Shown one piece after another: positions 1 to 52,491 of a stretch of 52,491 nucleotides of DNA. The position numbers were made by a program, and so were the translations under genes. Positions within the stretch are counted from its first letter, which is position 1; each line of letters opens with the position of its first letter. The notes beneath the pieces were generated by a model. That model was not told the origin of the DNA and did no database searches. It was given only the letters and a program-made list of their open reading frames with translations. This DNA comes from a virus (Duplodnaviria > Caudoviricetes), in the IMG/VR virus record IMGVR_UViG_3300044470_000064, positions 1 to 52,491 of that record; one strand, written 5' to 3'.

Positions 1-174
1 GAGCGACTTGTCTCCCCGCTGTGCCCGGAGGCAAGCGAGGGTGTGCGAGATGAGAAACGGGCTGTTCCCGTTCCGGGTCGCGAACCGTGGGCACGCGCAC
101 TCCTGCACCCACCGCGCCTGATCCCAAGTTGCCTCGACCTGTACCATTCCAGTCTCCTGAGTGGTGATCTCCAT
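1..174 (-). CDS. Hypothetical protein, runs off the window start (MEITTQETGMVQVEATWDQARWVQECACPRF...)
   Basis: Open from ATG at 174 to position 1; TAATCT -10-like hexamer 6 nt upstream (186-181); alternative SD-preceded ATG at 147. Confidence 0.5.
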   Translation of the reverse strand, partial: MEITTQETGMVQVEATWDQARWVQECACPRFATRNGNSPFLISHTLACLRAQRGDKSL

Positions 175-227
175 GCCCGAAGATTACACCCCCCGAGGAT
201 GCCGTGCGGTAACAGGTTGGTTACGGT

Positions 228-599
228 TCACGGCTCGCTGATCTCGACCCGGAGCCCCGGTAGCCGTCCCTTCTCCTGCTCCATCGGCAGGAGCGTCAGC
301 CAGGCGGGGGTGTCGTCAACCAGCCATCCCGCATCCCGCAGCCCGTCGACGGCCGGTTTCATGGCCGCGGTGACGTTGTCCGCGTCCATGATCTTGTGCC
401 GGGCGGAGTAGATGCGCGTGAGTTGCACCGTCCGGGGCGTTGCGGCTTTGTCGAGGTCAAGCCGGTTGCGCTCGCTCCGAGCTGCGAGGGCCACGATCTC
501 GCGGGCCTGCTTCACCCGCCGGGCTCGCTCTGCCCAGTGGATGCGCGAATTTGGCGACGGCAGCGAGGCGGGAAGTGGGACGGTGAATGTCCAGGTCAC
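228..599 (-). CDS. RusA-like Holliday junction resolvase / endodeoxyribonuclease
   Basis: PSPN..HW N-terminus and D-x-D-N....K...DGL..AG.L.DD acidic motif typical of RusA family. Confidence 0.75.
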   Translation of the reverse strand: MTWTFTVPLPASLPSPNSRIHWAERARRVKQAREIVALAARSERNRLDLDKAATPRTVQLTRIYSARHKIMDADNVTAAMKPAVDGLRDAGWLVDDTPAWLTLLPMEQEKGRLPGLRVEISEP

Positions 600-1591
600 A
601 TCTCCCCCTCACGCTCGGCCCACTCCTCATCGGGGGCGAACAACTCGGCCTGACTGCCATCCTCGCGGTCGATGGTGGCGAGGTTCTTGATGGTCTGGCG
701 GTAGTAACTGGCCTTCAACTCTACCCCCACCCCGAACCGCCCAGAGCGCACAGCCTCGTACACCTCGGACCCCACCCCCATGAACGGGGTAAACACACGC
801 TCGCCGGGGTTGCTCCACAGTTGCAGCGCCCGCTGGATCACGTCAAGCTGTAGCGGGTGCATGTGCTTCTCGTCCTCCTCGTCCCGCGAATCGCGGAAGG
901 GGAGCACGCGGCCGATGCGGACATCATCCCAAAACGCCGAGGCATACTGCCGCCATATCCACTGGGAATAGCGGTTCTCGATCTGGTTGCCCTTCCACTC
1001 GCGGTAGTGCTCCAACTCGGAAGGCACCCGGCGCTCCCCGGCGTACTCGGTTAGCCCGTGAGGGTGGGCGATGGGTACAGGGTTGTCGCCGTGCTTACGA
1101 AACACCAGGAGATAGTCGGCCGAGGCAACGGTGCATCGGGACGAATCGTCCACGATGGTCTTGTGCGCCAGGTTCTTTGCCATCGTCCGGTTGCGGACGC
1201 CTAGCGGCTCCTTCCAGATGTGATAGCGGGCAATGTAGTCGAAACCAAGAGGGCGGTGCAACCGGATGATATCGCCAGGCAGGTCCGTCAATGTGTCGCG
1301 GCCCGTGTTCCCCGAGCGCACGTCCATGCAATGCACGCACGTCACTCGCCCCGGCATGGTCAGGCGGTGGAGTTCCCGAATCACGTAGCCGTAGTGCTCT
1401 AGGAACTCGTCGTAGTTGCGTGCGTTGGACAGGTCGCGCTCCGACGAACTGTAGTGGTACAGGCCGGCGAAGGGCGGGGAGTAGACCGATAGGTGGATGG
1501 ACTTGTCAGGCAGGGATGGCATGACCTCCATGCAGTCCCCCTGGTACACGGCGTAGCGGTCGGTTACCTCCTGGGCTTCTACCTTAGCCAC
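596..1591 (-). CDS. DNA methyltransferase (N4-C/N6-A, beta class)
   Basis: GDC, SPPF (motif IV), HMHP, PGERVFTPFMGVGSE (motif I), GVELK; start set at GTG 1591 behind GGAGG. Confidence 0.9.
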   Translation of the reverse strand: MAKVEAQEVTDRYAVYQGDCMEVMPSLPDKSIHLSVYSPPFAGLYHYSSSERDLSNARNYDEFLEHYGYVIRELHRLTMPGRVTCVHCMDVRSGNTGRDTLTDLPGDIIRLHRPLGFDYIARYHIWKEPLGVRNRTMAKNLAHKTIVDDSSRCTVASADYLLVFRKHGDNPVPIAHPHGLTEYAGERRVPSELEHYREWKGNQIENRYSQWIWRQYASAFWDDVRIGRVLPFRDSRDEEDEKHMHPLQLDVIQRALQLWSNPGERVFTPFMGVGSEVYEAVRSGRFGVGVELKASYYRQTIKNLATIDREDGSQAELFAPDEEWAEREGEM

Positions 1592-2964
1592 GCCGGCACC
1601 TCCATATCGTTTGCGGTGGCATAGGGGTGTCTGACCCCTAGCGCATCGTTCATGTAGCGGAGCAGCGCATCGAACATCGCGTCGGCGCGCTCGGCCTTGC
1701 GTTGCAGGTTGGCCAGGGCGTGTGTGCCGCCCTCGGTGGTCAGGATATCCACGCTCACCGGGGACCTCTGCCCGAACCGCCAGCACCGTCTCACGGCCTG
1801 ATAATACTGTTCGTAACTGTGCGACGGGAAGAAGGCGATGCGGTGGCAATGCTGCCAGTTTAGCCCCCACCCGCCGATCTTGGGCTTTGTGATGAGCACC
1901 CGCGTTTGCCCGGTGGAGAACGCGCGCAACTTCTCCTCTTTCTCCTCTATCTCGTCAGCCCCGCTCACCTCGACAGCATCCGGGATCATGCGGCGCAACC
2001 TGGCGCCCTCGTCATTGAGGTTGCACCAGACCACCACCGCCTCTGTCCCACCGGAAACCTCAGCAGCAGCCTCGCATCTCTCGTCAATGGTACGTCGCAA
2101 CTCCTCGCGCTCCTCGTGCAACCCGATGGCTGGCATGTCGAACAGGTCACCCTCCCGGAGCGTCTTGGCCTTGACGATATGTGTGTTCGTGGTCAGCGGC
2201 GGCAAGATGAACCCATCATCCTCGAACCCCATGTCCGAAGGCTTGCGCATGGCCCGCGCCCACGAGGACACCCAGCGCCAAAACGCCTCCTGCGCGTGGC
2301 CCTTGAACCGCCATCCGGTTTTCTGCCCACCGATCCCCTTGCCGTGGTACTTGCCCCGCACGTCACTGGTTCGCTGGTCGTTGATAAAGAAGCGGTTGAG
2401 CATGTCCATGAACCCGAGTTGCCCGAGCGCCTCGCTGGCGGTGCCCAGTTCGATGTAGTCGTTCGGCGCAGCGGTAGCCGTGCCCAACAGGCGGTAGGGT
2501 ATCTCGCGTAGAAACTCCGTCACGATGGCTCGCCGCACCCCGTCAAAGGACTTGATGGCGCTGGATTCGTCGCACACCACCCCGCCGAACTTCGACGCGT
2601 CGAACTTCTCTAGGCGTTCGTAGTTGGTAATCGTGATGGGTGCGGTGACCTTCCCGTCGCGAGAGATGGCGGCCTCCTCGTGGAACTTGACCGCCTCAGT
2701 GGCGGTCTGAAACCCCACGGCCAACGGGGTCACGATGAGGACCGGCTTGCCCGTGTGGCGGTGGACGTTATCCGCCCATACCAGTTCCATCGGTGTCTTG
2801 CCGAGCCCGCAGTCAGCGAACAGTCCCGCGCGCCCTTGCCGGATGGCCCACTCGGTGAGCGCTCGTTGAAACGGGAACAAGAAGTCCGGCAGCGACACAG
2901 GCTCGAACCCGCCGGCGTCCGCGAGTTGACGCTTGCTCTCCAGGAAGGATGCGTACTCGCTCAC
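1579..2964 (-). CDS. SNF2-like / SF2 helicase
   Basis: DCGLGKT Walker A, CDES, GTATAAPN, GLNWQ, QAVRRCWRFGQ; start GTG 2964 overlapping the upstream stop. Confidence 0.9.
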   Translation of the reverse strand: MSEYASFLESKRQLADAGGFEPVSLPDFLFPFQRALTEWAIRQGRAGLFADCGLGKTPMELVWADNVHRHTGKPVLIVTPLAVGFQTATEAVKFHEEAAISRDGKVTAPITITNYERLEKFDASKFGGVVCDESSAIKSFDGVRRAIVTEFLREIPYRLLGTATAAPNDYIELGTASEALGQLGFMDMLNRFFINDQRTSDVRGKYHGKGIGGQKTGWRFKGHAQEAFWRWVSSWARAMRKPSDMGFEDDGFILPPLTTNTHIVKAKTLREGDLFDMPAIGLHEEREELRRTIDERCEAAAEVSGGTEAVVVWCNLNDEGARLRRMIPDAVEVSGADEIEEKEEKLRAFSTGQTRVLITKPKIGGWGLNWQHCHRIAFFPSHSYEQYYQAVRRCWRFGQRSPVSVDILTTEGGTHALANLQRKAERADAMFDALLRYMNDALGVRHPYATANDMEVPAWLR

Positions 2965-3200
2965 AGCATCTCCCCTATATGGGCAACAAGCCACCAGATG
3001 CCGAAGAACAGCACCAGCCACCCCACGGCTCCGGCGAGGACACACAGCAGCAGCGTGAGCGGCGTCATCCCGGCCAGGGCGCGCTCCTCGTCGGGCCGGC
3101 CGAACGTGGGCGGCACCCAGGACGTGGCTCCGTCCCAGCGCGTCAGCTTGCGCCATCCTGCCCAGTGACGAGGGCGACGGGTGATCGGGTACTGGCTCAC
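2961..3200 (-). CDS. Small membrane protein
   Basis: C-terminal hydrophobic stretch; 4-nt overlaps with both neighbours. Confidence 0.6.
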   Translation of the reverse strand: MSQYPITRRPRHWAGWRKLTRWDGATSWVPPTFGRPDEERALAGMTPLTLLLCVLAGAVGWLVLFFGIWWLVAHIGEML

Positions 3201-3817
3201 AGGATGCCTCCCTTCGGGGCGAGAGTGATGGTGTCGCGATGCTCTCCCCGGAGCGCAGCGGCGAAGTCTGCCAACGTCTCGTACCAGCGGTGGTCCGAGA
3301 GTACCTTGTCGCGTAACCTTGACTTAGCGGCGTCGTTGGTAAAGGTTCCGAAGCTCATCTCCCGCCAGCGGACCACGGGGCCGATCCGATCAGCCTCCGC
3401 CATCATCCGCGCTAGATGCTCGGGCGTCCAGTCCTGCCGGCGGGCGACGGTGGCAAGCTCGGCCATCCTCCCCTGCTCCCAGGAGTTCGGCCCCCAGCCG
3501 TCGCGTTGCTCTCGCAGCCCCGCCAGGCGGTCCTCCCGCGTCTCGGGGACCTTCGGGGCGGGCAGGAGGGCGCGGGCCTGGTTCTCCAGCGCCATGTCAT
3601 GCTCATACCCCCGGAGGACTTCCGCAAACTGGGCGATGCTCGGGAAGCGCGGCGAACTCATTGAGAGCGTGTCGATGGCGGCCTGCATCATCCCGGGATC
3701 GTGGCGTCCCAGAGCACGTCGGTACATCGTATCCACGGCGGGGTCTACGATGGCACGGTCATGGGGCCAGGCGGCACGCATCGCCGTCAGCATCGCGGCC
3801 CATTCCTGGTCGGTCAT
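3197..3817 (-). CDS. Hypothetical protein, possibly replicative helicase loader/inhibitor-like
   Basis: MT..EW..ML...AWP and SPRFPSIAQF N-terminal pattern; lies downstream of the initiator gene. Confidence 0.5.
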   Translation of the reverse strand: MTDQEWAAMLTAMRAAWPHDRAIVDPAVDTMYRRALGRHDPGMMQAAIDTLSMSSPRFPSIAQFAEVLRGYEHDMALENQARALLPAPKVPETREDRLAGLREQRDGWGPNSWEQGRMAELATVARRQDWTPEHLARMMAEADRIGPVVRWREMSFGTFTNDAAKSRLRDKVLSDHRWYETLADFAAALRGEHRDTITLAPKGGIL

Positions 3818-4149
3818 ACCGTAAGCTCCGCAACGCGAGGCTCTTGCTTGAGTACCCATAGGCACTCAGGGCAGGTGATGGGGTCAGTCGTATGCAGCCA
3901 CGCCCCCGGAGGTGGTTCAACGATCCCAGGCAACCACGGCTCCCAACGCACTGTGACCATGGAACAGAGGGTATCGCGCCAATGACCATAGGCCCTACAT
4001 TCCCCCACCCAACCACGCTCTGCTAGTAGGCGCTGGCAGACCTCACGGCGACACCGACCATCCGTGCCGTGGACGACCCCAACGGGGGACCGTAGGCGCT
4101 CTAGGACGCGTTCCATGTGCCGCTCGGGCTCAGGGATGCGCTCATCCAT
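3814..4149 (-). CDS. Hypothetical protein (CxxC)
   Basis: ORF packed with overlaps in the operon. Confidence 0.55.
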   Translation of the reverse strand: MDERIPEPERHMERVLERLRSPVGVVHGTDGRCRREVCQRLLAERGWVGECRAYGHWRDTLCSMVTVRWEPWLPGIVEPPPGAWLHTTDPITCPECLWVLKQEPRVAELTV

Positions 4150-4297
4150 GTGGCCTTCCCTCCGTGCTCCAATCCAACCCGATGAACAACGCCGCCCCTA
4201 CGAGCACCGCTATCACCAGGAGCGCAGTCGGAGCCAGGATGAGCACTACCGTGGCCGCAGCGATGAGCAGGATGGCGAGCACAGCGAGGGCGTTCAT
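4142..4297 (-). CDS. Small membrane protein
   Basis: MNALAVLAILLIAAATVV... very hydrophobic; ATGA overlap. Confidence 0.6.
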   Translation of the reverse strand: MNALAVLAILLIAAATVVLILAPTALLVIAVLVGAALFIGLDWSTEGRPHG

Positions 4298-4485
4298 GCG
4301 TCGTGGTCCAATGCATCTTCGATCTCGCCGGCAAGCTCCCGCATCGACGGGGGAAATACACCGGGTCCGCCCCACAGGACCATCCCTTCTAGGCCACCCT
4401 CCCATTCCATCTTGGCTAGGAACTCGATGCGGGTCCACTCCTGTCCGTCCTCCGCGGTCCAGCGATCCTCAACTATGGCGGGCAT
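4294..4485 (-). CDS. Hypothetical protein
   Basis: GGAG SD, operon packing. Confidence 0.6.
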   Translation of the reverse strand: MPAIVEDRWTAEDGQEWTRIEFLAKMEWEGGLEGMVLWGGPGVFPPSMRELAGEIEDALDHDA

Positions 4486-4642
4486 CGGAGGTCTCCACGG
4501 CCGATGCTACGATGGCATTGGCGAGTTTCTCGACGGCTTCGGATGTAGCGGCGATGAGGGTGTCCCCTTCGTCGGTGGTGTCCGCCAGATCGCGGAGACG
4601 CTCCACGAACTCTACTACGGCGGTGTGTATGCGCTCGCTCAC
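4469..4642 (-). CDS. Hypothetical protein (57 aa, not in ORF track)
   Basis: GTG overlapping the upstream TGA, GGAGG SD; fills the gap in the operon. Confidence 0.6.
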   Translation of the reverse strand: MSERIHTAVVEFVERLRDLADTTDEGDTLIAATSEAVEKLANAIVASAVETSDARHS

Positions 4643-5412
4643 GTCGTACCCTCCATATCCACGACTATACCACCTCCTGCGTAGCGCTGGGCAATCGTCT
4701 CCCGGTCCCGCTCCTGTTGGGTCTGCGGGGGCTTGACGTCACCGAGCGCCCCCCAGTGCTTCGCCAGCGCCGAGGGCGTTAGCCTGGCGTTCGGCAGATA
4801 GTCTGCCCACGCGGCGGCCCGACGCCTCACCTCTTCAGGGGTAGCTCCCACGGCCGCCAGGTCGCTCTTGGCCTTATTCGCCGCCCCTCTCCCTGCTGGG
4901 GTCAATTCTCGCCAGTTTACCTGGCACCCCTCGCAGATAGCCTCAAACAGCTCATCCCTTCGGGCCACTTTTGCAGGTACGTTAGTACCTGTTATGTTCT
5001 GTTCCGTCTCCGTTACTTCGGGGGCGTTCGTAGGAGCCGTCCGAACGCCGTTCGAACGCGGTTCGGGTTGGGCCGATCCATACTTGGCGCGGCGCTTCTC
5101 AGCCGAGCGCCGGCCCATCTCGGAGTAGTCCGGGGGCTCGCTCTGGTGGGCCTCCCAGTCGTGCATCTGATAGCCTGCGGGTACGATGTCCCACAGATGC
5201 CGCGCGATGAGCGCCGAGATGGTCTCCTGTTCGAGCGGCCCGGTACAGCCCAGGCCGTGCTCGATGAAACTGATCGGGATAAATCCGCCCGTGTGGTGGA
5301 GTTTGGTATAGAGCAGCCCGGAGATCCAAAGACCCCGGCTGGCAAGGGTCAGCCCGAGCCACTTGTCATGCCCCGCTAGGTCAGTGGCGACTTTGGCGTA
5401 GGTTTCGGTCAC
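4639..5412 (-). CDS. Putative replication initiator (phage replisome organiser-type)
   Basis: N-terminal W..LT..SRGLW..GL.Y winged-helix-like region, basic linker, helical C-terminal domain; position in replication arm. Confidence 0.6.
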   Translation of the reverse strand: MTETYAKVATDLAGHDKWLGLTLASRGLWISGLLYTKLHHTGGFIPISFIEHGLGCTGPLEQETISALIARHLWDIVPAGYQMHDWEAHQSEPPDYSEMGRRSAEKRRAKYGSAQPEPRSNGVRTAPTNAPEVTETEQNITGTNVPAKVARRDELFEAICEGCQVNWRELTPAGRGAANKAKSDLAAVGATPEEVRRRAAAWADYLPNARLTPSALAKHWGALGDVKPPQTQQERDRETIAQRYAGGGIVVDMEGTT

Positions 5413-5582
5413 GCCATCGCCCTCCGACGTAGCCTGCGGTACTCGACCTTCGTCTCCCTCGACAGGTGCCACAGGCCGCAAGCGGCACAGCGATACCTTC
5501 TCAGCGGGGAGCCGATGGTGGCGCGTCTAGCTGCCTCGCTATCGGCATAGGGAACCTTCCGACTGACGCATCCCTCGCTCAT
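5409..5582 (-). CDS. Small Zn-ribbon protein
   Basis: C..RKVPY and YRCAACGLWHLS. Confidence 0.65.
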   Translation of the reverse strand: MSEGCVSRKVPYADSEAARRATIGSPLRRYRCAACGLWHLSRETKVEYRRLRRRAMA

Positions 5583-5956
5583 GCGCTTGCCCCCCAGTTG
5601 TAGACCTGCTGGACGCTGGACGCGCTCCGAGGCCCGCCGAAGCCTCGGATGGGGGTGCTGGCCTCGTCCGCCGTTCTCTCGCCGAGGATGAACTCCCCCC
5701 AGACGGTATGCCCGGGGTGGGCAAGTTCGTACTCGCATACCCAGCACAATTTCATCTCATTCAGTTGGTGGCGCATCCCACAGAGAGCGCAGCGGTGCCA
5801 ACTGGCGGGGAGGGCGTTGCGTAACCGACGGTAGCCCGTCTGCTGCCGCGTAGCCGCTTCGGAGGCCACCCGATGCCGACAGGGAGGGCAGAAGCGCGCT
5901 CGGCCTTCGGGGATCATGGTGGGGCAGGTTTGGCAGGCGTGGGGATGGTACCTCAC
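5579..5956 (-). CDS. Cys-rich hypothetical protein (four CxxC)
   Basis: CQTC, CPPC, CALC, CWVC; GTGA overlap with upstream gene. Confidence 0.6.
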   Translation of the reverse strand: MRYHPHACQTCPTMIPEGRARFCPPCRHRVASEAATRQQTGYRRLRNALPASWHRCALCGMRHQLNEMKLCWVCEYELAHPGHTVWGEFILGERTADEASTPIRGFGGPRSASSVQQVYNWGASA

Positions 5957-6120
5957 GGGTAGAGCCCCAGCTTGACGGCGCGGTCCAGCCGGCGCTTCGC
6001 CACCCTCTCTGGGACGTTCAGGACGGCCCCGAGCTGGGCGCAGGTGGGTGTGACCCCATGGTGTACGTTGAACCAGATGGCGGCTGTGGCGGCCCTCTGG
6101 GCGTTTCGCTTCCCGAACAT
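5953..6120 (-). CDS. Small HTH DNA-binding protein (55 aa, not in ORF track)
   Basis: MFGKRNAQRAATAAIWFNVHHGVTPTCAQLGAVLNVPERVAKRRLDRAVKLGLYP, winged-HTH pattern; GGAGGGAG SD; first gene of the leftward operon. Confidence 0.65.
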   Translation of the reverse strand: MFGKRNAQRAATAAIWFNVHHGVTPTCAQLGAVLNVPERVAKRRLDRAVKLGLYP

Positions 6121-6150
6121 AGCTCCCTCCATCTGGTCGGCTCTGGGGGT

Positions 6151-6159
6151 AGTCTAGCA
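6151..6159 (-). promoter_or_regulatory. Leftward promoter, extended -10 TGCTAGACT
   Basis: Same TGCTAGACT element occurs ahead of the genes at 14282 and 22668. Confidence 0.55.
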
Positions 6160-6188
6160 CCCCGCGCGGGGAATTGTGCGGGGATGGG

Positions 6189-6217
6189 TTGCACGGGTGT
6201 TCGGGACGTGGTAGGAT
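6189..6217 (+). promoter_or_regulatory. Rightward sigma70-type promoter TTGCAC-N17-TAGGAT with extended TG
   Basis: Consensus-like hexamers with 17-nt spacing at the strand switch. Confidence 0.6.
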
Positions 6218-6313
6218 GCGGGTGTGAGTACGGGAGCCGCCCCGAAGCGCGCCAAACGTCCCCCCAGCGATGGGGCGGTTCCCGCATCCCACATCCCCAC
6301 TGGAGGTAAGCGC

Positions 6314-7282
6314 GTGCCCAAGAAGGACCCCCGTCGGAGCATTTACATTGCTGGCAAGATGAGGGGGTTGCCGCTCTACGGGTTCCCCGCCTTCGACGCA
6401 GCAGCCGAACGGCTCACCGCCGAAGGGTGGATTGTCCACAGTCCCGCAGACCACGATCGCTCGCTGGGATTCGACCCCGGCGGGCCGATGTGCGACGCTG
6501 AGACACTGGCTGCGATGCATCGCTGGGACATGCAGACCATCACCGAGAGTGACGCGATCTACATGTTGCCGGGGTGGGAGGACAGCGACGGGGCGACCCG
6601 AGAGCTGGACGTGGCGCGGGTGTGCGGGCTGGACGTGTATTGGGCAGACGATGCCACGCCGCCCTACGAAGCGGACGAACGGCCAGCTCCGCGTCAGTGG
6701 GAATACCCCACATGTACGTCCCACCCGACCGCCGAGCGTACCCACTGGAACGGCACCACCTGGACGGAGCCCCCATCTCCCGAAGCTGAGGCGACACTGG
6801 CGGAGTGGCAGCGCAAGTTGGACGCGTTGCCGCCGTACGTTCCAGGCGCGAAACTGCCGGTAGAGCCTCCAGACGGAGAGGCCATGGAACCGCGCCCGAC
6901 GTGGACGGTGACGCAAGAGGCGCCAGCCGTCAGTCGTCACGCCTTCAACCGCGCCGTGGATGCGAGCGTAGCGCGGACCCAGGCGATCAGCGGACAGCGG
7001 GGGGAGACCTATCAAGATACCTGGAGCGAGGCCAACCTTCGGACGTCGTTTCTGGACGCGACGTTGCGGAGTATCGCGGAGCAACAGGGCCACCACGGTG
7101 CCGACATCGAACTAGCGGCCCTGACGCCCGCCGAGAGGCGCCTGATCGTGGTCGCCTCCCTGTGTGACGTGAAGCTCTCGCGGCTCATCGGGGAGTGGAA
7201 GCAGGACCACGTAGACGACCTGGAGAACTACGCCGGCGCGTGGAACACCTGGATGGGGGAATACCTGGAGGGTAAGGCGTGA
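6314..7282 (+). CDS. DUF4406 / nucleoside 2-deoxyribosyltransferase-like domain fused to a C-terminal all-alpha nucleotide pyrophosphohydrolase-like domain
   Basis: IYIAGKMRG..FPAF..AA..L, DAIYMLPGWEDSDGA.RE; C-terminal RGETY..W...K..R....DHVDDLENYA; start 6314 (SD) or 6224 (leaderless). Confidence 0.7.
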   Translation: MPKKDPRRSIYIAGKMRGLPLYGFPAFDAAAERLTAEGWIVHSPADHDRSLGFDPGGPMCDAETLAAMHRWDMQTITESDAIYMLPGWEDSDGATRELDVARVCGLDVYWADDATPPYEADERPAPRQWEYPTCTSHPTAERTHWNGTTWTEPPSPEAEATLAEWQRKLDALPPYVPGAKLPVEPPDGEAMEPRPTWTVTQEAPAVSRHAFNRAVDASVARTQAISGQRGETYQDTWSEANLRTSFLDATLRSIAEQQGHHGADIELAALTPAERRLIVVASLCDVKLSRLIGEWKQDHVDDLENYAGAWNTWMGEYLEGKA

Positions 7283-7950
7283 CCGTTGGGGAGGACGGCA
7301 GCCAGGTACGGGCGGTGGGCTCCCTGGCTCCGTCCCCTCCAGTGCGTCCATGGCCTGAGGACACCCGGTTGAGCCCCTACGATGGTGGCGGGGTGCCGGT
7401 TGCCCCTGGGGCCGCCTACAGGGGGATGCCAGACGATGTGGCACTGGCCGCCGCTGTCTGCGATGCGCTCATTTGGGGCCGGGATAGCTGGCCCGCCGAC
7501 GTACAGGCGTATCAGGATGCCCCTCCGCCGATCCTCATGTCTAGCGACAATGAGCGGATCATGGCCGAGCATGGCTGGCGGGACGCTGAGGACATCTACG
7601 AGGCCGCCGGGGTTACCGAGAAACAGCGCCAGGCGGTATCCCTGTACCTGCTCGGTTGGGCTGGCCCGGCCATTGCCGATGAGATGCGGACCTCTCGCTG
7701 GAATGCCAACTCTCACGTTCGCCGAGGGCTGGACAACCTACACAGATTAGTAGGCCACCAAAAAGTGGTAGTTAGTGAGGGAGCTCCTTGGGCGCCGCAA
7801 GTTACATATACGCGGCCCAAGCCTCCCTACCTAGTACTCACCGATCGCCAGATGCGTAGTCGGAGGGAACGCGAGATCGCTGCCGGTATGGACTTCGAAG
7901 CGATCCCCAGTGCGGGACGGGAGAAGAGTGGCCGCCGTCTGGCCCGGTGA
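7279..7950 (+). CDS. Sigma70 region-4-like / LuxR-type HTH regulator
   Basis: VTEKQRQAVSLYLLGWAGPAIADEMRTSRWNANSHVRRGLDNL; start uncertain. Confidence 0.6.
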   Translation: MTVGEDGSQVRAVGSLAPSPPVRPWPEDTRLSPYDGGGVPVAPGAAYRGMPDDVALAAAVCDALIWGRDSWPADVQAYQDAPPPILMSSDNERIMAEHGWRDAEDIYEAAGVTEKQRQAVSLYLLGWAGPAIADEMRTSRWNANSHVRRGLDNLHRLVGHQKVVVSEGAPWAPQVTYTRPKPPYLVLTDRQMRSRREREIAAGMDFEAIPSAGREKSGRRLAR

Positions 7951-8395
7951 ACGGTTCCGAACTGCGGACCATCATGGTGCCTCAGTGCCATGTGGCCAAG
8001 TGGTTGATCCCTGGCCGCCAGAGCGGGAGGACTATCTCTCCGCTAGGTGGCGAGCCTGGATGGCCTATGACGAGGCGATTTTCGAGGCTGAGGAAGCCTA
8101 CCACGATGCAGTCGGGGACCTCGATCCTGACGGCCCCGGCAGCCCCGATGACCTAGCCGGGATGGACGACCTGGAGTATTCGGCCTGGGACGTCCGCGAA
8201 GCGGCAGACGAAGAGATGACCGATCTCGACGTCGCTGAGATGCGGGCCAATGCCCAGATTCTCGCCTTGGCCCGCGAGGCGTATGATGGGAAGGTGCAGC
8301 AGGCCGAAGAGACCTACGACGCCGCAGAGAGGGTCGCTCGTGATGTTTACCACGCTGGTGGCACGGCGACCCGGGCGGCGGTGAAGGGTGATTGA
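7910..8395 (+). CDS. Acidic helical hypothetical protein (start uncertain, likely later than 7910)
   Basis: Strong A/E/D coiled-coil-like composition in the 3' two thirds. Confidence 0.5.
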   Translation: MRDGRRVAAVWPGERFRTADHHGASVPCGQVVDPWPPEREDYLSARWRAWMAYDEAIFEAEEAYHDAVGDLDPDGPGSPDDLAGMDDLEYSAWDVREAADEEMTDLDVAEMRANAQILALAREAYDGKVQQAEETYDAAERVARDVYHAGGTATRAAVKGD

Positions 8396-8752
8396 CGTGC
8401 GCGACGCTCCGGCCTCGCGACCCCTCGCACTAGGGGATGCACTCTCACCCTCCCGCCGCCTCTCTATGCCACACCCCTGCGTCACTGACGGGCGCCAACA
8501 TCGCGACGGGGGTATTCCGCGGCGTCAAGGGCCGGGGGAGCGTGTGGGCAACACCCCGGCCCGCTTTCTCTTGGGCAGGGTTCTTGCTCAGGTTGGCCAT
8601 CGCCAGTGCGACGTTATCCGGCGTAAGCCCGGAATCGGCTGGGGCGGCACCAGAGGCCAACCGACCCTCCCTAAGTGGCATGAACTTGCCACCGTTTATG
8701 CGGTTTGCCACCTTGCCAAACCATGGCAATCCCGGCATTCTAGGCAAGGCGC

Positions 8753-8947
8753 GTGACCACCTTCCCATCCCCGCAGGGAACGTGCCAGCATGGCAAGCGG
8801 CTGAAGTTCGACTCCTGTACCGACTGCCTACTAGAGATGGCGGCGGCCAAGGTTTACGACCTGTCGTCCACGGTCGAGGGACCGCCGCACGGCGACGGCG
8901 GGAAGTTCGCTGACCCGGCATATCGGGGGGTCGAGCATGGAAACTGA
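8753..8947 (+). CDS. Hypothetical protein (CxH...CxxC)
   Basis: Overlap-packed with the next gene. Confidence 0.5.
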   Translation: MTTFPSPQGTCQHGKRLKFDSCTDCLLEMAAAKVYDLSSTVEGPPHGDGGKFADPAYRGVEHGN

Positions 8948-9164
8948 CCTCAAGGCCATCCATGAAGCCGACGAGCGGCAGACCCGGCGAGACGTCCGCA
9001 AGCACGACATAGGCGAGGCCAATCTAGCCGGTCGGATGACGGGAGCGTTCATCCGGGGGATGCACTCCGAGGACAAGAAGATCACCGAGGGTGAGCTTGC
9101 CGCCGCGCTGGACGATCGGATGGCGCACACCTTCGGCTGTCAGTGCGATGGGGATGGAGTATGA
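8937..9164 (+). CDS. Hypothetical protein
   Basis: Operon packing, ATGA overlap. Confidence 0.6.
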   Translation: METDLKAIHEADERQTRRDVRKHDIGEANLAGRMTGAFIRGMHSEDKKITEGELAAALDDRMAHTFGCQCDGDGV

Positions 9165-9379
9165 ACCTCGCCGAGTTCGCCAAGGCCGAGGGGAAGTCGC
9201 CGGGAGGCTGCAAAGTCTGTGGCCATCCCCGCAGCGTCGAGATCAACGAGGCACACGCCAAGGGCGTATCTGCCGCTGCGATCGGGCGTTGGACTTCGCA
9301 GGACCCGGACGGAGCGCCGAGGGTGAGCGACACCACGGTAGCGCGCCACTTCTCGGAGGGGCACCACAAGCGTGGGTGA
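9161..9379 (+). CDS. Small Zn/HTH-like protein
   Basis: CKVC...GVSAAAIGRW...VARH pattern, usual upstream partner of phage metallophosphoesterases. Confidence 0.6.
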   Translation: MNLAEFAKAEGKSPGGCKVCGHPRSVEINEAHAKGVSAAAIGRWTSQDPDGAPRVSDTTVARHFSEGHHKRG

Positions 9380-10379
9380 TCTCGTTGAGTTCTCCGAGAT
9401 CGAGGAACTCCGCAACAGCAACCGGAGCCTGGAGCGACGCCTCCGCAAGTCCCAGACGCGCCTAGACGAACTGGTAGCCGCCTGCTATGCGGGTGCCCGC
9501 GACGCATACGCGTCCCTGGTGATTCAACCGCCCGTCGTGACGCCCAAGGTGGACATGCGGCGCAAGAGTGCCGAGGTGGCGCTGTGGTGCATGGGTGATT
9601 GGCAAGGGGCCAAACTCACCACCAGCTACAACAGCGAAGTGATGCGCGAGCGCGTGATGCGCTTCGCCAAGGTGGCCGAGCAGATCACGAACATCCAGCG
9701 GGCCGACCATCCCGTGAAGGATTGCACGATCCTCTTCGGCGGGGATATGGTCGAGGGCCTTTTCCAGTTCCCGACGCAGCCCTTTGAGATCGACGCCACC
9801 CTGTTTGGGCAGTTTGTCACAGTCTCCCAACTTCTCATCGACACGGTACGCGAGGCGCTCCGCATCTATGAGCGGGTCCAAGTGGTGGCCGAGTGGGGCA
9901 ACCACGGTCGGATAGGGAGCAAGCGTTCCACCATCCCCAAGGGCGACAACTTCGACCGGATGTGCTACGAGCACGCTCGACGCATGATGGCGGGCGAGAA
10001 GCGGCTCCGCTGGGAAGATTGCCCCGAGGACATCCAACGGGTGGAGATCGGCAACTATCGGGCGCTCTGTCTGCACTCCGACGAGATCGGGCGCAACGGA
10101 TTCGCCGCTCCTTCCACCATCGTGAACTACATCAACCGGCTCCGGTCGGGGGCGTATCGCTGGGACTTCCGGGACGCCTACACGTTCCACTATCACACCC
10201 ACGCTGAGTGGCCCCTTGCCAACGGTGAGGGCGCGATCTATCAGACGGGCTCAACCGAGAGCGACAACCGCTACGCACGTGACACCATGGCATCGTCGGC
10301 CATCCCGAGCCAGCGGCTGCACTTCGTAGACGGAGACAAGGGCCGCGTGACGGCTCAGTACAAGATTTGGTTGGCATAG
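9372..10379 (+). CDS. Calcineurin-like metallophosphoesterase / exonuclease
   Basis: GDWQ, GGDMVEG, GNHG, HSD, HYH motifs. Confidence 0.8.
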   Translation: MGDLVEFSEIEELRNSNRSLERRLRKSQTRLDELVAACYAGARDAYASLVIQPPVVTPKVDMRRKSAEVALWCMGDWQGAKLTTSYNSEVMRERVMRFAKVAEQITNIQRADHPVKDCTILFGGDMVEGLFQFPTQPFEIDATLFGQFVTVSQLLIDTVREALRIYERVQVVAEWGNHGRIGSKRSTIPKGDNFDRMCYEHARRMMAGEKRLRWEDCPEDIQRVEIGNYRALCLHSDEIGRNGFAAPSTIVNYINRLRSGAYRWDFRDAYTFHYHTHAEWPLANGEGAIYQTGSTESDNRYARDTMASSAIPSQRLHFVDGDKGRVTAQYKIWLA

Positions 10380-10395
10380 GGAAGGGATAACTATC

Positions 10396-10542
10396 ATGCG
10401 TAAGCTTCGGAAACTACTGCCCAAGACATTCTGGACCACCTACGGCAACATGGACGGTTCACGCACGTTCACGATCTGGCGCATGTGGTTCGGTCGCTGT
10501 TACGACGTGACCCGCATCCCTGCGGGCCAGTGGGAGGCATGA
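10396..10542 (+). CDS. Hypothetical protein (48 aa)
   Basis: ATG start, ATGA overlap with next gene. Confidence 0.5.
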   Translation: MRKLRKLLPKTFWTTYGNMDGSRTFTIWRMWFGRCYDVTRIPAGQWEA

Positions 10543-10982
10543 CCGTGCGCGCAGCTCTAGCCAAGACGTTCTCGGTATACGCTCTGCTCTCGCTGGTTGT
10601 GGGGGCGCAGGCTGCCATCCTCGTTTTCGTGCGGGGTTTCGGCAATTCCAAGGCTGACGTGATCGCGGGGTCCATCCTCGGTTTCGTCGCGCTCGTGGCG
10701 TTCGTCGGGCACACCCTACTTGCCAACTGGACGATCACCGTCCCCGGGAGTGTGGTCGGTGTGTTGACGTGGGTCAATGGGGTCGCCGTGGCTCTGGTGG
10801 CTGCGGGTGGGATGATCGTGCAGTACGTCGGCACCGTCTCACCGACGCTGACGCCGTGGGTCGCCGTGGCGCTCCAGGGTGCTGCGCTGGTTGGCTCGCT
10901 GATCGCTGGGCTGTTCACTGCGTCGGTTGCGCGTCGGGTTGCGCCGCGTGGCCTGCCGTTCGACGCGAGAGCCGCCAGGTGA
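10539..10982 (+). CDS. Four-TM membrane protein (holin candidate)
   Basis: Four hydrophobic segments, basic C-terminus, GGAGG SD. Confidence 0.6.
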   Translation: MTVRAALAKTFSVYALLSLVVGAQAAILVFVRGFGNSKADVIAGSILGFVALVAFVGHTLLANWTITVPGSVVGVLTWVNGVAVALVAAGGMIVQYVGTVSPTLTPWVAVALQGAALVGSLIAGLFTASVARRVAPRGLPFDARAAR

Positions 10983-11104
10983 CCATCCCAGTGACGATCC
11001 TCGTCTGGGTGGGCGTCGTCGCGGCCGTGGCTGTCGCCTTGTTTCTGCTCTCGGCCGCCGTAGTTGGAAGCTTTGAGGGCATACGTCGGGCAGTCAAGCG
11101 ATGA
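10979..11104 (+). CDS. Small single-TM protein
   Basis: Hydrophobic core, basic tail, GTGA overlap. Confidence 0.5.
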   Translation: MTIPVTILVWVGVVAAVAVALFLLSAAVVGSFEGIRRAVKR

Positions 11105-11183
11105 CCGACGAGGACCTCCCCGTCATTACCCAACCGCCCGAACCGGACGACGAGGACGAGCAGGAAGCGTGGGGGCCTGACTG

Positions 11184-11456
11184 ATGAGCGATCTCGATAA
11201 GCAGACGGATGCGGTGACTGAGCCTGCCAAGGTCTGTCCTACGTGTGGCCGTTGCCCAACGTGCGGCAGGTCGGACGCGCAACCGTTCTATCAGTGGCCG
11301 TACCCAGCGCAGCCTATCGTCCCCAACGCTCAACCCTACCCGGTACTGCCGTGGGGGCCGTGGTACTTCGGGACGGGCGGAAACATATGCGAGGTCCACG
11401 CCACGGCCAATGGCACCTCCGTGGCCTCGGGCGGCATGGTAAGCGTTAGCCTCTGA
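11184..11456 (+). CDS. Hypothetical protein (CPTCGRCPTCGR)
   Basis: Tandem CxxC knuckles. Confidence 0.6.
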   Translation: MSDLDKQTDAVTEPAKVCPTCGRCPTCGRSDAQPFYQWPYPAQPIVPNAQPYPVLPWGPWYFGTGGNICEVHATANGTSVASGGMVSVSL

Positions 11457-11467
11457 GGGGAGACCTG

Positions 11468-11761
11468 ATGCGGAGGGAAGGCGCGGAGGCGTGGCTCGCC
11501 TGGTATCGCAAGGCTGAGGATGCCTACGAGAAGGCGGGTGAGCACGCTCTGGGCCTCTGGATCAGGGAAGGAAAACCGAGCGAAGCGTACCTAGAGGCGG
11601 TCGAGGCTGCCACCGTCGCTCGCTGGCGTTGGCACGCTGCGCTACAGGCGCTGAACGGTTTTATGGAAAACGAAGCGGCCCACCCGGCCCCGCCCCGGCG
11701 TAATCCGGACGGCTCGGACTGGTGGAACGTGGACTGTGGAGGGATAGAGGATGACCGATAG
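11468..11761 (+). CDS. Hypothetical protein
   Basis: GGAG SD, operon packing. Confidence 0.6.
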   Translation: MRREGAEAWLAWYRKAEDAYEKAGEHALGLWIREGKPSEAYLEAVEAATVARWRWHAALQALNGFMENEAAHPAPPRRNPDGSDWWNVDCGGIEDDR

Positions 11762-12584
11762 TTTCCCGAAGAGGGTAGCTGGCAAGCGTGGCCTCCGTGA
11801 ATCCCATGAGCCGCGACTGGCCCTCTCGCGCTTCAAGCGGACGGTACGCACCGAACCTCTGCCCACCAGTTGGGACGGCACCCACGGCATCACCGCGTGG
11901 GGCATGGACGGCAATGACCGCTATGGCGACTGCGGAGCCGCCGCGACCGACCACTACAACATGGCGAAGGCTGGCAGCACCAGCGTCGAGGATACCCTCG
12001 GGGAGCCCAAGTACGCGGGAACGGTGGCGACCTACTTCGCCTATGGCATCGCGCAGGGCGAGCCTGGGCCGAACCCTGACGAGGGCGTGGACAATGCGAC
12101 CTGGCTTGGCTTCCTGTGGAAGAACGGCATCATCGACGGGTATGCCGAGGTGGACTTGGCCGACGTCAAGGCCGCTGCGGTGGAGTTCAACGGGGTCCTG
12201 GTGGGATGCCTGCTGGGTGACGACGCGGAGGCCAACTTCGAGAAGGGGCTGCCGTGGGACAACCCGCCGGCACCCGACCCGAACGATGGGCACGACATCC
12301 TGTTCATCGGCTGGGACCCGAGCTGGTCCTGGTATGTGACGTGGGGCGCGTTGCAATGGGTGACCCCCTCGTGGCAGGCAGCCAACCCCACCGACGCCTG
12401 GGTCATCCTCGACGCCGACGACCCGAGCGTGAACTGGCCGGCGCTGATTGCCGAGCTGACCGCGCTGCACGGCACCGTGCCGTCTGTTACGCCGCCGGCA
12501 CCCGTCCCTACGCCTGCCCCGACGCCCACCCCGGTGACCTCTAGCGGCTGCTGGGGGGCCATCCTGCGGTTGTTCGGGCGATGA
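11751..12584 (+). CDS. Papain-fold cysteine peptidase with Pro/Thr linker and amphipathic C-terminus
   Basis: GNDRYGDCGAAA (Cys), GHDILFIGWD (His), VTWG. Confidence 0.7.
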   Translation: MTDSFPKRVAGKRGLRESHEPRLALSRFKRTVRTEPLPTSWDGTHGITAWGMDGNDRYGDCGAAATDHYNMAKAGSTSVEDTLGEPKYAGTVATYFAYGIAQGEPGPNPDEGVDNATWLGFLWKNGIIDGYAEVDLADVKAAAVEFNGVLVGCLLGDDAEANFEKGLPWDNPPAPDPNDGHDILFIGWDPSWSWYVTWGALQWVTPSWQAANPTDAWVILDADDPSVNWPALIAELTALHGTVPSVTPPAPVPTPAPTPTPVTSSGCWGAILRLFGR

Positions 12585-12703
12585 ACGTCTGGGCGTGGGC
12601 CGTTATCGGCTTCGTGGTATTCGTCCTCGGGGTTGCCGGTGCCGCGGCACTTGCCCTCTACATCCTCGCCCGAGGGTGGGTGAAGTCTGACGAGGACCAG
12701 TGA
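12581..12703 (+). CDS. Small single-TM protein
   Basis: MNVWAWAVIGFVVFVLGVAGAAALALYILARG; overlaps on both sides. Confidence 0.55.
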   Translation: MNVWAWAVIGFVVFVLGVAGAAALALYILARGWVKSDEDQ

Positions 12704-12888
12704 GGGTCCGACTTATCCCCCGTGACGCGCACTACCTGGCGGAGCTACAGGCGACGGTCCCTGATCTCCCCGGCGATCTCATCGTGGACGTTCAACCCGA
12801 TGGGCAGTGGGAAGAGATGGAGGCTGACCTCTCCGTGGTGGGCGGCATCCTCCGGGACGGAGTGGCGTGGAAGCGCTGCCCTATCTGA
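12700..12888 (+). CDS. Hypothetical protein
   Basis: GAGG SD, GTGA overlap. Confidence 0.5.
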   Translation: MRVRLIPRDAHYLAELQATVPDLPGDLIVDVQPDGQWEEMEADLSVVGGILRDGVAWKRCPI

Positions 12889-13103
12889 TCGTGGTCCTGT
12901 GTCTGGTTACCCTCTGGGTGATCGGCAGGGAGATGGGCGCTGAGTAGCAGCGAGGGGCCAGAGAACTGTTCGCGTACATGACATGGCGCTGAGCACCGGC
13001 CCTGAACCGCGTCTTCCGGGAGACGATAGGATCGTCCGCAAGTCCCCACGGGCGGTTCCCCGGGTCCAACGGTAGCGTAACGGCTGGTCTGGTGGTACAC
13101 TAG

Positions 13104-13469
13104 ATGCCAATGGGCGAGCAGCTTACACCGAACGCCGTCGTACTTTCCCTGATGGAGTTGGGCCGGCAACTGGACGCAGCGGTCAAGACGCTCCGCGAGG
13201 CCGAGATGGCGGCGGTGCGAACGCGGCACGCGGCGGACCTCGCTGAGGCTCAAGCCTACATGGAAGTGAAGGGGCCAGTCGAGGAGCGCAAGCGGGCCGC
13301 GCTGATCGCCTCCACCGAGTTCGAGGATGAGGCGCTCGTCGCGGAGGCTACGTTACGCTGGCTACGTGCCAGGATTAGGGCTCTGGATACGCGTATCGAG
13401 GTGGGTCGCAGCATGGGAACTTCTCTTCGGGCTGAGCTGAAGATGCTGCCCTACTCGGATCAGCCATGA
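13104..13469 (+). CDS. Coiled-coil hypothetical protein
   Basis: Long helical ORF; TGGTACACT extended -10 directly upstream (start 13104 or 13110). Confidence 0.7.
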   Translation: MPMGEQLTPNAVVLSLMELGRQLDAAVKTLREAEMAAVRTRHAADLAEAQAYMEVKGPVEERKRAALIASTEFEDEALVAEATLRWLRARIRALDTRIEVGRSMGTSLRAELKMLPYSDQP

Positions 13470-13669
13470 GCCGCGAGGACAAGGCCATCGCCGCCGAGAT
13501 CGAGCGCGCCAAGCAGATCAAGGCATACCAGGACGAACTCGCCCACCAGGCGATCATCCGCAAGGTGCTCGCCAAGAAGCGCTCCCTACTTTCGCCTACG
13601 ATTCCGAGCCAGTCGAGTTCACCGCCTGCGGTATCGTCGGAGAAACTAGGGCATGCCTACCCCCACTGA
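13466..13669 (+). CDS. Hypothetical protein
   Basis: ATGA overlap. Confidence 0.55.
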   Translation: MSREDKAIAAEIERAKQIKAYQDELAHQAIIRKVLAKKRSLLSPTIPSQSSSPPAVSSEKLGHAYPH

Positions 13670-13880
13670 GCGGCTCTGGATAGAGCGTCGGTGTGTGGAG
13701 TGCGGCTCTCCGATAACGGTCCTGCGGATGACGCCCAGCCCGATCTGCTCGGCAGCGTGCTACGCCAAGGTTCACGCTCCCCGGCCTACGGTGTGCCATC
13801 GGTGCGGCAAGACCTACGGTCGGCCCGCTTCGCTGGTCTCGGAGTTCTGCTCGGTCGAGTGTGCTAGGGAGATCGAGTGA
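13653..13880 (+). CDS. Zn-finger protein (two CxxC...CSxxC units)
   Basis: CVECG..ICSAAC; CHRCG..FCSVEC. Confidence 0.65.
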   Translation: MPTPTERLWIERRCVECGSPITVLRMTPSPICSAACYAKVHAPRPTVCHRCGKTYGRPASLVSEFCSVECAREIE

Positions 13881-14046
13881 GCCGTACCCGTCGATCCTCC
13901 TGGCGCCACCAGACAGTACCGCATGGGCCGACGTTCGCGGAGCCGTTCTCTGGCAACCGCATCACGGTGGGGGAGGCCGCAAAGCCGCAAAGCCGCGAAG
14001 CTGCTAGGCCGTGGCGTGAGGCTCCGCCGAAGTTCCACGGGACGCG

Positions 14047-14253
14047 ATGACCCCCTCGCCGACTTACCGCACCCCCCCGACAGGAGCCCGGTGCTCCGGC
14101 CAGAGGGTAGGCCCCGGCCTGATCCTCGGTGGATGCAAGGCTCCCGCCGTCGTCCAGCACACCCTCTGGGGGGTGCAAGTGCTCTCCTGCGCCGCTCATT
14201 TCGAGGCAGGGGGCGGGAGTCCTTCGGCGATCCCGGTGGGGGAAGTTGCGTAG
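14047..14253 (+). CDS. Hypothetical protein
   Basis: ATGA overlap with a short upstream ORF 13877-14050; C..C..C..H. Confidence 0.4.
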   Translation: MTPSPTYRTPPTGARCSGQRVGPGLILGGCKAPAVVQHTLWGVQVLSCAAHFEAGGGSPSAIPVGEVA

Positions 14254-14275
14254 CGGTCCGCATCCGTGCTAGACT
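14246..14275 (+). promoter_or_regulatory. Promoter TTGCGT-N18-TAGACT (extended -10) for a leaderless mRNA, overlapped by a repeated operator-like motif
   Basis: ATG lies 6 nt after the -10; GCGTAGCGGTCCGCATCC at 14248-14265. Confidence 0.6.
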
Positions 14276-14281
14276 GAGGGC

Positions 14282-14731
14282 ATGAGACAACGTGCCCTCC
14301 CCAAGCCAACCCCGAAAGGATGCCCCGAGTGCGGGGCACAGGAGACGCGAGGGACGGTACTCCACCGTCCGACATGCTCTCGGAAGCCCACCGTGAGCGA
14401 TGGCCGTCCGTACCCGTTGATCGGCCCCGACGATCCCCTGGCGATCATAGGGCGCGAACTGATCGAGCGGGCCGCGAAACTGCCTCCGCTGGGGGGCGAC
14501 GCCGTGGAGCCCGTCGAGACCCACTACCACCCTAGTCAGACTTACGACGAGTTCGTCGCGCAGACGTTCGCGGCGGATAATCAGCGGATCGTCCTCGTGG
14601 AATCCGTCGAGACCGCCGTCAGTCTCGGCCGCAAGGGAGGCCAGTCTCGTGCCTCCCGTCTGTCCCCTGAGCAACGGAGCGCATCTGCCCGGAAGGCCGC
14701 CAAGGCACGCTGGGGGAAAGCCGATGCCTGA
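14282..14731 (+). CDS. Hypothetical protein with N-terminal Zn knuckle and basic C-terminal nucleic-acid-binding-like motif
   Basis: CPECG..H..TC; LGRKGGQSRASRLSPEQRSASARKAAKARW. Confidence 0.65.
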   Translation: MRQRALPKPTPKGCPECGAQETRGTVLHRPTCSRKPTVSDGRPYPLIGPDDPLAIIGRELIERAAKLPPLGGDAVEPVETHYHPSQTYDEFVAQTFAADNQRIVLVESVETAVSLGRKGGQSRASRLSPEQRSASARKAAKARWGKADA

Positions 14732-15038
14732 CACGCTGTGCATACTACAAGCCTCTGACCTATCGCCAGAGATGAGCGTGCGCGTTGCCGTGGCCAAGTT
14801 TCGGCCCGTCATGGAAGCAGTTGGCAAGGCGTTCGCCCTGGTAGCCGACTTCTGCCAGCGCGCCATCCGAGCGATCGCTGAGTTCCTGGCCCCCTTCGAG
14901 TTCGGCCGGTGCTTCCACAAGACGCGCCGTGGTGAGAGATGCCGCCGTAGGGTCCTTACTGACGTCTGGTGCTCCTGCTGGCAACACTGGAGGGTCGGCG
15001 GCATCCACTGGCAGGCCCCCGAGGTGACCTATGCCTGA
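14724..15038 (+). CDS. Hypothetical protein (C..KT..G.RC...CWQH)
   Basis: Zn-binding-like motif; overlap packing. Confidence 0.55.
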   Translation: MPDTLCILQASDLSPEMSVRVAVAKFRPVMEAVGKAFALVADFCQRAIRAIAEFLAPFEFGRCFHKTRRGERCRRRVLTDVWCSCWQHWRVGGIHWQAPEVTYA

Positions 15039-15294
15039 CGTATCCCGACTGAGGGAACTGCTGGCGGTGCCTCTCTGCCTGCGTTCGAGGGCGGAGGACG
15101 ACGAGGTGGAGGCTGCTCTCCCGAAGCTCCTGGACGAACGAGAGCAGATCCGAGAGGCGGCGGGAATTGCTCAGGGTATCCTCGCCGCCCGGCTTCAATC
15201 CATCGATCCCGGCGCTGCCGGTCCGCTGATGAGCGCCGAATCGGTACTCCGCCACGCTCTAGCGTCCCTGGAGAACCCATCGCCGCAAGCGTAG
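15031..15294 (+). CDS. Hypothetical protein
   Basis: GAGG SD, overlap packing. Confidence 0.6.
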   Translation: MPDVSRLRELLAVPLCLRSRAEDDEVEAALPKLLDEREQIREAAGIAQGILAARLQSIDPGAAGPLMSAESVLRHALASLENPSPQA

Positions 15295-15444
15295 CGGTAC
15301 GCATCCAACTGAACCGGACCAACCACCGGGGACCACAGCGTAGCGGGGTCCACCCTAAGACCGACAGTCGGCGCGCCAGGGAGAAGCGGTCCGATGCGCC
15401 GCCCCGGTGGCCGGGATGCACCTAGGGGAACGGGAGGATAGGAC

Positions 15445-15657
15445 GTGGCTAAACTTGAACCGATCACGGTGGAACTCAAACTTACTGGGGATGTGGTCAA
15501 GGCGATCGAGGATATCGTGGACGCCAAGATCGCTGAGCGGGAGGCTCGGACTGAGGATCTGGTTCGCGAGATGCTGGGGCAGCAAGACCAGGCTATGGTG
15601 CAGCAACTCAGGAACCACTGGCGACCTCTCCAGGCGTTCCTACAAACCCTACCTTGA
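15445..15657 (+). CDS. Hypothetical protein
   Basis: GGAGG SD before GTG. Confidence 0.6.
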   Translation: MAKLEPITVELKLTGDVVKAIEDIVDAKIAEREARTEDLVREMLGQQDQAMVQQLRNHWRPLQAFLQTLP

Positions 15658-15697
15658 CAGACCTGACCCATGAGTTGTCAAGGAGCCTTACCAACCC

Positions 15698-16315
15698 ATG
15701 AGATGTACCGCTACCCAAAAGGCGGACGGAACGCCATTGAAGCCCCACTGGGCGATCAAGGGTGGGACAGTCTGCAATCACCATGGCGGAGGCGCTCCGC
15801 AGGTTCGGGCGGCGGCCAACGCTCGGCTTACCGAGGAGAAGGCCCGCAAGGCTCTGCACATCTGGGCGACCGATCCCAAGGCCGTTGAATCGGCAGACCA
15901 TCCTGGCGACGTACTCTTGGAGGAGTTGGCCCGGACGGTCTCGGTGGTTCGGAAGCTGCAGCTCAGGATCACCGAAGAGGACCCCGACGCTCTGGTATGG
16001 GGGGTGAGTTCGGCCGACGCCGGCACGGTGGCTGACGCTCACGGGGGGACTGTGGAGGTCGCCTCGATCCGGAAGGAGGCCAAGCCGTCCGTCTGGCTCA
16101 ATCTCTACGGAGAGGAGCGGGACCGACTGCTGGGGATCTGCCGAGTGGTCGCCCAGTTGAACCTAGACGAGCGTCGGGTGAGGCTAGACGAGCGCACCGG
16201 GGACATGATCGCCCAGGTAGTGCGGCAGTCGTTCATCGCGCTGGGTGTCGATCCTGAGCCGTTGGCTGTCCGCGAGGTGGTTGAGGCTCAGTTGATGATC
16301 GCGGGGAGTGCGTAG
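15698..16315 (+). CDS. Putative terminase small subunit
   Basis: RC.A....G..., VCNHHGG motif, helical C-terminus; upstream of TerL. Confidence 0.65.
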   Translation: MRCTATQKADGTPLKPHWAIKGGTVCNHHGGGAPQVRAAANARLTEEKARKALHIWATDPKAVESADHPGDVLLEELARTVSVVRKLQLRITEEDPDALVWGVSSADAGTVADAHGGTVEVASIRKEAKPSVWLNLYGEERDRLLGICRVVAQLNLDERRVRLDERTGDMIAQVVRQSFIALGVDPEPLAVREVVEAQLMIAGSA

Positions 16316-16360
16316 CGGTACGTAGATGCCGGGCGCTAGGCACCGCTCTGATGCGGAGCG

Positions 16361-16660
16361 CTACGCTTGAGAGGCCAATGTCGCTAGGAAGGCGCGGACG
16401 CGATCCTGGTTGATTCCGTTGGGGTGATCGTAGAGGTCTCGCAGCAGCGCCACGGCCGCTTCGTACTGCTTCCTGAGTTGGAAACAGTCGCCGAGAGCAT
16501 GGTGCCACCCGCGTTCCGCGCTGTCCTCGTTCCAGACGGGGCGGCGGGAGATGTTCTCAAGGTTCGCGTCTGGCAGGGTCCGATGGTGAGCGATCAGTCC
16601 GTCAGTGGTGGTCAGGTCGATCTCGTTCATCTCAGTGGCTCCTGTCGTTGCGGTTCCCAT
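16361..16660 (-). CDS. Antisense moron gene between TerS and TerL, hypothetical
   Basis: TGGTATACT extended -10 6 nt before ATG 16660; alternative start 16630 with AGGAG SD. Confidence 0.6.
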   Translation of the reverse strand: MGTATTGATEMNEIDLTTTDGLIAHHRTLPDANLENISRRPVWNEDSAERGWHHALGDCFQLRKQYEAAVALLRDLYDHPNGINQDRVRAFLATLASQA

Positions 16661-16720
16661 GACTGAAGTATACCACCGGCACGGTGGAAAGGGTACCCTA
16701 CGGGGGATCGTTACAACACT

Positions 16721-18286
16721 GTGACCTCGAACCCCTGGACCGTGGCGGCCCGCCACTTCGTCCCGCCGACCGTGCGCTCCCGCTGGTACTGCCACCGCCC
16801 AGAGTGTGACGGCAAGCCCCACGATGGCTGGCAGGCCCACGCCCGCACCGCCCAGCGCCCTCCGGTGGGAGACTGGTTCGTTTGGCTCATGCTGGCTGGC
16901 CGAGGGTTCGGCAAGACCCGCGCCGGCGCCGAGTGGTTGGCAGAGCAGGCCCGGACCCACACGAACTCCGCATGGGGGCTGATCGCCCCGACGTGGTCAG
17001 ACGTGCGGAAGTGCGTCCGCGACCCCGAGGCGGGGCTGCTGGACTGCCTGGGCGCTGATCTCGGGGTCCACAACATCACCACTGGCACGGTAACCCTGAA
17101 GAACGGGTCGATCATCCACTGTGTCTCCGCCGACCAACCTGACCGTCTGCGAGGCTACAACCTCTGGGGCGCGTGGGTGGATGAGCTTTCGTCCTGGCGC
17201 AACCCCGAGGCGTGGTCCACGATGGTGCCGGCCTTGCGTGTGGGCTCACACCCGAGGATCGCTGCCACCACGACCCCCAAGGCGGTGGCGCTGATCCGCG
17301 ATCTTGTAGGGCGTCACGATGGCTCCGTGGTGATTGTCCGCGGCTCGACGTGGGATAACGCCGACAACCTCGCCCCGTCGGCTCTGGCTGAACTTCGCAC
17401 CCGGTATGAGGGGACGCGGATCGGCCGGCAGGAGTTGGAGGGCGAGTTGCTAGAGGACGTCCCCGGCGCCCTGTGGACCCTGGAGCTGTTCGAGGATCGT
17501 GAGATCAAGGGCGCGGACGGACAGGTCGAGCGCAGCCTAGCGGGACGCGCTGAGATTACACCTGAGTTGCGGCGGCTGGTGGTAGGTGTGGACCCGACCG
17601 GGGCCGACACGGGCAACCAGGACGAGTGCGGCATCGTGGTGGCCGGCAAGGGTGTCGATGGCCACGGGTACGTCCTCGCCGATCGGACATGCACGGCATC
17701 CCCCGCCGAGTGGGCTCGCAGAGCCGTGGCAGCCTACCGCGAGTTCGGCGCCGACAAGATCGTGGCCGAGGGCAACTTCGGCGCCCAGATGGTAGTCGAT
17801 ACCATCAAGACCGCCGACAAGTCCGTACCCGTCGAGATCGTCACCGCATCCCGATCCAAGCGCCAGCGGGCCGAGCCGGTGGCGGCTCTTTATGAGCAAG
17901 GACGCATACACCACGTCGGCCAACTGGCCAAGCTAGAGGACGAGCTGATCTCATGGACCCCCGAGAGCGGGTGGTCACCGGGACGCATGGACGCCCTGGT
18001 GTGGGCGATCTCGTGGCTCAACCTCGCCGGAGGGCAACTGGACACGCTCTGGCAGCGAGAACTCGACGCATCGCCCACTGTCGTGGCTGGCGGGTGGGCA
18101 GACGTTCCCGGCGAGGGATGCCCGCAGAGTGACGATGGCAGGCACTTCTGGAACGACGGCTTCTGCGTCCACTGCCGGGCGCCCCAGCGGCCAACCGTCG
18201 CCGTGCCCAGCGGACCCGGGTCAGCGTGTAGTCACTATCGGCGGCGCAACGGCGTGTGCATGCTCTGTGGCAAGGAGGCAGCGTGA
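16721..18286 (+). CDS. terL: Terminase large subunit with Cys-rich C-terminal extension
   Basis: AGRGFGKT Walker A, LRG, WVDE Walker B, TTTP, RQELEGE, VGVDP nuclease domain. Confidence 0.95.
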   Translation: MTSNPWTVAARHFVPPTVRSRWYCHRPECDGKPHDGWQAHARTAQRPPVGDWFVWLMLAGRGFGKTRAGAEWLAEQARTHTNSAWGLIAPTWSDVRKCVRDPEAGLLDCLGADLGVHNITTGTVTLKNGSIIHCVSADQPDRLRGYNLWGAWVDELSSWRNPEAWSTMVPALRVGSHPRIAATTTPKAVALIRDLVGRHDGSVVIVRGSTWDNADNLAPSALAELRTRYEGTRIGRQELEGELLEDVPGALWTLELFEDREIKGADGQVERSLAGRAEITPELRRLVVGVDPTGADTGNQDECGIVVAGKGVDGHGYVLADRTCTASPAEWARRAVAAYREFGADKIVAEGNFGAQMVVDTIKTADKSVPVEIVTASRSKRQRAEPVAALYEQGRIHHVGQLAKLEDELISWTPESGWSPGRMDALVWAISWLNLAGGQLDTLWQRELDASPTVVAGGWADVPGEGCPQSDDGRHFWNDGFCVHCRAPQRPTVAVPSGPGSACSHYRRRNGVCMLCGKEAA

Positions 18287-20874
18287 GAATCGGCCCCATG
18301 GAGATCAGCCGCGTCCACAAGGCGGCCGACTATCCGATCCCGTCGCCCGTGAACGGCACGAACGCGCCCCCGAACATCGAGCAGTCCCTACAGAACCAGG
18401 GCATGGGCTGGCAGCTTCCGTTCCCGCCAGGCCATCCGCTCTACCCGTACTTCGGCTATGGCGCGGAGCCGCGGCAGTTCGACTACCAGACCGGTGCCAA
18501 CATCACCGTCCGCCCTCGGTCGGGCAGGATCTCGTTCGACACGCTCCGGGCCTTCACGACCACTTGGGACGTGGCCAGGATGTGCATCGCCCACCGCATC
18601 AACTCGATCCGGTCGTTCGACTGGGCGATCGTCCCCGCCGACGGTTCGGAGGGTGACAGCGACATCGGCCTGGCGCTGGAGACTGGACGGAAGGCCATCG
18701 AGAAGCCTGACGGTAGGCTGCCCTACAAGCGGTGGCTTGCCAAGGCGCTGAACTCACGTCTCCGTTATGACGCCCTGACGCTCTACAAGCGACGGGACAT
18801 GCTCGGACGTGTGATGGCGCTAGAGGTCATCGACGGGACCACCATCGCCCCGATGTTGGACTACTACGGCCGTCTGCCGGTGGGTGACGCCCCGGCCTAC
18901 CTCCAGTTCGCCAACGGCGTGCCGTGGGACTGGCTGGCTGACCGGGACGTCATCTATGCGCCCTACTTCCCGCAGGAGGATTCGCCTTACGGCTGGGCGC
19001 CGGTCGAGGACGTGATCGCCGTCGCCAACATCGACGAGCGGATGACGCTCCATCTGTTGGAATACTGGAACACGTCGAACCTACCCGCCGGCTGGCTGGA
19101 GGCTCCGCCCTCGTGGGACGACCCCGCCAAGCTGGACGACTTCCAGGCGCGGCTGAACGCCAAGCTCATGGGCGACCAGCAGAAGAAGGTGCAGGCTCAC
19201 GTCGTGCCACAGGGGACGAAGTTTACCCCGATCCGTTCGGAGTCGTTCGACACGGACGCCTACCTCTGGGGTTTCAGGAAGGGATGCGCTGCCTTCGGGG
19301 TGGTGCCGCAGGACCTCGGGGTCACGCTAGACATCAACAAGGCCACGGGGGAGACGCAGATAGACGTCCAGTCCCGGATCGCTGATCGTCCGATGTGTGA
19401 GGATCTCGACGGGCTCATCACCAGTTACCTCCAGGACGACCTGGGGCTGCCGGTGAAGATGCAGACCTCCTACTCGGCCGAGAAAGAGGATCGCGTCGCT
19501 GACGCCAATGTGTGGAAGATCGGCACCGAGGGCGGGGCTGTCACCGTGGACGAGTGGCGCTCCGAGATGTTCGGGCTGGAGGTCGATTCCGACCGGCCCG
19601 TGCCACGGTTCATCATGTCCTCTCGGGCGGGGCCGATCCCGCTGGCCAACCTGTTCGCCATCTCCGGCCCGATCAACCCCGCCACAGGTGGGCCGCTGGA
19701 CACGACACCGCTGGTGGACACCGGTAAGAAGCCCTTCGAGGCTGCCGCCGGCGTGGCTCCCGGAAAGACGCTCAACACTCCCGGCGCGCTCGTCTCGACG
19801 TTCAACCCTGATGAGCCACAGTTCCCGCAGGACGAGCTGTCTGCCACGCCTGCCCCCACCACGATCGCCGCAGTGGCCAAGAGCGAGACTGAGGGCATCA
19901 CGTCCGAGACTGGCCTAGTGGGTTACGACGAGTTCAGAGCCTCGCATCCTGAGCTAGACGACGACGAGGACGACGAGGACGACCGGGTGGCAATCCAGAA
20001 GGAACTCGGCCGCTGGCGTGACTTCGCCCGCAACCGCGTCAAGACTGGCAAGCCGCTCCGGGCCTTCGCCTCCACGGTGATCCCCGCTGATGTGTCAGAG
20101 CACATCACCAAGGCACTCGCTGGCTGCACCACGCGGGCTCAGGTTGACGCCGCCTTCGCGGAGGCCGCCAAGAGCGCCGATTTTTTTCTAGGTGACGTAG
20201 CGCCCGTTCACAAGGCGCATCCCCTTGTTCCATCCGCCACCGTGGGGAGTATTCCTGCCCTTGGCGTACATGTCCGCGATGTTGTCCTTTTGGGTCCCCA
20301 GGAAGAGATGGTCCGGGTTCACGCAGCCCCGGTTGTCGCAGTGGTGCAGAACCAACAGACCAGCGGGAATCGGCCCGTGGAAGAACTCCCAGGAAACCCG
20401 GTGGGCAAGGCGAACCCCATGAGGGTCGCCGCGGCGCCAGCGTCCCCGATGCACCCCGACGAGCGTGTGGAAGTACCCGTAGCCCCCTTTGAGGGCGCTG
20501 CTCGTTTGGGCACCAAGCCAGTTCCAACACCCGTCACCAAAAGAAACCCTGCCCCAGAATCGCAAGAACTCTTCCATAAGACCCATTATACCACCTCGCG
20601 GGCTAACCCTACTGCGGCAGTAGCCTACCCGGTCAGGAAGGCCAAGCACCCCACCGATGCCCTGCTCGACCAGATCGTGGGGCACTACGCCCCGCTGGTT
20701 GGCCAGGCGCTTGCCAGTGCGTTGCCATCACAGTCCCGGCTCGCCCAGGGGAACCTGACGCCCGCCGACCTCGACCTCTCGCAGCTACAGGCGGTGCTCA
20801 CCGAGGCCACCACGGATGCGTGGGTCGGCGGGGCGCTGATCGCGGCCGATGCCGTGACCAACCGCAGGGGCTAA
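18283..20874 (+). CDS. Portal protein with long C-terminal extension (contains an in-frame antisense HNH insertion)
   Basis: Follows TerL, AAGGAGG SD; [26 protein letters not shown] portal motifs. Confidence 0.9.
20188..20577 (-). CDS. HNH homing endonuclease nested antisense in the portal ORF
   Basis: [52 protein letters not shown]; TGGTATAAT extended -10 7 nt before ATG. Confidence 0.9.
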
Positions 20875-20875
20875 A

Positions 20876-21154
20876 GCCCCGCCCCGCCACGCCCAACCGC
20901 GCCTCACCCGGCCTTGCCTGCCACGCCATGCCAGACCCAGCCATGCCACGCCCGACCCAGCCCAGACTTGCCGGCCTAGCCTGACCGCGCCTAGCCTAGC
21001 CACACCTGCCCCGCCATGCCCTGCCTCGCCCGACCCCGCCATGCCGCGCCTCGCCTGCCACGCCGAGCCGCGCCCGGCCGAGCCGCGCCTTGACCCGCCT
21101 TGCCTGCACCGCCATGCCCCGCCCCGCCACGCCCAACCGCGCCTCACCCGGCCT
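20876..21154. repeat. 39-bp perfect direct repeat inside the array (20876-20914 and 21116-21154)
   Basis: gccccgccccgccacgcccaaccgcgcctcacccggcct occurs twice, 240 bp apart. Confidence 0.95.
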
Positions 21155-21172
21155 CGCCTAGCCGCGCCTGCC
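20876..21172 (-). ncRNA. GGY-NN pentamer array (54 pentamers, 6 units), putative guide-RNA array of the adjacent Cas7/RAMP-like gene
   Basis: Minus strand parses as (GGY NN)n with variable NN, punctuated by 4-nt GGCA/TGCA/GGCC units; the repeat is certain, RNA function is inferred. Confidence 0.75.
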
Positions 21173-21184
21173 AATAACGCGATT

Positions 21185-21682
21185 TTAGTTGGTCTCCCTC
21201 TCTACAGCATCGAGCGCTTGCCAGACGGGCGCCAACTCCTTGAGTGACTGATAGCGACGACGGAAGCCCTTGAGCGCCGCCAACGCCTCGCGGAGCACGT
21301 AACTCCGCTGACCTGGCTCTGCCAGGGCCACGGTGAGCAGAGAGTACCCCTCGCTCTGGCCGTCGTCAGGGGCCGCCATCACGACATGCACGAACGCCGG
21401 GGCATCCTCGCGGGTGCCTTCCGCATCAACGCATCGAACGGAGTTGATGATCTGACGGGCCTGCTGGACGCGCCACGCCTCAGCACCCACCCGATCATCC
21501 CACTCCAACGTCGGGTGCAGGGGGCTGTCCTCCGGCCGAGCGACGTCCACATAGGTCGCGGGGGCACAGACCCCCTCTCGGGCGGCGATCTCTGCCACCG
21601 TCTCTCCCACGACCTGAGCGGAGACGGTGCAGCCCGGACCATGTCCCGACCAAACGTAACGGGTCGCTGTAGCAAGGGTCAT
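21185..21682 (-). CDS. Accessory protein of the RAMP cassette (165 aa), function unknown
   Basis: ATG overlaps the RAMP stop (TGATG); ARPEDSPLHPTLEWDD..GAEAWRVQQARQII conserved-looking motif. Confidence 0.8.
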   Translation of the reverse strand: MTLATATRYVWSGHGPGCTVSAQVVGETVAEIAAREGVCAPATYVDVARPEDSPLHPTLEWDDRVGAEAWRVQQARQIINSVRCVDAEGTREDAPAFVHVVMAAPDDGQSEGYSLLTVALAEPGQRSYVLREALAALKGFRRRYQSLKELAPVWQALDAVERETN

Positions 21683-22275
21683 CACACCACCTCGAACAGA
21701 CCGAACTGTCCGTCCTTCTCGGGGCGCCACTCGCCGATCCCCACCGCGAAGCCTGCCAGGTTGAGCAGGTTCACGATCTGATCGACGGAGATCGAACGGG
21801 CGTTGAAGATGATCGGCAGTTTAGCCGACCACTCGGGAAACTCGGCGCGGTAGCGGATATCAGCCGTTCCCATGCCGACCCTGACCATGTCCTCCCGACT
21901 GTGGGGTGTCCCCTCGATCTTGACCATGTCACCGAGGATGTGGAAGGCGCCGCGCAGGAACGTCATCTTCATGTCGCAGTAGGTTCCCGCCCGCACGGCG
22001 GCACCCTTGAACGCGACGGACGGGAAACCGTAGCCCCCACCGGGGTACGGGTAGAGCGAAGCCTGATAGTCGGCTTCGGGGTCCTTGGCCTCCTTGGCCT
22101 GCTTGGCCGCCTTGGTCTGCTTGTCTAGCATCTGCCGCTTGGCCTTCTCCGACCAGCGGTGACAGATCAGCGGAGACAGCCCCCGCACGGTCAGCTCGAT
22201 CCGCTGAGTGTCTAGTTCGACCCGCTGCACCACGGCGGTTTCCTCTGGTGCCTTCGTCGTTGTCGTGCCGGTCAT
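21682..22275 (-). CDS. Stand-alone Cas7/RAMP-like protein (Vipr-like)
   Basis: IELTVRGLSPLICH first strand, FPSVAFKGAAVRA helix, C-terminal Gly-rich loop AGFAVGIGEWRPEKDGQFGLFEV; GAGGAG SD. Confidence 0.75.
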   Translation of the reverse strand: MTGTTTTKAPEETAVVQRVELDTQRIELTVRGLSPLICHRWSEKAKRQMLDKQTKAAKQAKEAKDPEADYQASLYPYPGGGYGFPSVAFKGAAVRAGTYCDMKMTFLRGAFHILGDMVKIEGTPHSREDMVRVGMGTADIRYRAEFPEWSAKLPIIFNARSISVDQIVNLLNLAGFAVGIGEWRPEKDGQFGLFEVV

Positions 22276-22332
22276 AGCCGCTCCTCTCGGCCGTCGGGCC
22301 GTTACAAGACCCCGGCGGCCGAATACTTCCCT

Positions 22333-22362
22333 ACTATACGCGTCCCGCTACGGGAAAGTCAA
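22333..22362 (-). promoter_or_regulatory. Sigma70-type promoter of the RAMP cassette, TTGACT-N18-TATAGT
   Basis: Near-consensus hexamers; followed by a 5'UTR hairpin and SD. Confidence 0.75.
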
Positions 22363-22738
22363 GGAGGGCAGATGCCAGGCCCCACCACTCTGACGGCCCC
22401 CGCCCAGTCGGCGCAGTCACACGGGCAGCACTTAGACATCTCTGATTTCCCTCCGGTGGATGCGGGCAATTCGTTCCACCCTCTTGCAGAAGGGCGAGGT
22501 CAAGTCCTCGGAACCGCAGACCCCCTGGGGAAGCCCGGCGTCGAGGCGGTCGAACAGATCGTCCCAGTCAATGGGATATTCGGAGTACCAACCCTCCACG
22601 ATGGATTCGATGTCCTCCCGGAGCGCATCGGCCTCCGCAGCCGTCTCTAGGAACCACCAATCGCCCATAGCGCCAGTCTAGCACAACAGGAGGGCAGATG
22701 CCAGGCCCCACCACTCTGACGGCCCCCGCCCAGTCGGC
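22362..22738. repeat. 51-bp perfect direct repeat (22362-22412 and 22688-22738) containing the MuF SD and first codons
   Basis: aggagggcagatgccaggccccaccactctgacggcccccgcccagtcggc twice, 326 bp apart. Confidence 0.95.
22432..22668 (-). CDS. Antisense moron gene, hypothetical acidic protein
   Basis: TGCTAGACT-N6-ATG leaderless promoter; lies between the 51-bp repeats. Confidence 0.7.
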   Translation of the reverse strand: MGDWWFLETAAEADALREDIESIVEGWYSEYPIDWDDLFDRLDAGLPQGVCGSEDLTSPFCKRVERIARIHRREIRDV

Positions 22739-23261
22739 ACTGCCCGCCTCGATGCAGGACACGGCATGGGGAGACTGGACGCCCGGTTGGGCTGGCGCGG
22801 CGGCCACGATCAGCGACCCTGGCCTGGACGCGGTGCTCTCGGGCCTCGGGTTCACCCTGAAGGGCCTCGCCTCGTCCACCATCGACCAGATCGGCTCCCA
22901 GATCGCTCAGGGGGTCGCCTCTGGCGCCTCGATGGATTCTATCGCCATGGGTCTCCGGGATTCGTTGGGCGGGGACGCCTCGCGGGCCTACACCATCGCT
23001 GACACCGAGTGCGCCCGTGCCGCTCAGGATGCGAGCATGCAGACCTACCAGGCCAACGGCATCGAGATGCTCGACTGGCTCGTGGCAGATGATCCCTGTG
23101 ACGACTGCCAGGCGAACGCCGACGGTGGTCCGTATGCGACGGCCGACTTCCCGGACTTGCCAGCTCATCCGAGATGCCGGTGTGCATCGTCCCCGAACAT
23201 CGAATCGCTGACTGGCGGGACCTCCGACGACACCACCAATGACACAGACCAGGGAGAGTAA
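22698..23261 (+). CDS. MuF / SPP1 gp7-like minor head protein
   Basis: [16 protein letters not shown]...[15 protein letters not shown]. Confidence 0.85.
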
Positions 23262-23263
23262 CT

Positions 23264-24739
23264 ATGGTCCGACGCGTTCTCGCTGTCCTTACCGCGCTGG
23301 CGGTCGCAGCCCTTGGGTTGTTCGCGCTGGGCTCGTCCAACCGCGTCTCGGCCGCCCCCCTGCCTGGCCTCAGCGTATCTGGTAACCACCTGGTGAACGC
23401 CTCCGGGCAGACCGTCGTGCTGCACGGGGTCGACCGGTCGGGCACCGAGTACATGTGCGTCCAGGGCGGCGGCATCTTCGACGGCCCGTCCGATGCCACC
23501 TCGGTGGCCGCGATGGCCTCGTGGGGGATCAACGCCGTCCGCATCCCTCTCAATGAGGACTGCTGGCTGGGCATCAACGGAGCCAACCCGGGCGGCGCCA
23601 TCTATCAGTCGGCGATCGAAGCATACGTCACGCTCCTGCACTCGGCCGGGATATACGCGATCCTGGACCTCCAGTGGACCGCCCCCGGTTCGGTCGAGGC
23701 GACGTACCAAGAGAACATGGCCGACTACAGCAACTCGGTGCCCTTCTGGGCGTCTGTTGGCGCCGCTTTCAAGAACGACCCGGCGACCCTCTTTGACCTC
23801 TTCACCGAGCCGAACAACATCGGCATCGTGGGTTGTGTGGCGGGCGCTCCTGCCGGTTGTGCTACCGCCGTCGCCGAATCCGCCGCCGGCAACGGTGAGG
23901 GCGCCTTCTGGTGGTGCGCCTACGTAGGGACAGGCTGCATCGCCAACCAGAACTCGGCCAAGTTCGGGAACTGGCAGATCGCCTCCATGCAGGACATGCT
24001 TACCGCCGTCCGCGGTGCCGGAGCATCCAACGTCGTCATGGTCGGGGCCGACCAGTTCGCCAACGACCCGAGCGCATGGCTGGCGAATGTGCCGGTCGAT
24101 CCTGACCATCAGCTCGCCATGAGTTTCCACGTGTACAACTTCAACTACCCCTGTGTGAGCCTCGCCTGCTGGAACTCCGAGCTCCTGCCCATCGCCGCCT
24201 CGTACCCGATCATCTCGGGTGAGATCGGCGAGAGTGACGGCAGTGCGAGCTTCATCGACGGCTACATGGCTTGGGCGGATGCCAACGGGGTCTCGTACCT
24301 CGCGTGGACCTGGGACACCTGGGGTTGCGGAGATTCGGCCGTGCTGATCTCTTCCTACACCGGAACCGCCTGTGCCGGGTATGGCGCTGGATACCAGGCG
24401 CACCTGGCCACGCTGGCTGGCAGCACCCCAACACCGACGAGCACACCGACGGCGACGCCGACCAGTGGACCAACGTCCACACCTACCCCTAGTCTGCCGA
24501 CACCCACCCCCACGTCCACACCTACGGCAGTGCCGACCCCGACACCCACGGCGGTGCCGACGGCCACCCCCACGCCACGTCCGACGAGCACGCCGCGACC
24601 AACTGCTACCCCGCGGCCGAGCGCGACGCCTACACCTACTCCGACGCCGGAGCCGAGCTTCACCGAGACGATCACCGTCAACGGACACACCTGCACGATC
24701 ACCGTGACTAACGGCGTGGTTAGCGGGACTTGCACATGA
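23264..24739 (+). CDS. Secreted glycoside hydrolase family 5 (cellulase-like) with Pro/Thr linker
   Basis: Signal peptide, [28 protein letters not shown] acid/base, FHVY, GEIG nucleophile, YLAWTW. Confidence 0.85.
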
Positions 24740-24927
24740 CGGACGCTGAAGTCATGGCCTCTCTGCGGGGCCATATCGAGAGGTACGGTGAGGATGGGGC
24801 GAGCCTGACCTATGAGGACGGCCAACCCGTGATCCATATCGAGGACCGCAAGAAGATCGTCCACTGGTTCGCCGGGACGGGCTCAACGCACTGCGGATTC
24901 CCAACCCCAGACGGTAGCTGTACATGA
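24736..24927 (+). CDS. Hypothetical protein
   Basis: ATGA overlaps. Confidence 0.55.
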
Positions 24928-25178
24928 CGATCGCTGCCCGCCGTCTCGTTACCGTTGCCATCCCCGACATGGATGGCTGCGAGCGCACCCTGCGCTATGC
25001 CGCCGAGCGGATGTGCCAGGGGACGGACGTCATCGTCGTGGATCGGCACCCGCTGATCCCTGACGCGGTGATGCCGGAACTCTTCGCCAAGCTCACCGAG
25101 GTGGTCCGGGATGCCGCCGGGCAGGCCCGCCATCACATCGACAAGCACCTTTCAGCCACCTACTCACGAGGATACTGA
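24924..25178 (+). CDS. Hypothetical protein
   Basis: ATGA overlap. Confidence 0.55.
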   Translation: MTIAARRLVTVAIPDMDGCERTLRYAAERMCQGTDVIVVDRHPLIPDAVMPELFAKLTEVVRDAAGQARHHIDKHLSATYSRGY

Positions 25179-25179
25179 C

Positions 25180-25401
25180 ATGGGAGACGCTCTAGCTGTC
25201 GCTCGGGCGGCAGTCGATCAAGCTCACGCCGCCATGGTCGAGGCCAAGAAACTGTGTGTGAATTGCGGCGGGCCAGACGACGTACCCGCTGCGGGCGAGC
25301 GCTTTGGTGCCGTCCATGCCCCTCACGCCGCCGAGGTTGAGGCAGCCCATGCTGCACTCCAGCAGGCCACTGCGGCCCAATTCCTGGTGGAAGGGAGCTG
25401 A
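25180..25401 (+). CDS. Hypothetical protein
   Basis: GAGG SD, tight packing. Confidence 0.6.
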   Translation: MGDALAVARAAVDQAHAAMVEAKKLCVNCGGPDDVPAAGERFGAVHAPHAAEVEAAHAALQQATAAQFLVEGS

Positions 25402-25402
25402 C

Positions 25403-25873
25403 ATGGGAATGTCTCAGGCACTTCAGTTGAACATCCTCGACGCCATCTTCGGCGGTGGGGCCTCCCAGTCGGCATGGACCGGCGTCGCCACCGTGTACTG
25501 TGGTGTCTCGACCTCGACGTACTCCGTCACCCTGCTCGACGCCACCATCATCGCGGCCGAGCCATCCTCGACGGGAAGCTATGCTCGGATCGTCATCACC
25601 AACAACTCGACCAACTTCCCGGCCTCGACCACCAGCACCGCGACAGGCACCAAGAAGCTGCACGTCGCCTTCTCCTTCACCACCTCGACGGCGGCCTGGA
25701 GCACCGGCGCGACTGCGCTGGCGTCCTTCTTCTTCTCCAGTGTGACCACACTCGCCACCGGCCCAGTGATGTACATGGGCGCTCTCTCCCCGGCCACCGA
25801 CATCGTCAATGGAACGGGTGTCACCTTCACCTTCGCCATTGACGCGCTCCAGATGACCCTCGCTCCCGCGTAA
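25403..25873 (+). CDS. Virion structural protein (small fibre/decoration-type)
   Basis: LNILD.IFG, EPS..GSYAR, F......W, FTF....L.MT pattern seen in phage structural genes. Confidence 0.65.
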   Translation: MGMSQALQLNILDAIFGGGASQSAWTGVATVYCGVSTSTYSVTLLDATIIAAEPSSTGSYARIVITNNSTNFPASTTSTATGTKKLHVAFSFTTSTAAWSTGATALASFFFSSVTTLATGPVMYMGALSPATDIVNGTGVTFTFAIDALQMTLAPA

Positions 25874-25885
25874 GGAGCCTGAGCG

Positions 25886-27676
25886 ATGGCGATTGCCCTC
25901 GCCCAACAGGTAGGTGGTGGCGCCACCGTTACTGGGCAGACTACCTGCACGCCTGTGATCTCGTCGTCGGCGGGCAACCTGCTTGTCCTTATCGTCACCT
26001 GGTCCAGTTCGGGCCTGGGTACCAACGACAGCATCGCCGTCAACACAAACGGCGGTACCTGGGTCGGCGGCACCAATGTCGCCAACACGTCCCCGAACGG
26101 TTGCTCGTTCTCTGCCTATCTGCCCAATAACGCGGGCGGATCGCTGTCGTGGACGGCAACCTTCACCCCCGGCTATGGCAACACTACTCTCGGATGGACG
26201 TGGAACATCCTGGAGTTCTCCGGGATCGCCACCTCCTCGCCGCTCGACCTGGCGATGGTGTACAAGACCAACACCGCCCAGACGGCGTGGACGACCACGG
26301 CCGCCTCGGGGACGACGGTCTCCACCGATCTGCTGGTGGCCATCTATGGTGGGCACATCAGCTCGACCCTGACCTTCACGGCCAACGCCTCGGGGTCGTT
26401 GCCGTCGTCGGGGTGGGCGAACACCACACAGGTCGTCGCCGCGCTGGGCGGCGCCGCCAACTGTCACAACATCGGCTCGTACGTCGTCCCTGGCGCCACT
26501 GAGACCTCGCCGGTCTGCGTCATCACATGCTCGGCTTCTGTCACCTATGAGGGATTCCTCTGGACCTTCAAGGTCGGCGGCACCACTGACACCCCGACCG
26601 GCACTGGTGCAGAGACCGCCGCATCGACAGCCAGCCTGACGAGCGGCCAGGCCCTCACCTCTACCGCAGGCTCTACAGGCGCAGCCACCGCGAACGTCAC
26701 GACATCCCAGGCCCTCACCTCGACTGCGGCCGAGACGGGCGCATCCACGGCGAATGTCACCGCAGCGCAGACGCTATCCTCGACAGCGGCGGGCACGAGC
26801 GCCTCGACTGCTAACCTGACGAGCGGGCAGGCGCACACATCCACGGCGGCGAGCACTGGGGCTTCGACAGCCAACCTCACCGTCTCCCAGGCCCTCACCT
26901 CGACTGCGGCCGATGTTGGGGCTTCCACCGCCAACCTCACTGTCGCGGTAACGGCGACGGGCTCCGCCGCCGAGACAGGGGCCTCATCCTCCACTCTGAC
27001 GGAGGTTGCGGCTCATACTGGCGTCGCAGCGGAGATAGCAGCAGCGAGCGGCGCGCCGAGCGTGGCCAGCGGGGTTAGCCCGACTGGTACGGCCTCGGGC
27101 ACCAGTGGCGCTACAGCCAACCTTACGGTCTCTCAGGCGCTGACGAGCACGGGCGCAGAGATGGGCGCCTCGACCGCGAACCTGACCGAGACGGCGCTCC
27201 ACACCTCGACTGCGGCTGAATCGAGCGCTGCGAGCGGCGTCCCCAGCATCAACGCTGCGCCTGTTACCCCAACGGGAACGGGTGCGGGCACCAGTTCCGC
27301 GACCGCGAACCTATCGGTCACCGTCCTGCTGGTAAGCCTTGCCGCTGGGGTGGGCGACTTGGCGGCGAGCCTCACGCAAGCGGCGACCCTCGCTGGCATC
27401 GCACTCGGGACTAGCGGGGCAAGCGGCCTACTCTCCACGTTGCAGCAACTCGCGGGAACGGGTGCGAGCGTCAGCGGTGCATCGGGTACCCCGGCGCTCC
27501 TCATGCTGGCCGCCGCAGTCTACACGGCCACCGTCCGCAGCGGACAGGGATTCACCAGGGCCAGGACCGGCGCAACGGTCGCAACGTCCAGGACTGGCCA
27601 GGGCAATACCAGGGCGAGGACGGGAACGGTGACAGATACAGTCCGCACCGGCGATCTCACCGTCCACGCTCGATAG
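25886..27676 (+). CDS. Thr/Ala/Ser-rich virion fibre-like protein with ~20-aa repeats
   Basis: Beta-rich N-terminal domain then repeats of ASTANLTxSQALTSTAAETG. Confidence 0.7.
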   Translation: MAIALAQQVGGGATVTGQTTCTPVISSSAGNLLVLIVTWSSSGLGTNDSIAVNTNGGTWVGGTNVANTSPNGCSFSAYLPNNAGGSLSWTATFTPGYGNTTLGWTWNILEFSGIATSSPLDLAMVYKTNTAQTAWTTTAASGTTVSTDLLVAIYGGHISSTLTFTANASGSLPSSGWANTTQVVAALGGAANCHNIGSYVVPGATETSPVCVITCSASVTYEGFLWTFKVGGTTDTPTGTGAETAASTASLTSGQALTSTAGSTGAATANVTTSQALTSTAAETGASTANVTAAQTLSSTAAGTSASTANLTSGQAHTSTAASTGASTANLTVSQALTSTAADVGASTANLTVAVTATGSAAETGASSSTLTEVAAHTGVAAEIAAASGAPSVASGVSPTGTASGTSGATANLTVSQALTSTGAEMGASTANLTETALHTSTAAESSAASGVPSINAAPVTPTGTGAGTSSATANLSVTVLLVSLAAGVGDLAASLTQAATLAGIALGTSGASGLLSTLQQLAGTGASVSGASGTPALLMLAAAVYTATVRSGQGFTRARTGATVATSRTGQGNTRARTGTVTDTVRTGDLTVHAR

Positions 27677-27685
27677 GGAGACAGT

Positions 27686-28000
27686 ATGGCAGGCATCACG
27701 CCCTGGGCGACCGGGCAACTTCTCCCGACGTGGGTGATCTCGCTGGTGGACGACAACGGCAACCCCGTCAACCTGACGGGTGCTACGTCTGCCGCGCTGA
27801 GTTTCCTACAGGGGAACAGTGCCTCTGTCGGCGCCGGTGTGGCCGCGGTCGCATCCCCGCCCACGCTGGGACAGGTGACCTACGCGCCAGCAACGGCCGA
27901 TGTCGTCTCGCCGGGAACCTACAAGGTATTCGTGAACGTGACGTTCCCATCGGGGGTCCTCACGAGCGATCCGCTGCCATGGATTCTCGTCCAGTCATGA
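27686..28000 (+). CDS. BppU-N-like Ig-fold virion protein
   Basis: L.D..G.PVNLTGAT, GQVTY....AD....GTY...V.VTF..G. Confidence 0.65.
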   Translation: MAGITPWATGQLLPTWVISLVDDNGNPVNLTGATSAALSFLQGNSASVGAGVAAVASPPTLGQVTYAPATADVVSPGTYKVFVNVTFPSGVLTSDPLPWILVQS

Positions 28001-28173
28001 AACCCGAGTTCCGGTTTGAGATCGTCTGCCGTGACCACGGTGGGTGCGAGTTCACCCAGCACATCACCGCTACGGACGTCGAGAACGTCAACGGCAAGCT
28101 GATCCTGCGGATTGGCAAGCGGAAGGTCGCCATCTTCCCGCCCGACCTCTGGGTCAGCTACAGGCCACTCTAG
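27997..28173 (+). CDS. Hypothetical protein
   Basis: ATGA overlap. Confidence 0.55.
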   Translation: MKPEFRFEIVCRDHGGCEFTQHITATDVENVNGKLILRIGKRKVAIFPPDLWVSYRPL

Positions 28174-28181
28174 GAGACGCG

Positions 28182-28664
28182 ATGTTCTGTTCTCTCTGCG
28201 GCCAGGTGATGCCGGTCATTGCGGCCGTCGTTGAGCCTGCGCCTGTCCCCGACGAGGCTGTCGTCACGAAGCGGCTGTCGGTGCCCGACAATCCCAAGCG
28301 CTACGTCTGGGGCGTCGCGTATCCCTCTGAGCGCGCAGACGGCCATCACGAATGGATGAGTGCCGACGAACTGGAGCGGACCGCTTGGGACTTCTGCCGC
28401 AAGGGGCGCCGGATCGGCTTCTACCACGCGGACGGGACGATGGGTCACGGGACGGTCGTGGAGACGGGCATCTGGCGCGGCCCAGACTGGGAAACCACCG
28501 ACATCTACGGTAACTCCCAGGTCATCAAGACCAACGATTGGACCATGGGTATTGAACTGGACAACATCGGTTTTGAGCAAGTCATCGACGGGAACGCGGA
28601 CGGGCTCAGTATGGATGGTGTCGCCAAGAGACGCATTCGGCGCTTGCCGACTGGGGATAACTGA
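28182..28664 (+). CDS. XkdF-like putative prohead serine protease
   Basis: RYVWGVAYP...DGH.EWMS..ELE..AW.F, G..H, G.VVE, GLSMDG. Confidence 0.8.
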   Translation: MFCSLCGQVMPVIAAVVEPAPVPDEAVVTKRLSVPDNPKRYVWGVAYPSERADGHHEWMSADELERTAWDFCRKGRRIGFYHADGTMGHGTVVETGIWRGPDWETTDIYGNSQVIKTNDWTMGIELDNIGFEQVIDGNADGLSMDGVAKRRIRRLPTGDN

Positions 28665-30190
28665 TGGATGACGAGTTCGGCCTGACCGACGAGGAAGAGG
28701 AGCCGATCTTCAAGGAGATGTTCGCCGCCGACATCCCCCGCATGGATCTCGTGAAGAGACCGGCGTCGGGGATGCTCTTCACCATCATGAAGTCCAACGA
28801 CCCGCAGGACCCACTCAGCATCGCGCTGATGAAGCGTCCCCCGCAGCACCCCTCGCTAGTAGCTAAGGCCGCCAAGGCCGCCAAACCAAAGGAGCCGCAA
28901 ATGGCGAACCTGAACGAGGCGCCGATTGCGGCGCCACCCGAGACCCCCGTTACAAAGGCTGACGGAGACGTGGCCGACCTCGACGCTGGCGAGATTCTCG
29001 TCGGCAACCCGGCCACCAGCGCCACCTCTACCCCCGCCAGTCCTGGCTGGGAGCAGATGGACGCCGACACCGCCCAGAAGTGGACCACCATCCTGACCCG
29101 GGCAGACATCGCCCTAGAGACCCTCTCTGATCGTGAAGCCCAAGAGGCCGTCTCGCCGGAAGGCAACGATACGGACTTTGACAACTCCTACGATCTCGCC
29201 AGTGCCCGGGAGGCGGTCCAGTGGGTCATCGGTATCCTCGCCGCCTATGCGGTGGGCGAGCAGACCGAGGCTGACGAGGTCTCCGATGGCGTGTTCAAGG
29301 CGCTCCAGTCGCTCGACCCTGTCAAGGTCGGTGCCGACGCCGATGTGATCCTGGGGCTGCGCGCCGTCAAGAAGGCGGGGCGTGTCCTGTCCGGCTCCAA
29401 CGAGCAGGCCATCCGGGACGCCATCGCGTCTCTTACCAACGTACTCGCCACTCTACCTGCGGCCCCCGTCGAGGACGCCGTTGTGAAGGCCCAGGAGGTG
29501 CCCACCTTGCCCCAGACGCCCAATGAGCCGCTGATCGCGGCATACGACCTCTCGCACGCTCCCATCGGCGTGACGGTGGCATCCAAGATGCTCTCGTTCG
29601 ACCAGGCCAAGGAACGCGTCACCAAGGCCAAGGGTGACCCGATGGTTGCCTGCTACAACGCCAACGGCGACCTGATCGGCGTGGTGGACCCCGACGACCT
29701 CGTGACCACGGCCGCCGGGAAGCCCGCCGAGACTGCGGACGCCGCCCCTGCGCCGGCGGACGGCGACGGCGCTCAGCCCCCGAACCCTGACGTGGCCGAC
29801 GCGGCTGCGGCCAATGCTGCGACTGCCGCTGCGGCACCTACGGCACCCGTGGCCCCCGTGGCCAAGGCACTTGACAATATGGCAGAGACGGTCCGTAAGG
29901 CCGTGGCCGATGCGATCGAAGCAGCGGAAGAGGGCCACCAGAAGGTGGTCAAGTCGCTGGAGGATCGTTTGGCCAAGGTGGAGACCAGCCCTGCCCCCGG
30001 TGGACCGCTCCTGAGTGACCGCCCGCACGGCGGACCCGAGAGTGGCGCACATCTTCGCGACCAGGGAGCCGGATCGAACCCGGCGCTGGAGTTGGTGGAG
30101 AAGCAACTCGCAGTTGCCACCGACCCCTCAGAGCGGACGCGACTTCAGAGGCTCGCGTTCCTCGAAACCCTCAAGCCGCGCTACCAGTAA
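28664..30190 (+). CDS. Head scaffold/maturation protein
   Basis: IPRMDLVKRPASG..F.IMKS, KAGRVLSGSNE, acidic Ala-rich with C-terminal coiled coil; directly upstream of the capsid gene. Confidence 0.7.
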   Translation: MDDEFGLTDEEEEPIFKEMFAADIPRMDLVKRPASGMLFTIMKSNDPQDPLSIALMKRPPQHPSLVAKAAKAAKPKEPQMANLNEAPIAAPPETPVTKADGDVADLDAGEILVGNPATSATSTPASPGWEQMDADTAQKWTTILTRADIALETLSDREAQEAVSPEGNDTDFDNSYDLASAREAVQWVIGILAAYAVGEQTEADEVSDGVFKALQSLDPVKVGADADVILGLRAVKKAGRVLSGSNEQAIRDAIASLTNVLATLPAAPVEDAVVKAQEVPTLPQTPNEPLIAAYDLSHAPIGVTVASKMLSFDQAKERVTKAKGDPMVACYNANGDLIGVVDPDDLVTTAAGKPAETADAAPAPADGDGAQPPNPDVADAAAANAATAAAAPTAPVAPVAKALDNMAETVRKAVADAIEAAEEGHQKVVKSLEDRLAKVETSPAPGGPLLSDRPHGGPESGAHLRDQGAGSNPALELVEKQLAVATDPSERTRLQRLAFLETLKPRYQ

Positions 30191-30226
30191 GCCTCCCACC
30201 TCACACCTAAAGGAATCTACTTCCAC

Positions 30227-31732
30227 ATGGACCTCCAGAACATCAGCGAAGAGACCATCGGCTCGGTCAAGAAGGCCCTGAGCACCACTGGCTGGACTTC
30301 CGGCCTCGGTGTCGTCGGCTATGACCTCGGCCCCGTGGTCACCCTGCTCCCGAAGTTCACGCCCCTGCGTGACCAGCTCCCCCGCGTCAACTCGACCGAG
30401 GGCGCCAAGTTCACGGTGTGGCGCACTCTTCTCAACGTCCTCGATTCGCAGCCCTCGATCTTCCCCGGCTTCGACACGGCAGGTAACATGGTGGTTGTCG
30501 ATGAGATCGACAGCTTCTCCAACTATGTGCCGATCGAACTGAAGGGCATGATCACCCAGGACTCGATCGACATCGCCAAGGGCTACGCCGACGCCCACGC
30601 GCTCATGGTCGCCCAGGTTCTCACCAACCTGCTCAACCTTGAGGACCGCGCCCTCGGGGCCGGCGCCCAGAACTACGCTCTGCCTGCGATCGGGACCGTC
30701 GTGGTCTCCGCCGGCACCGCGGCTAACGGCATCTCCGGCAAGACCACGGGCGGCTCCATCGGCCCTGCTGCCGGTGTCCACGTGCGGTGCGCGCCCATCT
30801 CGGGATGGAACTACTACAACGGCGGCTCTGGCCCCGCTTCGGCAGATGCCACCGTGACCACTGGTAGCACCAGCTCCACCAACGCGGTCGGCGCCTTCGT
30901 GCCTGCCGTCAAGGGGGCTGTCGGCTACATCTGGTTCGTCGGGAATTCGTCCTCGAACCAGGTCTACTTCACCACGACCACGACCAACACGGTCCTGATC
31001 ACGAGCGTCCCGACCACGGCTTGCGCTCTTCCGACGTACGAGGTCCCGGACCTCTACCCGGTCGTGCCGACCATGACCACCGTGGATACCTCGTACTCGC
31101 CCCTCGTCTTCAACTCGATGCTTGCCACCATCCTCGGTGACTACGGACCTTCCGGTGTTGTCACTCCTGGACAGGGTACCAGCTCGGGTGCGACTTGGGT
31201 CTCGGCAGACGGTGCCACGCTGAGCGTGAACGGGTCGAGTGTTGCGCTGTTCGATCAGCTCAACCTCTCGATCTACAACTCGATCAAGCAGTCGCCGACC
31301 GCCTACATGATGAACGCCCAGCAGGCGTCGGACCTCGGTGGTGGATTGCTGGCCAGCCCGGCCGCGACCCTCTACCTCCAGCCGAACGGTGATGGACGCT
31401 CCAACATCTTCGCGTCTGGTTTCATCGGAACCTACCTCAACAAGGCGCTGAGCGGTGCTCCGATCCGGATCGAAGTTCACCCGAGCGTTCCCCCGGGAAC
31501 CGTCATCGCCAGGTCCGATGTCCTGACGAACGTCCCCGGCTCGGACGTCGGCAACGTCTTCGAAGTCCGCACCCACCGGGACTACGCTGAGTTCCCCTAC
31601 GCTGCGACGGACAGCCCGGCCTCTGGCCCGAGCGGACCGCGTGAGATCTGGGGCATTCGGTCCCTGGAGACCCTGGTCAACCGCGCTCCCGTGAGCTGCG
31701 GCGTGATTAGCAACATCGCGGCTTCGGAATAA
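30227..31732 (+). CDS. Major capsid protein
   Basis: Position, size, strong codon bias; YDL....L.P..TPLR..LPR N-terminal motif, HP.VPPGT. Confidence 0.8.
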   Translation: MDLQNISEETIGSVKKALSTTGWTSGLGVVGYDLGPVVTLLPKFTPLRDQLPRVNSTEGAKFTVWRTLLNVLDSQPSIFPGFDTAGNMVVVDEIDSFSNYVPIELKGMITQDSIDIAKGYADAHALMVAQVLTNLLNLEDRALGAGAQNYALPAIGTVVVSAGTAANGISGKTTGGSIGPAAGVHVRCAPISGWNYYNGGSGPASADATVTTGSTSSTNAVGAFVPAVKGAVGYIWFVGNSSSNQVYFTTTTTNTVLITSVPTTACALPTYEVPDLYPVVPTMTTVDTSYSPLVFNSMLATILGDYGPSGVVTPGQGTSSGATWVSADGATLSVNGSSVALFDQLNLSIYNSIKQSPTAYMMNAQQASDLGGGLLASPAATLYLQPNGDGRSNIFASGFIGTYLNKALSGAPIRIEVHPSVPPGTVIARSDVLTNVPGSDVGNVFEVRTHRDYAEFPYAATDSPASGPSGPREIWGIRSLETLVNRAPVSCGVISNIAASE

Positions 31733-31828
31733 CCTGAACTGATCGGGTGAGGGCCTCTGGCCTTTAGCCCGGACAACGCCGTGGCCCCGAGGCGTCAATA
31801 TCGGGGCACTCTTTCTGGGAGGGAAGCG

Positions 31829-32461
31829 TTGCGCGTCGTCTGTCCCTTCACTGGCATCTACCCGCAGGTAGACGCCGCTCTCAACGCTCACGCCCCAACA
31901 TGCGAGCGCATCAAGGCTGCACGGTGTGATCTCCCCGCCGACTGCGGGGTCATCAACTGTAACGACCAGCGCCGGCACTGCCACCACCGGGAGTGTGAGG
32001 ACGTCTATTTCGACACGGTAGCTGCCCTATGGAGTGGCGGCGAGGACTTCATGCTCATTGAGCACGACATCGAGATCAGGGCGGGCGTCGTCGAGGAGTT
32101 GGCCGCCTGCCCCGAGCCGTGGTGCCTGTTCCCGTTCCCCGGGCCAGGGTTCAGCGCTGAGGGTGGCAACCTCCTGACGATCTCGCTGGGATGCACTCGG
32201 TTTCGATCCGAACTCCTCGCCGCACAGCCTGACCTCATGGGGGCCGTGGACGGTCGCTGCCAGGTTCACCGTAGCGGGAGCACCCGCGACTGGCACCGCC
32301 TCGACGTGACGATGGTGTCGGTACTCCGCGAGCGCGGGTATCCTGACCCTCACATCCACACGCCCCCCGTGATCCATCATCACATGTACCCCTTTGAGGG
32401 CTGCGCCTGCGGCGATCCTGACTGCCGCCCGCCCACCGAGTGGCACGTCACCCGCCCATGA
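31829..32461 (+). CDS. Glycosyltransferase-like protein (GT-A-like EHD motif)
   Basis: FMLIEHDI, ACPEPWC, LGCTRF; paralogous to 36682-37206. Confidence 0.55.
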   Translation: MRVVCPFTGIYPQVDAALNAHAPTCERIKAARCDLPADCGVINCNDQRRHCHHRECEDVYFDTVAALWSGGEDFMLIEHDIEIRAGVVEELAACPEPWCLFPFPGPGFSAEGGNLLTISLGCTRFRSELLAAQPDLMGAVDGRCQVHRSGSTRDWHRLDVTMVSVLRERGYPDPHIHTPPVIHHHMYPFEGCACGDPDCRPPTEWHVTRP

Positions 32462-33081
32462 TCTCGCACTTCTACCACGTATACGCTGTCGGAGGATGGC
32501 GGGACGTGGTGGCGGAGCACCTGGACGCCGTGGTGGGCAGTGGCCTGCCGATCGCCGTCATCAACTTGGGTGTCGTCGGGACGCCCGAGGCGCAGGAACA
32601 GGCGTGTGCTCTGGTCAGATCGCGAATCCCGGTTAGGGTCGTGGCCCGCGCCGAACAGGGTGCTGAGGAGATCACCCTCGCCGCGCTCTGGCGTGAATCC
32701 CCACCCATCGTGTTGTATGCCCACACCAAGGGCGTTCACGTCGCCACGGCGTTCAACGCGGCTTGGCGGCGCAAGATGACCCGGAGCCTGGTGTCGGGAT
32801 GGCGCGACTGCCTCCCCCTGTTGGACGGCCACGATCTGGTCGGTTGCCACTGGCTCTCGCCCAGTTCGCTGGAGGCGTACGGGAACGGCCCGAGCACTCC
32901 CTGCTTCGGCGGGAATTTCTGGTGGGCCACCCGAGATTGGCTGGCCACACTGGGTCCTCCCCGGCAAGACGGCACCCGTTTCGACGCTGAGACATGGATC
33001 GGTGGCGGTGGGAATCCAGAAACACCGCCGCGCGTAGCAGACCTGAATCCTGGATGGCCCGCCATGGAGTTGTTTGGATGA
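32458..33081 (+). CDS. Putative glycosyltransferase-like protein
   Basis: HFYH, E..TL..L, VLYAHTKG, FGGNFWWA, RFDAETWIG. Confidence 0.55.
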   Translation: MISHFYHVYAVGGWRDVVAEHLDAVVGSGLPIAVINLGVVGTPEAQEQACALVRSRIPVRVVARAEQGAEEITLAALWRESPPIVLYAHTKGVHVATAFNAAWRRKMTRSLVSGWRDCLPLLDGHDLVGCHWLSPSSLEAYGNGPSTPCFGGNFWWATRDWLATLGPPRQDGTRFDAETWIGGGGNPETPPRVADLNPGWPAMELFG

Positions 33082-33581
33082 TGCGATTGAACTTCGGCTG
33101 CGGTGAGTTCTACCAGGAAGGCTGGACGAACATCGAGCTGGTGGACGACGGCACCTATCGTGCTGACCTGTACGCCGACGTCCGCCACCTCGACCTCCCC
33201 GATGAGTGCGCCGAAGCCGTCTACGCTGGCCACGTCCTGGAGCACATCGCCCTGGAGGACGCCGAACAGGTGCTCTCCGAGGCTTGGCGGCTGCTCGTCC
33301 CCGGCGGAAGGCTGTGCGTAGTCGCCCCGGACCTTGACCGTGTGGACCCCAACAACAAGGGATTGGTCGATGCGGTGGTGATCGGCGGTCGTCCGGGTGT
33401 GGACGGGCATGACTATCCATCCACCATGCACCACTGGACTTGCACCGAGGCCAAGTTGCTCCCCATCGTGCAGGGGGTGTTTCCCAACGCCCACCCGATG
33501 CCCAGCGTCGGCCTGGGCCAGCGTGGATGGCCTGTGGTGGCTGAGGTGGACTGGCAGTGCGCCATAGAGGCGACCAAGTGA
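33078..33581 (+). CDS. Class I SAM-dependent methyltransferase
   Basis: LNFGCG, HVLEH, RLLVPGGRLCVVAPD. Confidence 0.85.
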   Translation: MMRLNFGCGEFYQEGWTNIELVDDGTYRADLYADVRHLDLPDECAEAVYAGHVLEHIALEDAEQVLSEAWRLLVPGGRLCVVAPDLDRVDPNNKGLVDAVVIGGRPGVDGHDYPSTMHHWTCTEAKLLPIVQGVFPNAHPMPSVGLGQRGWPVVAEVDWQCAIEATK

Positions 33582-34258
33582 TCACGGTCGTCATTCCAGC
33601 AGCCGGGGAGGGATCGCGCTTCCGCCAAGCCGGATACACGGACCCAAAGCTCCTCATCCCCGTCCTGGGCATCCCCATGGTCTATCGGGTGCTGGCGAAC
33701 GTTACTCCAGTTCTCCGCCCCTCCCATACGGTCGTGGTCCACCGCGGAGACCTAGAGGGTTGGGTGGCCCTCGATCGCCCCACCGGCGGGGCATTGGAGA
33801 CAATCTTGCGAGCCGAGGGTCAGATCGACCCCGACGATGGGCTCCTGCTCGCCAACTGCGACCAACTCATCACTCTCGACCCTGATAGGTTCGTGGCTGC
33901 CGCAGAGCAACACGACGGAGCCGTGGTGGTGTTTCCCTCCAGCAACCCCCACCACTCCTACGTCGAGGCTGACGCTGACGGGGTCATAACCCGGATCGTG
34001 GAGAAGGAGGTCATCTCTCGTCACGCGGTCTCAGGGGTGTATTACTTCACTCGGGCCTCGGAATTTATCGCCGCTGCAAAGCGGGCCATCGCTGGCGACC
34101 AAAGGGTCAAGGGTGAGTTCTACGTGTCCACCGCCATCGGTCTGATGATCGAGGCGGGAGCGAAACTAATCCCCTATCCAGCAGACACGGCCATTCTCGG
34201 CACCCCTGACGAGTTGCAGCTTTTCGAGATGGCCGCGCGGGTTGCCGCGGATCTATGA
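33578..34258 (+). CDS. Sugar-phosphate nucleotidyltransferase-like protein
   Basis: IPAAGEGSRF....Y..PK.LI, NCDQ, EKEVIS, GEFYV, LGTP. Confidence 0.85.
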   Translation: MITVVIPAAGEGSRFRQAGYTDPKLLIPVLGIPMVYRVLANVTPVLRPSHTVVVHRGDLEGWVALDRPTGGALETILRAEGQIDPDDGLLLANCDQLITLDPDRFVAAAEQHDGAVVVFPSSNPHHSYVEADADGVITRIVEKEVISRHAVSGVYYFTRASEFIAAAKRAIAGDQRVKGEFYVSTAIGLMIEAGAKLIPYPADTAILGTPDELQLFEMAARVAADL

Positions 34259-34902
34259 ACGTGCTCGTCTTCGGCGGGGGCGGGATAGCTCAGGGGATTG
34301 GGCGGGTGATGAGCGCCACCATTCTCGAACAGAGGGACGTGGACGTCCGGATGATGGGTGCGGTGGCCGCAGCCGTCCAGCAACGTCGCCCGGAAGTCGT
34401 GGTCAACTGTGCCGGCGTGTCCTACGTCCACGAGATCGGGGGTTGCCACCCCGACGCCTGGGAGCAGGATGTATTCGTCAACCTGATCGGCAGCTATCAC
34501 GTAGCGCGCGCGTGCTGCGCTTTCGGTGTCCAGACCATGATCTTCATCGCCAGCGTGGCGGGGATGTACGGCAAGCCCAACCACTCTAGCTACTGCGCCT
34601 CCAAGGCGGGGGTCATCTCGCTGGTGCAGTCGCTGGCGATGGAAGGCCACAACGCCTACGCTATCTCCCCCGGTCGGGTAGATACTCCGATGCGTGAGCG
34701 CGACTACCCAAACGACACTCCCGGCAGTCGGCTGTCCCCGGAGCAGATCGGCGGCGTGGTCCAGGAGATAATCCGCGGCGAGCACACCCCGGGCGACAAC
34801 ATCGTCATCCGCAAGCAAGGGCTGACGGAGGTCATACGCGAGGTGGACCGTGGGGGGCCGTGGCGCGAGACGCTACGGGTTGGCCAGCCGGTGACGATAT
34901 GA
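34255..34902 (+). CDS. Short-chain dehydrogenase/reductase
   Basis: GGGGIA, NCAG, ASVAG, YCASK, SPGRVDT. Confidence 0.9.
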   Translation: MNVLVFGGGGIAQGIGRVMSATILEQRDVDVRMMGAVAAAVQQRRPEVVVNCAGVSYVHEIGGCHPDAWEQDVFVNLIGSYHVARACCAFGVQTMIFIASVAGMYGKPNHSSYCASKAGVISLVQSLAMEGHNAYAISPGRVDTPMRERDYPNDTPGSRLSPEQIGGVVQEIIRGEHTPGDNIVIRKQGLTEVIREVDRGGPWRETLRVGQPVTI

Positions 34903-35093
34903 ACGTCCCCCAAGGCGTGTTGCGCCGCATGGCTGACAAGTACACGGCCAACTTCACCCAGGTCCGCAGGATGTCAACCTGTGCCGGGTGCGAGCGAAGG
35001 GTCGTGCGTCCCTACCATTGCTGGCTCACTGAGGGCGGCTACCTGAAGGAGCTGCACCTCTGCGGGCGATGCTGGAGACGCAATGCCGAGTAG
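34899..35093 (+). CDS. Small Zn-finger protein
   Basis: CAGC...LCGRC; ATGA overlap. Confidence 0.5.
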   Translation: MNVPQGVLRRMADKYTANFTQVRRMSTCAGCERRVVRPYHCWLTEGGYLKELHLCGRCWRRNAE

Positions 35094-35922
35094 AGCGGTC
35101 TTTCTGGTATGCCTCTACGATACGAGAGACCACTTCCAACGCGCTGCGGCCCTGGCCGAATCTCTCCACCGTCTTAGCCCTGGCGAGGAGATCGCTGTGA
35201 TCTTCTCTAACCAAGACCACCTGGATCGGTTCCGTGCTCTCGGCCAGGACGTGATCCCGCTGCTGCTGCCCCCCGAACGGCTGGTCCATGAGCACCAGAT
35301 CACGGTCAAGAAGCTGGTGGGGGTCAAGGCGCTGTTCGAGGCCGGGTACGACTACGTCGCGGTGGTGGACGCCGAGAGTGTGTTCATCAAGCCGGTGGAC
35401 GCGGCCCTTCTCTGTGAGGAGATTTGGCAAGCCCCGATCATCGGCAACCTGCCGACCCAACTCGCCACTGATAACTTGCTAGGCACGCTGTCGGAACTGA
35501 GCCTGCCTCCGACCGATGGGTTGGCGGACTACTTCACATGGTTCAACGAGATCCCGGTCTACGAGCGGACCACTTTCCAGGGGTTTTGGGAGTGGTTGGA
35601 GCCCCGGACAGCCGGGGTCTTCGGCGGTGTCTGGAGTTCAGACTACACTCCCTACACCTTTTACCTGATGCTCCACGGAATCAAACGGGTCAAGCCCGTC
35701 GACATACGTTCCCGCTACTACGGTCTGTTGGAAGAACTTCCTTGCCGCGACGATCTCGATAGGAACGCCGTCCTGGATCAGATGGGCACACACTGGTCTA
35801 CATCGATGGTCGGTCTAGACGACAAGCCGCGTATCAAGATGCTGTTCAACATGGATCGGTTTGTCGCTGAGGCGAGCGTGAATATCAAGGCTGCTCCTCT
35901 GGGGGTGGGCAATGTCGAGTAG
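35083..35922 (+). CDS. Putative glycosyltransferase-like protein
   Basis: YDYVAVVDAESVFIKP DxD-like motif; cluster context. Confidence 0.55.
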   Translation: MPSRAVFLVCLYDTRDHFQRAAALAESLHRLSPGEEIAVIFSNQDHLDRFRALGQDVIPLLLPPERLVHEHQITVKKLVGVKALFEAGYDYVAVVDAESVFIKPVDAALLCEEIWQAPIIGNLPTQLATDNLLGTLSELSLPPTDGLADYFTWFNEIPVYERTTFQGFWEWLEPRTAGVFGGVWSSDYTPYTFYLMLHGIKRVKPVDIRSRYYGLLEELPCRDDLDRNAVLDQMGTHWSTSMVGLDDKPRIKMLFNMDRFVAEASVNIKAAPLGVGNVE

Positions 35923-36685
35923 GCTAAACCTCGGGTGCGGGCCTGCCCCAATGGAGGGTTGGGACAATCTCGACGTGGACCCGGACATAGCTGGACTGAC
36001 GTATTGCCAGTCGGCGGTCGATCTCCCTGCGGTTCAAGCTGAAGTCCACGAAGGCCGAAGGATGAGCGACCTCGTCGTGGTTGCCGCCCACGGCTCCGAG
36101 CACATCGGCCCGTGCCTGGCGTCCCTGGGAGATCGTTACCCGATCCTGGTAGTGGACACGGCAAGCCCCGAACCGATCGTGGTCCCGGAAGGGGTGCAGC
36201 TACACCGCATGCCTTATGAGACCTATCAAACGGGCGCCTACCTCTGGGCCTACGAGAACACCGACGCCGACAACCTGATGTTCTTGCAAGATTCACTCCG
36301 CGCCCTTAGCCCCGACTACGTCGAGCCGTTCCGGGCAGGGCTGCCCGAAAGAGGCTGCGCGGCGTGGGCGATCTACTTCTCCAAGGCCAGCGTCAATCTG
36401 GACTTCGGTCAGCACTGGTTCTCGCCGCCATACAACCCGACCTTCGGGATCTTCGGCAGCATCTTCTACACCAGTCGATCCAGCCTGGACGAGTTGGCCG
36501 CACGGCACCTGTTCCCGCCGGTACCCCGCAGGAAGATCCACGACATGCAGAACGAGTGGATGTGGTCGTGGGCTTTCCACGAGGCGGAGATGGAGGTCCG
36601 GACGATCGGCGGCGAGTGGCGCCACCAGGACATGATGGACGGCAAGTTTCCTATTTTCTCCAAGGTGTGGGCCAATCGCCAGTGA
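35912..36685 (+). CDS. GT2-like glycosyltransferase with an N-terminal methyltransferase remnant
   Basis: RLNLGCG..PMEGWDNLD then MSDLVVV..H...CL.SL....ILVVD...FLQDS. Confidence 0.6.
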   Translation: MSSRLNLGCGPAPMEGWDNLDVDPDIAGLTYCQSAVDLPAVQAEVHEGRRMSDLVVVAAHGSEHIGPCLASLGDRYPILVVDTASPEPIVVPEGVQLHRMPYETYQTGAYLWAYENTDADNLMFLQDSLRALSPDYVEPFRAGLPERGCAAWAIYFSKASVNLDFGQHWFSPPYNPTFGIFGSIFYTSRSSLDELAARHLFPPVPRRKIHDMQNEWMWSWAFHEAEMEVRTIGGEWRHQDMMDGKFPIFSKVWANRQ

Positions 36686-37206
36686 TTGTCCTGCCGTACA
36701 CCCACATCTCCCCCGGCGTGAGAGAAGCACTCACGGCTACGGGTCGGGAGTGGCGAGAGGTGGACGTCAGCGGGTCTGACACCGCCTACTGGGAACTCCT
36801 GCGCGACCTCTGGGCCGAGGGGAAGACGTTCTACAGCGTGGAGCACGACGTCATCGTGCGGCCCGACACGTTCGCGGATCTGGAAGCCTGCCCCGAGCCC
36901 TGGTGTGGGTTCCTCCTGCCCTACCTGGGCGGCGAGTACCCCGGCATGGGGTGCGTGAAGTTCACCGATAGCATCATCGCCGCCGTCCCCGATGCCCTGA
37001 TTCAGTCGGGCCGGATGAGCAACGGCAACCACCCCCCCGGCCACTGGTGCTCACACGACCACTTCCTCCAGATGGTGGTCCTCCCCGCTGCAGTGGGGCA
37101 TTACAAGCACGTCCATGGGCCGGCACTGGGACACTATCGCGAGTACGAGGGCCTGCCCCAGCCGAGCCACGGGTGCGTCGGCTCTCGCATGAAGGAGACT
37201 GCGTGA
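36682..37206 (+). CDS. Glycosyltransferase-like protein (paralog of 31829-32461)
   Basis: VEHDV, ACPEPWC, MGCVKF. Confidence 0.55.
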   Translation: MIVLPYTHISPGVREALTATGREWREVDVSGSDTAYWELLRDLWAEGKTFYSVEHDVIVRPDTFADLEACPEPWCGFLLPYLGGEYPGMGCVKFTDSIIAAVPDALIQSGRMSNGNHPPGHWCSHDHFLQMVVLPAAVGHYKHVHGPALGHYREYEGLPQPSHGCVGSRMKETA

Positions 37207-38096
37207 CGCCCGCCATCTTCACAAATCCCAACACGACAAGCCATCCCACCGTCGTGCCCTACGTCTCGGTGGACGACTACACGAACGCGCCGACCTCGGT
37301 GGACACGTCGCAGCTTATCCCCGGCGGGACAGCGCAAGCCAACCTCGTCGAGCTAGGCAACGTGATCCGGCGCGCATCGTCATGGGCCGACAACCTCTGC
37401 TTCCAGATCCTCGCCGCGACGCTAGACACGCAGTCTACCCCCGGCGCCGTGTTGGTGAAGGAGGACGGGCTTATCCAACTTGTCTGTGACTTCTGGCCCG
37501 TGCTAGAGGTGGACAGCCTCTCCGTGGGTACCCGCCCCTCAACGCTCGGCGCCCTCATGGACGACGCGGACATGTGGCCCGTGGGTCGCTCGGTCATCGA
37601 GGCTCGTGTCCTTGGCGTCGGTGGAGCGTACCCCGGCAGCCGCGTCTACGCTCAGTGGACCTACTGGAACGGTTGGCTACACGCCACCCTTTTGTCCAGC
37701 GTCGGCGCTGCGGTGCAGTCCCTCCCGCTGAGCACCACGCTCCCCGCCGCCGCTGCCAACCAGACGCTCATCATCTGGGACGGGGCGGACACCGAGGCGG
37801 TGACCGTGTCGGCCACGTTCACGGGCGGCACCTTGCTCCCCCTGACCGCGCCGACGCTCTACGCTCACGCGAACGTCACCCTGCCTCACTCCACATGTGT
37901 CTCGGGGTTGGAGGACGCTGCCCGGCAGGCGGTGTTCTCCCTGACCTCGTGCCTCATCAAGGTGCGCGGGACGCAGGCCATCGTGGCACCGAGCATCGGC
38001 GCGGCACCGAGCCGCGAGGCGCTCATTGAGAGCGGCGGGTTGGAAGATTTTCAGGTGGCCGTGGACCTGCTCGACCGATACAAGCGGGTCGCCTAG
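37203..38096 (+). CDS. Head-tail adaptor/connector
   Basis: PYVS...Y, L...IRRASSWADN.C, LLDRYKR C-terminus; position. Confidence 0.7.
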   Translation: MTPAIFTNPNTTSHPTVVPYVSVDDYTNAPTSVDTSQLIPGGTAQANLVELGNVIRRASSWADNLCFQILAATLDTQSTPGAVLVKEDGLIQLVCDFWPVLEVDSLSVGTRPSTLGALMDDADMWPVGRSVIEARVLGVGGAYPGSRVYAQWTYWNGWLHATLLSSVGAAVQSLPLSTTLPAAAANQTLIIWDGADTEAVTVSATFTGGTLLPLTAPTLYAHANVTLPHSTCVSGLEDAARQAVFSLTSCLIKVRGTQAIVAPSIGAAPSREALIESGGLEDFQVAVDLLDRYKRVA

Positions 38097-38615
38097 ATGG
38101 CCAACCCCGGTCAGGCTGCCGCCCGTGCAGCGATCGTCAACTGGTTCACCGCCGCAAACATCCCCGGGCTGGCGGCGATCCACCGTTCCGTACCCAAGAT
38201 CATCAACGCGCAGGACTTCAACCTGTCGGCGGAGAACGGCTCGGGCTGCATCATCGTGGTGCATCTGACGGGGGCGAAAGAGAACCGCATCGCCATGGGC
38301 GGGGCCACGTTGGGCGAGAAGTTCAGCAAGTACGACATGGCGCTACAGGTCTACTTCCGCAGCGTCAAGACCGACGCTGAGGAGGCCCAGGACGACCAGG
38401 ATGCGGTGATCGACGCCATCTACGCTCGCTGGCGGGCCGATCGTAACTTCGGCACCGCCCCTGCCAAGTGGAACGGTACCAACGCCACCGTCTGGCAGGC
38501 TGGTGAAGGATCAGCGGGGATCACGTACGAGCAGGCCGAGCTGGTCCAAGACGGCCAGACGTCCTGTATCGACGCCGTGGTCCGCGGCGAAGTCTGGCTC
38601 TACATAGCAGCGTGA
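38097..38615 (+). CDS. Tail terminator/completion protein
   Basis: Position before the tail tube; D.VIDAI...RAD..G pattern. Confidence 0.6.
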   Translation: MANPGQAAARAAIVNWFTAANIPGLAAIHRSVPKIINAQDFNLSAENGSGCIIVVHLTGAKENRIAMGGATLGEKFSKYDMALQVYFRSVKTDAEEAQDDQDAVIDAIYARWRADRNFGTAPAKWNGTNATVWQAGEGSAGITYEQAELVQDGQTSCIDAVVRGEVWLYIAA

Positions 38616-38622
38616 GGACGAC

Positions 38623-38730
38623 ATGACATTGCGAACCAAGGCGGCGAAGAAGACCGCCAGCATCAAGAAGGCGGCCACGGCGAAGCGCGCCACCACCGCA
38701 ACCAAAGACCGGCGCACCGCCGCCAAATAG
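38623..38730 (+). CDS. Very basic 35-aa peptide
   Basis: MTLRTKAAKKTASIKKAATAKRATTATKDRRTAAK; GAGG SD; fills the gap exactly. Confidence 0.55.
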   Translation: MTLRTKAAKKTASIKKAATAKRATTATKDRRTAAK

Positions 38731-38739
38731 GAGGACACC

Positions 38740-39708
38740 ATGCCCTACCCTACCAGCCGCATTTGGCTCGGGGTCAGCGCGGCCGAGAACCCTCGGGGGA
38801 CCGCCGCTGCTCCCGCATACTTCATTCCGATCAAGTCTCCCGCATGGGAACCCCAGATCAACATGATGAAGGATTCAGGGCTCCGCGGCCAGATGAACGC
38901 GAACTACGATCAGGTCGCAGGACCGCGCTATGACAAGATGGGCTTTGACTGCGGCGTCTACGCCGACAGTTTCCCGGCGCTGGTTCGTGGTGCCTTGGGC
39001 TCGACGGACGGACTGGTCGGCACCACTGCGCCGTACAGCCACACCTTCGGTCTGCTCAACACCGGGACGGGGCAGCCCCCGTCGTACACCATCGTCTATT
39101 TCGACGGGTTGGACATGAACCAACTCGTCGCGTCTCAGGTTGACAGCCTCGTGGTCAAGTTCGATTCCGGCAGCCTCATGACTGCAACGGTGGCCTACGT
39201 CTGCAATGCCGCGGTCCCGATCACCACGGTCACCAACACCCCGACCGCACTCGAAGAGACGGCAGGCTGGCACTGCATCGTGAACGTCGGGGGCGTTCCC
39301 ATTACTCGTCTGGTGGACGGTGAGATCGACTACAAGCGCGGCACTAAGCCCATCCCGGCGATCACTGGACTGCCTGGGTACTACGCGAACTGGGCCGGAC
39401 CTCTGGATACTGCTGGCGGGAAGATCACAGTCATCATGGAGAGCGACGCCGAGCTGAACTACTTCCTCACCAACGCCAAGGGCACCGCGCTCGACCTGAA
39501 GTTCACCGACCCCGGGCTCAACACCATCGATTTCCACTTCTCCAACACGCTCTGGTCGTCTGGCAAGAAGAACCCTAGCAAGGACTGGGGCGAAGTTGAC
39601 CTGGAGTGGTGGGCACAGCCGAACAGCACTGACGTTGTGGCGGGTGGCGGCGGCGCGCTGGCCCCTGGCACCGTGACCATCACCAACGCTGTCTCAGCGG
39701 CTTACTGA
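38740..39708 (+). CDS. Major tail (tube) protein
   Basis: LG...E..RGT, D.GLRG, YSHTF, PSYTI, VDSL...F motifs; AGGAGG SD. Confidence 0.85.
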   Translation: MPYPTSRIWLGVSAAENPRGTAAAPAYFIPIKSPAWEPQINMMKDSGLRGQMNANYDQVAGPRYDKMGFDCGVYADSFPALVRGALGSTDGLVGTTAPYSHTFGLLNTGTGQPPSYTIVYFDGLDMNQLVASQVDSLVVKFDSGSLMTATVAYVCNAAVPITTVTNTPTALEETAGWHCIVNVGGVPITRLVDGEIDYKRGTKPIPAITGLPGYYANWAGPLDTAGGKITVIMESDAELNYFLTNAKGTALDLKFTDPGLNTIDFHFSNTLWSSGKKNPSKDWGEVDLEWWAQPNSTDVVAGGGGALAPGTVTITNAVSAAY

Positions 39709-39733
39709 GAAGCAACGGGAAGGGAGAGACATC

Positions 39734-40207
39734 ATGCGCCAAGAGACAATGCCAGATGGGGGTTGGGTCAGCCTGCGCGAGAAGGCGGACATGCGCGTCA
39801 AGCATCGCAGGGCCATCAACTCAGCGAGCATCCATGCCTTGCAGGCGATCCGCAAACTGCCGAGCAACCTGCCGACTGACGGCAAGGCGCTGACGGCCGC
39901 CGACCTCGAAAAGATCGACATGAACGATCTGAACCTCAGCGAAGAGGAGGCCGACGCGCTCCAGCGGGTGCAAGAAGCGGCCATCTGGGCGCAGCTTGCT
40001 GGGTGGTCGTATGACGAGCCGTTGCCTGTCACGTCCGCTGACGTGGGCGAGATGAACGGCGACAGGTACGACGCGCTCGCGGAGCTGACCCGTGGGCTGG
40101 CTGCGGACATCGTCAACGGCGTGGACTTCGCTCCGCCGAAGGAGGGTCCGATCAGCAAACCCGGAAACCCTACTGGGAGGCGCGCCGGCTCCGCAACGCG
40201 CTCCTAG
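39734..40207 (+). CDS. Tail assembly chaperone (short form)
   Basis: Between tail tube and tape measure genes. Confidence 0.75.
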   Translation: MRQETMPDGGWVSLREKADMRVKHRRAINSASIHALQAIRKLPSNLPTDGKALTAADLEKIDMNDLNLSEEEADALQRVQEAAIWAQLAGWSYDEPLPVTSADVGEMNGDRYDALAELTRGLAADIVNGVDFAPPKEGPISKPGNPTGRRAGSATRS

Positions 40208-40386
40208 GCTCTGGCGGGGACATCGACCCCGAGGTGTCGGTTCGGTACGACGAGTTCCGCGTCCGCAAGCTCCTCCACCTGACGCACGAGGAATACCTAG
40301 AGGAGCCGTTGGACACCGTGGACTGGACGCTGAAGTTCGCCCAGGTCGAGGCAGAAGCGGAGGCCGAGAAGAACAAGCGGGGGTGA
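40162..40386 (+). CDS. -1 frameshift extension of the tail assembly chaperone
   Basis: C GGA AAC slippery-like site at 40162-40168; -1 frame open as PYWEARRLRNALLGSGGDIDPEV...KNKRG. Confidence 0.65.
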   Translation, partial: RKPYWEARRLRNALLGSGGDIDPEVSVRYDEFRVRKLLHLTHEEYLEEPLDTVDWTLKFAQVEAEAEAEKNKRG

Positions 40387-40399
40387 TCCCATCGAAGGT

Positions 40400-40792
40400 G
40401 TGAGCGAGTTCGACGCGGCTATTCAGGTGCAGATCGAGGCATCGAGGGCTGCGGCAGAGCAGTTCGTGATGAAGGCGGGGCTGCTCGTGGTGGCAGCCTC
40501 GCAACGTCACGCATCGGGCCGTCCGGGTCCGAACGTAAAGAGCGGTTCGCATCGTAGGTCCTTCCACACCGAAGGCCCGAAGGACGCGAGCGCCGGCGTG
40601 GTCTACTCCGAATCTGGCCCGTCGATGATCTACTCCCGCCGGCTGGACCTCGGGTACATGAACATGACGGACAGCCTCGGCAGGTTGTACCACCAGGTTC
40701 CATACCCCGCGCTGGCTCCTGGCGTCAAGGATGCGACCGTTCCCATCTCTAACCTAGCCGAAGCCATGTTTGGCGCTGCATTGGGGGGTTGA
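40400..40792 (+). CDS. HK97 gp10-like tail completion protein
   Basis: GPNVKSGSHRRS, GP...Y.RRL.LG, PYPAL.PG. Confidence 0.7.
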   Translation: MSEFDAAIQVQIEASRAAAEQFVMKAGLLVVAASQRHASGRPGPNVKSGSHRRSFHTEGPKDASAGVVYSESGPSMIYSRRLDLGYMNMTDSLGRLYHQVPYPALAPGVKDATVPISNLAEAMFGAALGG

Positions 40793-40795
40793 TAG

Positions 40796-43180
40796 ATGGG
40801 CATGCTTCCCCCACTGATCCAGCAAATCCTGGCCGACACCACCGAGTACAACGCCAAGCTCACTGAGGTACAGGCGAAGGGCGAAGAGACCGCCGAATCC
40901 TCCGAGGCGTCTGCCGAAGAGACGGGCAACGCATGGGCGAAGGCGGGGCTAGTTGTCGGCGCTGCGGTGGTTGCCATCGGTGCGGTCGCGGTGGACCTCG
41001 CCATGAAGTACCAGTCGGCAACGGCCAACATTGCGGCCAACGCTGACATCTCAGTCGGCGCCGCCACCAAGATCACCAATGCATTCTTGGGGCAGGCGTT
41101 CCAGACGACGTTCTCTGCCCAGGCTACGGCCGCTGCCTACGCCGCCGTAGCGGGACAAATGGGTACCCTCAACGGTCAGGCGCTCACCGCCTCCCAGTCG
41201 CTTGCGTTCATGACACAGGCCCAGGACTTGGCGGAAGCCTCCGGGACGTCACTATCGTCGGCCACGTCTGACCTGTCCACGATTATGCAGGCGTACAAGG
41301 AGCCGCTCAGTGACGCGGCCAGCGTAACCAACGATCTCTTCAACGCCAGCCGAACCACCGGGGTTCCACTCGATTCTCTGACCACCACCATGCAGAGATT
41401 GCATACGCAACTGGGCGCGTCCGCCCCGTCCATACAGGACACCAGCGGCCTGTTGCTCGACATGGCGAATCACGGTGAGACTGGGCGCGGTGCGGTCTCT
41501 GCCCTCACGGGCGCCCTCAATGGGCTGATGACCCCCAGCGCGGCGGTGTCAGCAACCCAGCAGGCCCTCGGTATCTCATTCCAGAACGCTCAGGGTCAAC
41601 TGTTGCCTCTCAATCAGATCGTGGCCATCGCCGGGCAGTCCATCGCTGGGATGGGCCAAATGCAGGCGATTGCACAACTCAAGGCAGAGGGCTTCGGTAG
41701 CTCTGCGTCTAAGCTGTACGGCGTCATCCAGTCTGGTGCCGGCGTGTTGAGCACCGACGAGGGGTTGGTCAATAAGGTTGGATCGGCGCACCAGGCCGCG
41801 TCCGATAACGCCAACACGCTGAAGGGGTCGTTCGACAAGGTTACCAGCGGCGCTCAGGACTTGCTGACCAAACTCGGCCAGTCCCTTATCCCCATTCTGA
41901 CCGACGTGATGGGTGCCATCAGCGGTGTCATCGACTGGTTGGAACAGCACAAGACCGTCATGCTCATCCTAGCAGGGGTGATCGGTGGTATCGTGCTGAC
42001 CGTGTTGGGGGCGCTAGTTCTGGCCCTCGGCGGGGTGGCCCTCGGGTGGATCGCCGCGACGTGGCCGATCCTCGCGATCATTGCCGCCATCGCCCTCGTG
42101 GTGGGCGCTTTCGTTCTGCTCTACAACCACGTCACTGGGTTCCGGGATGCCGTCAACACCTTTGTGGGAATGGTCAAGGGAGCGTTTGCCGACGCCATCA
42201 ACTTCGTCAAGCAGATCGTCGGTGATATCGCTGGATGGATCAGTGACAACTGGAACACCATCAAGACGGTCACGACTGACGTTTGGGACGTGATCTCCGA
42301 CATCATCAAAGTGGCGTGGGACGTGATCTCCACCTACATCGGTGTGGAACTCACGGTTATGATCGCCGCGATCAAGATTGCGTGGGACATCGTCTCGACC
42401 GTCATCGGGACGGCCATCACCGTGATTATCGCCGTGATCAAGGTGCTGGTCGCCATCATCGAGACCATCGTCGGCGTGGTTCAGGCTATGGTGTCGGGTG
42501 TCTCGGCAGTGATCTCCACCCTGATCGGGGTGTGGCAGAACGTGACCACCGGGATCAGCAACTTCATCAGCGGCGCGGTGGCCTTCTTTACCGGGTTGCC
42601 CGGCAAGATCATGGGGGCGATCTCAGGGATCTACAAAACGGTTGGCGGGTTCCTGTCGGGCGTGTGGAATACGATCACCTCCGACGTGTCCAAATTCATC
42701 GGCGGGATCGTCAACTTCTTCATCGACCTCCCCGGCAAGATCGCGAGCGCTATGGGTTCGATGGTGTCCGCGGTGCTCGCCAAGGTCAAGTCGGCTGCCA
42801 ACAGCATCCCCGTCATCGGCGGGGCTCTGTCGGCCATCGGGTTGGCGACGGGCGGCATCGTGACCAAGCCTACCCTTGCCCTCCTAGGCGAGACCGAGAC
42901 GGAGTACGTGCTCCCCGAGAGCCAGTTGAAGTCTGGCCGGGCGAGCGTCCAATCCCTCGCCGCCCTATCTGGGCAAGCGCCCGTTCGCTCCCTTGCGACC
43001 ACAGGGGGCTCTGGCGGGGGCGGTGGCGTCACCATCGGTCAACTAAGCATCCCTGTGACCGTCCCGCCAGGGACGACCCCTCAGATGGCCCAGAGCGTCG
43101 GCGCGGCCGTCCAGAACGCGGTCCAGACCGCCATGGCGCAGGTTGTGCGGCAACTCTCAGCGGGGGTGTACCACCCATGA
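40796..43180 (+). CDS. Tape measure protein
   Basis: Long Ala/Gly-rich helical protein, aromatic 11-residue periodicity, LATGGIVTKPTLALLGE motif. Confidence 0.92.
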   Translation: MGMLPPLIQQILADTTEYNAKLTEVQAKGEETAESSEASAEETGNAWAKAGLVVGAAVVAIGAVAVDLAMKYQSATANIAANADISVGAATKITNAFLGQAFQTTFSAQATAAAYAAVAGQMGTLNGQALTASQSLAFMTQAQDLAEASGTSLSSATSDLSTIMQAYKEPLSDAASVTNDLFNASRTTGVPLDSLTTTMQRLHTQLGASAPSIQDTSGLLLDMANHGETGRGAVSALTGALNGLMTPSAAVSATQQALGISFQNAQGQLLPLNQIVAIAGQSIAGMGQMQAIAQLKAEGFGSSASKLYGVIQSGAGVLSTDEGLVNKVGSAHQAASDNANTLKGSFDKVTSGAQDLLTKLGQSLIPILTDVMGAISGVIDWLEQHKTVMLILAGVIGGIVLTVLGALVLALGGVALGWIAATWPILAIIAAIALVVGAFVLLYNHVTGFRDAVNTFVGMVKGAFADAINFVKQIVGDIAGWISDNWNTIKTVTTDVWDVISDIIKVAWDVISTYIGVELTVMIAAIKIAWDIVSTVIGTAITVIIAVIKVLVAIIETIVGVVQAMVSGVSAVISTLIGVWQNVTTGISNFISGAVAFFTGLPGKIMGAISGIYKTVGGFLSGVWNTITSDVSKFIGGIVNFFIDLPGKIASAMGSMVSAVLAKVKSAANSIPVIGGALSAIGLATGGIVTKPTLALLGETETEYVLPESQLKSGRASVQSLAALSGQAPVRSLATTGGSGGGGGVTIGQLSIPVTVPPGTTPQMAQSVGAAVQNAVQTAMAQVVRQLSAGVYHP

Positions 43181-43644
43181 TCCCCACCCAACCAGTAGAC
43201 TACGCTCCGGAGTGCCCGAGCTGCCACATGGCCCTGTACCCGATCGTCCTCGACCCCGACAGCGCCCCGTGGTTCTGCGCCCGGTGCCGTCGGTCCTGGT
43301 GGGTGGCGGAGCTTCGGGAGCACGCAGCCTACCAGCCGATGCGTGACGACTTCGGCTTCGGCGAGGGGCAATGGGCGATCGACCGTGCCGTGGAGACGGA
43401 GCGCCAAGAGGCCCACGCTCGGGGGTCCTCCTGCCGTCCCGACCAACTCTCGCTCCTGTCCACCCAACTGGACTGGCTACAGGCCGCTCAGTCGGTGCTA
43501 GACCCCGAGTTCCACGCCCAGGTGATCCGCGAGGCTATCCGCAAAGGGACTGTTACCCAACCGTTACCGCCAACCATGGTCGAGCGCCTCCCGGTTAATG
43601 TACTCTCTACGGGTAGGGCAAAGACACGGAGGCCAGGATCATGA
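43177..43644 (+). CDS. Hypothetical Zn-ribbon protein
   Basis: CPSC...WFCARC; ATGA overlaps. Confidence 0.6.
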   Translation: MIPTQPVDYAPECPSCHMALYPIVLDPDSAPWFCARCRRSWWVAELREHAAYQPMRDDFGFGEGQWAIDRAVETERQEAHARGSSCRPDQLSLLSTQLDWLQAAQSVLDPEFHAQVIREAIRKGTVTQPLPPTMVERLPVNVLSTGRAKTRRPGS

Positions 43645-44501
43645 TTCGGAAGATCGCAGCGGCAGTCGGAATCTCGGCCGCCCTCGCGCTGGGTGCGGCG
43701 GGTGTCGCGTTTGCGGACGCCCAGCCCGTCGCCCAGATTTCGGAGGTCGCCAATGCTGACTGCACCTACACCGTCACGGCGTCGGTGGCCGGGTGGTCCT
43801 CCTCGGATTCCACAGAGTTCGGGGCGATGGTCGGCGAGGACGGTTCCGTGGTCCTCTCGGACACCGATCCTAACGCCGACTACGGTGGCCCCGTCCCCCT
43901 GAGCCAACTCGACCCGAGCGACATCTGGAGCACCACCACGGCGACCTCGTCGGATTGGTTCCGGGTCACGTTGTACGAATGGCCAGGTCCAGTGGCGATC
44001 CCCGGATCCACCGTTTCCTTGTGGCTCTCGGGCTATCAGTGCGTGGTGGCCACGCCAACCCCAGCGGCGACCGCACCGCCTACGGCCACCCCCGTTCCCA
44101 CAGCGGGGCCAACAGATACGCCCACGGCGACTGCGGTTCCCACAGCCCCGTCAGGTGACGCCACTGCGCACCCCACGGCTATCCCCGTTGGGACGGGCTC
44201 ACAGGGCGGCTCTAGCGGCTCAGGGGGCTCTCAGGGGCAGGGACGGGCAACTCTGCCCCCTACGGGTTCGGCGTCCTCTACGGCCACACCAGGGGCAGCA
44301 CCAACCGATACGCCATCGGCTACGGCTTCCCCCACGGACACCCCCAGCCCCACGCCTGACGCCGGGCTGGCCCCGGCCTCCGCTCACACTCCTACCTCGG
44401 GCGGCGATGGGCTGCTGCTCATCCTGTTGGTAGCGGCGTTCTTCGTGGTCTGCGGGGCGGCTGCCTTCGGCGGTGCCTACCTGCGGCGTCGTAGCACCTA
44501 A
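43641..44501 (+). CDS. Secreted, C-terminally membrane-anchored Pro/Thr-rich protein (moron-like)
   Basis: Signal peptide, small beta domain, PT linker, TM helix and RRRST tail; followed by a terminator. Confidence 0.75.
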   Translation: MIRKIAAAVGISAALALGAAGVAFADAQPVAQISEVANADCTYTVTASVAGWSSSDSTEFGAMVGEDGSVVLSDTDPNADYGGPVPLSQLDPSDIWSTTTATSSDWFRVTLYEWPGPVAIPGSTVSLWLSGYQCVVATPTPAATAPPTATPVPTAGPTDTPTATAVPTAPSGDATAHPTAIPVGTGSQGGSSGSGGSQGQGRATLPPTGSASSTATPGAAPTDTPSATASPTDTPSPTPDAGLAPASAHTPTSGGDGLLLILLVAAFFVVCGAAAFGGAYLRRRST

Positions 44502-44520
44502 CCCTTTCGGCCCTCCGTAA

Positions 44521-44555
44521 AAGGCCCCGGTCCCCCGCAAGGGGTCGGGGCTTTT
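44521..44555 (+). terminator. Intrinsic terminator
   Basis: GCCCCGgtCCCC-cgcaa-GGGGtCGGGGC stem-loop followed by TTTT and preceded by an A run. Confidence 0.75.
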
Positions 44556-44584
44556 CTGTGCCCAACCCAAGGGAGGATTGCTCT

Positions 44585-47500
44585 TTGGCCACGTATGGAT
44601 CGACGCCCTCCTGGTCGAACTGGGCCTACTATGGCTCCGGTGTTGCCAACCAGGCCTCCACCGGAATCCTCACCATGCCCCAGGATGGCATCATCACGAC
44701 CGTCGTCATCTATGTCAACACCTACTCTGGCAGCACAACCTTCTATGGCTGCGTGTGGAACTCCGGCGGCGCGCTCATCTGCAATGGCAATGGTGTTGGC
44801 TCTGGCGCTGGCTCGCAGTCTGTCGGTGGCCAGAGCTGGCTGACCGATAACGTCAGTGGTGCCCCATACATCGCTGGCGGGACGCAGATACAGATAGGAT
44901 GGACACGACCCTCCGGGGCCTCGATGCTGTTCTCGTTCAACTCGGGTGGAACTGGATACGTGATGTCGGGTGGCGACCCGGGATCTACGGGTTCTTGGGT
45001 GAGCAGGGGCGCCATCGGGGCCTATATCGTCTACACCCCCATAGCCAACCCGACCGCTACGACCAACGCAGCCACTGGCGTCACGTCCACGACGGCTACG
45101 CTCAACGGCTCCGTAGGAGACGGTGGCCTTGGGGCGGCGGGCGGCGGAAGTACAACCTGCGACTTCAACATCAATACATCACCATCGGGGGGAACTCCAG
45201 TCGGAGCTTCGCCTAGTAGTTTTAGCGGTTCTGCTAATCCGACTGGTTCGGTCACTGGTCTTACGCCGAACACCACCTACTACTTCAACGTCGCAGCCTG
45301 GAACGGGGTTGGCACCACATACGGAAACTGGGTTAATTTCACCACGAACGGCCTGCCGAATGCGCCCACGCTGACAGCGCCGACAAACGGCAATGCGCAG
45401 AACTGCGTCACTGGGGGCGCCACTTTCTCGTGGACGTATCACAACGGCGGAGCGTCCGGAGCGCAGCTCGACTACTCGCTCCAAGTTACGCCACCCGGTT
45501 ACGCCGCCTACTACTGGACGGGCTCCGCATGGACCACGACGCAGACGTGGGTTTCGTCCTCGGCTGGTTCAGTGACGATCACGGCCGCCCAGTGGAACAC
45601 GCTGCCGATCGTGGTGGGGACGTTCGCCTGGACGGTGGCCAACCAGGACGCAGGAGGGGAAGGGCCGTATGCCTCGCCATTCACGCTGATCTCCGAAGGC
45701 CCCCCGAACGCCCCAACACTGGGTGTACCCGCATCTGGCACCTACCTGGATCTCTCGGGCACGCCGACATTCTCGTGGACGTACAGCCCGAGCAACGCGA
45801 CGGGCGGGCAGCTTGCTTGGGCGATGCGCCGGCGTGTTGGCGGTGGCGCCTATGTCTACTGGAACGCCGGGTCGCTGGCGTGGCAGTCCACCATCGTCTG
45901 GAACTCGGGCGCGGGTCAGTCATATACCTTCCCCGCCGCGTCTTGGACGGACGGCTCGACCTACTCATGGTCCGTCGCCAACGAGGACGCAGGCGGCGGG
46001 GGCGTGTCTCCTGCGTTTGCGGCCGACTTCTCCGTGGTGGCCATGGCCCCGCCCACCGTCTCCGTCTCTGAGCCAACAGGAACGCAAACCACACAGTCGC
46101 CCATCGCCATATGGGCCGTCACGCCCGCCACGGGGGCTGCCCAGACGGCGTGGCAAGTCAGGACATTCACCGCCGCGCAGTACGGTGCGGGTGGGTTCAA
46201 CCCCGCAACATCCGCAGCGGTGGATGATTCTGGGGTCGTATCTAACGCGAACACGAGCTACCAGATCGCTGCGGCGCTTCCCCCAGCAACCACCTACCGC
46301 AGCTACGTCAACAGCACCGAGACGGGGGGCGAGAGCAACAACTTCAACGCTTACGGTGGGTACACGGTCGCTCTGGACCTGCCGCCTACCCCGACGCTGA
46401 CGGCGACGGCTACGCAGGACACCACCTCCCTTCCCGGGGACGGGGCGATGTCGAGCTTCTACCTCCCCATGATCCAACTCGTGGCGCAGGCTTCGCTCAA
46501 CATGCTGTCGGCGGTGGATTCGTCCTTTGAGAGTGGGGTCGGTTCGTTCACCGGGACGCTCTGCACCCTAACGCAATCGGCCACGAAGTACCTGGACGGC
46601 GCCTACTCGCTGAAGATGGTGGCCAACAGCACCACGGGCTCAATGTCTGCGGCCTCGACGTACTACGCTTGCCAGCCCAACACGTCGTACACGGCGCTGG
46701 GCAGTTTCCTGCCCGGTACGACCTCCCGCGGCGTTACGCTCGGGTTGCACTGGTTCACCTCGGGCGACGTGTCCATCTCCACCTCGACGGGATCGCCCGT
46801 GACGGAGGCAACGTCTGCCGTCTGGACACAGGCGAGTGTCACTGCTGCATCTCCGGCAAACGCTGCCTATTTCCAAGTGGTCGTCTCGGTTACCTCCGTG
46901 GCCAATGCCGAGGTTCACTACGTCGATGAGGTCGGGGTGTTCCCTGGCACCGTCTCGACGTGGACCGTCGGCGGTCTGTTGGGATCGGCCGGCATCGTTA
47001 TCCTGCGCTCTGACGGTGTGTACGTCCGCAACGCCTCCGTCGCCAATCCAGCGATCATCCCATCCACGACGCAGAGCGTGGCCGTCAACGACTATGAGGT
47101 TATCCCCGGGGTCGCGTACACCTACCAGGCGCTGGTTCAGGCCACCGAGGGCAGCAGCACCGTCCAGTCTACGTACTGTGCTCCCGTGGGCGCCGCCATC
47201 TCGACGGGCCTAGGATTCTGGGAGTTCGACCCGCTCAACCCTGCCGCGTCTGCCACCCCCGCGCAACCTACGGGGTGGAACCCCTCGCAGATCATCCAGT
47301 CCACGGCCCACCCTGTGCTCGGGCAGACGACCATGAACCTCGTGCAATACGCGGTGCAGCAGCCGGACTTCTCGGCCACGTTCGAGACGTTCAGCAACGC
47401 CACGTACAACGCGTTCAAGGCGCTGACGCTTTCGCAGCGTACCGTGTTCGTCTCGCAGCCCTACGGGGAAGGACCGTACTACTTCAACCTCGCGCCCCAG

Positions 47501-47626
47501 CCTGGCGGAGGCGGAGGCGGCAGCGGCAACACCGCGCACAGCACGAACCTGTACCCATCGGCTCCGGGTGCTCCGATGCGTTCCGTGGCCGTGACTGCCA
47601 TCGGCGCGCCGAGACCAGCGGTCTAG
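44585..47626 (+). CDS. Minor tail protein with FN3/Ig-like repeats and a carbohydrate-binding-like domain
   Basis: TGLTPNTTYYF, repeated PNAPTL..P, SFESG...YVDEV CBM-like; TTG start behind GGGAGGA. Confidence 0.8.
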   Translation: MATYGSTPSWSNWAYYGSGVANQASTGILTMPQDGIITTVVIYVNTYSGSTTFYGCVWNSGGALICNGNGVGSGAGSQSVGGQSWLTDNVSGAPYIAGGTQIQIGWTRPSGASMLFSFNSGGTGYVMSGGDPGSTGSWVSRGAIGAYIVYTPIANPTATTNAATGVTSTTATLNGSVGDGGLGAAGGGSTTCDFNINTSPSGGTPVGASPSSFSGSANPTGSVTGLTPNTTYYFNVAAWNGVGTTYGNWVNFTTNGLPNAPTLTAPTNGNAQNCVTGGATFSWTYHNGGASGAQLDYSLQVTPPGYAAYYWTGSAWTTTQTWVSSSAGSVTITAAQWNTLPIVVGTFAWTVANQDAGGEGPYASPFTLISEGPPNAPTLGVPASGTYLDLSGTPTFSWTYSPSNATGGQLAWAMRRRVGGGAYVYWNAGSLAWQSTIVWNSGAGQSYTFPAASWTDGSTYSWSVANEDAGGGGVSPAFAADFSVVAMAPPTVSVSEPTGTQTTQSPIAIWAVTPATGAAQTAWQVRTFTAAQYGAGGFNPATSAAVDDSGVVSNANTSYQIAAALPPATTYRSYVNSTETGGESNNFNAYGGYTVALDLPPTPTLTATATQDTTSLPGDGAMSSFYLPMIQLVAQASLNMLSAVDSSFESGVGSFTGTLCTLTQSATKYLDGAYSLKMVANSTTGSMSAASTYYACQPNTSYTALGSFLPGTTSRGVTLGLHWFTSGDVSISTSTGSPVTEATSAVWTQASVTAASPANAAYFQVVVSVTSVANAEVHYVDEVGVFPGTVSTWTVGGLLGSAGIVILRSDGVYVRNASVANPAIIPSTTQSVAVNDYEVIPGVAYTYQALVQATEGSSTVQSTYCAPVGAAISTGLGFWEFDPLNPAASATPAQPTGWNPSQIIQSTAHPVLGQTTMNLVQYAVQQPDFSATFETFSNATYNAFKALTLSQRTVFVSQPYGEGPYYFNLAPQPGGGGGGSGNTAHSTNLYPSAPGAPMRSVAVTAIGAPRPAV

Positions 47627-47637
47627 GAGGAAGCACC

Positions 47638-48933
47638 ACGTTCCCGTTGAGCAACGGCTTCATCGACGCCCTCCGTTGGGGGTCCAACCTCCGGGCCGCA
47701 CAGTTGACGCTGTGGAGCAACAACGCGCTGACGACCATCACGCTGCCCGTGAGCGCGGGATCGTTCACCGCTGATCGCAACTCCGAACAGCGGCGTACCG
47801 GCTCGCTGACGGTCGAGTTCGTCCCCAGCGTACCGCCGCAACAGGTGACGCTCAACGGGACGGCGGGGAACCAGATGCCCCTTATCCCCTCGGACCCTCT
47901 GGCCCCGTTCGGCAACGAGGTGCAGGTATCCCTCACTTGCATCTGCCCCGACATCGGACAGACGGTGCAGGGCCAGAATGGTTGGGTGCCCATCGGGACG
48001 TTCCCCATCGCCACCACGACAGCGGGAGACATCGGCGCGGACTTCGCGGTGACGTTGGAACTCTACGATCGCTCGTGGCCGTTCTCGCAGTGGGCGCTCA
48101 AGAGCAACTACACAGTGCCCAACGCTGACGGCTCGCTACGCGGCGAGGTGATCGCGCTCCTATCCTCCATCTGGAACACGAACGGCCCCGGCGCGGGTGG
48201 CGCAAGCGTCCCGACATGGATCAGCGCCCCGTCCTTCTCGGGCACTAGCGCGTGGGCGTGTCCGGCGGGGGTGTACCAGCAGGGGCAGGACCCATGGAAG
48301 GCGTGTCTCGACATGGCCGCCAGCGCGGGCTACGAGCTGTTCTTCGACGTGAACGGTCTGCTCACCCTAAAGCCGACCCCGGGTAGCCCCGCAGGCGGAC
48401 TACTGAGCAACCTGTCGGTCAACTGGAACCTCAACCCGGCCGAAGTCTCCGCCAGCACGGGGGAACTTCACCCCGTCTCCGGCTCGCCCTACAGCACGCC
48501 CTCTGCCGTGACGCTCTCGATGACCCGAAACGGTATCACCAACGACGTGTTCGTCTCCGCGACGGGGCCGAACAATGCGACCACCACCACCCCGGTACAG
48601 GCTGAGGCGTTCGACAACAACCCACTGAGCCCGACGTATGTTCTCGGCGGGATGGGGGACGTGCCCAGCTTCATATCGGACAGCCTCATCACCAGTTCGG
48701 CGCAGGCGGGCGTCGAGGCGCAGTACGACCTCGCGGTGTCGTTGGCGTCTTCGCGGACGCTGACAGTGATCCTACCCCCCGTACCGCAGTTCGACATTGA
48801 CGACGTGGTGGCCGTCACCGACCCACGGCTTGCCCTCAACGCGCAGCCGTTCATCGTGGACACCCTCAGCGTGGGGTTGCACCACGCCGACACCACCACG
48901 CTCTCTGGGCGCGTCATCGTGGCAGGATCATGA
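47638..48933 (+). CDS. Minor tail / baseplate hub protein (DUF5047-like)
   Basis: AGSFTADRNSEQRRTGSL, LAPFGNE, WVPIG.F, LFFD..G, NDV.V; best start is ACG 47638 behind AGGAGG (TTG 47647 alternative). Confidence 0.75.
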   Translation, partial: TFPLSNGFIDALRWGSNLRAAQLTLWSNNALTTITLPVSAGSFTADRNSEQRRTGSLTVEFVPSVPPQQVTLNGTAGNQMPLIPSDPLAPFGNEVQVSLTCICPDIGQTVQGQNGWVPIGTFPIATTTAGDIGADFAVTLELYDRSWPFSQWALKSNYTVPNADGSLRGEVIALLSSIWNTNGPGAGGASVPTWISAPSFSGTSAWACPAGVYQQGQDPWKACLDMAASAGYELFFDVNGLLTLKPTPGSPAGGLLSNLSVNWNLNPAEVSASTGELHPVSGSPYSTPSAVTLSMTRNGITNDVFVSATGPNNATTTTPVQAEAFDNNPLSPTYVLGGMGDVPSFISDSLITSSAQAGVEAQYDLAVSLASSRTLTVILPPVPQFDIDDVVAVTDPRLALNAQPFIVDTLSVGLHHADTTTLSGRVIVAGS

Positions 48934-49712
48934 GCGCCATTGACATCGCCCGTGGACTGACGCAACTTCGCCCCGATTGGAACATCGACGGCCCGTACCA
49001 GTTCGGTGAGATTGGGGCCGTGGGGGCACACGGTGCCAACACCGTGGACGTCTACTTGGACGGCTCGACGTCACTAACCACGGGGCTACACTACAGCGCC
49101 GACTACGGCCCCCAAGTGAACGACCCTGTGATGATTGGGCGTATGCAGGGCTCGTCACAGTCGGCCCGGTTTGTGCTCGGTCCTCTGGCCCCCGGTGGAA
49201 CGATCCACGGCGGCCCACCCACTAGCACACCGTATGCAGGCGCCCGCATCTTCGACACCAAGTACGGCGTGACGTGGTGGTACGACGGGAGCGCATGGCA
49301 CGCCAACGGGCCAGGGCTCATCACGGCGAGGATGTACCTCTCCACCAACACGGCCCTGAACTACCAGACGATTCCGTTTGACCAGAGCACGTTGGGCGGC
49401 GCGTATGATCCGTTGACCCTCTGCACGACGGGAGTTGCCGCCAAGTTCACCTGCCCGATTGCAGGACAGTATCGTGTGACGGTCAACCTCGTCACAACCA
49501 CCGCCGGGAACTTCGGCGGCGCGATCTTCCACAATGGGGCTCTGGCTCAGATCGGCGGCGGCAACAGTAGTAGTACCGGGAGCACTGTCGCGGTAGCGAC
49601 CCTCACGTGTGCCGCAACAGATACGCTACAGGGTTGGATGGGTTACGCCCCCGGAACGGCCGGCGGCGGCGCCGCGTACACGAGTATGGAAGTGGAATTC
49701 GTCTCCTCATGA
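48930..49712 (+). CDS. Minor tail protein with C-terminal C1q-like domain
   Basis: TIPFD....YDP, KFTCPIAGQYRVT, TDTLQ. Confidence 0.7.
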   Translation: MSAIDIARGLTQLRPDWNIDGPYQFGEIGAVGAHGANTVDVYLDGSTSLTTGLHYSADYGPQVNDPVMIGRMQGSSQSARFVLGPLAPGGTIHGGPPTSTPYAGARIFDTKYGVTWWYDGSAWHANGPGLITARMYLSTNTALNYQTIPFDQSTLGGAYDPLTLCTTGVAAKFTCPIAGQYRVTVNLVTTTAGNFGGAIFHNGALAQIGGGNSSSTGSTVAVATLTCAATDTLQGWMGYAPGTAGGGAAYTSMEVEFVSS

Positions 49713-49858
49713 CCACCACCGTCATGCTCGAACTCTGGGTAGACGCTTCGGGTTACCAGCCCAGCACCAACTGGGCACAGGTCAAGGCTGACGGCGTAGA
49801 CGGCGCGATCGCCAAGTGCAACGAGATGCACATTCACCACTTCCAAGGAGACCGCTAA
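49709..49858 (+). pseudogene. Truncated GH25 muramidase N-terminus
   Basis: [29 protein letters not shown] then a stop. Confidence 0.7.
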
Positions 49859-49859
49859 C

Positions 49860-51107
49860 GTGAACTGGATCGCTCAACTCCTCCGACTGATCGCGTCCTG
49901 GTTCACCAGGCCGACGCCGAAGCCTGCGCCAACGCCCGTTCCGACGCCAACCCCCACGCCGACGCCCACACCTGTGCCGGTGCCGGTCCCCACGCCGGTG
50001 CCGACGCCTGTGCCGACCCCCACCCCAGTGCCGACACCCGTGCCGGTCCCAACCCCCACTCCGGTGCCAACGCCCGTGCCCGTCCCTGCGCCAACGCCGA
50101 CCCCCACGCCGACCCCGGTGCCAACGCCGGTCCCCGGCGTTCCCGGCATCGACGCCGAGATGATCGACACCCTCCCGGCGGACGTTCTCGCTGAGGCGCA
50201 GGTGATCTTCTTCTACGGCTCCCCGTTCGGTTCCACGCAGGGACCGGCCCGGGTCACCCCTGCCGCCTTCGTGGCCCAGCAGGCCGCTGCTGGGAAGGCC
50301 ATCTGGGGCGGGTATTTTCCCGGATCTGACCCGGCATCTGCTCTGGCCGAGGCGGAAGCAGCGCCGCGGGACACCGGCGTGTGGGTGGACCTAGAGCCGG
50401 AGGTCGAGGCCGACGAGCAGAGCCTCGCGTGGTGCGCCGCCTTCGGTGACTTCATGCTCGCCAACGGGATGCCCTGTGGGATCTACTCGCACGAGGGCAC
50501 CTGCGCCGACCTCGCTGGCCACTTTAGCGCCCAGTGGTGGGACGGCCAGCCTCAGCCGACCAGCCTTCCCTCGGCGACCGCGATCCAGTACGGTCAACAG
50601 ACCGCGAGCAACGGGGTGCCCTTCGACCGCGACGCCTGCGACGCCTACTTCCTCGATCCCCCAGCCCCGGTCGCGACGATCCAGCAGGACCTCGTCGCCT
50701 ACGTCTCGACGCACCTCGGGACCGAGGTCGACGTTCCAGGGTGGCCCGGCCCGAATGACCCCGAGTGCACCGACTGGGCGCTCTCGTGGTTCCTGCACCG
50801 AGGTGGCAATGGTGGACTGGTTCACGGTAACGCCGTCGCGTGGGCCGGCCAGGACTGGACCGCCTCCGGTTGGGTATGGGTGGCCAACACCCCGACCAAC
50901 ATGCCGAGCATCGGCGACATCGTCACCTGGGGCCCGACCCCGAGCCTGGGGATCGGCGCCGCCGGCCACACCGGCATCGTGTACGACAACGTCACGGTGA
51001 TGAGCCTTGAGACGGCCGACCAGAACTGGGGCGCGAACCGCGACGTGGAGCTGGAGACGCACAGCTACGTCGGCGTTCTCGGCTGGCACACGCCGAGTAA
51101 GCCATGA
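49860..51107 (+). CDS. Endolysin: amphipathic N-terminus, Pro/Thr/Val repeat, degenerate GH25-like domain, CHAP domain
   Basis: WVDLE, GIYS, IQY...FDRD; ECTDWA, GNA..W, GDIV.W, GHTGIV, DQNW. Confidence 0.8.
49911..50136 (+). repeat. Coding (PT/PV)n low-complexity repeat
   Basis: About 75 codons of alternating Pro. Confidence 0.85.
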
Positions 51108-51595
51108 CGCAGCCCATCGGAGAGCGTGTCGCATCCCTAGAAGCGAGCGTCAACGCTTTCCACACGGTCACGGGGTCCGCCCTCCAGAAGCTCGCTGAGG
51201 GGCAGGAGGGCATCGCCAGCGAGGCGCGGGCGGCGAGCAAGGACGCCCGCCTGGCCGTGACCGCTGCGGAGAAGGCGGCCGATTCGGCGGCCAAGGCGCA
51301 CGACGTTGACCTCTTGGTCCATCAGCAAGTCCGCGAACTCAAGGTGGTCACGGCCAACGTCAAGGCGAGGATGGACGACCTCTCGCTGAACGGCCACGGC
51401 CCCGATCTCAAGGCGTTCGTCACTGATGACCTCCCGGTCGTCCGCGAACTCGTCCAGCAGGCGAAGGATCAGGCTGCCGCCAAGCGCGTTCGCGAGGCTA
51501 GCTGGTACTGGTGGGCGGCTAAGTGGACGGGCAGAGTGTTGGTTCCCGCCGCTCTCGGTGCTGGCCTGTTCGTTCTGTTCTCCCACATCCTGTAG
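51104..51595 (+). CDS. Coiled-coil protein with C-terminal TM (lysis-associated candidate)
   Basis: ATGA overlap with endolysin; ERVASLE, C-terminal hydrophobic helix. Confidence 0.65.
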
Positions 51596-51608
51596 TCCGC
51601 CGTCGCGG

Positions 51609-51669
51609 CAAGCCCCGAGGCTTGATTCACCCGAGTTCTAGCCTCTAGCCTTGCCCACGACCGTGGGCA
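51609..51669. terminator. Hairpins between convergent operons
   Basis: CAAGCC-ccga-GGCTTG (51609-51624) and TGCCCACG-ac-CGTGGGCA (51652-51669); weak U-tracts. Confidence 0.4.
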
Positions 51670-51698
51670 TTAGTACACAACACGCACAATCCTAGCAC

Positions 51699-51956
51699 TT
51701 ATGCCCCCGTTAGCGAGCAATCGTCATATTCACGGCGACAGTGAATCATGGCGTTCCAGTGAACATGCCCTCCCTTCCCGCGGCCCTCCTGCTCAATGCG
51801 AGTGGGGGGGCCGTTTCCTGTTTCTGCCGAGTGTATCGCCTCGATGATCCTGAGCGCGTCCCGAAACTCCTTGCGCTGTTCCTCCGCGATCTCCTCACGG
51901 GTGTGGGCGTGTGGGCGTTCGGTGAGTTGCACTCCGCCGCAGGTCGGGCAGATCAT
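51699..51956 (-). CDS. Hypothetical protein
   Basis: MICPTCGG; last gene of the leftward block. Confidence 0.55.
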   Translation of the reverse strand: MICPTCGGVQLTERPHAHTREEIAEEQRKEFRDALRIIEAIHSAETGNGPPTRIEQEGRGKGGHVHWNAMIHCRREYDDCSLTGA

Positions 51957-51978
51957 GCTTGGGTCTGATAGTCGGTGC

Positions 51979-52197
51979 TCACCAGTCTCCGCCGTCCGCT
52001 GGGATGTCGATGCGGGCGACGATGGCGTCCTGATCCATCCCCCTGTCGAGTCCGATCAGGCGCCTCCCGTCGGGGCCATACCGCATGACGCAGAGTCGGC
52101 TGTCCGCTGCGAAGACCCACAGGTCGTCACGCGGCCAGATAGCGGCTGCCTTCTCTAACAGACGAATCGCCGCCTTCCGGCGCGCTTCAGTGCTCAT
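51979..52197 (-). CDS. Hypothetical protein
   Basis: GGAG SD, ATGA overlap; C-terminal DGGDW. Confidence 0.7.
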   Translation of the reverse strand: MSTEARRKAAIRLLEKAAAIWPRDDLWVFAADSRLCVMRYGPDGRRLIGLDRGMDQDAIVARIDIPADGGDW

Positions 52198-52466
52198 GGT
52201 TGCTCCCGATAGTCGGTGTTGGCCGGGGGGTTATCAGCGGTCACGTTGAGACAGCCAACGTGGCCGTCACCGAGGTCTCGCTGCATCTGGGCGTCGAGGG
52301 CTCTCTCCAGCCACGCTGCGACTGTCGGGTCCTTCTCGATGCGCTCTCCGCACTCCGCGCAGAGCTGCTCACCCGCCTTCGTGTGGTACCGGCTCATCGA
52401 CTTGGTCCCGCACAGGTAGCAGGGGTCGAGATACTCGGAAGGATTCGCGACAGGCTGCGGACTCAC
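52194..52466 (-). CDS. Hypothetical Zn-finger protein
   Basis: CYLC...LCAEC; GGAG SD. Confidence 0.65.
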   Translation of the reverse strand: MSPQPVANPSEYLDPCYLCGTKSMSRYHTKAGEQLCAECGERIEKDPTVAAWLERALDAQMQRDLGDGHVGCLNVTADNPPANTDYREQP

Positions 52467-52491
52467 GTCTCTGTCTCCAGGGACGCTAGAG

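What the first reader, a model, noticed from the sequence alone, without database searches (positions are those of the whole stretch)
20815..20831. Duplicated guide unit matches the neighbouring portal sequence in skip-every-third-base register
Six consecutive NN shared by U1 and U6 (GA GC TG GT GG GG) match plus-strand GAt GCg TGg GTc GGc GGg at 20815-20832 (codons DAWVGG), only about 45 bp from the array end, with the skipped bases at the wobble positions. The flanking NN do not match. Rough estimate assuming about two-thirds GC: such a 12-nt match is unremarkable somewhere in 52 kb but of order 1 in 1000 within 100 bp of the array. Inference: the guide targets the homologous head gene of related, cassette-free phages at the insertion locus (homing-like competition, insensitive to synonymous escape). 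U1 would then read A-Y-[DE]-R-[DE]-A-[WC]-V-G-G-[IM]-G in a relative, and the imperfect self-match would avoid self-targeting.
Basis: partly seen in the sequence, partly recalled or inferred. Interest (0 to 1): 0.8.

Follow-up and report, generated by a model that had tools for sequence, protein, structure and literature searches.

The report
Phage VIPR guide matching rival's head gene
The repeat array belongs to a recently described phage RNA-guided silencing system (VIPR), and the weak match beside it is this phage's own diverged copy of a head-gene site that one guide matches perfectly in a closely related phage.

Summary
GAnGCnTGnGTnGGnGG occurs once in the window, at 20815-20831(+), 44 bp from the array. 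Guide shuffles give such a hit anywhere in the window in 22% of trials, but within 100 bp of the array in only 0.06-0.09%.

The array (20876-21170, RNA sense on the minus strand) is a staggered NNGGY vrRNA array of a VIPR system (bioRxiv 10.64898/2026.04.26.720920). It has its own promoter-like site, a 197-aa Csm3/Cas7-like RAMP (vipr) and a 165-aa accessory gene. The "skip every third base" register is VIPR's published 1-nt-skip rule.

It matches 16/16 at the homologous MuF-N codons (KRDAWVGG) of a sibling phage, L015 (95-97% nt identity in portal and capsid regions). None of 3000 shuffled guides reached 16.

The uninterrupted, cassette-free relative L020 scores only 12/16. The matched rival carries a different cargo gene in the same slot. 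No target was found for U1. Homing is untested.

Verdict: a new member of a known kind, with an informative natural guide-target pair.

The parts
20809..20831 (+). Self copy of the guide-f target site in the MuF-N coding region (codons T T D A W V G G). It matches 13 of 16 informative bases.
It is the last unit of the array and lies next to the MuF-N stop codon.
   Evidence: 16/16 match to L015 4772-4794
20920..20972 (-). vrRNA e, 10 NN. No target found.
   Evidence: 0 exact hits in IMG/VR
20974..21006 (-). vrRNA d, 6 NN. It is short and ends in GGCC instead of GGCA. Too short to scan a collection.
21008..21055 (-). vrRNA c, 9 NN. The one exact IMG/VR hit is in an unrelated contig of 46% GC and is probably chance.
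21057..21104 (-). vrRNA b, 9 NN. No target found.
It shares 7 NN (44 nt at 98%) with vrRNA f. No target found.
21185..21682 (-). vap-like accessory gene (165 aa from the ATG that overlaps the vipr stop codon). phrog_15946. Homologs lie between vipr and the array in 49 other loci.
21682..22275 (-). vipr gene: a 197-aa single-domain RAMP with a C-terminal Gly-rich loop (GIGEWRPEKDGQFG). phrog_4652.
22333..22362 (-). Sigma-70-like promoter match (TTGACT-18-TATAGT) upstream of vipr.
   Evidence: a consensus match only
22362..22412 (+). First copy of a perfect 51-nt direct repeat (RBS plus the first codons of MuF-C). With the second copy it brackets a second cargo module.
22432..22668 (-). 78-aa ORF between the two 51-nt repeats. 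No family match.
22688..22738 (+). Second copy of the 51-nt repeat. It holds the working RBS and ATG of MuF-C.
20596..20874 (+). N-terminal part of the MuF-like domain, cut off by the cargo slot. It ends [10 protein letters not shown]. It is homologous to the continuous portal-MuF fusion of L020/P0122.
22698..23261 (+). C-terminal part of the MuF domain (PF04233), restarted with its own ATG.
20188..20685 (-). HNH_3 homing-endonuclease-like gene (its likely ATG is near 20590), inserted antisense between the portal and MuF parts. It is polymorphic in the population and independent of VIPR.
18256..20177 (+). Portal protein part of the long ORF 18256-20874.

Best explanation
The array and the two minus-strand genes to its right form a VIPR (Viral Interference Programmable Repeat) cassette. 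It sits in a cargo slot that splits the phage's portal-MuF head gene.

How it is laid out (sequence-based):
- A promoter-like site at 22362-22333 would drive vipr (a small Cas7/Csm3-like RAMP), vap, and a staggered array of six vrRNAs.
- Each vrRNA is made of GGY-NN pentamers.

How it works (taken from the published system, not shown here):
- Vipr protomers coat each vrRNA, hide the GGY and present the NN.
- The NN pair with double-stranded DNA while skipping every third base.
- The bound complex blocks transcription.

The guide-target relationship:
- Guide f (U6) is aimed at the codons K-R-D-A-W-V-G-G in the MuF-N part of the portal-MuF gene, as carried by sibling phages such as L015 and P0121. 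There all 16 informative bases match and the skipped bases are the wobble positions.
- The site next to the array is this phage's own homologous copy. It keeps the six conserved codons D-A-W-V-G-G but has T-T instead of K-R (5 of 6 bases changed). That lowers the match to 13/16 at the guide's 5' end.
- The partial self-match is therefore the footprint of a real guide-target relationship between allelic head genes of competing phages. It is neither chance nor a working self-target.

Shown here: sequence, fold, architecture and matches. Inferred: expression and processing of the vrRNAs, binding, silencing of the rival's late head operon during mixed infection, and sparing of self.
For: VIPR membership:
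- The 197-aa protein's AlphaFold model has pLDDT 82 and pTM 0.75.
- Its best PDB matches are Csm3 and other Cas7-family backbone subunits of type III and VII CRISPR effector complexes. 46 chains score E<=0.001, the best is 2e-5, and TM is about 0.5.
- The array is on the same strand, downstream of vipr and vap. It consists of NNGGY pentamers punctuated by GGCA|GGC one-base phase slips. This fits the 'staggered arrays' legend of the preprint.
- The architecture recurs. All 3 GenBank actinophage loci that I inspected, out of 34 tblastn hits, have the array. So do 62 of 83 loci in total (80 IMG/VR loci plus those 3), always on the vipr strand. A vap homolog lies between vipr and the array in 49 loci.

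The rule: the 1-nt skip, wobble alignment, either-strand targeting and the >=0.8 identity threshold come from sections read.

The target:
- An exact scan of IMG/VR with guide f gave 9 stretches. One of them, L015 4772-4794, is the homologous MuF-N site.
- L015 is a sibling phage: 95.0% nt identity in the portal and 96-97% in capsid-region blocks.
- Only 2 IMG/VR contigs carry this MuF-N segment.
- 0 of 3000 distinct permutations of guide f reached 16/16 on L015 plus L020, and 3 reached 15.
- P0121 also reads KRDAWVGG.

Self versus non-self: self scores 13/16, L020 12/16 and L015 16/16.

A parallel case: L040's first guide spells the invariant Vipr motif EDMVRVGM. It scores 16/16 on the vipr gene in 47 other loci but 13/16 on its own vipr. 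The October 2026 preprint reports self-match scores lower than non-self scores in SUSP1-family phages (section read).
Against: - There is no expression evidence. The one RNA run laid gave 3 small contigs and none lies on the array. Contigs cannot show small RNAs in any case.
- Guide f is short. It has 8 NN, whereas the type II vrRNAs characterised in the preprint have 9-16. Its self score of 0.81 sits just above the 0.8 threshold the preprints use to call a target. Whether 13/16 is really spared is unknown. No mismatch-tolerance data turned up in the structural preprint ('mismatch' and 'seed' each had 0 occurrences).
- Only one DNA-level target was found for the five guides long enough to scan. 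Guides a, b and e gave 0 exact hits, and the hit for c is probably chance.
- The sibling carrying the perfect site is known only from metagenome contigs, so co-occurrence in one host is an inference.
- In 62 other VIPR loci, array-proximal partial self-matches are not general. There were 4 hits of >=6 NN, against a mean of 1.2 in shuffles, and only 1 lay within 150 bp of an array.
Confidence: 0.72

Rival explanations
1. Chance. The 12-base gapped match next to the array is a coincidence of GC-rich, G-first codons (Asp, Ala, Trp, Val, Gly, Gly) with G-rich guide dinucleotides.
For: A run of at least 6 NN somewhere in the window arises in 22% of guide shuffles. The proximity criterion was chosen after seeing the match. 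Array-proximal self-matches are not a general feature: 1 of 62 other loci has one within 150 bp.
Against: Only 0.06-0.09% of shuffles place such a run within 100 bp of the array. Independently, the two remaining NN of guide f also match at the homologous site of a sibling phage, giving 16/16. None of 3000 permutations reached that score.
Confidence: 0.03
2. Autoregulation. The imperfect self-site is functional. Weak binding of the guide f or guide a complex at 20809-20831 would act as a roadblock to late head-operon transcription, which runs antisense into the array. It would either protect vrRNA production or time MuF-C and capsid expression.
For: The site lies 44 bp upstream of the array on the converging transcription unit. 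Self identity of 0.81 is nominally above the 0.8 calling threshold used in the preprints. Two guides, a and f, share the matching core.
Against: The preprints report no self hits at or above 0.8 in the systems they examined, and they report self scores lower than non-self scores. A block here would also cut off the phage's own MuF-C and downstream head genes. The clustered KR-to-TT change looks like divergence away from the guide. Guide a matches self at only 13/24.
Confidence: 0.1
3. Homing-like drive. Binding, or nuclease recruitment, at the rival allele right next to the cargo slot provokes recombinational repair from the VIPR-bearing genome. This copies the cassette into the rival.
For: The target lies about 25-45 bp from the cargo junction in both phages. 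The slot holds different cargos in different siblings: VIPR plus a 78-aa gene here, a 176-aa gene in L015, and nothing in L020. An HNH endonuclease gene lies 200 bp away. The preprint says some VIPR types carry nucleases.
Against: - The empty-slot relative L020 is not matched (12/16).
- The vap here shows no nuclease-like fold. Its best PDB hit has E 0.65, and the weak rows are winged-helix-like.
- The HNH gene is polymorphic independently of VIPR. It is absent from L015 and L020, and it is the minority form in run X3, where the cassette is at full depth.
- The characterised VIPRs silence DNA and do not cut it.
Confidence: 0.1
4. The array is a protein-coding gene (129-aa minus-strand ORF 20785-21174), as annotators assumed for the equivalent stretch in Donkeykong (gene 48) and UmaThurman (gene 40). 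On this reading the match has no guide meaning.
For: One minus-strand frame is open across the whole array. GenBank records annotate hypothetical proteins over the arrays.
Against: - A 5-nt period with 4-nt slips cannot keep a reading frame meaningful.
- There is no Pfam or PHROG match.
- ODay leaves the same stretch unannotated.
- The conserved positions are GGY and the variable ones NN, irrespective of frame.
- The published system shows such arrays are non-coding guide RNAs.
Confidence: 0.02

Closest known systems
VIPR systems (Vipr RAMP + vap + vrRNA): bioRxiv 10.64898/2026.04.26.720920, 10.64898/2026.04.26.720927 and 10.64898/2026.10.15.759431
   Same: - A small single-domain RAMP of about 20 kDa.
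- An adjacent accessory gene.
- A same-strand array of GGY/NN pentamers.
- It is phage-borne, with no cas genes or CRISPR repeats.
- The target match follows the 1-nt skip rule, with the skipped base at the wobble position.
- The predicted target is a competing phage.
- The self-match is lower than the non-self match.
- The array is staggered, with one-base slips.
   Different: - It comes from a high-GC phage from peat or soil, whose vipr relatives are in Mycobacterium and Gordonia phages. The words Mycobacteri*, Actino* and Gordonia do not occur in the main text of the first preprint. Supplements were closed, so I could not assign a type (I-VII) or a vap class.
- There is no conserved 3' tail or pseudoknot between guides.
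- The predicted target is an allelic variant of the structural (portal-MuF) gene in which the cassette itself is inserted, about 45 bp from the insertion point. It is not a satellite, a regulator or another VIPR.
- Guide f has only 8 NN.
Class 1 CRISPR-Cas backbone (Cas7/Csm3 filaments on crRNA)
   Same: The fold of the protein (Csm3 chains are the best PDB matches). One protomer per short RNA repeat, with periodic unpaired positions.
   Different: - No CRISPR repeats, no Cas1/Cas2, and no large or small subunits.
- The guide information is spread over dinucleotides within a 5-nt period, not held in a contiguous spacer.
- The guides are genome-encoded, and no acquisition machinery is seen.
Free-standing homing endonuclease genes and other mobile inserts in phage structural genes
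   Same: A cargo slot that splits a conserved head gene. Alternative occupants in sibling phages. A recognition site close to the insertion point in the rival allele. An HNH_3 gene as a separate polymorphic insert 200 bp away.
   Different: Recognition here would be RNA-guided, and by analogy would repress and not cleave. The empty allele (L020) is not recognised. No cleavage or gene-conversion evidence exists.

Membership tests
VIPR system | Small (about 20 kDa) single-RRM RAMP protein with a G-loop and thumb (Vipr) | tested here: met
   The protein is 197 aa. The AlphaFold model has pLDDT 82. Foldseek against the PDB gives 46 chains at E<=0.001, led by Csm3/Cas7-family subunits. A Gly-rich C-terminal loop, GIGEWRPEKDGQFG, is conserved (G179, G181, W183, R184, P185, G189 and G192 are invariant in 36 sequences). 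I did not examine the thumb residue by residue.
VIPR system | Array of YNNGG / GGYNN pentanucleotide repeats (at least 4 units) beside vipr on the same strand, with GGY conserved and NN variable | tested here: met
   About 58 units at 20876-21170, minus strand, parsed into six guides of 12, 9, 9, 6, 10 and 8 NN. The same layout occurs in 62 of 83 homologous loci, always on the vipr strand.
VIPR system | Accessory vap gene in the operon | tested here: inconclusive
   A conserved 165-aa gene lies between vipr and the array here and in 49 other loci. The model has pLDDT 92.5 but no significant PDB match. Weak rows resemble winged-helix domains. I could not compare it with vap1-6 because the supplements were closed.
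VIPR system | No CRISPR array or cas operon; mostly viral or proviral | tested here: met
   The window is an IMG/VR virus record with terminase, portal, MuF and other phage genes. The tandem-repeat scan shows no CRISPR-like repeat-spacer array. I ran no dedicated search for cas genes; only 9 ORFs of the window were scanned against Pfam and 5 proteins against PADLOC, 4 of them from the window and one the L015 cargo.
VIPR system | Natural targets obey the 1-nt skip rule at >=80% NN identity, typically in coding sequence with the skip at the wobble position | tested here: met
   Guide f scores 16/16 on L015 4772-4794, in frame (K R D A W V G G), with the skipped bases at the third codon positions. 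No targets were found for the other guides.
VIPR system | vrRNAs are expressed, processed and bound by Vipr; the complex binds dsDNA and silences transcription | not testable with these tools
   Only assembled contigs of one metatranscriptome run were available, and none lay on the array.
Homing endonuclease-type mobile element | Recognises and cleaves the empty (insert-free) allele at or near the insertion point | tested here: not met
   The insert-free allele L020 matches guide f at 12/16, lower than self at 13/16. No nuclease fold was detected in vap. Cleavage itself is not testable here.

The most novel reading that the evidence does not exclude
The VIPR cassette is one of several selfish cargos competing for a single slot inside the portal-MuF gene. 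Its terminal guide is allele-specific: it recognises the head-gene variant (KR allele) that is linked to a rival cargo, a few tens of bases from the junction. In mixed infections this would silence the rival's late head operon. Stalled or processed complexes beside the slot would also favour recombination that replaces the rival cargo with the VIPR cassette. That would amount to an RNA-guided, homing-like drive in a phage structural gene. The duplicated guide pair (a and f) would be two versions tracking different alleles of the same conserved RDAWVGG motif.
Probability: 0.12. Interest if true: 0.8.

Novelty: new member of a known kind. Interest (0 to 1): 0.55.

Why it matters
VIPR was described only in 2026. 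Its natural targets have been mapped mainly in enterobacterial and Pseudomonas systems. This window adds several things:

- **A clean natural guide-target pair in a different, high-GC phage lineage.** The guide matches a sibling phage's head gene perfectly. The carrier's own copy differs by a tight cluster of changes in two codons.
- **A ready-made three-allele series** (16/16, 13/16, 12/16). This could be used to measure how many NN mismatches VIPR tolerates. I found no published measurement of this in the texts I searched.
- **VIPR cassettes can sit inside structural genes**, in a slot shared with other cargos. This ties RNA-guided silencing to competition between mobile inserts.
- **An annotation point.** The 'hypothetical proteins' called over such arrays in Mycobacterium and Gordonia phage records are probably guide arrays.

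Tried and rejected
Searches that found no close relatives:
- Megablast of 18200-23400 against 50,697 phage records: no match.
- tblastn of the MuF-N piece against the same records: no match.
- tblastn of MuF-C: only distant hits at <=35% identity.
- The portal query in IMG/VR gave 4 loci (L004-L007). None matched any guide well.

Target scans for the other guides:
- Exact IMG/VR scans for guides a, e and b: 0 hits.
- Guide c: 1 hit in an unrelated 46%-GC contig. I take it as chance.
- Guide d has too few specified bases to scan a collection.
- The 10-NN core of guide a in genome contigs: 3 hits in unrelated bacterial contexts at 20-21/24. I take them as chance.

Other checks:
- Cross-targeting among 234 guides of at least 8 NN from the loci held gave 103 hits at <=2 mismatches. 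Leaving out 76 from one anti-vipr guide and 10 window-guide hits on loci that were fetched with those patterns, 17 remain. Five shuffles gave 13-23, so there is no enrichment.
- Local self-matches in 62 other loci are not a general feature.
- RNA run X24: 3 small contigs, none on the array. This says nothing about expression.
- Rfam: nothing above E 0.6 in 20000-23400.
- PADLOC: only the HNH gene matched, as a homing endonuclease.
- No Pfam or PHROG family for the array ORF, the 78-aa ORF or the L015 cargo; no Pfam family for vap (vap matches phrog_15946, function unknown).
- Foldseek of the vap model: no match below E 0.6.
- ESM Atlas, vap: only unnamed viral clusters.
- ESM Atlas, L015 cargo: weak rows resembling LAGLIDADG-containing proteins (TM by query 0.41-0.44). 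This is a lead only.
- I rejected the protein-coding reading of the array (see rival explanations).
- One search printed guide-a scores at a wrong offset. I corrected them.
- Supplementary files of the preprints were closed. The type classification, vap classes and lists of loci could bear on whether this clade is already catalogued.
Full report
**What is in the sequence**

The window is an IMG/VR virus record of 52,491 bases. Around the finding it holds a head module:
- a large terminase (16721-18286);
- a long plus-strand ORF (18256-20874) that begins as a portal protein (PF04860);
- an HNH_3 endonuclease gene lying antisense inside that ORF (20188 to about 20590);
- a C-rich repeat stretch (20876-21170);
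- two minus-strand genes, of 165/181 aa (21185-21682/21730) and 197 aa (21682-22275);
- a 78-aa minus-strand ORF (22432-22668);
- a plus-strand ORF with the Phage_Mu_F domain (22698-23261).

Read on the minus strand, the repeat stretch is about 58 pentamers of the form GGY-NN. One-base phase slips at GGCA|GGC cut it into six units of 12, 9, 9, 6, 10 and 8 NN. I call them a to f in RNA order. The two end units share 44 nt at 98% identity.

**The observation**

The six NN GA GC TG GT GG GG, shared by a and f, match plus-strand 20815-20831 exactly. There the sequence reads GAt GCg TGg GTc GGc GG, in frame with the codons D A W V G G, 44 bp from the array.
- It is the only such site in the window, even with one mismatch allowed.
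- In 20000 shuffles of NN order, a run of at least 6 NN from any guide occurs somewhere in the window in 22% of trials. It falls within 100 bp of the array in 0.06-0.09%.
The caveat is that proximity was picked after the fact.

**What the element is**

A full-text search for 'pentanucleotide repeat' plus 'phage' led to a 2026 preprint describing VIPR systems. I read its Results, Discussion and four Methods sections. The system it describes has these features:
- a roughly 20-kDa RAMP protein (Vipr), an accessory gene (vap) and vrRNAs built of alternating GGY/NN motifs;
- the NN pair with double-stranded DNA under a '1-nt skip rule';
- the skipped base usually falls on the codon wobble position;
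- natural targets are called at >=80% NN identity;
- 'staggered arrays' with one-base overlaps exist.

Two companion preprints (outlines, one section each and term searches) add three points. Vipr forms a filament that sequesters GGY. Binding produces an R-loop triplex. Guides aimed at relatives' sequences have lower self scores than non-self scores.

The window meets the features I could test:
- The 197-aa protein models with pLDDT 82. Its best PDB matches are Csm3/Cas7 backbone subunits, with 46 chains at E<=0.001.
- It has about 8000 relatives in the protein collection.
- It has 34 tblastn hits in isolated phages, mostly Mycobacterium and Gordonia.
- In all 3 of those GenBank loci that I opened, an NNGGY array with the same GGCAGGC punctuation lies beside the gene. 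In two of them it is annotated as a hypothetical protein.
- Of 83 loci (80 from IMG/VR plus those 3), 62 have such an array, always on the vipr strand. Many of the other 21 are cut by contig ends.
- A homolog of the 165-aa gene lies between vipr and the array in 49 loci. Its model is confident (pLDDT 92.5) but matches no solved structure significantly. The weak rows are winged-helix-like.
- A sigma-70-like promoter match lies just upstream of vipr.

**What the match means**

I first searched with the MuF-N part of the long ORF. It found two proteins:
- P0122 is an uninterrupted portal-MuF fusion reading ...TTAATDAWVGG...
- P0121 is cut at the same place as the window and reads ...TEAKRDAWVGG..., the exact amino-acid series that guide f predicts.

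An exact scan of IMG/VR with the guide-f pattern then gave 9 stretches. In the other eight the site lies in unrelated sequence. The ninth, L015 4772-4794, is the homologous site: AAG CGT GAT GCC TGG GTT GGC GG, which is 16 of 16.

L015 is a sibling phage:
- 95.0% nt identity in the portal;
- 96-97% in three capsid-region blocks;
- 91.6% in MuF-N.

None of 3000 distinct permutations of guide f reached 16 on L015 plus L020, and three reached 15. Only two IMG/VR contigs carry this MuF-N segment. The second, L020, is the uninterrupted fusion and scores 12/16. Self scores 13/16.

The difference between self and L015 is concentrated in two codons: ACC ACG against AAG CGT, 5 of 6 bases. Guide a scores 13/24, 16/24 and 14/24 on the window, L015 and L020. 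It found no better target elsewhere.

**The cargo slot**

Alignment of the three phages shows that the window and L015 share a split version of the gene. It has a stop after ...AADAV(TNRRG/KR), then cargo, then a conserved RBS and ATG that restart MuF-C ([14 protein letters not shown]...).
- L015's cargo is a 176-aa minus-strand gene of unknown function.
- The window's cargo is the VIPR cassette plus a second module, the 78-aa ORF, bracketed by a perfect 51-nt repeat of the restart sequence.
- In one soil run, a contig joins 20855 to 22678, like L015.
- The HNH gene is a separate insert. It is absent from L015 and L020. In run X3 the HNH-less joint has depth about 80 against about 14 for the HNH form, while the cassette is covered at about 70-80.

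**Mechanism**

The best-supported reading is that guide f directs a Vipr filament to the KR allele of the portal-MuF gene of sibling phages. The published system suggests it then blocks transcription of their late head operon during mixed infection. The carrier's own allele has diverged at the guide's 5' end.

The steps from expression to silencing are inferred from the published system and are not shown here.

One other locus shows the same logic. L040's first guide spells the invariant Vipr motif EDMVRVGM. It scores 16/16 on 47 other vipr genes and 15/16 on this window's vipr, where Arg is AGG and not CGN. It scores 13/16 on its own vipr.

Array-proximal self-matches are not general, however: 1 of 62 loci has one within 150 bp. 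The proximity here follows from the cassette sitting inside the very gene whose allele it targets.

**Rivals**

The rivals are chance, autoregulation through the weak self-site, a homing-like drive, and a coding array. They are weighed in their own sections of this report. Homing is not excluded. It is weakened because the empty allele is not recognised, and no nuclease is evident in the cassette.

**Novelty and verdict**

The system, its register and the principle of lower self than non-self matching are already in preprints of April to October 2026. What this window adds:
- a member from a high-GC phage clade not named in the main text that I searched (supplements were closed);
- a cassette inserted in a structural gene;
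- a natural three-allele series around one guide.

I file it as a new member of a known kind and of moderate interest.

Noticed in passing
window 20188-20685 (minus strand): An HNH_3 homing-endonuclease-like gene lies antisense inside the portal-MuF ORF, and the plus frame stays open through it. It is absent from siblings L015 and L020. In run X3 the HNH-less joint (20177 to 20595, with 9 other letters between) has depth about 80 against about 14 for the HNH form.
   Followed up: partly
window 22362-22412 and 22688-22738: A perfect 51-nt direct repeat (RBS plus the first codons of MuF-C) brackets a 78-aa minus-strand ORF with no family match. This looks like a second cargo module added to, or removable from, the same slot by recombination.
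   Followed up: partly
L040 5072-5163; window 21872-21894: The first guide of another VIPR locus spells EDMVRVGM, an invariant Vipr motif. It matches the vipr gene in 47 other loci at 16/16 and this window's vipr at 15/16 (Arg codon AGG). It matches its own vipr at 13/16. It is an anti-VIPR guide with built-in self-avoidance.
   Followed up: partly
window 23238-27997: About 4.7 kb has no counterpart in siblings L015 and L020. It includes a GH5 cellulase gene (23264-24739) with a Pro/Thr-rich linker, an unusual auxiliary gene for a phage from peat.
   Followed up: no
window 21019-21092 (array), run X3: Contigs of one peat run carry array variants with other GCCNN units (joints 21092 to 21057 and 21026 to 21019, and three base changes at 21022-21027). 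The guide repertoire therefore varies within the population.
   Followed up: no
L015 4818-5348 (minus strand): The rival cargo in the same slot is a 176-aa protein with no Pfam, PHROG or PADLOC match. Structure rows in the ESM Atlas weakly resemble LAGLIDADG-containing proteins (TM by query 0.41-0.44). This is a lead only.
   Followed up: partly
L002 2471-2857 (Donkeykong gene 48); L003 3631-3954 (UmaThurman gene 40): GenBank records annotate hypothetical proteins over NNGGY arrays that lie beside vipr homologs. These calls are probably guide arrays and not genes.
   Followed up: partly
window 26612-26940 and 49916-50129: A 60-nt tandem repeat (5.5 copies) lies inside a 596-aa ORF. Repeats with a 6/12/36-nt period lie in a late ORF (49860-51107). 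I did not examine either.
   Followed up: no
L005 8710 (minus strand): A 9-NN guide of locus L048 matches the MuF end of the portal-Nudix-MuF gene of L005 at 16/18. This is within the range of shuffled controls for the whole set, so it is only a lead that MuF genes may be recurrent VIPR targets.
   Followed up: no

Follow-up and report, generated by a model that had tools for sequence, protein, structure and literature searches.

VIPR systems are a CRISPR-like kind in which a small Cas7-like protein uses an array of GGY-NN pentamers as guide RNAs. They were described only in 2026, and functional work on them has so far been confined to phages of Escherichia coli and Pseudomonas. They have been sorted into seven types, and the criterion used for their discovery was a tandem run of at least four YNNGG/GGYNN units (10.64898/2026.04.26.720920). 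The VIPR of Escherichia phage SUSP1, a type II system, comprises vipr and vap1 together with four vrRNAs (10.64898/2026.04.26.720920, 10.64898/2026.04.26.720927). In the published structure of SUSP1 Vipr there is one protomer per repeat, and each GGY is held by two neighbouring protomers; residues H17, K33, R138, D177, W178 and R179 grip the GGY and the skipped base. The reported target code is NN-x-NN-x, that is, a match with a 1-nt skip (same two sources). Target destruction or action on RNA has been proposed for types III and V, which are linked to nucleases (10.64898/2026.04.26.720920, 10.64898/2026.04.26.720927). A staggered array, in which vrRNAs overlap by 1 nt so that the end of one is the start of the next, is described in the legend of fig. 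S18 of 10.64898/2026.04.26.720920.

The locus examined here occupies approximately positions 22362–20874 on the minus strand of a 52.5-kb virus record, the whole of which was analysed and is referred to as the window. This 1.49-kb cassette is very probably a VIPR system that forms an accessory insert in the genome of a high-GC tailed phage; other genes in the record include those for terminase, portal, tail and lysin. The assignment is based on homology to Vipr, the RAMP fold, the retained contact residues, and co-oriented arrays with differing NN in related loci. The cassette thus joins the VIPR systems already described and is not a new class, in line with the membership that the original prediction had suspected. 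Its order on the minus strand is a promoter-like site, a 197-aa gene (vipr), a 165-aa gene (vap), 12 nt, and an array of GGYNN units (Table 1). All of these elements, including the coupling of the two genes, had been predicted, and each was located where it had been placed. The distance of 12 nt between the vap stop codon and the array also held, whereas the predicted array length of 297 nt and end at 20876 had to be corrected, to 299 nt and 20874.

Table 1. Features of the minus-strand cassette, in order of transcription.
Feature	Positions	Strand	Basis
Sigma-70-type promoter-like site: TTGACT (22362–22357), 18-nt spacer, TATAGT (22338–22333)	22333–22362	−	Consensus matching, 10/12
vipr, 197 aa, RAMP (Cas7-like) protein	21682–22275	−	SUSP1 Vipr homology, modelled fold, PHROG 4652
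vap (Vipr-accessory), 165 aa	21185–21682	−	Directly after vipr; PHROG 15946; homologues in related loci
Staggered vrRNA array, 60 GGYNN units in six registers	20874–21172	−	Unit and chain analysis
Guide g1: 12 units plus terminal TGCAG; preceded by GGCA at 21172–21169	21104–21168	−	Register analysis
Guide g2: 9 units, one of them degenerate, then terminal GGCAG; candidate guide against vipr genes	21055–21104	−	Register analysis, target matches
Guide g3: 9 units, then terminal GGCAG; location of the three natural variants, each at an N	21006–21055	−	Register analysis
Guide g4: 7 units plus degenerate terminal unit GCAAG	20967–21006	−	Register analysis
Guide g5: 9 units (first degenerate) plus terminal GGCAG	20918–20967	−	Register analysis
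Guide g6: 9 units, 7 in common with g1; candidate guide against sibling portal gene	20874–20918	−	Register analysis, target match
Short GC hairpin, 5-bp stem, 4-nt loop, no T-run after	20867–20880	−	Sequence and minimum-energy fold

The promoter-like site is the only one in the region 20500–22800; on average, 0.0 such sites arose in 50 shuffles. The vipr reading frame begins with ATG and has GC contents of 0.62, 0.44 and 0.84 at the three codon positions. The ATG of vap shares its A with the stop codon of vipr (TGATG), giving an overlap of one base.

By sequence homology and modelled fold, the 197-aa protein is a Vipr with a Cas7/Csm3-like RAMP fold. A phmmer search of the PDB sequences returned chain 36pp_D, 'SUSP1 Vipr protein' (E 7.7e-6, or 7.3e-10 with a family profile), and hhalign paired the protein with SUSP1 gp039 over 162 columns (probability 97.2, E 3.2e-11). 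BLASTP aligns the two with 35% identity across 65 aa (E 6e-11). The functional contact residues of SUSP1 Vipr are retained in the hhalign alignment: H17, K33, R138, W178 and R179 correspond to H39, K55, R143, W183 and R184, and the sixth, D177, is replaced by E182. Among 36 family members, each of the six positions is either invariant or conserved at 90% or more. The helix-1 residues E71/M72, which restrict the Y pocket in SUSP1, align with A92/A93, and C173 with V178; the glycine-rich loop reads GFAVGIGEWRP (residues 175–185). The structure model (pLDDT 86.7) gave 35 Foldseek matches at E ≤ 1e-3, and all those listed are chains of CRISPR effector complexes. Likewise, the best 30 VIA-align matches listed are all CRISPR RAMPs, headed by 9g9a_D (Z 10.9, rmsd 3.4, 144 aa) and including Csm3 (6ae2_B, Z 10.4), so that the RAMP/Cas7 layout first read from the sequence is supported by the model. 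PHROG 4652, a family of unknown function, matches the protein with E 2e-30; Pfam, NCBIfam and PADLOC gave no match for either Vipr or Vap.

Vap matches PHROG 15946 (E 3e-26), likewise a family of unknown function, and a homologue follows vipr immediately in 70 of the 80 related viral loci from IMG/VR that form our comparison set. A comparison with PDB sequences gave no relative, sequence searches yielded two close proteins only, and the ESM Atlas returned only unnamed viral clusters. The Vap model is of good quality (pLDDT 89.7); its best structural match has a Z of 5.9, with no clear match above noise. Winged-helix regulators appear among the fold matches (Z 4.6–5.4, residues 17–117), which is a hint only. 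A shorter, 141-aa call of vap exists in the sequence collection; the longer N-terminus of the 165-aa version aligns with relatives.

The array is sharply patterned. The three GGY positions have entropies of 0.12, 0.33 and 0.73 bits, as against 1.86 and 1.89 bits for the two N positions. Perfect GGY chains of at least four units take in 54 units, compared with a mean of 0.25 and a maximum of 8 when the array itself was dinucleotide-shuffled 1000 times; the rest of the window holds one further chain, of four units. The units fall into six guides of 7–12 units, each displaced by −1 nt from the register of the previous one at a conserved GGCAG junction. The 60 units amount to 299 nt, since adjacent guides have one base in common at five junctions. 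We infer that this break in register defines the guide ends. Degenerate units are GTCAA, GTCTG and the terminal TGCAG and GCAAG. In one metagenome contig the array carries three differences, all three at N positions. The array RNA shows no notable structure (folding z −2.2). Its 3′ end runs into the hairpin of Table 1, where the convergent portal ORF has its stop codon; a terminator scan did not call this hairpin. An Rfam search of 20300–22700 gave nothing credible.

Related loci show the same arrangement, and the expected association of vipr homologues with adjacent arrays of variable NN was borne out. GGYNN chains of at least five units lie on the vipr strand in 54/80 loci and on the other strand in none (171 chains versus 0), and none of the six guides is repeated in another array. 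Among the one-nt-overlap junctions of these arrays, 50 of 57 end in GGCAG. The 1-nt overlaps place the array in the published staggered type, as far as this is set out in the figure legend cited above.

The cassette resembles the SUSP1 VIPR in having a homologous Vipr of similar size (197 versus 195 aa) with the contact residues kept, a two-gene operon, same-strand GGYNN repeats of about 10–12 units, a phage host genome and no cas genes. It differs in that Vipr is only about 35% identical, and by BLASTP only in the C-terminal third, and in its accessory protein; a Vap profile aligned with SUSP1 Vap1 by hhalign gave a probability of 0.1, and the two are unrelated. In the published description, SUSP1 has separate vrRNAs of about 100 nt with 3′ pseudoknot tails, one on the upstream side of the genes and three on the downstream side. 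Compared in spacing and position, the six guides here abut with 1-nt overlaps and are all downstream. Judged on guide spacing and Vap, the cassette does not fit a SUSP1-like type II system. It offers a complete and clean example of VIPR in a different setting, with another accessory protein and a staggered array that looks tail-less.

Type III CRISPR–Cas RAMPs (Csm3/Cmr4) share with Vipr the RRM core, the thumb and the glycine-rich loop (best matches Z 10.9–10.2). Unlike them, the cassette comes without other cas genes, repeat-spacer array or adaptation module, and its step is 5 nt with two guide bases, compared with 6 nt and five paired bases in type III Cas7. The absence of cas genes, noted originally, was upheld: PADLOC Cas models matched 0 of the 65 ORFs scanned in the window, and no repeat-spacer CRISPR array was found elsewhere in it. 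The locus thus lies outside class 1 CRISPR–Cas, which combines such an array with cas5/6/8/10 and cas1/2. TIGR-Tas is alike in being a compact, phage-associated, tandem-array, RNA-guided DNA-targeting system, but, as reported, relies on an unrelated, Nop-domain effector and has an array period of 18 nt (period: 10.64898/2026.10.21.760802).

In the proposed mechanism, a single promoter would drive vipr, the translationally coupled vap and the 299-nt array. By analogy with SUSP1, Vipr would coat the array transcript with one protomer per pentamer, its conserved His, Arg and Glu-Trp-Arg residues presumably gripping the GGY bases while the NN pairs stay exposed. At the GGCAG junctions the spacing drops from 5 to 4 nt, and this break in register would delimit six guides of the lengths given above. 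Each filament would then bind dsDNA matching NN-x-NN-x and block transcription of a competing phage. RNA binding, filament formation and DNA silencing are all carried over here from the published SUSP1 work. The comparison supports the earlier view of a Cas7/RAMP-like protein on GGY-NN RNA that would display NN as a non-contiguous guide. One protomer per repeat agrees with the SUSP1 structure, with the nuance that two neighbours hold each GGY jointly.

The genomic position of the cassette is revealed by sibling phages. Two of these, L088 and L089 (93–95% nucleotide identity), have neither vipr, vap nor array, and L089 has a single uninterrupted portal-MuF ORF at the corresponding site. These two close relatives without the cassette identify it as an insertion in the linker of a portal-MuF gene. 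Portal relatives were also sought in JGI metagenomes and GTDB genomes, and none was found. The stretch occurs in peat-metagenome runs and belongs to an uncultured phage. An HNH endonuclease gene (20188–20685, minus strand; Pfam HNH_3, E 1e-15) lies about 190 nt downstream of the array; it is a separate 417-nt insertion, missing from both L088 and L089, and scores as a homing endonuclease.

Potential targets were defined as 1-nt-skip matches at 80% or more of the NN positions. None was found within the phage's own genome, as published for VIPR. Guide g6 matches the portal gene of L088 (4395–4420 of that record) at 16/18 positions, or 16/16 without its last unit; the chance rate of matches of this kind is 0.043 per guide per Mb. 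When the guides were compared with four sibling records, allowing three mismatches, g6 was the only one to match, and one backwards control matched too. Guide g2 matches the vipr genes of other phages at 15/18, wobble-aligned, in 4/80 vipr genes. For each candidate target (portal, vipr) the match comes from a single site or from a single set of homologous sites. These matches are suggestive of g6 targeting the sibling portal gene and g2 rival vipr genes; none at 80% or more of NN was credited for g1, g3, g4 or g5. Exact 1-nt-skip matches were sought in sequence collections for g1, g2, g3, g5 and g6. The longest guide, g1, had 0 in IMG/VR, the GTDB genomes and the JGI metagenomes; the counts were 0 for g2, 1 for g3, 2 for g5, 1 for g6 and 0 for a reversed-unit control. 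The four exact matches, all of 18-base guides, are too few to be told from chance; they lie in contigs of 42–61% GC, only one of them is wobble-aligned, and they were taken as chance. With its 14 specified bases, g4 gave two 12/14 matches, which, like the exact ones of g3 and g5, also look like chance.

One stretch alone is duplicated in the array, and it is common to guides g1 and g6. When read by the 1-nt-skip code, in register with the codons, it spells those that encode (K)RDAWVGG in the linker of portal-MuF, about 60 nt from the position of the cassette. In the carrier's own copy of this motif (20809–20834) the first two codons are recoded, and g6 scores 13/18. It is possible, if doubtful, that the cassette polices its insertion site: it would silence the late structural operon of cassette-free, co-infecting siblings, the carrier being immune by recoding, with g2 directed against rival VIPR. 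Such policing would follow a selfish logic of sibling exclusion. Siblings that are nearly identical, some with the cassette and some without it, together with a candidate sibling target, provide a natural test of VIPR between close phages.

Other explanations have to be set against an active, DNA-silencing VIPR system. Genes and array might have been inherited as a decaying or inactive remnant that no longer acts, as the several degenerate units and the lack of a guide with a credited perfect target in the collections searched would allow. This is very unlikely, given that neither ORF is interrupted and both show strong GC at third positions, that the promoter is near consensus and the contact residues are kept, and that the three natural variants are confined to N positions; moreover, vrRNAs often show internal degeneracy (10.64898/2026.04.26.720920). 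It is also very unlikely that the cassette is VIPR-like but, instead of silencing DNA, acts on RNA or destroys its target. The HNH gene on the same strand and the nearest structural neighbours of Vipr, RNA-targeting type III Cas7 proteins, would fit such a system, but the HNH gene is a separate, homing-endonuclease-like insertion and was rejected as a VIPR partner, being found in 0/80 related loci; the conserved partner is the small Vap, without nuclease signature.

The idea that the pentamer tract is a coding region, or a plain G-rich simple repeat, draws on a 129-aa ORF (20785–21174) that spans the tract and on the GenBank CDS over the Donkeykong tract. Its probability is negligible: no conserved reading frame could accommodate a 5-nt period that shifts register by −1, constraint falls on GGY and not on codons, tract sequences are not conserved between relatives, and the tracts are strictly confined to the vipr strand.

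The locus belongs to a very large family, of 3737 clusters at 50% identity, which includes cultured Mycobacterium and Gordonia phages. In these phages the array at present either carries no annotation or is annotated as a protein gene; in Mycobacterium phage Donkeykong, the CDS mentioned above covers the homologous pentamer tract.

The cassette in the window is a genuine VIPR system in the staggered-array form, and it is apparently intact. As outlined in two reports (10.64898/2026.04.26.720920, 10.64898/2026.04.26.720927), a VIPR locus encodes a small RAMP protein, Vipr, together with vrRNAs of 9–16 GGYNN repeats and, in most cases, one accessory gene, vap; each repeat is bound by one Vipr protomer, and GGY is sequestered, leaving the NN pairs to read double-stranded DNA with every third target base skipped. 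The same accounts describe seven types; the systems are mostly phage-borne and silence competing elements. The locus had been described from the sequence as a promoter, a 197-aa ORF with an overlapping 165-aa ORF, and an array 12 nt further on, and this holds almost to the base (see table). Between 20500 and 22800 the promoter-like site is the only one, with 0.0 expected from shuffles. The stated lack of cas genes and of a CRISPR array in the window was also borne out; none of the 65 window ORFs scanned matched a Cas model, and no CRISPR-like repeat family was found.

Features of the VIPR cassette and of its surroundings in the window
Feature	Position	Strand	Details
Promoter-like site, TTGACT–18-nt spacer–TATAGT	22362-22333	minus	only such site in 20500-22800
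vipr ORF	22275-21682	minus	197 aa
vap ORF	21682-21185	minus	165 aa; ATG and preceding TGA share one base
Pentamer array	21172-20874	minus	begins twelve nt past the 165-aa ORF
Direct repeat, 51 nt, two copies	22362-22412 and 22688-22738		perfect
78-aa ORF	22432-22668	minus	no family match
HNH homing-endonuclease gene	20188-20685	minus	Pfam HNH_3, E 1e-15; antisense within portal ORF
HNH insertion	20178-20594		417 nt
Glycoside hydrolase family 5 (cellulase)	23264-24739	plus	491 aa
Short-chain dehydrogenase match	34255-34902	plus	Pfam adh_short, E 4e-18
DNA methyltransferase overlapping helicase	596-3156	minus	PADLOC MTase_II, E 2e-24; PHROG 62, E 2e-54

The 197-aa protein is Vipr. As a single sequence it matches the PDB chain "SUSP1 Vipr protein", from Escherichia phage SUSP1, at E 7.7e-6, and as a profile of 36 family members at E 7.3e-10. 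Vipr is gp039 in the SUSP1 genome record, and hhalign pairs it with the window family at a probability of 97.2 over 162 columns. The functional residues map, from SUSP1 to the window, as H17 to H39, K33 to K55, R138 to R143, D177 to E182, W178 to W183 and R179 to R184; among the 36 members, each of the six either never varies or is conserved in at least 90%. Membership of VIPR, suspected in the original prediction, is thus upheld, with Asp replaced by Glu at one functional position. Read from the sequence alignment, E71/M72 of the SUSP1 Y-pocket lie opposite Ala-Ala, and C173 opposite Val. The Cas7/RAMP layout that had been proposed is likewise seen in the AlphaFold model (pLDDT 86.7): Foldseek returned 35 matches at E ≤ 1e-3, the top ones being CRISPR RAMPs only, and the first 30 VIA-align entries are all CRISPR RAMPs, with a Csm chain at Z 10.9 and Csm3 at Z 10.4. 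The solved Vipr entry was not among the fold-library matches (the Foldseek copy runs to 2026-04-08). This is a large family: E ≤ 1e-3 is reached by 7948 of the 8000 candidates scored and by 3737 representatives after clustering at 50% identity. It includes 34 phage records (27 Mycobacterium and 5 Gordonia among them), every one annotated as a hypothetical protein.

Vap has no family match and no PDB-sequence relative, and fold searches with its confident model (pLDDT 89.7) gave no clear match; winged-helix regulators align with residues 17-117 at Z 4.6-5.4, which is under the tool's quoted noise level. By analogy, its role may be like that of published Vaps.

Parsed by register, the array contains 60 units, with an entropy per position of 0.12 (G), 0.33 (G) and 0.73 (Y) bits, compared with 1.86 and 1.89 bits for the NN pair. 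Perfect GGY chains take in 54 units, whereas 1000 dinucleotide shuffles of this tract averaged 0.25; elsewhere in the 52.5-kb window there is only one chain, of 4 units. Tandem Repeats Finder reports the array as overlapping rows with periods of 5, 10, 15, 20 and 25. There are six chains (guides g1 to g6, 5' to 3' on the minus strand), each offset by −1 nt from the preceding one. At three junctions the terminal unit is GGCAG, and its last G is the opening G of the following chain; the remaining two end in a degenerate unit, TGCAG or GCAAG. GGCA also sits ahead of the first chain. In the window and the best 80 of 180 related loci taken together, GGCAG ends 50 of 57 one-nt-overlap junctions, and GGCA precedes the opening G of the first chain in 18 of the 37 sources (window and fetched loci) that have a chain of at least 6 units. 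This architecture agrees with a figure legend (10.64898/2026.04.26.720920) describing "staggered" arrays in some VIPR systems, with vrRNAs overlapping by 1 nt. We infer that the 4-nt spacing at junctions would break the protomer register and could thereby set the guide ends. SUSP1 has a type II system, with separate, tailed vrRNAs and vap1, whereas the guides in the window abut with 1-nt overlaps and its Vap is unrelated to SUSP1 Vap1; judged on those two points, type II is a poor fit. Guide g6 and the first 45 nt of the g1 core are direct repeats of each other at 98%. The locus is present in three peat-metagenome DNA runs. One contig departs from the window sequence at three places (21022, 21026 and 21027), each of them an N position, in two units of g3.

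IMG/VR yielded 180 relatives, of which the best 80 loci were analysed. Within these, GGYNN chains of at least 5 units are confined to the vipr strand, where 54 of 80 loci have them, against 0 of 80 for the other strand (171 chains versus 0; 27 versus 0 at 7 units or more), and no guide of the window recurs in the arrays of relatives. Arrays with variable NN beside homologues, as had been anticipated, are therefore found. Most chains lie some 480–870 nt downstream of vipr, with a few upstream; among the 26 chainless loci, some end right behind vipr, where the sequence is cut off. A Vap homologue comes next after vipr in 70 of these 80 loci, and in L001-L004 an ORF of equal size, though divergent, can still be aligned with Vap. 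Since the HNH gene, the 78-aa ORF, MuF and the portal C-terminus accompany vipr in 0 of the 80, the unit is vipr, vap and array. Staggered GGYNN arrays also occur in two cultured actinophages: in Gordonia phage ODay (L085 3129-3271), directly behind gene 19 and beside the Vipr homologue, and in Mycobacterium phage Donkeykong (L086 1990-2335), upstream of the vipr homologue (gene 49). The latter array is annotated as protein-coding, under CDS 48 and the last part of CDS 47, and this annotation is probably spurious. One related locus has an array of about 130 units (L005 2819-3631), 28 nt past vipr with no intervening vap.

No guide matches the window itself at 80% or more of its NN bases; the systems described in 10.64898/2026.04.26.720920 likewise lack a self-match. 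With the 1-nt-skip code (NN-x-NN-x), an exact search with g1 gave 0 matches in IMG/VR, GTDB genomes and JGI metagenomes, and the few exact matches of 18-base guides look like chance. Two inexact matches point to candidate targets, and both are suggestive only. Guide g2 matches the vipr genes of four related loci (L005, L006, L009, L012) at 15/18 on the antisense strand, with skips at the wobble positions of codons for TEARGAFHV; the window's own vipr reads TFLRGAFHI there and matches at 11/18. When 1000 random guides were compared with vipr genes, 35 matched at least one gene, 2 matched at least four and 7 gave a wobble-aligned match. Guides targeting vipr are among those reported in 10.64898/2026.10.15.759431. 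Guide g6 matches the portal gene of the sibling L088 at 16/18 in codon register, with both mismatches in the last unit, and the window's own site at 13/18. With random 9-unit guides, matches of 16/18 arise at a rate of 0.043 per guide and Mb of positions, which over the four sibling records amounts to about 0.012 per guide. At up to 3 mismatches, no other guide matched these records, but one backwards control did.

The window spans an entire virus record, and its genes include those for terminase, portal, MuF, tail and lysin. A single PHROG portal profile spans both its portal ORF (profile positions 30-410) and its MuF ORF (581-711). In the sibling L089 (93% nucleotide identity), portal and MuF form one continuous ORF of 1194 aa (L089 2799-6383), and vipr, vap and array are absent; in L088 (about 94%), an unrelated antisense 176-aa ORF (L088 4441-4971) occupies the cassette site. 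Comparison with both siblings therefore identifies the cassette as an insertion into the portal–MuF linker, and the unrelated ORF in L088 marks this linker as an insertion hot spot. The L089 ORF also has an extra segment ending in THN right ahead of a CRCASSP motif, which in translation looks like an intein. Within the 51-nt direct repeat lie the ribosome-binding site, start codon and first 13 codons of MuF; its copies flank a 275-nt segment with the 78-aa ORF, an arrangement that a second insertion may have left as its scar.

The HNH insertion is absent from L088 and L089. The plus-strand portal frame stays open across it (872 aa versus 734 aa in L088), and third-position GC falls there to 0.58-0.72. 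Directly behind MuF, in the structural module, lies the cellulase gene, an unusual phage cargo whose product has an N-terminus resembling a signal and a tail rich in Pro and Thr, in a virus whose locus was found in peat-metagenome runs. The dehydrogenase match stands amid structural genes, and the methyltransferase and helicase overlap at the left genome end.

What the first reader, a model, noticed from the sequence alone, without database searches (positions are those of the whole stretch)
20876..21172. Array grammar: 54 pentamers in six units punctuated by a 4-nt GGCA-type unit
Reading the minus strand by hand, 52 of 54 pentamers begin GGC or GGT and two begin GTC. The phase resets at 4-nt units. 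NN strings: U1 (21172-21109) GC TA GA CG GA GC TG GT GG GG AT GG; U2 (21108-21060, opens TGCA) AA GG AA GC TC CG GC TC GT; U3 (21059-21011) GA GC AT GG CG GA AG AT GG; U4 (21010-20977) GT TA TA GC CA TA; U5 (20976-20923, opens GGCC, possibly U4+U5 with a 1-nt deletion) AA TG TG CG GT AT TG CT AT GT; U6 (20922-20876) AA CG GA GC TG GT GG GG. A fixed scaffold with free variation at exactly two positions is unlike a slippage microsatellite, and period 5 is incompatible with codon structure. Each unit carries 12-24 variable nt, about the information content of a CRISPR spacer. The GGCA punctuation may mark processing sites or guide boundaries (inference).
Basis: partly seen in the sequence, partly recalled or inferred. 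Interest (0 to 1): 0.9.

Follow-up and report, generated by a model that had tools for sequence, protein, structure and literature searches.

The report
Phage VIPR guide-RNA array
The pentamer array is almost certainly the guide-RNA array of a phage VIPR system, a CRISPR-like RNA-guided gene silencer first described in 2026 preprints, and it lies right after the gene for its RNA-binding protein, so it is real and well read but no longer new.

Summary
Window 20876-21172 (minus strand) is 54 GGY/GTC-NN pentamers in six units of 12, 9, 9, 6, 10 and 8, separated by 4-nt units. This is far above chance.

It is a vrRNA array of a VIPR system (Viral Interference Programmable Repeat; bioRxiv 10.64898/2026.04.26.720920). 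Just upstream on the same strand lie a sigma-70-like promoter, a 197-aa gene and a coupled 165-aa accessory gene.

- The family profile of the 197-aa protein hits PDB 36pp 'SUSP1 Vipr protein' at E=1.1e-37.
- Its model has a Cas7/Csm3-like fold.
- The same family lies beside GGCNN arrays in 82 of 120 viral contigs found by the pentamer pattern alone, against 0 of 78 control contigs.

The GGCA punctuation matches the paper's 'staggered arrays' of vrRNAs that overlap by 1 nt. Across the 120 loci, 207 of 271 4-nt units are GGCA, and units cluster at 7-12 repeats.

I found no natural target above controls. No RNA data exist for the locus.

Verdict: a new member of a known kind. The staggered, tail-less architecture is still untested by experiment.

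The parts
22333..22362 (-). Sigma-70-like promoter (TTGACT, 18 nt, TATAGT; 10 of 12), about 57 nt upstream of the vipr start. Probable promoter of the vipr-vap-array operon.
   Evidence: It is the only promoter-like site found in 20100-22800, where shuffles gave a mean of 0.3. This is a consensus match only; its function is inferred.
21682..22275 (-). vipr gene, 197 aa: a RAMP-fold protein that binds the GGY repeats.
   Evidence: A profile of 49 family members hits PDB 36pp_D 'SUSP1 Vipr protein' at E=1.1e-37. The window protein alone hits it at E=7.7e-6, with R143, E182, W183 and R184 aligned to SUSP1 R138, D177, W178 and R179. The AF2 model has pLDDT 93.2. The top Foldseek PDB hits are Csm3/Cas7-type subunits, E about 1e-5. 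PHROG match: phrog_4652, function unknown.
21185..21682 (-). Accessory (vap-like) gene. The probable start is the ATG at 21682-21680, which overlaps the vipr TGA stop by one base (TGATG), giving 165 aa. The longest ORF as listed is 21185-21730 (181 aa).
   Evidence: sequence. PHROG match: phrog_15946, function unknown. A family profile is found in 28 of 120 pentamer-array loci and 0 of 78 control loci. Homologues lie next to vipr in 27 Mycobacterium phage records, 5 Gordonia phage records and one cyanophage record. It shows no similarity to SUSP1 vap1 (E=31).
20876..21172 (-). vrRNA array of the staggered, tail-less kind: 54 GGYNN pentamers in six guide units.
21109..21168 (-). Guide unit U1, 12 repeats. 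It is preceded by GGCA (21169-21172) and followed by TGCA (21105-21108).
21060..21104 (-). Guide unit U2, 9 repeats, one of them a degenerate GTC repeat. It is followed by GGCA (21056-21059).
21011..21055 (-). Guide unit U3, 9 repeats. It is followed by GGCA (21007-21010). In run X3 the dominant contig differs here at three bases, all of them NN positions.
20977..21006 (-). Guide unit U4, 6 repeats, which is shorter than the published range of 9-16. It is followed by GGCC (20973-20976).
20923..20972 (-). Guide unit U5, 10 repeats, one of them a degenerate GTC repeat. It is followed by GGCA (20919-20922).
20879..20918 (-). Guide unit U6, 8 repeats. Seven of its NN pairs repeat U1 repeats 4-10. 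It is followed by GGC (20876-20878).
20867..20880 (-). Terminal hairpin GGGGC-TTTA-GCCCC, formed by the last repeat and the flank. The stop codon of the plus-strand portal ORF lies in its loop. It may serve as a 3' cap or terminator of the array transcript.
   Evidence: sequence. In one search the 61-nt end folds at -34.7 kcal/mol, z = -2.66, and 3 of 200 shuffles fold as well. Its function is inferred.

Best explanation
The array is the guide-RNA (vrRNA) array of a phage-borne VIPR system. The operon on the minus strand runs promoter (22362-22333), vipr (22275-21682), a translationally coupled accessory gene (21682-21185), then the array (21172-20876).

Mechanism, taken from the published SUSP1 system:
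- One Vipr protomer binds each 5-nt repeat. Two neighbouring protomers hold the GGY bases, flipped out.
- The two N bases are left free to pair with DNA.
- The filament reads double-stranded DNA as NNx NNx ..., skipping one target base per repeat.
- It sits on the target and silences transcription of a competing phage, prophage or satellite.

In this locus the guides are not separated by structured tails. Instead a 4-nt unit (GGCA in 4 of the 5 internal separators counted with the leading one; also TGCA and GGCC) shifts the repeat register by -1. I take each such shift as the boundary between two guides, whether or not the RNA is cut there. That gives six guides of 12, 9, 9, 6, 10 and 8 repeats.

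What is shown and what is inferred:
- Shown here: the grammar of the array, the Vipr homology and fold, the genome-wide linkage of this protein family to such arrays in the same orientation, and variation confined to NN positions in a natural variant.
- Taken from the papers: binding mode, skip rule, silencing.
- Inferred: transcription from the promoter, boundaries at GGCA, and the function of the accessory gene.
For: 1. Grammar. There are 54 pentamers: 43 GGC, 9 GGT and 2 GTC, with variable NN. The pattern is far above shuffles.

2. The Vipr gene lies 510 nt upstream on the same strand. The family profile hits PDB 36pp_D 'SUSP1 Vipr protein' at E=1.1e-37. The single sequence hits it at E=7.7e-6 and BLASTP gives 6e-11. 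The residues the structure paper names for G2 and Y3 binding (R138, W178, R179) are identical (R143, W183, R184), and D177 is E182 (paper 10.64898/2026.04.26.720927, section 5). The family alignment keeps 'PL..H' near the N-terminus and 'G.GD.RP'.

3. Fold. AF2 gives pLDDT 93.2 and pTM 0.84. The best PDB matches are Csm3/Cas7-type RAMPs, E=1e-5 to 5e-4, TM 0.4-0.57.

4. Linkage found without using the protein.
   - By BLAST clustering, 80 sources (77 of these stretches, two mycobacteriophage loci and the window) carry one protein family within 2.5 kb. It is on the array's strand in 79 of 80, with the gene upstream in 65 and downstream in 14.
   - By HMM, 82 of 120 stretches carry it, against 0 of 78 contigs fetched with unrelated patterns.

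5. Across 5078 pentamers of these arrays, positions 1-3 are G 96%, G 96% and C 90% / T 7%. Position 4 is A 33%, G 34%, T 19%, C 14%, and position 5 is near uniform.

6. Punctuation is general. Of 271 4-nt units, 207 are GGCA. Of 192 units bounded by 4-nt units on both sides, 121 have 7-12 repeats, with mode 10. This fits one guide per unit, and the paper's fig. S18 legend describes staggered arrays with 1-nt overlap.

7. Natural variation. In run X3 the dominant contig (depth 70.5) differs from the window inside the array at 21022, 21026 and 21027 only. All three are NN positions of U3 (GA to AT, AG to GG), and no GGY base changes.

8. A promoter-like site lies upstream of vipr, and the vipr stop overlaps the accessory gene's start.
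Against: - No RNA evidence. No listed run holding the locus is RNA, so transcription, processing and ends are untested.
- No target found. Under the 1-nt skip rule nothing in the window beats shuffled guides. Exact scans gave 0 hits for U1, U5 and U2 in viral contigs and 0 for U1 and U5 in metagenome contigs. U3 gave 1 hit, in a contig that looks lower in GC, about what chance gives. An 8-NN seed shared by U1 and U6 gave 38 hits against 39 for its reversed-order control.
- Mismatch-tolerant searches in genomes of the likely host group also found nothing: U1, 0 of 251 genomes (control 1 hit); U5, 0 of 117; U3, 1 of 117, antisense in a membrane-protein gene.
- My positive control failed. A SUSP1 guide, as I parsed it, gave 10 hits in genome contigs and none in Enterobacteriaceae. 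These negatives are therefore weak.
- U4 (6 repeats) and U6 (8) are shorter than the published 9-16.
- There is no conserved 3' tail or pseudoknot per guide, unlike SUSP1.
- The paper did not confirm staggered arrays by sRNA-seq.
- The accessory gene has no detectable similarity to SUSP1 vap1, and its fold could not be predicted.
- The VIPR type (I-VII) could not be assigned, because the type tables are in supplements that are closed.
Confidence: 0.93

Rival explanations
1. The locus is a VIPR array, but it is not a working weapon of this phage. It could be a decaying or duplicated relic. It could also be a decoy set, whose RNAs load Vipr proteins (its own or a rival's) onto harmless sites, as satellites do with solo vrRNAs.
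For: - No natural target was found for any unit.
- U6 repeats the core of U1.
- U4 has only 6 repeats, and two repeats start GTC.
- The October 2026 preprint reports decoy vrRNAs and solo vrRNAs (abstract and passages).
- 38 of 120 pentamer loci show no Vipr hit on the fetched stretch.
Against: - vipr is intact, models with high confidence and keeps the RNA-contact residues.
- It lies in one operon-like unit with the array.
- GGY is kept in 52 of 54 repeats.
- A co-occurring variant changes only NN positions, as expected under selection on guides.
- Failure to find targets is expected for an uncultured host with few genomes, and my positive control failed too.
Confidence: 0.04
2. The array is a protein-coding, low-complexity gene: the 129-aa ORF 20785-21174 on the minus strand.
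For: An ORF is open across the whole array. In mycobacteriophage Donkeykong the homologous array is annotated as CDS gp48.
Against: - In a GGYNN array all three frames read the same five codon classes, and only NN=TA in one phase gives a stop. Open frames are therefore expected (reasoning from the sequence).
- The ORF has no Pfam or PHROG match.
- Phage Brocalys leaves the same array unannotated.
- The 4-nt units shift the peptide register.
- Arrays differ in length and unit number between close relatives.
- The published RNA data show that such arrays make small RNAs bound by Vipr.
Confidence: 0.01
3. The array works as DNA: a tandem protein-binding site, for example for packaging, replication or a silencer. 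It lies in the packaging/head gene block.
For: It lies between the portal and MuF-like head genes, next to the terminase gene. Period 5 puts GGC on alternate faces of the helix (reasoning).
Against: - In other phages the same arrays lie in quite different places, such as the early lytic operon of Cluster F mycobacteriophages. They always travel with vipr and on its strand, 79 of 80.
- The cassette looks inserted here. A related contig matches up to 20843 and then runs on with unlike sequence.
- The strand-specific G-rich sense orientation argues for RNA.
Confidence: 0.01
4. The array is an RNA leader or trailer that binds a ring protein in the manner of TRAP (GAG-NN repeats), acting as a sponge or attenuator with no guide function. 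This was my own first idea.
For: It has the same formal grammar as TRAP sites: a fixed triplet plus a 2-nt spacer, about 11 repeats (recalled knowledge, not from a call). Arrays often lie just upstream of a ribosome-binding site and ATG.
Against: The linked protein is a Vipr/RAMP, not a TRAP-like ring. The published structures show a helical filament that presents NN for DNA pairing. NN would not need to be hypervariable for a sponge.
Confidence: 0.01

Closest known systems
VIPR type II system of Escherichia phage SUSP1 (vipr, vap1 and four vrRNAs; bioRxiv 10.64898/2026.04.26.720920 and .720927; PDB 36pp)
   Same: - A small RAMP-fold Vipr protein. The profile hit is E=1.1e-37, and R138, W178 and R179 are conserved.
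- An accessory gene directly after vipr.
- Arrays of GGY-NN pentamers on the same strand, with about 9-12 repeats per guide.
   Different: - SUSP1 repeats are mostly GGT. Each vrRNA is a separate block followed by a tail of about 40 nt, with one block upstream and three downstream of the genes.
- Here the repeats are mostly GGC. The six guides abut with only a 4-nt unit between them, and there is no tail per guide, only one terminal hairpin.
- Vipr identity to SUSP1 is detectable only over the last 65 residues, at 35%.
- The accessory proteins are unrelated by sequence.
'Staggered vrRNA arrays' of the same paper (fig. S18; legend only seen)
   Same: [quoted passage not shown] A 4-nt GGCA before the next GGY is such a 1-nt overlap. 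I see this architecture in many of the 120 viral loci.
   Different: I could not see the figure, the example locus or the type it belongs to. The paper says sRNA-seq confirmed the ribozyme-interspersed and single-vrRNA architectures, not the staggered one.
Class 1 CRISPR backbone (Cas7/Csm3 filament on crRNA)
   Same: RAMP fold with thumb and glycine-rich loop. One protomer binds per fixed number of RNA bases, with periodic base flipping. Guides are arrayed next to the effector gene.
   Different: - The period is 5, not 6.
- The constant part is inside every repeat, not at the ends of a spacer.
- The target is read with gaps (2 of every 3 bases).
- There are no cas1/cas2, no repeat-spacer array and no other Cas genes in the window's cassette.
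TRAP-RNA recognition in Bacillus (11 (G/U)AG triplets with 2-3 nt spacers); recalled, not from a call
   Same: A fixed triplet plus a two-base spacer, about a dozen repeats, with one protein subunit per repeat.
   Different: TRAP is a closed ring that regulates one operon, and its spacers carry no information. Here the spacers are the message, and the protein is a RAMP filament.

Membership tests
VIPR system | A Vipr protein (minimal RAMP: RRM core, thumb, glycine-rich loop) encoded at the locus | tested here: met
   The 197-aa ORF 21682-22275(-). Profile against PDB 36pp_D 'SUSP1 Vipr protein': E=1.1e-37. Model pLDDT 93.2. Foldseek top hits are Csm3/Cas7-type subunits.
VIPR system | Residues that hold the GGY bases (SUSP1 H17, R138, D177, W178, R179 per the structure preprint, section 5) | tested here: met
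   R143, W183 and R184 are identical, and E182 stands for D177 (alignment). A conserved H in 'PL..H' (H39 of the window protein by my count) is seen in the family alignment, but it was not aligned residue by residue to H17.
VIPR system | vrRNA made of tandem GGY/NN (YNNGG) pentamers, 9-16 per guide | tested here: met
   54 pentamers, of which 52 are GGY. The units have 12, 9, 9, 6, 10 and 8 repeats, so 4 of 6 fall in the published range and U4 and U6 are shorter.
VIPR system | GGY conserved while NN is hypervariable | tested here: met
   Position frequencies over 5078 pentamers of 120 loci plus the window. The three differences of the X3 variant inside the array all fall on NN.
VIPR system | Array in the intergenic space flanking vipr, on the same strand | tested here: met
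   The array begins 13 nt after the accessory gene's stop. The orientation rule holds in 79 of 80 sources.
VIPR system | A vipr-accessory (vap) gene | tested here: inconclusive
   A conserved second gene is present and coupled to vipr. It is unrelated to SUSP1 vap1 and has no Pfam, NCBIfam or PADLOC hit. Its fold is not available. Whether it is one of vap2-6 is in the closed supplements.
VIPR system | Invariable structured 3' tail after each vrRNA (SUSP1 clade: pseudoknot) | tested here: not met
   There is no tail between units, only one hairpin after the last repeat. The paper treats tail-less staggered arrays as another VIPR architecture, so this bears on the subtype, not on membership.
VIPR system | Expression as small RNAs that co-purify with Vipr | not testable with these tools
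   No listed holder of the locus is an RNA run.
VIPR system | Natural targets matching the NN string under the 1-nt skip rule, in competing mobile elements | tested here: inconclusive
   There was no enrichment over reversed or shuffled controls in the window, viral contigs, metagenome contigs or 251 and 117 genomes of the likely host group. The positive control failed.
CRISPR-Cas | Repeat-spacer array with constant repeats of 25-40 nt, plus cas1/cas2 or an effector module | tested here: not met
   No such repeats were found around the array, in 19800-23400. No PADLOC hit for the cassette proteins. No Rfam match in 20500-21500.
Slippage microsatellite or contingency locus | Identical short units whose number varies by slippage | tested here: not met
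   The units differ at NN. Tandem Repeats Finder gives only 60-88% matches for overlapping periods of 5, 10, 15, 20, 25 and 34.

The most novel reading that the evidence does not exclude
In this tail-less 'staggered' subtype the array may never be cut into separate vrRNAs. The 4-nt GGCA unit would be a register break that ends one Vipr filament and starts the next on a single long transcript. That would give a string of six independently programmed filaments, a multivalent silencer that could clamp several sites of one rival genome at once. Guide turnover would come from point changes at NN (seen in run X3) and from recombination between the repeated U1/U6 ends. The same subtype lies in cultured Cluster F1 mycobacteriophages. 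The main texts of two of the three VIPR preprints do not mention mycobacteria, so the idea could be tested in Mycobacterium smegmatis.
Probability: 0.15. Interest if true: 0.6.

Novelty: new member of a known kind. Interest (0 to 1): 0.4.

Why it matters
VIPR is a newly described way to read DNA with RNA, in which information lies in two of every five guide bases and two of every three target bases. It has been proposed as older than CRISPR. This locus adds several things.

- It is an example in an uncultured GC-rich siphovirus. One of the phage's genes is 82% identical to a gene of a MAG titled Candidatus Dormibacteria.
- The pentamer pattern alone pulls out the Vipr family in 82 of 120 viral contigs.
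- The GGCA-punctuated, tail-less architecture is common, and its unit sizes (mostly 7-12) fit one guide per unit. How those guides are delimited has not been tested in the texts I could read.
- The same subtype lies in 27 cultured Mycobacterium phage records and 5 Gordonia phage records. There the array is either unannotated or called a protein. That offers an easy experimental system and a correction to annotation.

Tried and rejected
1. TRAP-like ring-protein sponge, origin or pac site, G-quadruplex. These were my first ideas before the protein family was identified. I dropped them once the linked protein proved to be Vipr.

2. Rfam. No match in 20500-21500 at E up to 10.

3. Literature before the protein hit. 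'pentanucleotide repeat' plus 'mycobacteriophage' gave one microsatellite survey (listing only), which was not relevant. A search for 'vrRNA' found three VIPR preprints and one language-model preprint that mentions the term once (listing only).

4. Target hunting under the NNx rule.
   - The window itself: skips of 0, 1 and 2 give nothing above 200 shuffles. Skip 3 only finds the array itself.
   - Viral contigs, exact: U1 0, U5 0, U2 0, U3 1.
   - The U3 hit is in frame, with skips at wobble positions, in a 773-aa ORF whose sequence looks terminase-like to me (not searched against any family). That contig looks lower in GC, and about 1-2 such hits are expected by chance (my estimate).
   - The seed shared by U1 and U6 gave 38 hits against 39 for the reversed-order control. 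The best extension to U1 was 20 of 24. The wobble frame was the longest frame in 17 of 38 hits against 15 of 39 controls. There was no convergence on one protein family.
   - Metagenome contigs, exact: U1 0 and U5 0.
   - Genomes around G001: U1 with up to 3 mismatches, 0 of 251 (control 1); U5 with up to 2, 0 of 117; U3 with up to 1, 1 of 117, lying antisense in a membrane-protein ORF.
   - U2 and U6 were not searched with mismatches. U4 (12 specified bases) is too short for the collection scans.
   - 284 guides parsed from all fetched arrays against 1.84 Mb of fetched loci: 34 hits at 90% or better against 33 for controls. The 3 perfect ones were one low-complexity L036 guide hit and two window-guide hits in loci that I had fetched with window patterns.

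5. Two Cluster F1 mycobacteriophage guides in genome contigs: 0 hits each.

6. Positive control. A SUSP1 guide as I parsed it gave 10 hits in genome contigs, none in Enterobacteriaceae. The control failed, so exact scans of these collections cannot be trusted to find true targets.

7. Host by terminase. No relative in genome contigs.

8. RNA evidence. No RNA holder is listed.

9. Minor contigs of X2 and X3 with other pentamer units at joints inside the array. I did not interpret them, because such joints in repeats of metagenome graphs are unreliable.

10. Accessory protein. The profile against the PDB gave nothing below E=0.045. The Atlas gave only viral hypothetical clusters.

12. Supplementary tables and data of the preprints (type assignments, lists of loci) are closed. 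They may already list this kind of locus or the mycobacteriophage ones.
Full report
**What is there.** On the minus strand, window 21172-20876 reads GGCA and then six runs of GGYNN pentamers (12, 9, 9, 6, 10, 8). The runs are separated by the 4-nt units TGCA, GGCA, GGCA, GGCC and GGCA, and the array ends in GGC. Of the 54 pentamers, 43 start GGC, 9 GGT and 2 GTC. Successive GGC triplets are 5 nt apart 32 times, 10 nt 10 times, 4 nt 4 times and 9 nt twice. A four-unit GGC pattern matches 11 times in the window, all here, against 0.10 expected (0 of 100 shuffles reach 11). The GGY version matches 37 times, 36 of them here, against 0.60. The first and last 44 nt are 98% identical, so U6 repeats U1 repeats 4-10. 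The last repeat pairs with the flank in a GGGGC-TTTA-GCCCC hairpin; the 61-nt end folds at -34.7 kcal/mol, z = -2.66. Rfam has nothing here.

**Surroundings.** The window is a viral record of 52.5 kb. It carries a terminase large subunit, a portal, a MuF-like head protein and a tape measure on the plus strand. The array belongs to a minus-strand block set between the portal and MuF-like genes. In order, the block holds:
- a promoter-like site TTGACT-18-TATAGT at 22362-22333;
- a 197-aa ORF, 22275-21682;
- a second ORF whose ATG overlaps the first ORF's TGA (TGATG) and which ends at 21185;
- the array, beginning 13 nt later;
- further on, an HNH endonuclease gene at 20685-20188.

**How the identity was found.** A blastn of the region against cultured phages matched only the array itself, at about 70% identity, in Cluster F mycobacteriophages (genus Cheoctovirus). 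There a like array lies in the early operon after the repressor, cro-like and antirepressor genes. They contain arrays of 10 to more than 120 repeats, in contigs of 39-76% GC, many with the same 4-nt punctuation.

I clustered all ORFs within 2.5 kb of those arrays, without any prior idea of the protein. One family turned up in 80 sources: the window's 197-aa ORF, two mycobacteriophage loci and 77 of the stretches. It is on the array's strand in 79 of 80. A second family, the window's 181-aa ORF, turned up in 26. With HMMs the counts are 82 of 120 and 28 of 120 pentamer loci. Both are 0 of 78 in contigs fetched with unrelated patterns.

A profile of 49 members of the first family hits one PDB entry, 36pp 'SUSP1 Vipr protein', at E=1.1e-37. 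That name led to three 2026 preprints on VIPR.

**What the papers say, and what I read of them.**
- Paper 10.64898/2026.04.26.720920. I read the abstract, all Results, the Discussion, Methods sections 18, 20, 26 and 27, and legend passages.
  - VIPR loci hold a minimal RAMP protein (Vipr), usually one accessory gene (vap), and vrRNAs of 9-16 YNNGG repeats in which GGY is conserved and NN is hypervariable.
  - The NN string specifies double-stranded DNA read as NNx (the 1-nt skip rule). Binding silences transcription.
  - Natural targets are satellites, prophages and other VIPR loci.
  - There are seven types. Array architectures include 'staggered arrays with overlapping vrRNAs' (the fig. S18 legend gives a 1-nt overlap), ribozyme-interspersed arrays and single vrRNAs. 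Only the last two were checked by sRNA-seq.
- Paper .720927. I read the abstract and sections 5 and 6. One protomer binds per repeat. G1 is held by H17 and D177, G2 by R138 and W178, and Y3 by R179 of the next protomer. A thumb-bundle pocket takes the one skipped target base.
- Paper 10.64898/2026.10.15.759431. I read the abstract and some passages. VIPR decides the contest between SUSP1 and its satellite. Satellites and phages also carry solo vrRNAs, some of them decoys.

**Membership.** The window protein aligns to SUSP1 Vipr over its last 65 residues (35% identity; E=6e-11 pairwise; E=7.7e-6 against the whole PDB). R143, W183 and R184 match R138, W178 and R179, and E182 stands for D177. The AlphaFold model is confident (pLDDT 93.2). 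Its best structural matches in a PDB copy that predates 36pp are Csm3/Cas7-type subunits, as the paper says of Vipr.

Over 5078 pentamers the array grammar is G 96%, G 96%, C 90% / T 7%, then two variable bases. I therefore file the locus as a VIPR system.

It is not of the SUSP1 kind in detail. In the SUSP1 locus, which I fetched, each vrRNA is a separate GGT-rich block with a tail of about 40 nt. The SUSP1 accessory protein shows no similarity to the window's. I could not assign one of the seven types, because those tables are in closed supplements.

**The punctuation.** A 4-nt unit before the next GGY equals a 1-nt overlap of two pentamer registers, which is what the fig. S18 legend describes. 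In my sample 207 of 271 4-nt units read GGCA. Of 192 units bounded on both sides by such breaks, 121 have 7-12 repeats, with mode 10, and 100 lie in the published range of 9-16. The window's 12, 9, 9, 6, 10 and 8 are typical.

Two neighbouring protomers share each GGY. A missing base must therefore break the filament register. That makes GGCA a natural guide boundary even without cleavage. This last step is my inference.

**Natural variation.** Three DNA runs labelled peat metagenome hold 94-97% of the region's sampled words, and one of them may be the source of the window.
- Run X2 tiles the array with no difference.
- In run X3 the dominant contig differs inside the array at exactly three bases, all at NN positions of U3. 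The other differences listed for X3 lie in the HNH gene. With 108 of 297 array bases being NN, three of three has a chance of about 0.05. This is a small but fitting sign of guide change with the scaffold kept.
- Run X4 has a 4.8-kb contig that matches up to 20843 and then runs on with unlike sequence. It comes from a relative that does not have this cassette at this place.

**Targets.** Nothing in the window exceeds shuffled guides, which agrees with the paper's report of no self-targeting.
- Exact scans gave 0 hits for U1, U2 and U5, and one chance-level hit for U3, in viral contigs.
- Exact scans gave 0 hits for U1 and U5 in metagenome contigs.
- An eight-pair seed common to U1 and U6 gave 38 hits, against 39 for the same pairs in reverse order. 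There was no excess of wobble-frame hits and no common protein family.

A host hint came from a GH5-like gene of the phage. It is 82% identical to a gene in a MAG titled Candidatus Dormibacteria. Searches of that group's genomes with mismatches allowed found nothing beyond chance.

A positive control with a SUSP1 guide did not recover enterobacterial targets. The collections hold one genome per species, and my parse of that degenerate guide may be wrong. The negatives are therefore weak, and the targets remain unknown.

**Rivals.**
- A coding reading fails. Open frames are intrinsic to this grammar, the ORF has no family, and relatives vary in unit number.
- A DNA-site reading fails on the strict strand rule and on the different genomic places of the array in other phages.
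- A relic or decoy reading cannot be excluded, but the intact, coupled vipr gene and scaffold-preserving variation speak against decay.

**Verdict.** The thing is a new member of a kind published in April-October 2026.

What is still open, and testable in cultured Cluster F1 mycobacteriophages that carry the same vipr, accessory gene and GGCA-punctuated arrays:
- how tail-less staggered arrays are divided into guides;
- what the accessory protein does;
- what the guides aim at.

Noticed in passing
window 18256-23261: The VIPR cassette splits what is one portal-MuF fusion gene in relatives. phrog_2662 ('portal protein', 717 positions) matches the 872-aa plus-strand ORF at profile positions 30-410. 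It matches the separate ORF 22698-23261 at positions 581-711. The plus ORF stops at 20874, in the loop of the array's terminal hairpin. A contig of run X4 matches up to 20843 and then continues with unlike sequence.
   Followed up: partly
window 22362-22412 and 22688-22738: A perfect 51-nt direct repeat carries a ribosome-binding site and ATG (AGGAGG...ATG). It flanks a 78-aa minus-strand ORF (22432-22668) that has no family hit. It looks like a duplication made when that piece was inserted at the start of the MuF-like ORF.
   Followed up: no
window 20188-20685 (-): An HNH endonuclease gene (Pfam HNH_3, E=1e-15) lies just downstream of the array. It is antisense to the still-open tail of the 872-aa portal ORF. 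It was not among the protein families shared by three or more array-bearing loci. It is therefore more likely a free-standing homing endonuclease than a VIPR accessory gene.
   Followed up: partly
window 23264-24739 (+): A secreted-looking 491-aa ORF with a Pro/Thr-rich linker lies inside the head-gene block. By my reading of its sequence it is a GH5 glycoside hydrolase; I ran no family search with a hit for it. Its best relative (82% identity) is in a MAG titled Candidatus Dormibacteria, and further relatives are in Dormibacterota, Actinomycetota and Chloroflexota MAGs. It has no PHROG match. It may be an auxiliary gene and a hint to the host.
   Followed up: partly
L002 (Brocalys 32520-32739), L003 (Donkeykong 36870-37256): Cluster F mycobacteriophages (27 records), 5 Gordonia phages and cyanophage Cy-LDV1 carry homologues of both the vipr and the accessory gene. 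Brocalys and Donkeykong have GGCA-punctuated arrays just upstream of vipr. In Donkeykong the array is annotated as a protein, gp48; in Brocalys it is unannotated. 'mycobacter' occurs 0 times in the main texts of two of the VIPR preprints.
   Followed up: partly
L013:1986-2351, L036:6100-6311: Some arrays are punctuated by 9-nt units instead of GGCA: GGCGTTCAG-like in L013 and GGCGAGCCG in L036. L013's array starts a few bases after a TTGACG-17-TATACT promoter-like site. These may be further array architectures.
   Followed up: no
38 of the loci L004-L123: 38 of 120 pentamer-array stretches show no Vipr hit on the DNA fetched. Some are short or cut at the array. Others could be the 'solo vrRNAs' described in the October 2026 preprint.
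   Followed up: no
L232 (G001:C30:15759-16286): The MAG that holds the closest relative of the phage's GH5-like gene has a weak match to the Vipr profile (E=1.3e-5, 228-aa open frame). I did not look at it further.
   Followed up: no
window 26612-26940 and 49916-50129: There are other tandem repeats in the window. One has period 60 with 5.5 copies, inside ORF 25886-27676. The other is a G/C-rich block of periods 6, 12, 18 and 36 inside ORF 49860-51107. They are probably coding repeats of structural proteins.
   Followed up: no
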